From assembly GCA_964536865.1 (NCBI GenBank), contig CAZHYN010000008.1, positions 26,118 to 58,117 on the forward strand: 32,000 bases of DNA, in the 5' to 3' direction. The position numbers and the translations under genes were made by a program. Positions 1 to 32,000 of this stretch are shown piece after piece. Numbering within the stretch: the stretch's first letter is position 1; each line of letters starts with the position of its first letter. The stretch is from an uncultured Planctomycetia bacterium (GTDB lineage: Bacteria; Omnitrophota; Gorgyraeia; Duberdicusellales; 4484-171). The notes under the pieces were generated by a model. It did not search any database. It was given only the letters and a program-made list of their open reading frames with translations, and was not told the DNA's origin.

Positions 1-111
1 AACTGTAACAAGTCCTTGAGAAGAATAGATTGGTATTATAGAAACGGAGGATATTTCTGTAGTAAGAAGTGTTTTAAAACTTATATTTCTAATAAAAAAC
101 AAATCTCTTAA
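1..111 (+). CDS. 3' end of a CDS cut by the window edge; C-terminal TRASH/YHS-like Cys motif
   Basis: Frame +1 is open from position 1 to TAA at 109-111 (...NCNKSLRRIDWYYRNGGYFCSKKCFKTYISNKKQIS*). 'YFCSKKC' (C-x3-C) resembles TRASH/YHS metal-binding fingers. A TAATG overlap with the next start (111) suggests translational coupling. Confidence 0.4.
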   Translation, partial: NCNKSLRRIDWYYRNGGYFCSKKCFKTYISNKKQIS

Positions 112-467
112 TGCTAAAAGAAAAAAGGAGATATCCTCGCTTTACCTTCGCCCTCCCTATAAAGATATCTAATCAGGAGTTTGATGTAGTTACTGAAACA
201 AAAAATATAAGTGGCAACGGCGCCTACTGTTCTGTAGATAGAGAAATTCCTGTTATGACTAAGTTAAAAATCGTTCTTTTGATTCCTTTAATTAAAAAAG
301 GAAAAAGATTTTTGAAAAAGATAAATTGTAAAGGAGTAGTAGTAAGGTCCCAACCGATTCGTGACAATGGTAAAAATTTTTATAATATAGGAATATTTTT
401 CTCTGAGATAAATGAAGCTTATAGAAAAGTTTTACTTTCCTATATAAATTCTGCAGTTAAAAACTAA
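111..467 (+). CDS. PilZ domain protein (c-di-GMP receptor type)
   Basis: 118-aa ORF with ATG at 111. Both canonical PilZ motifs are present: RRYPR (RxxxR) and NISGNG (D/NxSxxG). Confidence 0.8.
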   Translation: MLKEKRRYPRFTFALPIKISNQEFDVVTETKNISGNGAYCSVDREIPVMTKLKIVLLIPLIKKGKRFLKKINCKGVVVRSQPIRDNGKNFYNIGIFFSEINEAYRKVLLSYINSAVKN

Positions 468-482
468 AGTACCATCCTTAAA

Positions 483-1025
483 ATGCTTAAACTTTCTTTA
501 CCTAAAAAAGTTAAGTTTATATGTGGGTTTATCTATTCGAACGAGGAAGATTTCTCTAAAATCAAGAAAATAATGGAGAAAAAGTACAAAGGTATAGATT
601 ATGAAAGTAAAGCAATAAAATTTGACTTTACTGATTACTATGCTAAGGAAATGGGAAGAAATTTAATAAGGAAGTTTTTATCTTTTAAAGTATTAATTAA
701 CCCTTCAGCTTTACTAAGGATTAAGCTATACACTCTTAAACTGGAGAGAAAATTTTCTTACCAGGGAAAGAGAAAGGTTAATATAGATCCAGGATATTTG
801 AATGATGCCAAGTTAGTTTTAGCCACTACTAAAAATTTTTCTCATCGTATATATTTAGGTAAGGGTATTTATGCTGAAGTTACTCTTACTTATAGGAAAG
901 GAGAATTTACTGATTTTTCCTGGACCTATCCTGATTATAGGATCCCTCAGTATAAGGATATTTTTTTAAAGATTAGAAATTTATACCTTACTCAAATTAG
1001 ATATGTTTCAAAGAAACAAAGATAA
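483..1025 (+). CDS. DUF4416-family protein (function unknown)
   Basis: 180-aa ORF starting 16 nt after the PilZ stop. The sequence (KFICGFIY..., NIDPGYLNDAKLVLATTKNFSHRIYL) matches my recollection of the DUF4416 family, which is commonly paired with a radical SAM gene. Confidence 0.65.
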   Translation: MLKLSLPKKVKFICGFIYSNEEDFSKIKKIMEKKYKGIDYESKAIKFDFTDYYAKEMGRNLIRKFLSFKVLINPSALLRIKLYTLKLERKFSYQGKRKVNIDPGYLNDAKLVLATTKNFSHRIYLGKGIYAEVTLTYRKGEFTDFSWTYPDYRIPQYKDIFLKIRNLYLTQIRYVSKKQR

Positions 1026-1935
1026 GATATATAAAATTAAAAAAAGATTAGATTATTTTTTGGCTCAATGGAGGAATTGCCAATTATGCCCTCGTAAGTG
1101 TGGAGTAGATAGGTCAAAAGAAGTGGGTTTTTGCCAGATAAAGAATCTTTCTGTCTATACTGCCTTTATCCATAGGGGAGAGGAGCCTCCTTTAGTAGGA
1201 AAAAATGGAAGTGGTGCGATTTTTTTTTCAGGGTGTAACTTAAGATGCATTTACTGCCAAAATTTTAAGTTTTCTCATCTTTGCCAGGGTAAGATCATGA
1301 ATGAACACCAATTAGCTAGTCTTATGCTTAAATTACAGGCTCAGGGAGCAGAAAATATTAATCTTGTAACTCCTACACATTTCCTACCACAGATTATAAA
1401 AGCTCTCCTTATAGCTTACCACCAAGGTTTAAATATCCCTATAGTTTATAATTCTTCAGGGTATGAGAGAACAGAAATTATAAAAGCTTTAGAAGGAATG
1501 GTGGATATATATTTGGTAGATATGAAGTATTTTACTTCTTCTGCTTCCTGGTTGGGTTCACATACTAAAGATTATCCTTTCTATAATAGAAGGGCGGTAA
1601 AAGCAATGTATCAGCAGATAGATATTCCTTTCTGGGAAGATGGGCTTTTAAAAAGAGGTATAATTATAAGGCACTTACTTCTTCCTACTATGGTTAAGGA
1701 AGCTAAGCGTATTCTTTGGTGGATAAAGGAAAATACCCCTAAGGCTTATATAAGTATTATGTTTCAGTATCGTCCTTATTTTAAAGCATCATCCGTGCCA
1801 AGGTTAAATAGGCCCCCTAATTATGAAGAGTATTTAGAAGTAAAAAAGCTGGTGGAAGAGATAGAGCTAGAAGGATGGATCCAAGAGTTTAACCCTCCCG
1901 AAGAGTTAGCCGGTGTTTACTTTAACCCTTTTTAG
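1003..1935 (+). CDS. radical SAM protein, PflX-like (pyruvate formate-lyase activase homologue, COG1313 type)
   Basis: 310 aa. Radical-SAM cluster motif CNLRCIYCQN, preceded by CQLCPRKCGVDR...GFCQ and HRGEEPP...GSGAIFFSGCN. It overlaps the DUF4416 ORF by 23 nt. Confidence 0.85.
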   Translation: MFQRNKDKIYKIKKRLDYFLAQWRNCQLCPRKCGVDRSKEVGFCQIKNLSVYTAFIHRGEEPPLVGKNGSGAIFFSGCNLRCIYCQNFKFSHLCQGKIMNEHQLASLMLKLQAQGAENINLVTPTHFLPQIIKALLIAYHQGLNIPIVYNSSGYERTEIIKALEGMVDIYLVDMKYFTSSASWLGSHTKDYPFYNRRAVKAMYQQIDIPFWEDGLLKRGIIIRHLLLPTMVKEAKRILWWIKENTPKAYISIMFQYRPYFKASSVPRLNRPPNYEEYLEVKKLVEEIELEGWIQEFNPPEELAGVYFNPF

Positions 1936-1944
1936 TTTTCACTT

Positions 1945-1961
1945 CTCAAATTTGAGTTTTT
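1945..1961 (+). terminator. weak candidate terminator after the radical SAM gene
   Basis: Palindrome CTCAAATTTGAG (1945-1956) followed by T5 (1957-1961), 10 nt after the stop at 1935. The stem is short and AT-rich. Confidence 0.3.
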
Positions 1962-1989
1962 AGGTAAATTTTAGGTAAATTAGGTAAAT
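1961..1989. repeat. three direct copies of TAGGTAAAT
   Basis: TAGGTAAAT occurs at 1961-1969, 1972-1980 and 1981-1989, with spacing of 11 and 9 nt. Confidence 0.7.
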
Positions 1990-2171
1990 ATAAGGAAGAA
2001 TACATTACTAAGAGTAAATATCCCTTTTCTTATTCACAGGTTTTTATAGTCTTTATATAATTTTTTGATTTTCAATTAGTTACAGAGAAAAAAGGTTATA
2101 ATAAAAGTTTACATAAGATATATTATCGGAAGTAACAGAAGAATAAAAAGGGATTATTCGGTAGGATAAGA

Positions 2172-2199
2172 TTTATGAATAAAGGCCGATAAGGGCCTT
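2172..2199 (-). terminator. candidate expression-platform terminator overlapping the 3' strand of riboswitch P1
   Basis: On the minus strand, AAGGCC-CUUAUC-GGCCUU (2199..2182) is followed by UAUUCAUAAAU. The hairpin uses the same nucleotides as the P1 3' strand, so P1 and the hairpin are mutually exclusive. The stem is only 6 bp and the U-tract is interrupted. Confidence 0.3.
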
Positions 2200-2350
2200 C
2201 TGTCTCGGCAGCTCAGCCACCCTAGTAGTCTCCAGGTGCCTAACTTGCTCACTATCTGGGGGCTAATAATTTAGTGAGCAACGGCTTCCTTAACTACCTT
2301 AGGTCTGTAGCTTTGCGTCCTCTGATTTCTCAGAGTTTGCCCTTATCGGC
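2185..2350 (-). promoter_or_regulatory. cyclic-di-GMP-I (GEMM-I) riboswitch aptamer
   Basis: Minus-strand RNA: GCCGAUAAGGGCAAAC-UCUGA-GAAA-UCAGAG-GACGCAAAGCU-ACAGA-CCUAAGGUAGU...ACUACUAGG-GUGGCUGAGCUGCC...GCCCUUAUCGGC. The conserved core closely parallels the V. cholerae Vc2 aptamer as I remember it (GGGCAAACC-AUUC-GAAA-GAGUGG-GACGCAAAGCC-UCCGG-CCUAAACC...). Shared elements are a GNRA(GAAA)-capped first hairpin, the GACGCAAAGC junction, a CCUAAG/CUAGG tetraloop-receptor in the second arm, and a 12-bp closing P1 (2339-2350 with 2185-2196). The second arm carries a ~60-nt insertion with a 10-bp hairpin (UUGCUCACUA/UAGUGAGCAA). Confidence 0.85.
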
Positions 2351-2357
2351 GTTATTA

Positions 2358-2387
2358 ATTATACAATATTTTTGTTCCTAATTTCAA
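2358..2387 (-). promoter_or_regulatory. sigma70-type promoter driving the riboswitch
   Basis: On the minus strand: TTGAAA (2387..2382), an 18-nt spacer, then TATAAT (2363..2358). The predicted TSS at ~2350-2351 coincides with the first nucleotide of riboswitch P1. Confidence 0.55.
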
Positions 2388-2411
2388 CCTTGCTTGAGAG
2401 AAATTTTACTA

Positions 2412-2431
2412 TTTGTGAATTCATTCACAAA
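2412..2431. promoter_or_regulatory. CRP/FNR-family-type operator (TGTGA-N6-TCACA)
   Basis: TTTGTGAAT-tc-ATTCACAAA has perfect 9-bp arms and contains the exact TGTGA-N6-TCACA core. Its centre (2421.5) lies about 71 nt upstream of the predicted riboswitch TSS, which is class-I activator spacing in E. coli. Confidence 0.45.
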
Positions 2432-2476
2432 GTTTTAACTAAGTTTATTAATTTAATTTTTATTTTTCTCTTTTTA

Positions 2477-2541
2477 TTTTTTAGGGAGCTTATTTCTCCT
2501 GAGGTAAGTAGTGATATCCAGAGGTAGTACCCCCTAAAAAA
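2477..2541. repeat. 65-nt element bounded by a perfect 10-bp inverted repeat
   Basis: TTTTTTAGGG (2477-2486) pairs with CCCTAAAAAA (2532-2541). The 45-nt interior holds two imperfect direct repeats (GAGGTAAGTAGT / GAGGTAGTAC). Confidence 0.5.
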
Positions 2542-2736
2542 TTTAGAAAGATAGTTTTCATGTATTGGAATTCCTTCCTTTCAGGCCAAGGAGACTAAAA
2601 GTATACTAAATGCAAGAATCTGGTGCAATTTCTATCTATTTTAGTCTTCAGAGAATCCACGAAAGGACTTCCTACTACTTCATTATTTTGATTTTTCAAG
2701 ATTATTCTATTCTTACAATGGATAACTCGGCCGCTA

Positions 2737-2762
2737 GGGGAGACGAAGGTCTCTTCCTCCCC
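2737..2762 (-). other. GC-rich stem-loop just downstream of the small HTH-like ORF
   Basis: GGGGAGACGAAGGTCTCTTCCTCCCC. The outer stem is GGGGAG/CTCCCC, with an inner GAAG/CTTC (alternative fold GAGAC-GAAG-GTCTC). It lies 24 nt after the stop at 2786. No U-tract follows on either strand, so it is not a canonical intrinsic terminator. Confidence 0.35.
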
Positions 2763-2785
2763 TACTCCACTTGTAAGTATGTTGC

Positions 2786-2998
2786 CTACTTTTTAAAAGC
2801 CATGCGAGAAATATCAATTGCTTTATCCTTGGCTAAGGTAGAAATATTAAATAGATGAGATAGTACATTTTTCTCTTTTTCCATTAATTGGATCAACTGA
2901 GAGGAGGAACTCTTTATAGTTATATCTTTAAACTCTGCCCAGGCAAATCTTGCTTCTGGCAACAATTTCCTAAGACGAGCACCTATTCTTATCTCCAT
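2786..2998 (-). CDS. small hypothetical protein, possibly XRE-like HTH
   Basis: 70-aa ORF with ATG at 2998. 'IGARLRKL...' followed by '...SSSQLIQLMEKEKNVLSHLFNISTLAKDKAIDISRMAF' loosely follows the XRE HTH pattern. The RBS is weak and the ORF overlaps the 3' end of the macro gene by 29 nt. Confidence 0.35.
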   Translation of the reverse strand: MEIRIGARLRKLLPEARFAWAEFKDITIKSSSSQLIQLMEKEKNVLSHLFNISTLAKDKAIDISRMAFKK

Positions 2999-3539
2999 CT
3001 TTTAATGTAGTTTTTAACTTTTTTAGAGTATTTTGATAAACTTCTAAATCAGTTTCAGAATAAAGCACAAGACGGATTCTTTTCACTTCTCTAAGTTCCT
3101 CAGCCACTTCTATTAAAGTTTGTAGAGAAATTTTAGCTGCTTCCTCTATAGGATAGCCAAAAGCACCGGTAGATATAGCAGGAAAAGCTATAGAGGTTAC
3201 TTTATTCTTTTCAGCAAGAATTAGAGCATTTTTATAGCAGGAAGCCAAAAGTTTATCCTCAGGTCTATCTATTTTGTACCTTGGTCCTAAGCAATGGATT
3301 ACATATTTATTAGGAAGGTTATAAGCTTTAGTAATTACAGCCTGACTTACCTTTATAGGGGCAAGTTTTTTGCATTCCTGATAAAGCAAGGGACCGCTAG
3401 CCTTATGTATCGCTCCTGCTACTCCTCCACCAGGAGCAAGATAAGCGTTAGCAGCATTTACTATAGCATCAAAACCAATTTGTTTAGTGATATCACCTTT
3501 TACACATTCCAGAGTTACATTTTTAATATTGATTATCAT
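2970..3539 (-). CDS. macro-domain protein (ADP-ribose binding / O-acetyl-ADP-ribose deacetylase-like)
   Basis: 189 aa. Contains DITKQIGFDAIVNAANAYLAPGGGVAGAIHKASGP and SIAFPAISTGAFGYP, which are typical macro-domain (YmdB-like) signatures. Confidence 0.85.
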   Translation of the reverse strand: MIINIKNVTLECVKGDITKQIGFDAIVNAANAYLAPGGGVAGAIHKASGPLLYQECKKLAPIKVSQAVITKAYNLPNKYVIHCLGPRYKIDRPEDKLLASCYKNALILAEKNKVTSIAFPAISTGAFGYPIEEAAKISLQTLIEVAEELREVKRIRLVLYSETDLEVYQNTLKKLKTTLKDGDKNRCSS

Positions 3540-3541
3540 CT

Positions 3542-4261
3542 TTAAATATCTTGGGAATATGTTAGATGTTTATTTATAAATTCTAAAATCTCTTTCTGTA
3601 TTTCGTGATCGATGTTATAGAATTCCAAACCCATTCCTGGATACTCCAGAGGCTGGATTTCCCTATCTGCTACCCAGATTACTCTAGTGTCAATTTCTAT
3701 AATGCCAGGTTTAGGAGATAAATTTATACGGGTTGAGAGTATCTCCCCTACAGAAAATATCTTCTTGGCTACGATAAATACTCCTATGGCGCTCAGATTC
3801 AAAACCTTTCCTTTATAGAAGAGATCTTTGGAAGAAAATTTTTGTTTATATTCAATAATGGCGTGGAAAGGAATCCTTCTAAAACGTCTTCTAAGTTTTT
3901 TCTTTAGTATTCGGTAAATGCTTTCCTCCTCTTTTAGATACCTAATTGCCTCTTCTTCGTTACTATGGAAATTAAATACTTTATTCAGTCCTACGAGAGT
4001 AAATATATTCTTAATGTGCGTAGGTACGTTACATATTTCCATCCTTCCTTTATGATTAAGAATATTTTTATATACTACAGCAAGAATGGAAATACCAATA
4101 TAGTCTATTATATTTACCTTATTAAAGTTACATACAATATTTTTAGATTTATACTTAAGAACCCAACCAGCGGTTTCTACAAAATTAGAAGCATTAATAT
4201 CAATATTTCCTGCTAAATCAAGAATAGCCACACCATCTTTATCTCTCACATTAATCGTCAT
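3542..4261 (-). CDS. STAS (anti-sigma-antagonist fold) - PilZ fusion protein
   Basis: The N-terminal part (MTINVRDKDGVAILDLAGNIDINAS...ICNVPTHIKNIFTLVGLNKVF) is STAS-like. The C-terminal part has both PilZ motifs, RRRFRR (RxxxR) and NLSAIG (NxSxxG). The track start at 4294 is a TTG. I prefer the ATG at 4261, which forms an ATGA overlap with the uppP stop. Confidence 0.75.
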   Translation of the reverse strand: MTINVRDKDGVAILDLAGNIDINASNFVETAGWVLKYKSKNIVCNFNKVNIIDYIGISILAVVYKNILNHKGRMEICNVPTHIKNIFTLVGLNKVFNFHSNEEEAIRYLKEEESIYRILKKKLRRRFRRIPFHAIIEYKQKFSSKDLFYKGKVLNLSAIGVFIVAKKIFSVGEILSTRINLSPKPGIIEIDTRVIWVADREIQPLEYPGMGLEFYNIDHEIQKEILEFINKHLTYSQDI

Positions 4262-4992
4262 AAGAATACTGTTAGCACAGCTAATACCAAACAATAATAG
4301 CCAAATTTATAAAGTTTACTCTCTTCTAAAAACTTTCTTAGAATACTTAGCGAACCTACTCCTACTAAGAAAGTTAGAATAAAGCTAAATATTAAAAGAG
4401 GACTACCCAATTTATATTGGAAAAGACTATTTGCTTCTACTAAGAAGGCTGCTAAGATTACAGGAATTGCTAGTAAGAAAGAAAAATTGAATGCCTCCCT
4501 TTTGCTAAGTCCTCTCCCCAAAGAAGCCACTATAGTTACTCCTGAGCGAGATATTCCTGGTAAGATTGCCAATCCTTGGAGAATCCCTATCAAGATACAC
4601 TCTTTAATAGAAAGTTCCTTAGCAAGTTTTTCGTCTCCTTTCTTAAAAAATAAAAGGATTAAGCTAGTAAAGAGAAAACCTATTGCGATAAGTATTTTTT
4701 CTCCAAAGTAAACTTGAGCACTGATCATTATTAGATAGGCTAATAATAAAGTAACTAAAGAAGTTATAGTCAAATTTATGAGAATTTTTCTATCTTGGAT
4801 ATAAGATATAATTTCTTTACGAAGATATACAATAATAGCTAATAGCGTAGCTAAGTGAAGATAAGTAAAAAAAGGTAGTGATTCGGATCTTACTTGAAGA
4901 ATTCTCTCAGCAAGAAATAGGTGTCCACTACTACTTATTGGAAGAAACTCTGTGATCCCTTGAATTAGACTAAAAATAAAAACTTCTTTCAC
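4258..4992 (-). CDS. uppP: undecaprenyl-diphosphate phosphatase
   Basis: 244-aa polytopic membrane protein with the BacA/UppP signatures GITEFLPISSSGHL and LPGISRSG. It has a GTG start that forms a GTGA overlap with the upstream ORF. Confidence 0.9.
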   Translation of the reverse strand: MKEVFIFSLIQGITEFLPISSSGHLFLAERILQVRSESLPFFTYLHLATLLAIIVYLRKEIISYIQDRKILINLTITSLVTLLLAYLIMISAQVYFGEKILIAIGFLFTSLILLFFKKGDEKLAKELSIKECILIGILQGLAILPGISRSGVTIVASLGRGLSKREAFNFSFLLAIPVILAAFLVEANSLFQYKLGSPLLIFSFILTFLVGVGSLSILRKFLEESKLYKFGYYCLVLAVLTVFL

Positions 4993-5270
4993 TTTCCCAT
5001 AGAGCTAGGGAATTTTACAAATAAAAATACTAAATAGGTAACTAGGATTATTCCTATTCCTAAAATAAAGTAAACTACAAGACTATATGAATCTCTTTTG
5101 TAATGATAAGATGGGGATTGGTAATCGGTTTCTTTGTTTAAAAGTTGATTTAGTTTATTTCGACAATCTTCGCATATACACAAATGTTCTTCTATAATCT
5201 GTACTAAATTTTGAGGTATGCTATGATTTATATAACCAGGAAAATTTTTTCTTATTTTCTGGCAATCCAT
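4989..5270 (-). CDS. zf-HC2-type (anti-sigma-factor-like) single-pass membrane protein
   Basis: 93 aa. The N-terminus (C-x25-HLCICEDC) fits the putative zinc-finger pattern of anti-sigma factors, and there is a C-terminal TM helix (YSLVVYFILGIGIILVTYLVFLFV). No sigma factor gene is adjacent. Confidence 0.5.
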   Translation of the reverse strand: MDCQKIRKNFPGYINHSIPQNLVQIIEEHLCICEDCRNKLNQLLNKETDYQSPSYHYKRDSYSLVVYFILGIGIILVTYLVFLFVKFPSSMGK

Positions 5271-5272
5271 CT

Positions 5273-5302
5273 TAAAAAGGAGGCACTTTTTTAGTGCCTC
5301 CT
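5273..5302 (-). terminator. intrinsic terminator after the RRM gene (potentially bidirectional)
   Basis: 10-bp stem AGGAGGCACT/AGTGCCTCCT (5278-5287 / 5293-5302) with a 5-nt loop. It is flanked by an A-run and a T-run, so a U-tract follows on both strands. It fills the 36-nt gap between the RRM stop (5307) and the zf-HC2 start (5270). Confidence 0.7.
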
Positions 5303-5306
5303 TTTT

Positions 5307-5609
5307 TTACCTTGAAAATCGAGGGTGTCTACCTCTTTCAAACCTTGGTTTGGGCTTTCTTGCCCTGCTTACCCTCAACTTTCTTCCTTTGAGTTCTTCG
5401 CCGTCTAAGGAATCTATCGCTTGTTGGATTATTTCTTCATTTTCAACTTCTACAAATCCAAAACCTTTGGATTTTCCTGTATATTTATCTTTTATTATTT
5501 TTAGATCTTTAGTAGGTATCCCTTTGTTTTCAAAAGTTTTTTTAAGTTCCTCTTCACTTACGCTATATTCTAAATTTCCTACATAAATTTTATTTTTTTC
5601 CTCTTCCAT
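5307..5609 (-). CDS. RRM-type RNA-binding protein
   Basis: 100 aa with RNP2 IYVGNL, RNP1 KGFGFVEV and a basic C-terminal tail. A GAGGTGA Shine-Dalgarno lies upstream. Confidence 0.85.
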   Translation of the reverse strand: MEEEKNKIYVGNLEYSVSEEELKKTFENKGIPTKDLKIIKDKYTGKSKGFGFVEVENEEIIQQAIDSLDGEELKGRKLRVSRARKPKPRFERGRHPRFSR

Positions 5610-5659
5610 TTACTTCACCTCTCGTTAAATGAACCCTACTTTCAACAATAGCCCTTTTT

Positions 5660-5821
5660 TTATCTTTTTTTCTTTACATTTCTCCTCCTTCTTTGAGACG
5701 GTTTCGTATAGTATTGCCTTTCCCGATATTCTTTAAGGATTCCCTCTTTTTTACATTGCATTTTAAATCTCTTCAGTGCTTTTTCAAAGTCTTCTTTCTT
5801 GTCTATTCTTACCTCTGCCAT
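5660..5821 (-). CDS. rpsU: 30S ribosomal protein bS21
   Basis: Not in the ORF track because it is only 53 aa. My manual translation is MAEVRIDKKEDFEKALKRFKMQCKKEGILKEYRERQYYTKPSQRRRRNVKKKR*. The ...ALKRFK..C.K.GIL.E.R.R..Y.KPS..RR pattern is diagnostic for bS21. A GGAGG Shine-Dalgarno lies 5 nt upstream of the ATG at 5821. Confidence 0.85.
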   Translation of the reverse strand: MAEVRIDKKEDFEKALKRFKMQCKKEGILKEYRERQYYTKPSQRRRRNVKKKR

Positions 5822-5846
5822 TTTACCTCCTTATAAAAACAGAACT

Positions 5847-5874
5847 ATTTTATCACAATTACTTGATATCACAA
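5847..5874 (-). promoter_or_regulatory. candidate promoter for rpsU
   Basis: On the minus strand: TTGTGA (5874..5869), a 16-nt spacer, then TAAAAT (5852..5847), with a TG at the extended -10 position. Confidence 0.4.
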
Positions 5875-6199
5875 AGAAATATTTTAAGAAATGTAGGATA
5901 TAATGGCTTGAGATGCTTTTCTCGCCATTTCCATTGCTTCGATTACTGTTTCTCATCTTTTTATAATGCCTCCTCCGGCATGCACTCCTTTAAGAGAAGT
6001 TTATAATATTGATGAGTCTACACCAATATAACTTTCCTTCTTCTTTAGCATGGATGTATTCTATCTTTCTTGAGGCATTTCTTTCTCGTTTCGTCTATAT
6101 ATGATTGTGACTTTTGATTTTCACCTTTTTACTCTCTTTCTACAATCCTTAATTTATTCACTTTTGCTAGTGCTCTCTTGTTTATAATTTTCATGCTAA

Positions 6200-9174
<2,975 letters not shown>

Positions 9175-9178
9175 TGGA

Positions 9179-9952
9179 CTATAGCCTTACTGGTATTCCT
9201 TTCTCTTTCAAATAAGCTTTAGCTTGCTTAATAGAGTACTCTCCATAGTGGAATATTGACGCTGCTAATACAGCATCTGCTTTTCCTACTGTAAAGGCTT
9301 GGAACAGGTGTTCTAAATTACCTGCTCCTCCTGAGGCAATGACGGGGATACTTACCGCCTCTGATACTGCTTTGGTTAGTTCCAGATCATAACCTTTTTT
9401 GGTGCCATCTTTATCCATACTAGTAAGAAGAATTTCTCCCGCTCCTAAAGATTCTACTTTTTTTGCCCATTCTATAGCATCTATTCCTGTAGCCTTTGTG
9501 CCTCCATATGTATAAACTTCCCATTTTTTAGTAGAGTTTCTCTCGTCATTTGTTAACTTGGCATCTATGGCTACTACTATACATTGACTACCAAATTCTT
9601 CTGCTCCTTCTTTTATGAGTAAAGGATTTTCTACTGCAGAGGTATTTATAGAGATTTTATCTGCCCCTGACTTTAGAAGAATGCGAATGTCCTCTAGGCT
9701 ACGTATGCCCCCTCCTACAGTAAAAGGGATGAATATAGTTTGCGCTGTCCTTTCAACTATATCTAGAATGGTCTTTCTTTTTTCTAAAGTGGCAGTAATA
9801 TCTAGAAAGATTATTTCATCTGCTCCCTCTTTAGCATAAACCTCTGCTTGTTCAGCAGGATTTCCAGCGTCTTTTAAGTTCCCGAAGTTCACCCCCTTCA
9901 CTACTCTCCCGTCTTTGACATCCAGACAAGGTATAATTCTTTTAGCAAGCAT
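9179..9952 (-). CDS. hisF: imidazole glycerol phosphate synthase, cyclase subunit
   Basis: 257 aa with [24 protein letters not shown] and a (beta/alpha)8 HisF pattern. It overlaps hisH by 11 nt. Confidence 0.95.
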
Positions 9953-10571
9953 TTTTCTTTTTTGAGAATTCTAAGAAATTTTTCAGAAACTCTAAACCTA
10001 CCTTCCCACTCTTCTCAGGATGAAATTGAACTCCTACAATGTTGTTCCTTACTATCACTGAGGGGAACATTTCTCCATAATAGGTAGTAGCTACCGTAGT
10101 ATCCTCTTCTTTTGGTTTAACATAATAAGAGTGGACAAAATAGAAATATGAGTGCTGGGGGATGTTTTCAAAGAGTTTGTTTGCTAACTCATTCTCTTTA
10201 TACTCTACTTGATTCCATCCCATGTGAGGAATTTTTAATGAATGAGTAAATCTCACTACTTCACCCTCAACGAGATTCATTCCTAAAACTATACTATGTT
10301 CTTCGCTTCGGGTAAAAAGAAGTTGTAACCCTAAACATATTCCTAAGAATGGCTTACCATTTTTAACTTCTTCTACAATTACTTCTAGTATCCCTTTCTT
10401 CTTCAAATTTTCTATTCCCTTTAAGAAGGCTCCCACCCCTGGAAGGATAAGTGCGGTTGCTTCCCTTATTAAAGAAGATGTAGAGGTAATTTTGACTTCT
10501 GCTTTACTTATTTGGAGAGCTTTACTTACACTCTGTAAATTACCTAAATCATAATCAATAACTGCTACCAT
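9942..10571 (-). CDS. hisH: imidazole glycerol phosphate synthase, glutaminase subunit
   Basis: 209 aa with the class-I GATase triad context GICLGLQLL ... FHPEKS. Confidence 0.9.
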
Positions 10572-10661
10572 ATAATGTTAATTTATAAACTCTTTTAAAA
10601 ATCTTCATAACATATCATATTTTTTTTATTATGTCAATTAATCTATTTATGAAGCGTTATA

Positions 10662-11317
10662 TTAACTGTTGCTATTCTTAAGAGCAAATCTTACCCAATC
10701 TATCCCTTTTGTAGAGAAACCGGCTAATTCTAAAGGATTTTTGTCATTTTTATATTTGTTTCTATCCTTGCAATCTGTATGGGGCTTTCTGCCCAAGGCA
10801 GATCCGCCTCTGGCGGAAAAACAATAACAGATAGCCATTAGATTGAGATAACCTTCTATTGCCTGTTTATTTTTCCCAAAGCCTTCTATTGTTTTTAATC
10901 TTCTTTCATACTGTTTTATAAGGTTTTCTAATTGATTGTTAGTATAGGGAAGGAAAGGTGTTTTTAAGTGAGCAAAGATGTTGTTTTTATATTTGATGAG
11001 ATTATTTATAAGATTGTAGATTTTCTTTTTAGATTTGAATTTTATTCTTAGCCTTTTTATCCTTTTGAGGCGAGTCTCTACTTTCTGGAAAGTATTGCTT
11101 AAGACGTAGATTCTCAAATATCTGCGCAGGGTTAAAATATCTTCGTATCTCCTTTTAAACCAGTAATCTTATCCTGAGTGGCTCTTAATTCTTTTAAAAG
11201 AGATTCTTTTTTAGGAGAGTAAGGGTAGATAAACAGAGATTTTAGTCTTCTTAGTTTCTTGGTGGGTTTAAATAATTGGTTGTGAATAGGCTGTATTCTT
11301 AAGATTCTGTCTATCAT
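10662..11317 (-). mobile_element. decayed IS remnant: two adjacent transposase C-terminal fragments
   Basis: ORFs 11317..11132 (61 aa) and 11117..10662 (151 aa, TTG-initiated only). The second contains ...FLPYTNNQLENLIKQYERRLKTIEGFG..., the 'TNNxxEN...R..K...GF' motif seen near the C-terminus of several DDE transposase families (ISL3/IS66/IS256-like). I cannot resolve the family. No N-terminal catalytic region is present. Confidence 0.5.
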
Positions 11318-11467
11318 ATCAGAGATTATTCCTTTAAAGAGAGTTAATTATAATTTCAGACCCAGTTAATCAAATACTACCTTAAATTTACCCTTACTGA
11401 GTCATCTAAATCTCCTAAAATAGCATTAGAAGATAGAGGCAGTTAAACTTGGTATGAGAGTTTACAA

Positions 11468-13974
<2,507 letters not shown>

Positions 13975-13987
13975 AACCCCCTCCTTA

Positions 13988-15748
13988 TTACTCTTGAAAA
14001 TGAATGTTATCCTCTACATACCTTATAAGTTTATCTAAATCGTCTTTGTTTACCTGATAAACCCCAAAGATATATTTATTATCTACTAAAATTGCTATTC
14101 CTCTGTTTATTTTTAAATCCTTCTGAAGTCTAAATTCTTCTTCTAAAAATGAAATTCCTTCTTTAGCTTTTATAAAATCTTTAATCTTTCTATAATCTAT
14201 TCCCAATTCCTCCAAAATAGATGGCCACCAACTACTTTCTACATTTTCTAACCGCTTAGTAAGATAGGACCAAAACTTATCAGGATAGAGAACTTTTAGT
14301 GCCAATAACCTTTCTATCTCTTCCAATTCAGCCAATCCCCCTTTAGCTATAAAATTATCTTTATTCTTAGAAACTATAGGATGGAAGTTTAAAGAAAAAT
14401 TTCTTCTCTCTGCCATCGTCTTAAGCTCCTTTACCAGTTTCTGTAATCCATCATCACATAGACTAGCGAAGAGATCAATCCGTTTAGAAATTGGTTTTCT
14501 TTTTAGAAAGAGAAAGATTCCAGAAAAAGTCGTCTTTAAAAGATAAGCATCATCCTTCTTATTTAAAAATTTGGAGAATCGGGAAAAATTATTGTGTTTC
14601 TCAATGTCCTTAGAAAAAATGAAGGTGGGTAGAGTAGAAATATTATACTTCTCTACCAGTAATTTCCCCCTATGGGACCGATAACTAATCTTATCTAAGC
14701 GAACTTTCCCTAAATTTTTATTTAAAAATGCCTCGATTAAATCAGAATTGCACAAAGAACAATTAGGATCAGTAAGCAAAACTGCTTCTATAATCTGAGC
14801 CTTAACCTCTTTGCAATAAGCCTGCAGACTACCAGGATTAATACATTGAAACTGAATACCTTCTTTAGAACCGCAATCAAAAGAAGCAAAGCATTGAGGA
14901 ATAATATTTTTTAATTCGGTATCCTCTTTTAAATCCAAAGGTAATCTTTCTATCCGAAAGTTAACATTTTTTATGTCTCCCTCGGTTAAGGTCAACTCAA
15001 CTATTCTTAAATCCTTCCCTTGATACGAAGGTCTTAAAATAATAGTATCTTTCTGGCGTTGATAAGGACTGGTAGAAATAGTATACCCTGTTGAGATGAT
15101 AACCTTTATCTGAGGAAACTGATTAACTATCTCTCTATTTATGTCTTCAGGCATATTAGAAAGGAGCACAAACAAATCCACCTTTTTCTTGAAACGAAGG
15201 ATTAATCTTTTTAAAGTTTCATAGTAGGAGAGAAGTTTAATGTTTTCTTCATCAGAAGAATAAGTTAATCCCAGAATTGCAACCTTTATTTTCCCTACTT
15301 TCTTAAGTAGATAAGGTCTTACTTTAGGAAACTTTAGATTGGAAGAAATGAAGTTTATACGATAGTTAGCTAAGGTATCTTTTAAATTTTTGAGTCCAAA
15401 AGTAAACTCTCCTTCTCCTAAAAGGACAGCATCATATTTTATTTTCTCCATTGCTTTAAGGTAAACTCGAGTTCTTTTCTTATCCAAATCCAGATTCACA
15501 CTATGTTCATCCAAAGGTGCTCCTGCAGTAAAGTTACCTGCATCTAAAAGAAGAATATTTTTCTCCCGCTGGCGCAACTTCTTTATCAAAAAAGCACGGC
15601 GAGCTATTCCCCCTCCCACGCTACCAGGAGAGTCTCCAAGAGGGTAAATAGTAGCATAAGTATTTCCTGTATAGAGGATAGTTATCTTCTCTCCATAGAG
15701 AAGGAAAGGAGAGAGAATAGAAAATAGAAAAATCAAAATCCATCGCAT
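13988..15748 (-). CDS. secreted multidomain protein: degenerate 5'-nucleotidase/metallophosphoesterase-like N-domain plus thioredoxin-fold domains
   Basis: 586 aa with a signal peptide (MRWILIFLFSILSPFLLYG). The N-domain is colinear with UshA/SoxB-type phosphoesterases, but the metal-ligand motifs are replaced (see finding). A CxxC (NCSLCN ... TLPTFIF) thioredoxin-like segment and a DsbA-like C-terminal segment follow. Confidence 0.55.
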   Translation of the reverse strand: MRWILIFLFSILSPFLLYGEKITILYTGNTYATIYPLGDSPGSVGGGIARRAFLIKKLRQREKNILLLDAGNFTAGAPLDEHSVNLDLDKKRTRVYLKAMEKIKYDAVLLGEGEFTFGLKNLKDTLANYRINFISSNLKFPKVRPYLLKKVGKIKVAILGLTYSSDEENIKLLSYYETLKRLILRFKKKVDLFVLLSNMPEDINREIVNQFPQIKVIISTGYTISTSPYQRQKDTIILRPSYQGKDLRIVELTLTEGDIKNVNFRIERLPLDLKEDTELKNIIPQCFASFDCGSKEGIQFQCINPGSLQAYCKEVKAQIIEAVLLTDPNCSLCNSDLIEAFLNKNLGKVRLDKISYRSHRGKLLVEKYNISTLPTFIFSKDIEKHNNFSRFSKFLNKKDDAYLLKTTFSGIFLFLKRKPISKRIDLFASLCDDGLQKLVKELKTMAERRNFSLNFHPIVSKNKDNFIAKGGLAELEEIERLLALKVLYPDKFWSYLTKRLENVESSWWPSILEELGIDYRKIKDFIKAKEGISFLEEEFRLQKDLKINRGIAILVDNKYIFGVYQVNKDDLDKLIRYVEDNIHFQE

Positions 15749-15752
15749 ACTC

Positions 15753-17333
15753 TTATAACTTGATAATCTTTAAACTTACAATATTAGGGTTAGAAGTAAT
15801 CTCCTTTATTACCTCAGGAGAAGGTAAACTGTCAATATTTAATACAGTAACTGCTATATCTTGTGGAGCACGTCTTCCCAAACTCATTCCTGCAATATTT
15901 ATATTATGTTTCCCTAAAACCGTACCCAAAGCACCTACTACTCCAGGTTTATCCCAGTTAAATACTACCATCATATAAGAAAAAGGTGTAATCTCTATAT
16001 AAAACTCATCCATTTTTACAAAACGAGGCTCTCTGTTAGAGAAGAGTGTACCTTCCAAAACTTTCTCTCCTTCATCGGTAATGATTTTTGCTCTTACTAA
16101 GTTAACATACTCTTCCTCTTGGGGAATTTTAGTTTGTTCCACCTTTATTCCTCTTTCTCTAGCTATCTCTAAAGCGTTAACTAAATTAACTTCCTCCTCT
16201 AAAACATGAGAAAGAAACCCTTTAGCGAAACTCATACTTAATGGATCCACTTTAAAAGAAGCTATTTCCCCCACATAACTCAATATTAAAGATTTTGGCC
16301 TTCCTTGAAGAAGTTGAGAAATAAATTTCCCCATTAACTCTGTCAGTTCCATATAAGGCTTTATTTTCCGATAAGTTTCTGGATCCAATTGAATGTAGTT
16401 TACTGCATTCTTTATAGCTTTTCCTAAGAAAGCATCTTTAATGCAATTAGCTATCTCTATAGCTACATTAACCTGTGCCTCTTCTGTGGATGCTCCTAAG
16501 TGAGGAGTAACTACTATATTCTCCAGTTGTAAAAGTTTTGAATCTAAAGGTGGCTCTTTAGCGAAAACGTCTACGGCGGCACCGGCTATTTTTCCTGTAG
16601 ATAATGCGTGATACAAAGCTTCTTCATCAACGATGCCTCCTCGAGCACAATTAATAAGATATGCAGTGGGCTTCATAAGAGCGAATTCATCAAAAGAGAT
16701 AAGATTCTTTGTCTCTTCAGTAAGAGGGGTATGGATAGTAATAAAATCTGCTTTCTGGAGTAACTCTTTTAAATCTATAAGTTTTACCCCTAAAGAATCG
16801 GCTATCTCATAGGAAATAAAAGGATCGTAGGCTAAAACCTCCATACCAAAGGCGATACCTCTTTTTGCTACCTCTTTACCAATTCTTCCTAAGCCAATTA
16901 TTCCTAACACCTTGGATTGAAGCTCCACTCCTCTAAAGCGGGAGCGATTCCATTCTTTCTCCTTTAAAGAGTTATGAGCATAGGGAATCTTCCTTGCCAA
17001 GGAAAGGATTAACGCAAAGGTGTGTTCAGAAGTAGAAACAGTATTACCTCCCGGGGCATTCATCACAATTATTCCCTTCTTCGTCGCTGTCTCCAAATCA
17101 ACATTGTCTATTCCTACACCAGCTCGACCAATGAATTTTAAACTATCTGCCTCTTCTAAAATGTCCTTAGTTAATTTGGTCTGACTCCTTACTATAATAG
17201 CGTCGTAGTCCTTAATTACCTTCTTAAGCTCTTCTTTGTCTAGTTTGTACTTACAATCTACAATAAAATCTGCATCTTTTAAGATTTTTATTCCTTCCTC
17301 TGCTAACTTATCAGAAATTAGAATCTTAGGCAT
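15753..17333 (-). CDS. serA: D-3-phosphoglycerate dehydrogenase (with C-terminal ACT domain)
   Basis: Has the NAD-binding motif GIIGLGRIGKEV, 2-hydroxyacid dehydrogenase motifs and a C-terminal ACT-like region. The track start at 17369 is a TTG. The ATG at 17333 (MPKILISDKL) has a GGAGGAGG Shine-Dalgarno 6 nt upstream and overlaps the upstream stop (ATGCCTAA). Confidence 0.9.
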   Translation of the reverse strand: MPKILISDKLAEEGIKILKDADFIVDCKYKLDKEELKKVIKDYDAIIVRSQTKLTKDILEEADSLKFIGRAGVGIDNVDLETATKKGIIVMNAPGGNTVSTSEHTFALILSLARKIPYAHNSLKEKEWNRSRFRGVELQSKVLGIIGLGRIGKEVAKRGIAFGMEVLAYDPFISYEIADSLGVKLIDLKELLQKADFITIHTPLTEETKNLISFDEFALMKPTAYLINCARGGIVDEEALYHALSTGKIAGAAVDVFAKEPPLDSKLLQLENIVVTPHLGASTEEAQVNVAIEIANCIKDAFLGKAIKNAVNYIQLDPETYRKIKPYMELTELMGKFISQLLQGRPKSLILSYVGEIASFKVDPLSMSFAKGFLSHVLEEEVNLVNALEIARERGIKVEQTKIPQEEEYVNLVRAKIITDEGEKVLEGTLFSNREPRFVKMDEFYIEITPFSYMMVVFNWDKPGVVGALGTVLGKHNINIAGMSLGRRAPQDIAVTVLNIDSLPSPEVIKEITSNPNIVSLKIIKL

Positions 17334-18459
17334 AGAGAACCTCCTCCAGTTTAACAATCGATGAACCAAGCTTTAAACTATAGCCCAAATCTTTTAACAC
17401 TTTCTCTAAAAAATAAAAACCTACAACTAAATCATCTTCATCAATTGCTCCCATATGAGCAATTCTGAAAATCTTATCTTTAAACTCTCCTTGTCCTCCA
17501 GCGATACTTATCCCATATTCCTTTCTTAACTTACTAACTAATTGAGATGATTTAATAGAAGAGGGTGCCCAAACAGCAGTAACAGAATTAGAAGGTCTAA
17601 AAGAAAAGAGATTTAATCCCATAGCTTTTACTGCTTCTTGAGTAGCCCTTGCTAATTTGGAAAATTTCTCCCACCGGTTATGAATACCTTCTTCTCTTAT
17701 AAAATTTAAAGAAGCCTCTAGCCCCAAAATAAGAGAAACTGCGGGAGTAAAAGGCGTGTCGTTTTTTTGGTAACTCTTTAACGCTAAATTTAAATCAAAA
17801 TAGTATTTGGGAAGATTGCTCCTGCGAAGAAACTCCTCAGCTTTCTTACTTATACTTATAAAAGAAAGCCCTGGAGGAAGCATTAATCCTTTCTGAGAGC
17901 CTGCAACTACTACATCTACTCCCCATTCATCGGTAAGTAATTTATCCTGTCCTAATCCACTTATAGCATCTACAATCAAAATTACCTCTCTATTTCTGGT
18001 AAGATTCCCGATACTCTCTATATCGTAGACTGTCCCTGTAGAGGTCTCACACAGAGTAGTCAGAATACCCTTTACCTTAGACTCAGACTCTAACAACTGC
18101 TTTAGATAATTAGGGTCAGGGGCACTTCCCCAATCAATAGAATAGTTAACCACATCTAAACCATAACGGGTAGCAATTTCTTTCCATCTTTGACCAAATT
18201 TACCACCCTCTATTACTATTACTTTATCCTGGGAAGAAAAAAAACTAGATACTGCTGCTTCCATAGCTCCTGTTCCTGAAGAAGCTAAAATCAGCACAGG
18301 ACTGCTGGTGAAAAAAATTTCTTTTAAAGATTGGCTTACTCTCCCTAATACTTCCTTAAATTCATCAGTACGATGATGAATAATCTGTCTACCCAGAGCT
18401 TCTCTTATAAAAGGAGGTATAGGAGAAGGTCCGGGAGTAAGAAGAAGATTTTGTTTCAC
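17326..18459 (-). CDS. class-V aminotransferase (serine-pyruvate/alanine-glyoxylate type; likely acts as phosphoserine aminotransferase given its linkage to serA)
   Basis: Contains LLTPGPSPIP, SSGTGAMEAA and the PLP lysine in GSQKGL. The track start at 18465 is a TTG that directly abuts the Shine-Dalgarno. The GTG at 18459 sits 6 nt after AAGGAGG and is preferred. Confidence 0.8.
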   Translation of the reverse strand: MKQNLLLTPGPSPIPPFIREALGRQIIHHRTDEFKEVLGRVSQSLKEIFFTSSPVLILASSGTGAMEAAVSSFFSSQDKVIVIEGGKFGQRWKEIATRYGLDVVNYSIDWGSAPDPNYLKQLLESESKVKGILTTLCETSTGTVYDIESIGNLTRNREVILIVDAISGLGQDKLLTDEWGVDVVVAGSQKGLMLPPGLSFISISKKAEEFLRRSNLPKYYFDLNLALKSYQKNDTPFTPAVSLILGLEASLNFIREEGIHNRWEKFSKLARATQEAVKAMGLNLFSFRPSNSVTAVWAPSSIKSSQLVSKLRKEYGISIAGGQGEFKDKIFRIAHMGAIDEDDLVVGFYFLEKVLKDLGYSLKLGSSIVKLEEVLYA

Positions 18460-18461
18460 TC

Positions 18462-19079
18462 TCAACCTCCTTTTTGACTCTTTTCTCCCTTCTGAGAAAT
18501 AATTACTTCATCTACAATTCCATATTCCTTTGCTTCCTCTGCACTCATAAAAAAATCTCTGTCAGTATCTTCTCTCACTTTCTCTACAGCTCTACCGGTA
18601 TGTTTACTCAAAAGATCATTGACTTTTTCTCTCAATCTTAGAATCTCCTTTGTCTGACGAGAGATATCTTCTGCAGAACCTTGAACTCCTCCCCAAGGCT
18701 GGTGAATCATTATCCGGGAGTTAGGAAGAGCAAAACGCTTCCCTTTTGTTCCACTAGCTAAAAGTAAAGCACCTAAACTTGCCGCCTGTCCTACACAGTA
18801 AGTAGCAACATCACATCTAACAAACTGAATAGTATCATAAATAGCCAAACCAGCAGTAATTGCTCCTCCTGGTGTATTAATGTAGATATTGATATCTTTA
18901 GTGACATCTTCCATCTGCAAAAACAACATCTGAGCAATTACAATATTAGCTACATTATCATCGATAGGAACTCCGATAAAGATTATTCTGTCTTTGAGAA
19001 GACGGGAATATATATCATAAGCACGTTCAAATCTCCCGGTTTGCTCAACTACCATAGGAATATACATTTGATTTTTCAT
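18462..19079 (-). CDS. clpP: ATP-dependent Clp protease proteolytic subunit
   Basis: 205 aa with the catalytic Ser context [11 protein letters not shown], the His context MIHQP, and typical ClpP length. Confidence 0.93.
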
Positions 19080-19091
19080 TCTTCCCTCCTT

Positions 19092-19982
19092 TCAGGTAAA
19101 TTCAGCAAAGGTTAAAATATACCCCATAACTACTTCATAAAGATTGTTGGGAGCTACCTCTAAATTTTCCTTAATAGCAATGGCTTCTAAGATATAGTAA
19201 AGCTTCATTTGCTCTTGAGCTTGATGAGTTAGTTTCTCCTCTAAATCTTTTTTATATTTTCTAATGTCATCTTCCGAAATTCCTTTTAACTTCAACTTAT
19301 AAATCTCCTCCTCCAGGAGTTTATTTCGATGTTCTTCTAATGCTCGAGTAGGAACTGCTATTTTCACTCTCTTAAGAAGGGTATTCGCTACTTGAGATTC
19401 TATATCCAAATGTCGCTGTCTCAACTTAACTTCTTTGAGCTCACAAATAAGAGCCTCCCTAAAAGCATCGTAGTTAGGATAACCACTCCATTTAGCAATC
19501 TCTGAGTCTGAAAAATCTCTCTTAGTAAATCTTTTTACTTGCTCTCTTAAATTTTCCAGAAGTTTTTTCCACTCCTGCTCTTTAACATCCACTGATTTAT
19601 CCTTTATTTTTATTCTTTTGTAGATACTCTCTTCTAAAGAAATTTGAGGTTTTACCTCTAACTCTGCAGAGAAGGTAATTTTTTTATCGGTTAGCTCTAC
19701 GTCATAAATCCTGGGTAAAACTACAGGAGAGATATTTGCCTCTTTAACTGCCCTTTCATAATAGTTAGGTATAGCCCATTTTATAAACTCTTCCCTTAAA
19801 AACTTACCATGATATTTTTCCAAGATTTCTAAAGGAGCACTACCTACTCTGAATCCAGGAACCTTTAAACTCTTAGCAAAATTACGGTAAATTTGAGACT
19901 TATCTTTTTCAAAATCTTCCCCTTCTACTTCAACTTTTATAACTCTTTTTAGATTATCTAACTTTTTAACTTCTACCTTCAT
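19092..19982 (-). CDS. tig: trigger factor lacking the FKBP/PPIase domain
   Basis: 296 aa. The N-terminal ribosome-binding domain carries the GFRVGSAP signature (GFRxGxxP). It then runs directly into a C-terminal-domain-like helical region. It sits in the canonical position upstream of clpP. Confidence 0.75.
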   Translation of the reverse strand: MKVEVKKLDNLKRVIKVEVEGEDFEKDKSQIYRNFAKSLKVPGFRVGSAPLEILEKYHGKFLREEFIKWAIPNYYERAVKEANISPVVLPRIYDVELTDKKITFSAELEVKPQISLEESIYKRIKIKDKSVDVKEQEWKKLLENLREQVKRFTKRDFSDSEIAKWSGYPNYDAFREALICELKEVKLRQRHLDIESQVANTLLKRVKIAVPTRALEEHRNKLLEEEIYKLKLKGISEDDIRKYKKDLEEKLTHQAQEQMKLYYILEAIAIKENLEVAPNNLYEVVMGYILTFAEFT

Positions 19983-20704
19983 TACATCTGAAAATCTTTT
20001 CCTAGATATATCTCTCTCGCCTTAGGATCATCTATAAGAACCTTTGATGACCCTGAGATTAGAATTTGCCCTTCATAGATAAGATAAGCTCTGTCCACAA
20101 TAGAAAGGGTTTCTCTTACATTATGATCAGTAAGAAGAATACCTATCCCTTTATTTTTTAAGTCCCTAATAATCTCTTTAGCCTCGTTAACCACAATAGG
20201 GTCTATTCCAGAAAATGGTTCATCTAAAAGAAGGAAGGAGGGATTGGTGACTAAACTCCGCGTAATCTCTAACCGGCGCATCTCTCCTCCACTTAAAGTG
20301 TAAGCCTTGCTTTTTCTCAGTTTTTCTATTTTTAACTCTTTAAGGAGAGCCTCTAACCTTGCCTCTCTCTCTTTACGAGAGAGAGGCAAGGTCTCTAAAA
20401 CTGCCATAATGTTTTCTTCTACAGTAAGCCCTCTAAATACCGATGGTTCTTGGGATAAGTAACCTATTCCAAACTTTGCCCTCTTGTGAATAGGTAAGTA
20501 AGTAATATCCCTATTATCAAAGAGGATTTTTCCCTCATCAGGAAAAGTTACCCCCACGATCATATAGAAACAGGTAGTCTTGCCAGCACCATTGGGTCCG
20601 AGGAGCCCTACTACTTCAGCCCTTCTAACATTCAAAGATATCCCATTTACTACCTTCCTGCCATTATAGGACTTAGTTAAATTGTAAACCTCTAAAATTT
20701 TCAT
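19982..20704 (-). CDS. lptB: LPS export ABC transporter ATP-binding protein
   Basis: 240 aa with Walker A GPNGAGKTT, signature LSGGEMRRLEI and Walker B LLLDEP. It lies next to an OstA/LptC-like gene. Confidence 0.88.
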   Translation of the reverse strand: MKILEVYNLTKSYNGRKVVNGISLNVRRAEVVGLLGPNGAGKTTCFYMIVGVTFPDEGKILFDNRDITYLPIHKRAKFGIGYLSQEPSVFRGLTVEENIMAVLETLPLSRKEREARLEALLKELKIEKLRKSKAYTLSGGEMRRLEITRSLVTNPSFLLLDEPFSGIDPIVVNEAKEIIRDLKNKGIGILLTDHNVRETLSIVDRAYLIYEGQILISGSSKVLIDDPKAREIYLGKDFQM

Positions 20705-20712
20705 AGAGAAAA

Positions 20713-21510
20713 TTAATCCTTCTTAGAAAGCTTTTGAGGAAAGAAAATTAAACGAGGTCTTCCCTCAAGAACTATTTTTCTCTCTTTATTTAAGTAAGTA
20801 GCTTTCTGAGCAAAAGTAACGCTATTATCTCTATATATTTTCACGTTTCCCTCGGCAACAATCTTCTCTATACTTTTGTTATTTCTAACAAAGTATACGG
20901 TTGCTCGATCAGCAATCATCCTTCCTTCCTCTGAGTTCACTACTACTTGACTCTTAAATATCGCTTCTCCCTTATGCCAGTCAATCTCTAACGGTCCTTT
21001 ACAATCTACAGTAATCATCTGAGGTGTATTTTCTTTAGAAAATTGAATCTTTACATTTTTTTTAAAATCTACTTTCTCTAACGAAGTGTTAGCTTCCATT
21101 CCTTGAGCTTCTACTCTCATCTTATCCTTAGTTAAAACTACTTTATCTTGAGTATCTATAAGATTAGTTTTTTTTACCCAAGTCAAACTATTAGTAAAAA
21201 GAGAAAATCCATCACTACTCTTTATTTTAACGTTATTCTCAAGATAAGTGCACATCCTTTCTTTATCCAGCTTCCCTCTATCAGCCTTTATGTTAACCAT
21301 TCTATCCTTAAGAAAATAGTTTGCTTCCATATCAAAAATTTCTACTAAATTTTGGTATACTTTTGCCTCTCTTCCCTTTAATTCCCAATCTTTTGTTCCA
21401 TTACTCTTAAAATTAGAAAGGTAAAATCCTCTAATTTTCTGCTGCGAGAAAACAAATTCCTCTATCCCTAAAAGAAACAGAAGTAAAAAAACCAAACTCC
21501 TTAAAGCCAT
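20713..21510 (-). CDS. LptC/LptA (OstA-like) family LPS-transport protein with N-terminal anchor or signal
   Basis: 265 aa. After the hydrophobic N-terminus, the first half resembles LptC and the last ~90 aa resemble the LptA/OstA_N repeat (ADRATVYF...AEGNVKIYRDNSVTFAQKATYLNKERKIVLEG). Confidence 0.65.
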   Translation of the reverse strand: MALRSLVFLLLFLLGIEEFVFSQQKIRGFYLSNFKSNGTKDWELKGREAKVYQNLVEIFDMEANYFLKDRMVNIKADRGKLDKERMCTYLENNVKIKSSDGFSLFTNSLTWVKKTNLIDTQDKVVLTKDKMRVEAQGMEANTSLEKVDFKKNVKIQFSKENTPQMITVDCKGPLEIDWHKGEAIFKSQVVVNSEEGRMIADRATVYFVRNNKSIEKIVAEGNVKIYRDNSVTFAQKATYLNKERKIVLEGRPRLIFFPQKLSKKD

Positions 21511-21545
21511 AACACTATACCAGAGTGTAAAATAATGTCAATCCT

Positions 21546-22619
21546 CTATTTGATAGCGAGCTTCTGGTAAATACGGTTATGCATATCTATTTCTTTGAAA
21601 ATTAATCTTGCCTCAAAAACTAAAGTTTCTGATTTACCGATTATTAGATAACCCCCTTCCTTAAGAGAACGATAAAACTTATCTACAATTTGCTCTTGTA
21701 AAGCCTTAGTAAAATAGATAAATACATTCCTACAGGTTATTATATCAACATCTTCAAGATAAGGGGAACCTATCAAATCTAAATAACGAAATTCTACCAT
21801 CTTCTTTATTATTGGTTTTATATAATATTTATCTCCTTTTATCACAAAATACTTCTCCAGAAACTCTCTCTTTACATTCTTAGTTCGTATATAATCATAG
21901 GTACCCTCCTCTGCTTCCTTTAAGCAATCTCGATCGATATCGGTAGCATAAATTTTAAAAGGAACACCCTCCTTGTTTATTTCTCTCATCATTATCGCTA
22001 AAGAATAAGCTTCTTCTCCTTTAGCACAGCCAGCACTCCATAAATTTAAAGAAACGCCCTTATCTTTATAAGAAGCTATTAACTCCTTCAAGAGTCTTTC
22101 AATAGATATCCATACAGAATAATCTCTAAAAAACTCAGAAACATTTATGGTAAGGACTTCAAATAACTTCTCATACTCTTTAGGATCAGTAGCTAAAACA
22201 TGAAGATATTCGCTATAAGATTTTGATTTTGTCGCTGAAACTCTTAAGGCAATTCTTCTCTTTAGGATACCTCGATGATATAAACTAAAGTCTACTCCTC
22301 GGTCTTGCTTTATCTTATTAAGGAGATTATCAAACTCTCTTTCTCTATCGTAGTCAGAAGGATGAGGAAGATTTTTACTTACCTTCTCTATCGCCTCATT
22401 AATCGCACCGAATATCTCTTTAGAATACTTCTTTATTAATTCTCTCTCGATTTCCTGATAAGAAGGGCTGGCATCATCAGCATAGACAGGAGGAAATTTA
22501 TTTACAAGATAACTCAACATTGCTTTCTTACATTTTTCACATGTACAGATATCAAATTTTAGATTAAGATGTCTATCTAAGAAGTATTTTAAAAGTCCTT
22601 CCAAGATATTTTTTTTCAT
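21546..22619 (-). CDS. ComFB-domain / CheR-type protein-glutamate methyltransferase fusion
   Basis: 357 aa. The N-terminal ~60 aa have the ComFB pattern (DICTCEKCKKAMLSYLVNKFPPVY). These are followed by a CheR N-domain (VDFSLYHRGILKRRIALRV) and a SAM-binding domain (LWSAGCAKGEEAYSLAIMM, ITCRNVFIYF). Confidence 0.8.
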   Translation of the reverse strand: MKKNILEGLLKYFLDRHLNLKFDICTCEKCKKAMLSYLVNKFPPVYADDASPSYQEIERELIKKYSKEIFGAINEAIEKVSKNLPHPSDYDREREFDNLLNKIKQDRGVDFSLYHRGILKRRIALRVSATKSKSYSEYLHVLATDPKEYEKLFEVLTINVSEFFRDYSVWISIERLLKELIASYKDKGVSLNLWSAGCAKGEEAYSLAIMMREINKEGVPFKIYATDIDRDCLKEAEEGTYDYIRTKNVKREFLEKYFVIKGDKYYIKPIIKKMVEFRYLDLIGSPYLEDVDIITCRNVFIYFTKALQEQIVDKFYRSLKEGGYLIIGKSETLVFEARLIFKEIDMHNRIYQKLAIK

Positions 22620-22629
22620 CTCTTAAAAA

Positions 22630-23721
22630 TCACTTCTGCCAAATACCTTCTATATTCTCTCCACAAAATTTGCATCTTCCCTCTTTAGTAATATTATTTT
22701 CTAGAATAGAATAACCCACACGATGAATAATTATTTTACCACATTTAGGACAGTATGTTGATTCCTCTTTTATTCCTGGCACATTTCCAATATAGACATA
22801 TTTTAATCCTACTTTTTTAGCAATTTGATAAGCATTTTTCAAAGTAGTAATGGGTGTAGGAGGTAAATTTTTTAGTTTAAACATAGGGTAGAAACGAGTA
22901 AAATGTAAAGGCACATCATCCCCTAAATTTTCTTTAATCCAAACACACGTCTTTTTTATCATCTGAGGAGAATCATTAAGTGTAGGAATAATCAGATTGG
23001 TTATTTCAAGATGCACGCCTGCTTTTTTTATTGTTTTAAGCGTTTCTAAAATTGGCGAAAGATGTGCACCATAACCAATTTTATTGTAAAACTCTTCAGA
23101 AAAAGCTTTTAAATCTACATTAACAAAATCCATATATTTTAAAAGTTCTTCTAAGGGTTTTTTATTTATATATCCACAGGTATGCATTCCCACAAAAAGA
23201 CCTTCTTTTTTGGCTAATTTAGCGGTCTCAAGCATAAATTCATAAGATATTGTAGGTTCTGTATAAGTAAAAACGATTGAGGGGCAGTTATATTTTTTTG
23301 CCAATTTTATTAAATCTTTGCTGGTTAAATAATAATTCTCTGTTTCATCAGGAGCTTTCTGAGAGATATGCCAGTTCTGGCAAAAAATACAGCGCATATT
23401 GCATCCCGAAAATGCTATAGATAAAGCTTTGCTACCTGGAAGAACATGAAAGAAAGGCTTTTTCTCAATGGGATCCACAGCAACGGCAACAGGATTATTA
23501 TAAGCAAGAGTGTAGAGAATGCCACCTTTATTTATACGCACTCTACAAAAACCTCTGTGATCAGGTAAAATAAGGCATTTTCTAGGGCAAAGAAGACATT
23601 GCACACTTCCATTACTTCTTTCTTCCCAAAATAAAGCTTTTTTGGTCTGAGAAAATACGTTAGAAAAAATTAAAACCGCCTCAATTAAGAAAAAAGAAAT
23701 CAATAAAAAATTCTTCTTCAT
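22630..23721 (-). CDS. AmmeMemoRadiSam-system-type radical SAM enzyme with an N-terminal hydrophobic anchor or signal
   Basis: 363 aa. VQCLLCPRKCLILPDHRGFCRVRINKGG...DPIEKKPFFHVLPGS...GCNMRCIFCQNWHISQ plus the C-terminal zinc ribbon CPKCG...CKFCG match that family as I remember it. The first ~25 aa (MKKNFLLISFFLIEAVLIFSNVFSQ) are signal/TM-like. A TAATG overlap joins it to the upstream gene. Confidence 0.8.
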   Translation of the reverse strand: MKKNFLLISFFLIEAVLIFSNVFSQTKKALFWEERSNGSVQCLLCPRKCLILPDHRGFCRVRINKGGILYTLAYNNPVAVAVDPIEKKPFFHVLPGSKALSIAFSGCNMRCIFCQNWHISQKAPDETENYYLTSKDLIKLAKKYNCPSIVFTYTEPTISYEFMLETAKLAKKEGLFVGMHTCGYINKKPLEELLKYMDFVNVDLKAFSEEFYNKIGYGAHLSPILETLKTIKKAGVHLEITNLIIPTLNDSPQMIKKTCVWIKENLGDDVPLHFTRFYPMFKLKNLPPTPITTLKNAYQIAKKVGLKYVYIGNVPGIKEESTYCPKCGKIIIHRVGYSILENNITKEGRCKFCGENIEGIWQK

Positions 23722-26033
23722 TATTTAGATTTTAAAGCCAAGAATAAAAAAATTGCTGTGGCGATTAGCAAGACTCCTATAAAATTACAAGACTTAATTA
23801 TACCATACAAAGGAAAAAATACTATAGAAATACTTATCCCACCTAAAGAACCCCCTGCTAAATCCAATCCATAAAGAATGCCTGCCCTAGAATAGGATTC
23901 TCTATTCTTAGAATACATTTGATTTACCAGGGAAAAGAAAGAACCTCCTAAGAAACCAAAAGAAAAAGGAAAAGTAAAGAAGAAAAACTGATAATTCAAG
24001 GAGGGGAAACAGGAGAAAAACTTTAAAATTAAAGGGGTAAATACAAAAAAAACTCCACAAACAAAACATATACTCACTAAGGAAACAGAAACTACCTTTT
24101 CTTTCTTAAGAAAAGAAAAGAAATTAGCACCCAGAGCTAATCCTAACATAAATAATGCAGTGATTAATCCTACTTTATGGTAAACATAACCATAAATTAT
24201 CTGAAACCCTACTATAAAGATAAATACACTTGAAAGCCCCCCAAACCCTATATTGAACATAGCTAAAGCAAACAACCAATTTCTTCTAAAAAAATAAAAT
24301 ACAAACATTAAGACTAACCAAAAAATCAAATAGAAAGAGAAATTTATCTTTGATAAAGAAGAAAATAATTTATCCCACCAAGATCCAAAATGAGAAGTAA
24401 AATAACTTATCCCATAAAAGTAGGCAATTGGTTCAAAATCATAATTTATCTTTACCTGCTTATGATGAGTCAATATATCCTTTATATAATTTAAGTGCCA
24501 AGGGATCAATCTACTAAAGATATAGTACTCATTGAAGTATCGAGCAGAGATATTCATCTTTTCAAAACGGGATGATAGCGTCTCAGGAGAATCTATCAGA
24601 GGAGAATCACTAACTATAAATCTTGCTTTTTCACCAGGAATTATAATGATATTGGAAAACACCTTCTTCAAAGTGTGATATAGACATCCCTGTAAGTCTC
24701 TTAATTCCTTAGAAAGATAACTTTCTTTGGATGGCAAAGAAAAAGAAAATACTCCTCCAGGATTAAGAAGAAACTTAATTCTCTTGAAAAATTCCCAAGT
24801 ATAAAATCTATTTAAATAGAGAGTAAGAGGTAGGGGTGTATTAAGAAGAATGACATCGAATTTCTTTCCTCTATAGAGATTTAAAAAATTTCTCACTTCA
24901 CGATTAATAACCTTAACTCTGGGAGAGTTTAAAGCCGCTTTATCCTGAAAAGGTAAATATTTCTTCACCAGCTCTATTAATTTAGGGTCTAATTCCAGAT
25001 AGTAAACTTCTTCTACAGGATACTTAAGGATTTCGTATAATATCCCACTAACTCCTCCTCCTATAACCATAACTCTTCTAATATCTTTCTTTTGAAGAAA
25101 AGTAAAGTGAACTATTTCTTCTGAATGAATCCTTAAAGGGAAGGTAGAACTTAAAATCCCATTTTCAAATAGACTGTAAAGAGAATCGCTTTTAGTAAGA
25201 ATAAGATCTGCATATACAGAAGATGCTTTATCTACTACATAAAAACCTTTCCATTCTCTACTGAGAAGAAATCTCTCGATCTTATTGGCTTTTAAACCAA
25301 TTATTAAGAAAAGGATAATCAGAATAAAACTTATCATCCTCACTCCATACGTCAAGTATTTTCTTTTTTTAAAAAGGAACGTTTTCGGAGAATCTTTATC
25401 TAAGTCTATAGATCCAACTTTATTTTGAAAGGAAGTAGCCTTAGCTTCTGTCTTCTCTCTCATAAGAAGAGAAAAAATTAAAACAATTAAAATCAGAGCG
25501 AAACTTACAAAATATAAATTTTTAAAAGCGGAAAACAAATAAACGAATAAAAAAGAAAAGGTCAGACCACCTAACATATCTCCTAGTGCGTCACACGCAT
25601 AAATCTTACCTACACTGTTGTCTCTTTTAATTGCAGAATAAAGTCTTATACTGAAAGGAAAAAGAAATCCATTAACTAAGGAAAAGGGGGCTAGTATAAG
25701 TAAAGAAGATGAAAACATCATTTTAGGAGAAACAATTTCTCCCGGATACAATCTTAAAAATATACGTAAGTTTCTTATTAAAAAAATCTCTACCAGACCA
25801 AGTAAAGAAAAAAACTCAAGCAAGAGAAAAAATAGAAAGAAATTTTCTTTTATTTTTGAAGAAAAATGTGTAAACAGAAAACTACCTATACCTCCAAAAA
25901 AAAGCCAACTCGAGAGTAGGACTCCTGCAGAAAGCTCATTACCGTAGAAAGTTATGAGAAGTTCTCTTAGAAATACACTCTGAGAGAATACCGAAAAAAA
26001 ACCAATAAATATTACCAGAAAGAGGAAAAACAT
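23721..26033 (-). CDS. fused MFS-like membrane domain / spermidine-synthase-like protein
   Basis: 770 aa with many TM helices at both ends. The central Rossmann methyl/aminopropyl-transferase-like domain reads VMVIGGGVSGILYEIL...YYLELDPKLIEL...FDVILLNTP...LNPGGVFSF. Confidence 0.8.
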   Translation of the reverse strand: MFFLFLVIFIGFFSVFSQSVFLRELLITFYGNELSAGVLLSSWLFFGGIGSFLFTHFSSKIKENFFLFFLLLEFFSLLGLVEIFLIRNLRIFLRLYPGEIVSPKMMFSSSLLILAPFSLVNGFLFPFSIRLYSAIKRDNSVGKIYACDALGDMLGGLTFSFLFVYLFSAFKNLYFVSFALILIVLIFSLLMREKTEAKATSFQNKVGSIDLDKDSPKTFLFKKRKYLTYGVRMISFILIILFLIIGLKANKIERFLLSREWKGFYVVDKASSVYADLILTKSDSLYSLFENGILSSTFPLRIHSEEIVHFTFLQKKDIRRVMVIGGGVSGILYEILKYPVEEVYYLELDPKLIELVKKYLPFQDKAALNSPRVKVINREVRNFLNLYRGKKFDVILLNTPLPLTLYLNRFYTWEFFKRIKFLLNPGGVFSFSLPSKESYLSKELRDLQGCLYHTLKKVFSNIIIIPGEKARFIVSDSPLIDSPETLSSRFEKMNISARYFNEYYIFSRLIPWHLNYIKDILTHHKQVKINYDFEPIAYFYGISYFTSHFGSWWDKLFSSLSKINFSFYLIFWLVLMFVFYFFRRNWLFALAMFNIGFGGLSSVFIFIVGFQIIYGYVYHKVGLITALFMLGLALGANFFSFLKKEKVVSVSLVSICFVCGVFFVFTPLILKFFSCFPSLNYQFFFFTFPFSFGFLGGSFFSLVNQMYSKNRESYSRAGILYGLDLAGGSLGGISISIVFFPLYGIIKSCNFIGVLLIATAIFLFLALKSK

Positions 26034-26073
26034 CTATACTAATAAATTAAACTAACTCAGCCTATCTAATTTA

Positions 26074-26661
26074 TCAATCGCTTTTGCTCTCTTTCAGAAA
26101 TGTATAAGTGATAAGTTCGAGCTTGATTTTTTGGCGGGGTAAAATATTTTTGTCTCGCTCAATCCATACACCATCTATAAGAACTGCTCGCTCCAAGTGA
26201 AAAATTTTTTTAACAAAAGATAAAAGATTTCTGTACTCGCCTTCAAAAGTAAGAGTAATTCCTAAAGAAACAACCTTTAAGTTATCTTTAGAGGACTTTT
26301 TCTTTAAACTATTTTCCACATCAAAAGGAGAACTCTTCGGCTTATCCTGACAGTAAATCTCTACATTCTCTAAGTTCTCTTCTTCAGCGATTAGAGCCAA
26401 GTCTTTAATCAATCCCAGAGGTTTTATCTCATTAATAGGAATTACCTTCTCCATCTTAGCCATTTCCTTCTGAAGCTTAGCAATTTCCTTCTTTAACTTA
26501 TTCAAATTTTTCTCCATCTTCCTCGCTTGAGAAATCTTTTTCTCTATTCCTTTTATCTCTTTTTTAAGAAAGATATTTATTCTTAAAGAAACGAAAAAAA
26601 GTATCAGGATGCAAACAAAAAGAGAAATTAAAATGGTAATGATTACTTTAAATCCTTTCAT
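26074..26661 (-). CDS. PilO/GspM-like pilus assembly protein
   Basis: 195 aa with an N-terminal TM helix, a coiled coil (KKEIAKLQKEMAKMEK) and a C-terminal ferredoxin-like segment (ITLTFEGEYRNLLSFVKKIFHLERAVLI). It sits directly after pilM/N. Confidence 0.6.
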   Translation of the reverse strand: MKGFKVIITILISLFVCILILFFVSLRINIFLKKEIKGIEKKISQARKMEKNLNKLKKEIAKLQKEMAKMEKVIPINEIKPLGLIKDLALIAEEENLENVEIYCQDKPKSSPFDVENSLKKKSSKDNLKVVSLGITLTFEGEYRNLLSFVKKIFHLERAVLIDGVWIERDKNILPRQKIKLELITYTFLKESKSD

Positions 26662-26662
26662 T

Positions 26663-28453
26663 CTACTGATTCACTATCTCTGCCTCTAAACTAAAAAATC
26701 TCAACTTGGGTTCAGTCAAAATTATCTCTTTAGAACCTTCCCACTTAGGAGCGAGTTTCTCCAATTCAGGAGGAGTAAATTTTACATTAGTAAAAACACT
26801 CTCTTTTTCTAATTTCTCTTTAAAGAGGCCAGCTAAATCTATCGCCTCTTGGTATGTAGAAAAACAACCCCCTTTTATCTTTAATATATATCTTTTTAGT
26901 TCTTTTTCTTTTTTCTTTTTAGAAGAACGTCCCTTTCTACGAATTTGTATTCCAATCTCTTTTTTAGGAAATATGGAAAGTTGGGTTAAAAATATTTTTT
27001 GAGGAGTGATTAAGGAAATCTTTTCTAAAATGGAATAGATATCCAACCGCTCTCTCATTAACTCTTTAACCTTTAAGGCCCTCTCATCAATCACTTTTTT
27101 CCTTTTCTTTAATTCCTCTAAGGTTTTTACTGGGGCGGCGATTCTTTTCTTCTCTATTTTTAAGTTAGCGAGGTTTTTCCTCAGCACTTTATTGCTAATA
27201 GCGATATTAAGCCAGAGAAGGAATACAACACAGAAACTAATCAGAACCGAAGTAATAGCTGTTAATTCTTTCTTAATAATAATCTCTCGTTCTTTGATTT
27301 CTCGAGGAAGAAAGTTAACTGCTTCCTTTCTCCTCCTCAATATAGGAATACTTAAAGCTATACTGGCGGCATTAGTAAATAGAGGAGAGATTCTCTCTAT
27401 GTAGGAAAGTTGAAATTTATCTAACATTTCCATATCTTTAAGAGGAGAAAAAATTTCGCATCTCCCTCCCAAATTTTGACTCAAACAAGAAACCAACCCT
27501 TTAATCCCTGCACCCCCTCCTAAAAAGAAAATATCCTCTATTCTTTCTCTTCTCTGTTCACTGTAATAAACAAGAGTTCTCCTTATCTCCTGAGTAATCT
27601 TTTCAATCTCCGTCTGCCATAGCACTCTTAATTCTAGAAGATTAACCTCTTCTTGTGGCTTTCTTGCTAAGGAGGCCTCATATTTTTGGCGCATTATCTC
27701 TTCCGCTACTTTTACCCTATCATTGAGGTCCACATCTACTTCCGGTACGCCCTCTCTCATTATTAACTCCTCTCCGTTATGAAACTCCACATTTAAGGAA
27801 GAACTAATCTTTGAAGTAATATCTTTTAGACCAAATTTAACACTCCGGTAGATATAGAGAGAACCCTTCTCTAAAATGGTAAACTTGGTATATTCATATC
27901 CTATATCTACGAAAATAGTATTTTTTTGATGCACGTCGGAACTATGGGGAAAGCTATAGATGAGAGTGTAGCAACTAGGAGAAATTATTGAGGGATAAAC
28001 CCCCAAGGCATTAAAAATATCAAGAATATTCTCTACAAACTCACTTTCACCTTTCACTATTGCTACTTCACAGAATGATGTTTTCCCTTTAGAAAAGGTC
28101 CTTAAAGGAGTATATTGGAATATACTGTCAGGGCCAGGAGGGGGAACCATCTTCCTTTTTGCCTCTACTTTCACCGAAATCTCCAATTCTTTCCTACTCA
28201 TCTTAGGAAGCTCGGTAGTCATCACTGAGACTAAGAAAGAAGGAATATTGACTCCTACAAGGCTCTTCTTTAGAGTAGAAGGCGATATTTTTGAAGTAAT
28301 CTGTTTTAGAAAAATTTCTTTATCGATTTTTCCATATCTTTCTTTAAGATAAGGAGTGGGAAAGAAAAAAAAATTTGATAAACGGTTTTTCTTTTCTAAC
28401 TCTACAACCTTAACTGAACTAGTACCGATATCAATACCTATGAGGGGAAACAT
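26663..28453 (-). CDS. PilM (actin-like ATPase fold) - PilN fusion
   Basis: 596 aa. The N-terminus IGIDIGTSSVKVVELEKK is typical of PilM. An internal TM helix (ITSVLISFCVVFLLWLNIAI) is followed by a PilN-like periplasmic part. Confidence 0.75.
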   Translation of the reverse strand: MFPLIGIDIGTSSVKVVELEKKNRLSNFFFFPTPYLKERYGKIDKEIFLKQITSKISPSTLKKSLVGVNIPSFLVSVMTTELPKMSRKELEISVKVEAKRKMVPPPGPDSIFQYTPLRTFSKGKTSFCEVAIVKGESEFVENILDIFNALGVYPSIISPSCYTLIYSFPHSSDVHQKNTIFVDIGYEYTKFTILEKGSLYIYRSVKFGLKDITSKISSSLNVEFHNGEELIMREGVPEVDVDLNDRVKVAEEIMRQKYEASLARKPQEEVNLLELRVLWQTEIEKITQEIRRTLVYYSEQRRERIEDIFFLGGGAGIKGLVSCLSQNLGGRCEIFSPLKDMEMLDKFQLSYIERISPLFTNAASIALSIPILRRRKEAVNFLPREIKEREIIIKKELTAITSVLISFCVVFLLWLNIAISNKVLRKNLANLKIEKKRIAAPVKTLEELKKRKKVIDERALKVKELMRERLDIYSILEKISLITPQKIFLTQLSIFPKKEIGIQIRRKGRSSKKKKEKELKRYILKIKGGCFSTYQEAIDLAGLFKEKLEKESVFTNVKFTPPELEKLAPKWEGSKEIILTEPKLRFFSLEAEIVNQ

Positions 28454-28462
28454 CCTTAAAAA

Positions 28463-29671
28463 CTATCCTCCTACTGCCTGAATCATCTTAAACAATGGCA
28501 AAAACATAGAAAGAGCAATAAGACCTACTACTGCTCCCATAAATACAATCATCATTGGTTCAAAGAGAGCAAAAAGCCTTCTTATAGTAGAAGTAACTTC
28601 TTTATCATAAAAGTTAGATACCTTGGTTAAAGTTTGAGCTAAAGCTCCAGATTGCTCTCCTACAGCAATCATTCTTATCACCATAGGAGGAAACTCTCCT
28701 GTAGCTTCTAAAGCTGTGGCTAGCTTTTCTCCTACATTTACCGCATCCTTTGCTTGAGCTACAGCACGTTCTAACCGAAGATTTCCACAGGTTCCTTTGG
28801 CCACCTCCAAAGCAGTAAGTAAATCTATTCCCGCTTTGAACCCTAAACAAAAAGTATGAGCAAATCTAGATAATGCTATTTTTCTTAAAAGAATACCAAA
28901 AATAGGAATCTTCAATTTCAAACTATCGATAATATACTTACCTTTCTCCCTTTTATTAAAAAATTTATATCCTCCAAAGAAAAAACCTCCAATAATCAAA
29001 AAAATCCACCAAAACCTTCTTACTAAATGGCTTAACCCCAGAACAATTTGAGTAGGCAAGGGCAAAGCAGTACTTAACTGTTCAAATATAGGTTCAAATT
29101 TAGGAATTACAACTCCAGTAAGTAATGCTAAAACACCTATCATTACCACAAAAAGAATGATAGGATAAATAGACGCTTCTTTTATTTTACCTGTTAAATC
29201 CATCTGCCATTCTAAAACTCCTGCAAGCTCAGTAAGAACTTGAGATAGCTTACCTGTTGCTTCCCCAGCTCCTACAATAGCGGTATACAACTTGGAGAAA
29301 GTATGAGGGTAAATAGAAAGTGCATCCTGTAAAGAAGTGCCGCTCTCTACGCGAAGGCGAATATCAGAGATCACTCTTTTACTCCCCTCACTTTTTGCAT
29401 CTTTACTAAGATTATCCAGAGCTTGAAGAAGAGGTACCCCAGCATCAATGAGAGTAGCTAACTGAATAGTTATATCCAAAACCTCTTTAGAACTAAGCTT
29501 ACCAAAAGTACCTTTAGAAAGTCTTTCTCCTTCTCTTGAAAGTTTAAAATCAGTAAGAAAATACCCTAAATTAGAGACTTTGTTGGCTAAATCTACTTCA
29601 TCCAAGGCAGAGATTACTCCCTTAACTATTTTTCCTCGCTCATCTCTAGCAGTGTAGAAATATGATTGCAT
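28463..29671 (-). CDS. type II secretion system F / PilC platform protein
   Basis: 402 aa with two T2SSF-type repeats and three TM segments, the typical GspF/PilC length and pattern. Confidence 0.88.
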   Translation of the reverse strand: MQSYFYTARDERGKIVKGVISALDEVDLANKVSNLGYFLTDFKLSREGERLSKGTFGKLSSKEVLDITIQLATLIDAGVPLLQALDNLSKDAKSEGSKRVISDIRLRVESGTSLQDALSIYPHTFSKLYTAIVGAGEATGKLSQVLTELAGVLEWQMDLTGKIKEASIYPIILFVVMIGVLALLTGVVIPKFEPIFEQLSTALPLPTQIVLGLSHLVRRFWWIFLIIGGFFFGGYKFFNKREKGKYIIDSLKLKIPIFGILLRKIALSRFAHTFCLGFKAGIDLLTALEVAKGTCGNLRLERAVAQAKDAVNVGEKLATALEATGEFPPMVIRMIAVGEQSGALAQTLTKVSNFYDKEVTSTIRRLFALFEPMMIVFMGAVVGLIALSMFLPLFKMIQAVGG

Positions 29672-29689
29672 TTTATCTTTTACTGATGA

Positions 29690-30145
29690 TTAGGATTCAA
29701 ACCAAGAGTCAGACACTATACCTCCCTTATTATCGTCATCTTTGCCGTCCCCATCCGCATCTAGAATTCCATTAACGGTAACGTTAATCTGACGAAAGGC
29801 AATAACTTGAGAGCGATTGGTATCAAATATCTGACCATCACCTCTTAAAATTCTCCTATCTGCCCCTCCTGAGTGTATTCGGAACCGATATCTTAACTGA
29901 TAGCTATCACTAGGGTCAGGGTCTAAATCAGTAAACCAAGAAGATGTTCCTGATAGATTTACATTATTTAGGACTTCTACTTTTGCTCTCTCAATCCCTG
30001 CCTGGGCAAGATAAAAAGCTATTAGATTCTCTTGATGAAGAGAATGTATTTGAAGTACTGGTTCCCAGAGATTCCAAAGACCTATCCCTATAATAGCTAC
30101 TAAAGCTATCATAAATACAGTAAATATTAAAGCCTGCGTATTCAT
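29690..30145 (-). CDS. PilX/GspK-like minor pseudopilin (no Glu5)
   Basis: 151 aa with a hydrophobic N-terminus lacking E5, the AFYLAQAGIERAKVEV motif typical of PilX_N/GspK, and an acidic DADGDGKDDDNKG loop near the C-terminus. Confidence 0.55.
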   Translation of the reverse strand: MNTQALIFTVFMIALVAIIGIGLWNLWEPVLQIHSLHQENLIAFYLAQAGIERAKVEVLNNVNLSGTSSWFTDLDPDPSDSYQLRYRFRIHSGGADRRILRGDGQIFDTNRSQVIAFRQINVTVNGILDADGDGKDDDNKGGIVSDSWFES

Positions 30146-30684
30146 TAAGGGTTTCTGGCTCTAACCATTGTCCTTAAAGAAAAGTTTCTATTACCTCTCC
30201 CTTCACTTCTGGTAGGGAATGGTCTTAGAGTAAGAAAGATGGTAACTAATCCACTGGAGTTAGTAAAAATATCTCCGTTTCCAGGATTATCCACAACAAA
30301 TATAGAAAGCTTACTCTTAGAACCCCAAAAAAACCAGATTTTTTCCCTTCTTATTAACTCATTAGTAAATACGCCTCCTACTCTATCACGTTGATATCTT
30401 ATTCGTGTCCCACTTCGATCAACAAACTCAATCCTCTTACCATCTAAGCTAGGAGGCCAAAAACCGGAAGTCTGAATGGTAGAGGCACGTGCAGATCGTA
30501 TCTCGTTACTTATCATCTCAAGTGCCCAACGTCCTTCTTGAACTAAAATTGTATTAGCACTCTGTTTTCCCCATGCTTCCTGAGAAGAAATAACTAAACT
30601 AGCTACTGCGCCCATAATTAATCCAAATACAGCAATACCTACTAATACTTCGACTAAGGTAAATGCTTTTCTCTTATTATTCAT
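30145..30684 (-). CDS. prepilin-type N-terminal domain protein (GspJ/PilW-like minor pseudopilin)
   Basis: 179 aa. N-terminus MNNKRKA|FTLVEVLVGIAVFGLIMG, followed by QEGRWALEMISNEIRSA. Confidence 0.7.
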   Translation of the reverse strand: MNNKRKAFTLVEVLVGIAVFGLIMGAVASLVISSQEAWGKQSANTILVQEGRWALEMISNEIRSARASTIQTSGFWPPSLDGKRIEFVDRSGTRIRYQRDRVGGVFTNELIRREKIWFFWGSKSKLSIFVVDNPGNGDIFTNSSGLVTIFLTLRPFPTRSEGRGNRNFSLRTMVRARNP

Positions 30685-30692
30685 GATTTTTA

Positions 30693-31133
30693 TTATTGGA
30701 AATTAGCTATTAGAGTATCAACCTTAAAAGACCTTTCCCCGCTTTCTCCCTGCCAAAAGACAGTAACCTCTACCTTAGCTAAATTATTAAATCCTAAGTA
30801 AGGACACGTCACCTCTACCTCTCTATCAAAACTTGAGAATCCACTTACTGAGGATCTAATTTCATCAGGGGGCACTACTTTACAGTTAGGAGGACAAGGA
30901 ACCCCAGGATTAGGAGTAGTAAACAATTCTGGATGTGCGCTTCCACTGGACAAGTCTTCCAACTTTTCCTGGACAAGAAAACAGGCAATAGCGTGCATCT
31001 TCGTCTTATGCATATATCTGTATCCTTGAGAAAATACGCTCATCATAAAAAGTACTATAGTTAAGATGAGAGTGATAGAAATTGCTATTTCTATTAAAGT
31101 AAAATATTTTCTCCTGTTAATGGAATATAACAT
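30693..31133 (-). CDS. prepilin-type N-terminal domain protein (GspI/PilV-like minor pseudopilin)
   Basis: 146 aa. N-terminus ...RRKY|FTLIEIAISITLILTIVLF. Confidence 0.65.
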   Translation of the reverse strand: MLYSINRRKYFTLIEIAISITLILTIVLFMMSVFSQGYRYMHKTKMHAIACFLVQEKLEDLSSGSAHPELFTTPNPGVPCPPNCKVVPPDEIRSSVSGFSSFDREVEVTCPYLGFNNLAKVEVTVFWQGESGERSFKVDTLIANFQ

Positions 31134-31812
31134 TTTTACATAACCACACTAAAGTATCTAAAAAAACCCTCACTGTGTTTTTCATCCATCTTCTACTTTT
31201 GATATAATTAGCAATTGGGGGGCTTAGATCATAATACAAATCTATCAATCTTTTCCCTATCTCACTGGACCCCAAGTACTCATCTCTGAGGGTATACAGC
31301 ACTAACAACTTTTCTCTATCTCTAACTTCTAAAGAGTTATATACTACGGTAGCAATAAAACAAGAAGAAGAAGAAGTATGAAAACCAACATACCCTGTAT
31401 CCTCAAAGATATCAAGACGGGAACTTCTAGACCCTAGTGTAAGAACAATTGAATCTTGAATAGCAGGATACACACTTGCTGTACCTGAAGGGTAATGGAA
31501 CTCTATTCTGTTAGGAGAAGTTTGGATATTTACACTTAATCTTACAGGATTGATCCTTGAAGGAAGTGGGTTATTATTTATATCAGTAATAGTATATGTA
31601 TTTTGGGTACGATCAAAAGTAACTTTATAATCCTTGTGTTGGGTTACTGCTAATTCTCTTGCCCATTGAAGATCGGCCACTAATCGATTAACCTCGCTTT
31701 TTAAACGTCTACTTTCAATCATAGTGAAAGATACACCAACCACAGCAGTAAAAATACCAATAATAAGGATAACCACAATCATTTCAATGAGAGTAAAACT
31801 ATTTCTTCTCAT
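31117..31812 (-). CDS. GspH/FimT-like minor pseudopilin fused to a C-terminal 'CFIAT...' module
   Basis: 231 aa. N-terminus MRRNS|FTLIEMIVVILIIGIFTAV, followed by LVADLQWARELAV (GspH-like). After an SSSS linker, residues 151-231 read CFIATVVYNS...LRDEYL...LIDLYYDLSPPIANYIK... Confidence 0.7.
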   Translation of the reverse strand: MRRNSFTLIEMIVVILIIGIFTAVVGVSFTMIESRRLKSEVNRLVADLQWARELAVTQHKDYKVTFDRTQNTYTITDINNNPLPSRINPVRLSVNIQTSPNRIEFHYPSGTASVYPAIQDSIVLTLGSRSSRLDIFEDTGYVGFHTSSSSCFIATVVYNSLEVRDREKLLVLYTLRDEYLGSSEIGKRLIDLYYDLSPPIANYIKSRRWMKNTVRVFLDTLVWLCKNVIFH

Positions 31813-31825
31813 CTTTTCTACTTAA

Positions 31826-31854
31826 ATAATAACTTAAAAAAGGAACTTTTGCAA
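31826..31854 (-). promoter_or_regulatory. candidate promoter for the pseudopilin operon
   Basis: On the minus strand: TTGCAA (31854..31849), a 17-nt spacer, then TATTAT (31831..31826). The -10 element ends only 13 nt before the ATG, which would imply a very short leader. Confidence 0.3.
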
Positions 31855-31936
31855 ATCAAATTTGACCACTGGGTAGGAAATACTAAAGGAAAGATTAATA
31901 AATACCCTCCCACCACTCCCTTTTAGAAAAACGGAA

Positions 31937-32000
31937 TTATTTCAGAGAAAGAAGCATTTCTACCCGACTGTTAGTAGAATCGTAACGAACACTACCAGCA
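31937..32000 (-). CDS. 3' end of an upstream CDS cut by the window edge
   Basis: The minus frame is open from the edge to TAA at 31939..31937 (...AGSVRYDSTNSRVEMLLSLK*). It is too short to identify. By position it could be another (major?) pilin gene. Confidence 0.25.
   Translation of the reverse strand, partial: AGSVRYDSTNSRVEMLLSLK

Follow-up and report, generated by a model that had tools for sequence, protein, structure and literature searches.

Can the aptamer of a second-messenger riboswitch work alone, as a buffer or as a ligand-stabilized RNA, and not as a gene switch? This question is raised by a c-di-GMP-I riboswitch unit on the chromosome of an uncultured Candidatus Omnitrophota bacterium, which we analyzed in a window of 32 kb (the whole stretch of DNA under study, to which all positions refer unless stated otherwise). 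[quoted passage not shown] A sequence-only reading of the window had proposed an autonomous riboswitch RNA of about 170–180 nt, and we arrive at a related view: the unit probably encodes an autonomous, c-di-GMP-binding RNA of about 170–176 nt that would act in trans and would not be a 5' leader, a reading to which we assign a probability of roughly 0.55. The conserved promoter, the absence of a cistron, and a conservation that is bounded by the promoter on one side and a U-rich tract on the other uphold the earlier proposal, but the dif context and the long P1 helix had been missed in it.

As predicted by the Rfam covariance model, the RNA encoded at 2204..2351 on the minus strand is a genuine c-di-GMP-I riboswitch aptamer. 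The match to RF01051 (c-di-GMP-I, GEMM-I) covers the full model (1-87) with 73.2 bits and an E-value of 9.6e-13, against a gathering score of 35 bits, which confirms the textbook GEMM-I aptamer that had been claimed. It is the sole Rfam match across the 32-kb window, and a permissive scan (E up to 10) of the 1.2 kb around the aptamer and of the 850-nt intergenic region returned only noise. The core segments GGCAAAC, GACGCAAAGC, and GCCGA agree with the RF01051 consensus, and AAGGGCAAAC, GACGCAAAGC, and GCCGAG, with the ligand-contact junction nucleotides, fit it at high posterior probability. We take these nucleotides to be the equivalents of G20, A47, and C92 in the Vc2 structure, and as a G and not an A is found at the G20-equivalent position, c-di-GMP is presumably favored over cGAMP as the ligand. 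The RNA has two arms, and both the GAAA tetraloop (2329..2326) and its receptor CCUAAG (2303..2298) align to the consensus. A homologue of the aptamer is present in the sister species (L002), where it scores 66.8 bits against RF01051. In aptamer sequence, secondary structure, tetraloop/receptor, and junction nucleotides, the unit is thus like the canonical c-di-GMP-I riboswitches (RF01051; Vc2, Cd1, Bc1/Bc2). However, it differs from them in that no regulated cistron follows, in that a variable linker of 7 nt lies between the core and the P1 3' strand, and in that the second arm carries an extension of 63 nt with a conserved C-rich loop. An insertion of about 60 nt in this arm had been regarded as unusual, but long insertions occur in unrelated metagenome riboswitches as well. 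When metagenomes were scanned for GEMM-I aptamers whose second arm bears a long insertion, nothing but the sister species and unrelated high-GC riboswitches was recovered; the insertions of the latter are not homologous, and an ordinary ORF follows each of them 100–430 nt downstream. Long insertions are therefore not exceptional, and it is the orphan layout that appears to be lineage-specific. The features of the unit and its surroundings are listed in Table 1.

Table 1. Features of the riboswitch unit and of the adjoining DNA, in window coordinates; L002 denotes the sister species.
Feature	Positions	Strand	Remarks
Palindrome TGTGA-N6-TCACA	2414..2429		Upstream of promoter, center at -70.5; terminus-linked, not riboswitch-specific
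-35 hexamer TTGAAA of riboswitch promoter	2382..2387	-	11/12 with 18-nt spacer; same in L002
-10 hexamer TATAAT of riboswitch promoter	2358..2363	-	From motif scan; same in L002
P1 5' strand GCCGAUAAGGGC	2339..2350	-	Pairs with 2196..2185; C to U in L002, G.U pair kept
First arm hairpin with GAAA tetraloop (CUCUGA-GAAA-UCAGAG)	2320..2335	-	Identical in L002
Second arm, CCUAAG receptor half plus extension of ~63 nt	2213..2312	-	All pairs retained in L002
10-bp extension hairpin (UUGCUCACUA / UAGUGAGCAA)	2245..2281	-	Compensatory G-C to A-U, columns 73:107, window vs L002
C-rich apical loop segment AGCCCCCA	2257..2264	-	Invariant vs L002
Variable linker, aptamer core to P1 3' strand	2197..2203	-	ACAGAAG vs -UAAAAA in L002
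P1 3' strand GCCCUUAUCGGC	2185..2196	-	Invariant in L002
Local hairpin AAGGCC-CUUAUC-GGCCUU	2182..2199	-	-10.5 kcal/mol; mutually exclusive with P1
U-rich tract UUUAUUCAU	2175..2183	-	One C after P1 3' strand; UUUUUAUUUUCU in L002; presumed 3'-end region
Poorly conserved gap, RNA unit to dif	2134..2174		59% to L002 over 2134-2184, with indels
Predicted dif site ACTTCCGATAA-TATATC-TTATGTAAACT	2106..2133	-	25/28 to B. subtilis dif; context, outside the RNA
Conserved motif TTCTTATTCACAGGTTTTTAT, core of block 2	2024..2047	+	Also in riboswitch-less relatives; context

Transcription is presumed to start at about 2351/2350, 7–8 nt downstream of the -10 hexamer. The promoter TTGAAA-18-TATAAT (2387..2358, minus strand) scores 11/12 and is joint best in 20 kb, and the first aptamer nucleotide is found 7 nt past the end of the -10, as had been noted when a near-consensus promoter was described at the aptamer start. 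In this AT-rich genome, promoter-like matches as a whole are no more frequent than expected by chance (60, vs 60.4 in shuffles), and the support for the riboswitch promoter therefore comes from the sister species, in which both hexamers are unchanged and the 18-nt spacer carries three substitutions. Conservation falls directly before the -35; at this point, L002 carries an inserted stretch (about 46 nt net) that contains ATTAG repeats. A CRP-type activation of the promoter from the palindrome that is centered at -70.5 was considered. This possibility is weakened, since the palindrome is spaced at -116.5 in L002, and since it is also present in relatives without the riboswitch, beside dif and with other genes. 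A sigma-28 reading of GCCGATAA and TCCGATAA was rejected, as the -35 element is not matched and the two sequences correspond to a P1 strand and the XerC arm of dif. The gene immediately upstream of the riboswitch unit is a pseudogene in the window.

On the downstream side, no ORF of at least 20 codons was found after the aptamer on the minus strand, and a list of all frames in both species yielded no conserved ORF of at least 10 codons on either strand between the window and L002. The longest ATG frame that had been reported, 19 codons running through a repeat, does exist in the window, but L002 has ATA in place of its ATG and lacks the repeat, in agreement with the earlier conclusion that no ORF follows. 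A type I toxin or toxin-like ORF opposite the RNA is absent among the frames of at least 10 codons on both strands. A plus-strand promoter, TTCACA-17-TATAAT at 2033-2061, from which an antisense RNA could start, was also dismissed, as its -10 becomes TGTAAT in L002 and the promoter is not recovered there; the TTCACA of this promoter belongs to the terminus motif. A radical-SAM gene (1003..1935, plus strand) comes next, and it is its 3' end that follows the spacer, just as had been described. The spacer itself, about 250 nt of AT-rich DNA, contains no gene but is not featureless, as it holds dif and a second conserved motif.

These two elements correspond to two blocks in the downstream spacer that are 92–93% identical to L002 and each single-copy. 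Block 1, at 2106-2133, matches B. subtilis dif at 25/28 positions (reference ACTTCCTAGAATATATATTATGTAAACT; PMC3025954) and E. coli dif at 19/28, with shuffles reaching 18–20, and as the best match elsewhere in the scan is 19/28, there is no second dif-like site and dif is single copy. The GC skew is +0.14 to the left of dif and -0.17 over 30 kb to its right, a flip that occurs at dif in four loci (the window, L002, L025, and L026). ORFs are on the plus strand to the left of dif and on the minus strand to its right, so that the genes converge. Based on the similarity to known dif sites, the flip in GC skew, and the converging ORFs, the element at 2106-2133 is the predicted chromosome dimer resolution site (dif) at the replication terminus. 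[quoted passage not shown] Xer binding and recombination in Omnitrophota are putative, and no xer gene was found in the window. The same dif site follows the radical-SAM gene in L002, L025, L026, L042, and L003, the last four of which are only 59–63% identical relatives that lack the riboswitch, and the core of block 2, TTATTCACAGGTTTTTAT, recurs in L025 and L026. We therefore rejected the idea that the blocks are parts of a read-through sRNA of the EutX/Rli55 type: block 1 is dif, and the core of block 2 is found in riboswitch-less relatives. Conserved structure is nearly absent from the downstream region, at -11 kcal/mol over 270 columns. An integrated element of the IMEX kind was likewise rejected, given the lack of a second dif-like site (best 19/28) and the housekeeping nature of the flanking genes.

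The riboswitch unit stops about 41 nt short of dif and is the last transcription unit on its replichore. The geometry of the terminus, with dif and then the end of the opposite replichore, accounts both for the convergence of the next gene and for the lack of a cistron. The notion that there is nothing downstream must therefore be replaced: the unit is oriented toward dif, at the replication terminus of the chromosome. The next relatives keep the synteny on the left side (PilZ-PilZ-DUF4416-radical SAM) and have other genes on the opposite side, with no c-di-GMP riboswitch. Between dif and the palindrome, each lineage has a different segment; the riboswitch sits at a synteny breakpoint.

The sister species has been assembled twice independently, once as a MAG from the Guaymas Basin (L002) and once as a 65-kb JGI contig (L041), and both assemblies carry the same riboswitch in the same place and with the same layout as the window. 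The radical-SAM protein beside the unit assigns the window to Candidatus Omnitrophota. In protein-anchored searches, the sister species shows 88–89% protein identity to the window, and the next relatives, which are without the riboswitch, at most 63%. Within this comparative set of only two species, whose comparative power is low, the riboswitch (2185-2351) is 91% identical between the window and L002, compared to 73–80% for third codon positions and to 43% (1936-1984) and 59% (2134-2184) for unconstrained intergenic DNA. The excess conservation is significant against the third-position rate (P = 2e-6) and against the neighboring intergenic rate (P = 2e-20). All predicted pairs (54/54) are kept in L002, one by a compensatory and three by one-sided but pair-preserving exchanges, and the other differences in the RNA are confined to loops or the linker. 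Since the downstream blocks and the upstream palindrome are also present in relatives that have no riboswitch, the riboswitch-specific conservation ends at the U-rich tract, right after which identity drops to 59%. What remains is a riboswitch-specific conserved island at about 2390..2175 that reaches from the promoter to the U-rich tract, and this island fits the footprint of a putative small, self-contained gene.

How such an RNA could be delimited is suggested by its predicted fold. In the minimum-energy structure (z = -4.5), a 12-bp P1 (2350-2339 / 2196-2185) closes the whole aptamer. As an isolated duplex, this helix amounts to -22.8 kcal/mol, and its pair probability is about 1.0 in both the window and L002, even with the RNA cut where termination would be decided. 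The sequence-only reading had drawn attention to a small hairpin over the P1 3' strand. This local hairpin (2199..2182) is present, but it is outcompeted by P1, against which its pair probability is about 0, and it is weaker in L002 (-5.7 kcal/mol, with one G-C pair lost). [quoted passage not shown] Termination there can be proposed only tentatively, since intrinsic terminators (a G+C-rich short-loop hairpin with a U-run) were found at 0 sites in the window at 1500-3200 and in L002 at 6850-7600, and since terminators of the hairpin-plus-U type show no enrichment in the genome (7, vs 13.8 in shuffles). The U-tract of the window, UUUAUUCAU, is interrupted, and that of L002, UUUUUAUUUUCU, has an A-tract before it.

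When it is fully zipped, the 12-bp P1 takes up the GGGC junction nucleotides that are needed by the ligand pocket. The canonical junction costs 1.6 kcal/mol more in the window, where a 10-bp P1 is left, and 3.2 kcal/mol more in L002. Owing to this low cost, ligand binding could shift the top of P1 without opening the helix, and some P1 switching may occur. The rest of the loop around AGCCCCCA varies between the window and L002, including a 2-nt indel. A pseudoknot of the GCCCCC in this loop with GGGUGG, as had been suggested, is unlikely, because the duplex needs a bulged nucleotide and GGGUGG sits in conserved second-arm pairing; the duplex is predicted at -10.4 kcal/mol in the window and at -7.0 kcal/mol in L002, where a G becomes A.

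According to the reading that we favor, a sigma-70-type promoter would start transcription at about 2351, and the RNA would adopt the fold of an entire c-di-GMP-I aptamer whose second arm is extended. The 12 nucleotides at either end of this RNA would pair as P1, leading straight into the U-rich tract, and transcription would end at this tract, or the RNA would be trimmed to P1, to give a closed RNA of about 170–176 nt. The transcript ends, the ligand binding, and the action in trans are what we infer for this RNA. Two versions of its function can be envisaged. In the first, the RNA would buffer the messenger or act as its sponge, which has been proposed for the merRNA of Bdellovibrio, and a role as a sponge would demand a very high expression. 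In the second, the lifetime of the RNA would be set by ligand-stabilized closure of P1, as for the Vc2-capped sRNAs of Vibrio cholerae.

The merRNA of Bdellovibrio bacteriovorus is a massively expressed riboswitch RNA of 445 nt, with about 300 nt past the aptamer, and its sponge role has been a proposal since 2013 (PMC3627812). The unit described here shares with merRNA (PMC3627812) a c-di-GMP-I aptamer at the 5' end, an own promoter, the lack of a conserved downstream ORF, and the occurrence in a narrow lineage, and both are proposed to act by binding c-di-GMP and not by the control of a cistron. However, a long 3' portion is missing here, as conservation ends at the U-tract (~170–176 nt) and dif comes next. 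Furthermore, the extreme expression of merRNA has been measured. The likeness consists in the shared aptamer family and layout. In V. cholerae, ligand-stabilized P1 closure protects the 3' end of Vc2-capped sRNAs, and the aptamer itself is the expression platform (10.1101/617340). A longer RNA from upstream has Vc2 at its 3' end, and Vc2 regulates the downstream tfoY as well (10.1101/617340), whereas the aptamer here makes up nearly the whole RNA, has a much longer P1 (12 bp), and is not followed by a downstream gene. In Clostridioides difficile, c-di-GMP-I riboswitches precede the antisense RNAs RCd11/RCd12, and an orphan lies between CD2517 and CD2517.1 (PMC11477304). These cases are alike in that class I c-di-GMP riboswitches with a non-coding or antisense RNA as the output, or without an assigned output, are concerned (PMC11477304), but they belong to a different phylum, and RCd11/RCd12 belong to type I toxin–antitoxin loci, whereas no toxin-like ORF is present here. 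merRNA, which had been named as the only precedent, is thus accompanied by the examples from C. difficile (PMC11477304) and by Vc2 of V. cholerae (10.1101/617340). The unit described here probably acts as a free-standing riboswitch RNA, an arrangement that is rare but has been described before and would now be extended to Omnitrophota. It is set apart from the known cases by its compactness, by the long P1 that abuts the U-tract, by the extended arm with its C-rich loop, and by its position adjoining dif in Omnitrophota. Being compact (~175 nt), bounded, selected in two species, and without a long tail, it offers a clean substrate for in vitro tests.

Among the alternatives, the one that survives best—although we consider it doubtful—is a conditional terminator. 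c-di-GMP would choose between P1 and the local hairpin, and transcripts that escape would cross dif to become an antisense RNA into the convergent PilZ-PilZ-DUF4416-radical-SAM operon, the expression of which would be lowered by pairing or by transcriptional interference. The overlap of the local hairpin and its U residues with the P1 3' strand is indeed a classic layout for termination control, but the hairpin lacks one of its G-C pairs in L002, and at equilibrium its probability against P1 is about 0. Between the unit and the radical-SAM gene, no terminator was found on the minus strand. However, the DNA just downstream is unconstrained (59%), and the conserved blocks further on are a property of the terminus and not of the riboswitch. 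Regulatory sense could be seen in the two PilZ c-di-GMP receptors that the convergent operon encodes, but more distant relatives have the same operon without any riboswitch. Such a mechanism would resemble the B12 riboswitch/AspocR of Listeria or the c-di-GMP-I riboswitches of RCd11/RCd12 in C. difficile. In addition, selection would presumably disfavor transcription that crosses dif and runs head-on against the opposite replichore.

Improbable in our view is a structural insulator, that is, a stable closed element that would stop transcription in both directions and shield dif from both replichores. The aptamer would then owe its retention to the stem that its fold provides, or to an added modulation by c-di-GMP. 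The location would be appropriate, 41 nt from dif and between convergent replichores. U-rich sequence flanks the 12-bp helix on the minus strand and also in the plus-strand transcript (GUUAUUAAUUAU), and ordinary terminators are not enriched in this genome, as mentioned above. However, a dedicated and conserved promoter would be left unexplained, relatives manage without the element, and the ligand-contact nucleotides and the whole aptamer are conserved beyond the needs of a stem.

It is quite unlikely that the unit is a relic on its way out, a 5' leader that has been deprived of its gene by a rearrangement at the terminus. The synteny breakpoint, the dif-to-palindrome segment that differs in each lineage, and the pseudogene just upstream would agree with such a history. 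The bounded conserved island at about 2390..2175 nevertheless argues against decay: in both species, sequence and structure are under strong purifying selection and the promoter hexamers have remained intact, and nearby neutral DNA has already diverged to 43–59% identity.

A further thought, to which we give very little credence, is that a c-di-GMP-gated unit has been placed deliberately at dif, or that a promoter-carrying cassette has been exchanged by Xer recombination. If the former were true, a change in the messenger would make RNA polymerase either halt at P1/U-tract or cross dif, and a crossing polymerase would displace or block XerCD/FtsK, which would link the messenger to dimer resolution and cell division. 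If the latter were true, a variable slot bounded by dif and the conserved palindrome would have received a riboswitch RNA gene.

Hardly tenable is, lastly, a leader of an overlooked very small ORF, for which there is a precedent in several 'orphan' C. difficile c-di-GMP-I riboswitches that control tiny proteins (10.64898/2026.06.10.731418) and a candidate in the sole shared frame (13 codons with a TTG start at about 2075..2034 on the minus strand, of the same length and frame in L002), but this frame lacks a Shine-Dalgarno sequence, differs in 5/13 residues by exclusively nonsynonymous exchanges, and lies beyond dif, the 19-codon ORF loses its ATG in L002, and other shared ORFs are absent.

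Irrespective of the RNA, dif and its flanking motifs provide a landmark of the terminus for genomes of uncultured Omnitrophota. The cells of this phylum are tiny and probably depend on hosts, and they have numerous receptors of the PilZ and ComFB types. Near the riboswitch unit, three PilZ proteins and one ComFB-CheR fusion are encoded as c-di-GMP receptors.

[quoted passage not shown] Together, dif and this neighbour therefore provide a landmark for the terminus in these uncultured genomes. On the XerD-arm side, 60-100 bp from dif, the motif TTATTCACA[GA]GTTTTTAT is conserved and preceded by AAGTAAA; it looks like one palindrome half, in the same orientation, and occurs in loci both with and without the riboswitch (the orphan c-di-GMP-I aptamer RNA gene).

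Features around dif and c-di-GMP-related proteins in the window, the sister species with the riboswitch (L002, a Guaymas Basin MAG; L041, a JGI contig) and more distant relatives without it (L025, L026, L042)
Feature	Window	L002	L041	L025	L026	L042
ATTTACCTAA repeats	~1960-1992
Motif, XerD-arm side	2024-2047 (+)	~7014-7037		~6012-6035	~5838-5858
Plus-strand promoter-like sequence	2033-2061 (+)
dif	2106-2133	7096-7123		~6094-6121	5917-5944	1275-1302
Slot content	2134-2413, riboswitch RNA gene	riboswitch RNA gene	riboswitch RNA gene	6122-6526, 72-aa HTH_3 gene	5945-7117, 377-aa glycoside-hydrolase gene
Insertion		~7390-7450
Palindrome, XerC-arm side	2414-2429	7458-7473	7789-7804	6527-6542	7118-7133
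B3/4-domain protein	~2490-2998 (-), pseudogene	7536-8204, intact
PilZ	111-467
PilZ fused to STAS	3542-4294
PilZ, third in window	operon partner seen in relatives
ComFB-CheR fusion	21546-22619 (-)

A promoter-like plus-strand sequence, TTCACA-17-TATAAT (11/12), would yield an RNA antisense to the riboswitch, and the promoter is not recovered in L002, where the -10 reads TGTAAT. Because of this altered -10, and because the TTCACA -35 belongs to the terminus motif, the match is probably fortuitous. Between the radical-SAM stop and the motif, the window carries three direct copies of ATTTACCTAA (minus-strand reading), which are not present in L002; the 19-codon ORF that the sequence-only reading saw running through a repeat does pass through them.

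On the XerC-arm side, the palindrome TTGTGAA-N4-TTCACAA perfectly matches the CRP/FNR-type TGTGA-N6-TCACA. Each locus has a single copy, invariably 280-1173 bp from dif, and no further copies were found elsewhere in 93 kb. The dif-pointing unit downstream of it is in some loci the riboswitch and in others an HTH_3 or a cellulase-family gene, and the palindrome may be an operator, a Ter-like site or a cassette boundary. Relative to the presumed transcription start, it is centred at -70.5 in the window and at -116.5 in L002, as the palindrome-to-promoter stretch of L002 has a net insertion of ~46 nt with (ATTAG)n-like repeats. The interval from dif to the palindrome is a variable slot, whose content points at dif in every case (window, L002/L041, L025 and L026). 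That Xer exchanges these contents as cassettes is only a suggestion, since a search for a second dif-like site found none.

Beyond the palindrome, the window contains a B3/4-domain protein pseudogene, in which codon 70 is followed by a stop, the middle part is lost and another stop lies in frame; its L002 counterpart encodes 222 aa (PF03483).

Three PilZ proteins are encoded in the window, as is a ComFB-CheR fusion protein. ComFB is a recently described receptor family for c-di-NMP, and its fusion to CheR suggests that the organism couples chemotaxis methylation to cyclic dinucleotides.

Tandem c-di-GMP-I aptamers were also seen on unrelated high-GC metagenomic contigs (L039, 3424-3900; L032/L034). 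In one, a large insertion enlarges the first arm, and in another the second arm; an ORF of 357-463 aa follows downstream.

Follow-up and report, generated by a model that had tools for sequence, protein, structure and literature searches.

A minor pilin gene of an Omnitrophota type IV filament operon with a C-terminal CFI-box domain

The 32,000-nucleotide stretch of Omnitrophota DNA analysed here (the window) ends in a pilus-type operon in which one minor pilin gene continues, through a run of serine codons, into a C-terminal module that is foreign to canonical pilins of its type. This locus raises the question of whether the joined gene is genuine, how old the fusion is, and what such a module would do on a filament subunit. 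The features on which the analysis was based are all encoded on the reverse strand of the window and are listed below in the direction of transcription.

31937..32000 (-): 3′-end of the major GspG-like pilin gene, cut by the window edge; the window reading ends ...SRVEMLLSLK and a stop
31117..31812 (-): bimodular minor pilin gene (the target), complete, 231 aa plus stop; from the ORF list and the sequence
31798..31812 (-): class III (prepilin) leader MRRNS of the target; PF07963, TIGR02532
31375..31797 (-): pilin module of the target, residues 6-146, a hydrophobic alpha-1 helix and a GspH/FimU/ComGD-like beta domain; PF12019
31363..31374 (-): (TCT)4 linker, S147-S150, read directly from the sequence
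31120..31362 (-): CFI-box-CTERM domain, residues 151-231; NCBIfam NF041770, with the match at residues 151-222 (31147-31362)
31117..31133 (-): 17-nt overlap of the CFI-box end with the start of the next minor pilin gene
30693..31133 (-): minor pilin 2, 146 aa, GspI-position; FTLIE motif read directly
30145..30684 (-): minor pilin 3, 179 aa, GspJ-position; PF07963, 32.8 bits
29690..30145 (-): minor pilin 4, 151 aa, putative GspK-position; hydrophobic N-terminus without Glu5
28463..29671 (-): platform protein PilC/GspF; PF00482 T2SSF, 188 bits
26663..28453 (-): long PilM-domain protein, 596 aa; PF11104 PilM_2, 81 bits, approximately residues 6-235
26074..26661 (-): PilO; PF04350, 40.9 bits

The 231-aa protein had four parts: a prepilin leader followed by a GspH/ComGD-like pilin (residues 1-146), an SSSS linker, a CFI-box-CTERM domain and, at the end of the gene, the 17-nt overlap. 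Its N-terminus reads MRRNS/FTLIEMIVVILIIGIFTAVV, which is a type IV pilin class III motif with leader cleavage predicted before F6; the predicted mature protein has Glu at +5, and the residue at -1 is Ser instead of Gly. PF07963 (N_methyl) matched with 25.1 bits (gathering score 21.2) and TIGR02532 with 19.4 bits (cutoff 16.3). PF12019 (GspH) passed marginally, with 21.1 bits against a gathering score of 21, and the equivalog models for ComGD (NF040982, 54.4 bits; cutoff 70) and GspH (TIGR01708, 49.8 bits; cutoff 80) scored below their cutoffs. The AF2 model of residues 30-148 was of low confidence (pLDDT 40-70), and a Foldseek search with the full-length model gave weak pilin matches, the best to XcpH (9a1f_Q, E=0.12) and another to EpsH (2qv8, E=1.8). 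The pilin module ends ...FEDTGYVGFHT. The homologues P0010 and P0298, which lack a CFI-box, stop 3-6 residues past the corresponding ETGYA strand, which indicates that the pilin domain of the target is complete before the linker. P0298 fills the same operon slot as the target; the same pilin is found without a CFI-box in sister lineages.

An earlier reading of the sequence alone had taken the C-terminal 81 residues for a recurrent module of unrelated proteins, and the letters it quoted for residues 151-231 matched the translation of ORF 31117..31812 exactly. A profile search gave the module its name, NCBIfam NF041770 (CFI_box_CTERM), a recurrent domain on many unrelated bacterial and archaeal proteins. 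Residues 151-222 aligned to model positions 1-69 of 69 with 64.8 bits (cutoff 40), and the module scanned by itself reached 68 bits. The match ends 9 residues before the stop codon, the protein ending ...WLCKNVIFH. Invariant across the family is the pattern CxIAT ... RD..L ... G ... Y ... SP, together with the C-terminal location. In the target the domain opens with the invariant Cys151, and the family-invariant residues are all there (C151, A154, T155, R176, D177, L180, G186, Y193, S197 and P198). AF2 predicted a compact four-helix soluble domain (pLDDT 80-94), with a short helix at 152-158 and helices at 163-180, 184-205 and 208-229. The target module has a GRAVY of -0.13 and contained neither a transmembrane (TM) segment, its highest 19-residue Kyte-Doolittle mean being 1.05, nor a basic tail. 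No Pfam model for the CFI-box was found, scans of the target module and 47 family modules giving no recurrent match. A CFI-box profile search of PDB sequences gave 0 matches at E up to 10, and Foldseek returned no structural analogue of the module from the PDB (best E ~9). A literature search found no paper on the CFI-box or NF041770, nor any describing CFI-boxes on pilins.

At the junction of the two modules the coding strand reads CAT ACT TCT TCT TCT TCT TGT. T146 corresponds to 31377-31375, S147-S150 to 31374-31363 and C151 to 31362-31360, and these codon positions confirm (TCT)4 at 31363-31374, so that the Ser linker is encoded by a perfect trinucleotide repeat, as had been claimed. Shifted to the CTT phase, the tract extends to a perfect (CTT)5 of 15 nt at 31362-31376. 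The linker repeat was the sole perfect trinucleotide repeat of at least 4 units in the window (expected 0.26). The in-frame length variation that the repeat had been said to allow also occurs naturally. Three serines were found in 7 of the 12 cluster members and four in the remaining 5, both alleles occurring even on identical protein backgrounds, and (TCT)3 was seen directly in L006, a contig of a GTDB Omnitrophota MAG. A natural length polymorphism of the tether is thereby documented.

The sequence-only reading found the repeat in keeping with a recent fusion, a view that the orthologues did not support. Orthologues at 32-44% identity (P0002, P0294/P0295, P0296 and P0297) have the same fusion in the same operon slot, with synteny kept for P0295 at 39% identity, and their linkers differ (PPGGW, SGGGAY, RSNYV and PGGGGG). 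A loop insertion of 3 or 5 residues is common to the GspH-CFI orthologues and was absent from approximately 390 other CFI modules compared; it brings the Cys-to-RD spacing to 25 or 27 in this group only, against 22 in nearly all other modules compared. As this spacing is confined to the GspH-CFI group, the fusion is, judging from the sequences, old, single and kept within a lineage. A recent fusion was rejected on the 32-44% identity orthologues together with the group-specific insertion. Additionally, a Gly/Ser/Pro/Thr-rich linker ahead of the Cys is a general trait of the CFI-box family, so the linker of the target is no sign of recency.

A low-complexity repeat lying exactly at the pilin/CFI-box junction might also suggest that a frameshift or a chimeric assembly had joined the pilin ORF to an unrelated one. 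The 12 protein variants at ≥90% identity represent the same ORF in ENA, Logan, JGI and NCBI assemblies, and the gene was identical or near-identical in the independent assemblies L001, L002 and L006 as well as in the 12 cluster members. At least 12 variants from these sources thus have one continuous ORF, no frameshift or assembly error was detected at the (TCT)n repeat, and both repeat lengths are in frame. The same fusion, with non-repetitive linkers, was present in the orthologues at 32-44% identity. An artefact at the repeat was ruled out by the cross-assembly variants and the orthologue fusions, and its probability is considered negligible.

The genes around the target are those of a type IV filament machine. 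They run in the order major pilin, target, three minor pilins, PilC, PilM-domain protein and PilO; PilC, the PilM-domain protein and PilO are in the window, and L001 shows a prepilin peptidase (Peptidase_A24), a secretin and a T2SSE/MshEN ATPase upstream, together with the full major GspG-like pilin gene (9376-9876; MKKG/FTLVE..., 166 aa). Lying after the major pilin and ahead of the I-J-K-type minor pilins, the target has the position of a GspH gene. The 17-nt overlap with the next pseudopilin gene, noted previously, was borne out by ORFs 31117..31812 and 30693..31133. The ATG inside the overlap is the start that preserves the prepilin motif RRKY/FTLIE, the ORF at 30693..31133 (-) beginning MLYSINRRKYFTLIE; Pfam gave no match on this minor pilin 2. 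In the orthologous operon L017 the overlap is 29 nt. Minor pilin 4 probably occupies the GspK-position, to judge from its location and missing Glu5, and its position is kept in L001 and L017. The C-terminal part of the 596-aa PilM-domain protein, with a hydrophobic segment, may be PilN-like. Besides the target, no further CFI-box genes were found in the window or the flanks examined. Taken as architecture and pilin role, the 231-aa protein is very probably a genuine modular minor pilin of an Omnitrophota type IV filament or T2SS-like machine.

The CFI-box family itself comprised 31,183 clusters at 50% identity, which makes it one of the largest uncharacterised C-terminal domain families measurable here. 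Its typical passengers are surface-protein domains (Flg_new_2, CARDB, Big_2, fn3, LTD, cohesin and peptidase S8). In more than half of the members the module is followed by a spacer, a TM helix and a basic tail, which places it outside the membrane and adjoining it. The target had been presented as if a CFI-box on a pilin were unique. This did not hold, as NF041770 scored above its cutoff on at least 5 kinds of pilin (at least 4 besides that of the target), which shows that the combination has been selected repeatedly. A C-terminal TM helix also occurs on other pilin-CFI proteins (P0354, P0401, P0007 and P0335); P0354, a GspG-like pilin with CFI-box and TM helix, was considered as the possible sole major pilin of its locus, a role that would force cleavage, but it sits in a minor-pilin-like cluster. 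CFI-boxes were also found on cytoplasmic-looking proteins, namely a zinc-ribbon/TPR-like protein of a C. difficile phage-plasmid and the Mrr_cat protein P0389, and docking confined to the outside of the cell can therefore not be the role of the whole family. No neighbour or partner enzyme was shared around CFI-box genes in the Desulfuromonas, Dehalococcoidia, MSBL1 archaeon and Pseudoalteromonas neighbourhoods. The apparent small stand-alone CFI-box proteins are explained at least in part by truncated gene calls (P0149, called as 133 aa, sits within an open frame of 546 aa), and P0152, a candidate two-copy giant, reads as two fused lipoprotein genes.

The explanation that accounts best for these observations overall, held tentatively and at a little under even chances, is a modular minor pilin that carries its CFI-box near the filament tip as an association module. 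After removal of the leader by prepilin peptidase, the pilin module would join a priming complex with the three downstream minor pilins, taking the GspH/FimU position just below the tip trimer and linking that trimer to the major pilin. The CFI-box would not be removed and, held by the flexible Ser tether, would sit on the filament exterior close to the tip. There it might bind other CFI-boxes, or a conserved ligand of the tens of thousands of CFI-box proteins, and so link the filament with a surface or with CFI-tagged proteins of the envelope; slippage in (TCT)n would alter the tether by one residue. That the CFI-box is indeed displayed on the filament and works by association is possible, though doubtful enough to be stated with reserve. 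It is supported by an established design, in which a module is joined to a pilin by a short linker and shown on the filament; the modular-pilin survey gives more than 1,200 such proteins in 264 architectures (PMC8179133). An extension of this idea, which we regard as improbable, is that the CFI-box is a universal self- or cross-associating tag and that the basic, TM-less CFI-box of the pilin docks onto the CFI-boxes of envelope proteins. If so, the portion of the filament that assembles first would collect CFI-tagged proteins, to be taken outward or shown at the tip, giving a type IV filament or T2SS-like machine cohesin-dockerin-like cargo selection or tip decoration. In a related reading, the CFI-box might be a novel self-processing domain that depends on its Cys.

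The main rival of the displayed module is a removable C-terminal pro-domain serving sorting, maturation or intramolecular chaperoning, and detached by cleavage at the invariant Cys or beside it. The Cys could be the nucleophile of an autocatalytic reaction, or a dedicated enzyme could do the cutting. The module would then be active only in folding, targeting or oligomerisation, and the working pilin would be an ordinary GspH of approximately 146 residues. The Cys is the first residue of the module, usually after a flexible Gly/Ser/Pro linker and with Gly at -1 in 137 of 291 sequences; yet it has no conserved His or Lys partner, and the -1 residue is Pro in 52 of the 291, which is unfavourable for an acyl shift. 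The CFI-box is invariably C-terminal, is found on both sides of the membrane and is very highly conserved across Bacteria and Archaea, with invariant polar T, R, D, Y and S residues that look more like intrinsic chemistry than like a simple binding surface. Where a TM helix and a basic tail follow the CFI-box of a pilin, the protein could not come out of the membrane in one piece and would need cutting ahead of polymerisation, so for such pilins a cleaved module fits better than a displayed one; the target lineage, however, has long kept the module without any TM helix to be removed. The only structural lead for the CFI-box came from BFVD, a predicted viral structure with the annotation [quoted passage not shown]; the match had a probability of 0.97, a TM-score of 0.63 and an rmsd of 2.3 A across 73 columns, but its E of 0.86 is non-significant. 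Among modular pilins, a fusion with peptidase S74 is already known (PMC8179133). Against such a kinship, no S74 structure was among the Foldseek matches in the PDB, no CFI-box member scanned matched Pfam Peptidase_S74, and hhalign of the CFI profile with the chaperone domain of the phage K1F endosialidase gave a probability of 1.2%, on which a link to S74 at sequence level was rejected. We consider the pro-domain unlikely for the target.

Alternatively, the CFI-box could be a bundle of helices that associates with the membrane or envelope and keeps the pilin C-terminus at the inner membrane or the assembly platform. The target would then be a subunit retained there or at the base, or would regulate or stop the growth of the filament, instead of travelling near the tip. 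The modules of the family tend to be hydrophobic (median GRAVY +0.27) and in most members directly precede a TM anchor, but the target module is not hydrophobic by either its GRAVY or its highest 19-residue mean. A net charge of +2 to +8 in 9 of the 10 pilin-borne modules scored (P0007 has -1) would suit anionic lipid head-groups, and TM-anchored modules are mostly acidic, although these charge statistics ignore kinship among the sequences. The cytoplasmic-looking carriers would fit membrane targeting from either side. Gene order, on the other hand, groups the target with the priming minor pilins, which are the first to be incorporated, and we judge retention at the membrane to be quite unlikely.

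The displayed association module remains the preferred reading. Modular pilins are a way for simple filaments to gain new functions, and the pilin fusions put limits on the CFI-box in turn, as it can function beyond the cytoplasm when tethered to a filament subunit and lacking the membrane anchor that it usually has. Omnitrophota are ultra-small bacteria that probably depend on hosts, and it has been proposed that their type IV pili serve in attachment; type 4a pili in particular have been proposed as mediators of host attachment (PMC10066038). The target is a candidate tip-proximal effector for this phylum.

Among known systems, the sorting signals (LPXTG/sortase, PEP-CTERM/exosortase and PGF-CTERM/archaeosortase) resemble the CFI-box in their C-terminal location on many unrelated surface proteins and in having several paralogues per genome; many CFI-box proteins end in a TM helix and an Arg-rich tail. 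They are short motifs, whereas the CFI-box is a folded domain of approximately 70 residues, and the target lacks the TM helix and basic cytoplasmic tail that accompany the motif in a sorting signal. This weakens the comparison with an anchoring or sorting tag made in the sequence-only reading, as do the cytoplasmic-looking carriers of CFI-boxes. Known CTERM and sorting-signal models did not match the tails of CFI-box members (best GPS-CTERM, 14.5 bits; cutoff 28). Phage tail-spike chaperone/S74 domains are likewise C-terminal and largely helical, with a first residue that is a possible nucleophile. The CFI-box differs from them in having a Cys as candidate nucleophile in place of the Ser-Lys dyad, is about half their size and shows no sequence or profile similarity to them.

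As in other NF041770 proteins, the target module is C-terminal, follows a low-complexity linker and keeps the invariant residues. A typical member starts with a Sec-type signal peptide and contains surface-protein repeats, in contrast to the pilin N-terminus and missing TM tail of the target. The target module further differs by its lineage-specific 3-residue loop insertion and by changes at near-invariant positions (AAYG to VVYN, FRD to LRD, and the Pro near the end to Thr). With GspH, FimU, XcpH and ComGD the target shares its place directly after the major pilin and ahead of three minor pilins, and an N-terminal helix with Glu5. In canonical GspH nothing follows the last beta strand; the target has 85 extra residues, and Ser instead of Gly at -1.

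The closest comparison is with the modular type IV pilins, such as PilB-vWA and PilC-lectin of Streptococcus sanguinis (Raynaud et al. 2021, PMC8179133). They have a class III signal and pilin module, a short linker and a C-terminal domain that is not pilus-specific, an architecture that the target reproduces; as in those systems, it is a minor pilin gene inside a pilus operon, for which display near the tip would be expected. The CFI-box combination did not appear in the passages of the 2021 survey that were examined. Compared with the modular pilins named there, the graft on the target is a 9-kDa helical domain and no recognisable adhesin, lectin or peptidase, and its carrier is a GspH-position pilin of a diderm machine with a secretin. 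The target is one more example of this known design, the modular pilin, and not a new kind of system.

The ORF at 31117..31812 (minus strand) encoded 231 residues, the last 81 of which were exactly those quoted in the sequence-only reading. The N-terminal half was a prepilin, with both PF07963 and TIGR02532 over threshold. Its kinship to GspH/ComGD was weak; PF12019 barely reached the gathering threshold, and on the target the NCBIfam equivalog models for GspH/ComGD stayed under their cutoffs. The C-terminal module, which had been read as a recurrent one, is an already catalogued domain: NCBIfam NF041770 'CFI-box-CTERM' aligned along its full length to residues 151–222, scoring 64.8 bits, or 68 bits for the module alone, against a cutoff of 40. 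Pfam scans of the target and family modules returned no model for the CFI-box. Two homologues without a CFI-box, P0010 (170 aa) and P0298 (163 aa), aligned along target residues 5–142 and ended 3–6 residues past a conserved ETGYA strand. The pilin domain is therefore complete at approximately residue 146, which makes the CFI-box a genuine appendage.

The coding strand across the junction read CAT ACT TCT TCT TCT TCT TGT, which bore out the proposed Ser linker from a perfect trinucleotide repeat, (TCT)4 at 31363–31374, encoding S147–S150. This was the only perfect trinucleotide repeat of at least four units in the window, where a first-order model gave an expectation of 0.26. The 17-nt overlap described between the end of the target and the next ORF (30693..31133) was also present, inside the last codons, and the start of that ORF was the one that keeps its own prepilin motif. 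Positions at the junction and in the leader were:
31362–31376, minus strand: perfect 15-nt repeat in the CTT phase, by direct reading
31362–31360, minus strand: codon of Cys151, directly after S147–S150
31798–31800, minus strand: residue -1 of the target leader, Ser

The target gene was present at 99% identity on a GTDB genome contig of 'Candidatus Omnitrophota bacterium B7_G16'. On a 17.7-kb ENA contig (L001) the upstream genes encoded a prepilin peptidase, a MerR-type protein, a secretin in two ORFs and a T2SSE/MshEN ATPase, and a canonical GspG-like major pilin (MKKG/FTLVE) directly preceded the target. Downstream in the window were three minor pilins, the last of which had no Glu5, as in GspK-type pilins, followed by PilC, a 596-aa PilM-domain protein and PilO. 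This order of major pilin, H, I, J and K places the target in the GspH/FimU slot. We conclude that the product of the target gene is a modular minor pilin at the GspH position.

The remaining genes of the window were housekeeping and c-di-GMP-related. Further features of the window were:
111–467 and 3542–4294: two PilZ-domain genes, near the CheR/ComFB gene
10662–11117, minus strand: 151-aa fragment like the end of an IS66-family transposase
13988–15748, minus strand: 586-aa ORF with no match in Pfam
21546–22619, minus strand: CheR methyltransferase with an N-terminal ComFB domain
22630–23721, minus strand: radical SAM protein with a C-terminal rubredoxin-like motif, after the 770-aa protein
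23721–26033, minus strand: 770-aa protein with a central spermine/spermidine-synthase-like domain, directly after PilO
31826–31855, minus strand: promoter-like site in the 124-nt gap that separates the target from the major pilin gene, within chance for an AT-rich region
31888–31911, minus strand: terminator-like hairpin in the same gap, likewise within chance

The hairpin and promoter-like site could reduce expression of the minor pilins. ComFB is a recently described family of c-di-NMP receptors. The pilus ATPase of L001 carries an MshEN domain, and the locus is rich in c-di-GMP-linked parts. The arrangement of PilO, 770-aa protein and radical SAM protein was not kept at locus L017.

Residue -1 of the prepilin was Ser in all five CFI-bearing GspH lineages (RRNS/F, RKYS/F, SKNS/F, KKKS/I and NRQS/F) and Gly in both CFI-less relatives and the major pilin (MKKG/F); in the next two minor pilins (31090–31133; 30640–30684) it was Tyr and Ala. 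Cleavage by prepilin peptidase is usually impaired by a residue other than Gly at -1, so the processing of these minor pilins may be unusual.

The Ser repeat had been taken to fit a recent fusion, which the orthologues contradict. The same architecture was kept in P0002 (41–44% identity, depending on the aligner), P0294/P0295 (39–40%), P0296 (34%) and P0297 (32%). P0295 scored over the NF041770 cutoff and lies in the same operon slot, ahead of three minor pilins, PilC, a PilM-domain protein and PilO. In all GspH-CFI orthologues the module's first loop was enlarged by a shared insertion, giving a Cys-to-RD spacing of 25 or 27, against 22 in nearly all other modules compared (21–23 in four). This shared derived insertion argues for a single old fusion event. 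The linkers of the group differed (SSSS, PPGGW, SGGGAY, RSNYV and PGGGGG), and a Gly/Ser/Pro/Thr-rich stretch ahead of the Cys is common throughout the CFI-box family; the Ser repeat is thus no sign of a recent join. The CFI-less relative P0298 occupied the same slot, after a major pilin, so the CFI-box is an accessory that was gained by one lineage or lost by another.

An assembly artefact at the repeat was ruled out by the 12 variants in the 90%-identity cluster of the target (from NCBI, JGI, ENA and Logan assemblies) and by the orthologues with the same architecture. One variant was already labelled a prepilin-type protein by NCBI. The predicted in-frame variation in repeat length was found: the GTDB contig carried (TCT)3, compared with (TCT)4 in the window and two other assemblies, and the flanks of the two alleles were otherwise near-identical. 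The linker was shorter in 7 of the 12 variants (six Ser3, one Pro-Ser-Ser) and Ser4 in five, a difference of one unit only. Both lengths occurred on identical amino-acid backgrounds (P0406 and P0411; P0408 and P0410), which suggests that linker length changes by recurrent slippage or recombination.

A search with a family profile built from 21 modules (E up to 1e-3) recovered 31,183 clusters at 50% identity, 23,094 of them reaching 1e-10. Carriers included Dehalococcoidia, Methanosarcinales, MSBL1 archaea, Omnitrophota, Thermodesulfobacteriota, Aquificaceae and others, as well as Gammaproteobacteria such as cultured Pseudoalteromonas. Ten positions were invariant in alignments: C, A and T of the CFIAT box, R-D, L, G, Y and S-P. 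The CFI-box formed the extreme C-terminus or, in more than half of the proteins examined, had roughly 15 spacer residues, a TM helix and an Arg-rich tail behind it; this second form places the module outside the membrane and adjoining it. Passengers were of surface-protein types (Flg_new_2, CARDB, Big_2, fn3, LTD, cohesin, RCC1, peptidase S8 and YD repeats); the CFI-box also ended cytoplasmic-looking proteins, namely an Mrr_cat protein, TPR proteins and a protein of the C. difficile phage-plasmid pCD1602_4. Two carriers from cultivable hosts were:
L023, 4176–5231: unannotated 351-aa zinc-ribbon/TPR-like ORF with a CFI-box, Clostridioides phage pCD1602_4 (CP069348.1)
L020, 876–8597: CFI-box protein by an RHS/YD-shell gene, Pseudoalteromonas viridis (CP072426.1)

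The pCD1602_4 ORF lacked a signal peptide; a zinc ribbon at the N-terminus was followed by a helical TPR-like region and, at the C-terminus, a CFI-box of the 'CYIATAVYGSYD' variant (tblastn E=4e-13). Its host, C. difficile, is cultivable. The P. viridis protein (198 aa) comprised a signal peptide, YD repeats, CFI-box and TM tail, and its gene lay 13 nt downstream of that for a 2,370-aa RHS/YD-shell protein; this cultured species could serve as an experimental system for the CFI-box. Apparent giants with two internal CFI-boxes (P0152–P0155) seemed to be neighbouring genes run together, the second half of P0152 opening with its own lipoprotein signal. Some 'stand-alone' proteins of 90–135 aa were cut-off calls in much longer open frames (L015, 4762–6402), and some 'leaderless' members were likewise cut-off or fused calls. 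Architecture statistics from automatic gene calls are therefore unreliable for this family.

The sequence-only reading was not aware of any type IV pilin-like carrier of the module, but NF041770 was over cutoff on several kinds of pilin besides the GspH/ComGD-like target group:
GspG-like: P0354, and P0299, encoded 4 kb from the secretin cluster of another Omnitrophota genome
PilV-like: P0007, with close relative P0012
Unclassified, two kinds: P0401; and P0004 (itself over the cutoff; relative P0335), in a pilus cluster with a ComGC-like pilin

None of the best-scoring 262 family members in module-alone searches was a pilin, so pilins are a small minority of carriers; CFI-box pilins are recurrent yet rare.

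AlphaFold2, run with a mixed alignment, modelled the module confidently (pLDDT 80–94) and the pilin part poorly. The predicted module comprised a short helix (152–158) followed by three long helices, and the target module contained no hydrophobic stretch of TM grade. The last helix has a second Cys, C225 (31138–31140), close to its end (WLCKNV, YACKKI, WSCERI); four of six GspH-CFI orthologue groups kept this Cys, and it was sporadic in the rest of the family. In the periplasm, C225 and the invariant Cys151 might be joined by a disulfide.

The most parsimonious mechanism comprises four parts. Through its pilin module the protein would join the three downstream minor pilins in the priming complex; the CFI-box, small and soluble, would be carried on the filament just below the tip, where it might associate with other CFI-boxes or with a ligand common to the family; and the length of the Ser tether would shift by slippage. 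Architecture, its conservation and operon context were observed directly; that the protein is processed, incorporated and displayed, and that it binds a partner, we infer.

In the main rival reading, the CFI-box would be a pro-domain that is cleaved off and possibly processes itself. An invariant Cys at the boundary and strong cross-domain conservation with invariant polar residues would fit this, as would four pilin kinds with a TM helix and basic tail after the CFI-box (P0354, P0401, P0007/P0012 and P0335/P0004; loci L024, L005 and L004), since a pilin held in the membrane by both ends would have to be cut before it could leave and polymerise. Foldseek and HMMER found no PDB relatives of the CFI-box; the sole structural lead, also in favour of a pro-domain, was a phage model in BFVD whose annotation names an intramolecular chaperone auto-processing domain (prob 0.97, TM 0.63, rmsd 2.3 Å over 73 columns, with a non-significant E=0.86). 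All sequence-level tests run opposed it, however, and the target lineage has no TM tail. A direct comparison of profiles showed no similarity to the chaperone domain of the phage K1F endosialidase, and no Peptidase_S74 match occurred among the CFI-box members scanned in Pfam.

Module net charge, uncorrected for kinship, fell into two groups: modules with a TM tail were mostly acidic (median -1), those without included a distinct basic group (+4 to +8), and nine of ten scored pilin-borne modules were at +2 to +8. The split could reflect complementary docking or lipid binding. A second rival, in which the CFI-box retains the protein at the membrane, is weakly favoured by the contrast of basic pilin-borne and acidic TM-anchored modules, again uncorrected for kinship.

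Display on a modular minor pilin has precedent. The CFI-box is catalogued and the design principle is published; new here are the explicit CFI-box/pilin pairing, its recurrence over pilin kinds, how old it is in this lineage, and the confirmation that the linker is polymorphic. The main value lies in the access this gives to a domain family that is very large and uncharacterised. According to PMC8179133, modular pilins comprise more than 1,200 proteins in 264 architectures, including pilin-S74 fusions; a short linker attaches a functional module to the pilin, and the filament presents it. The architecture of the target matches this concept.
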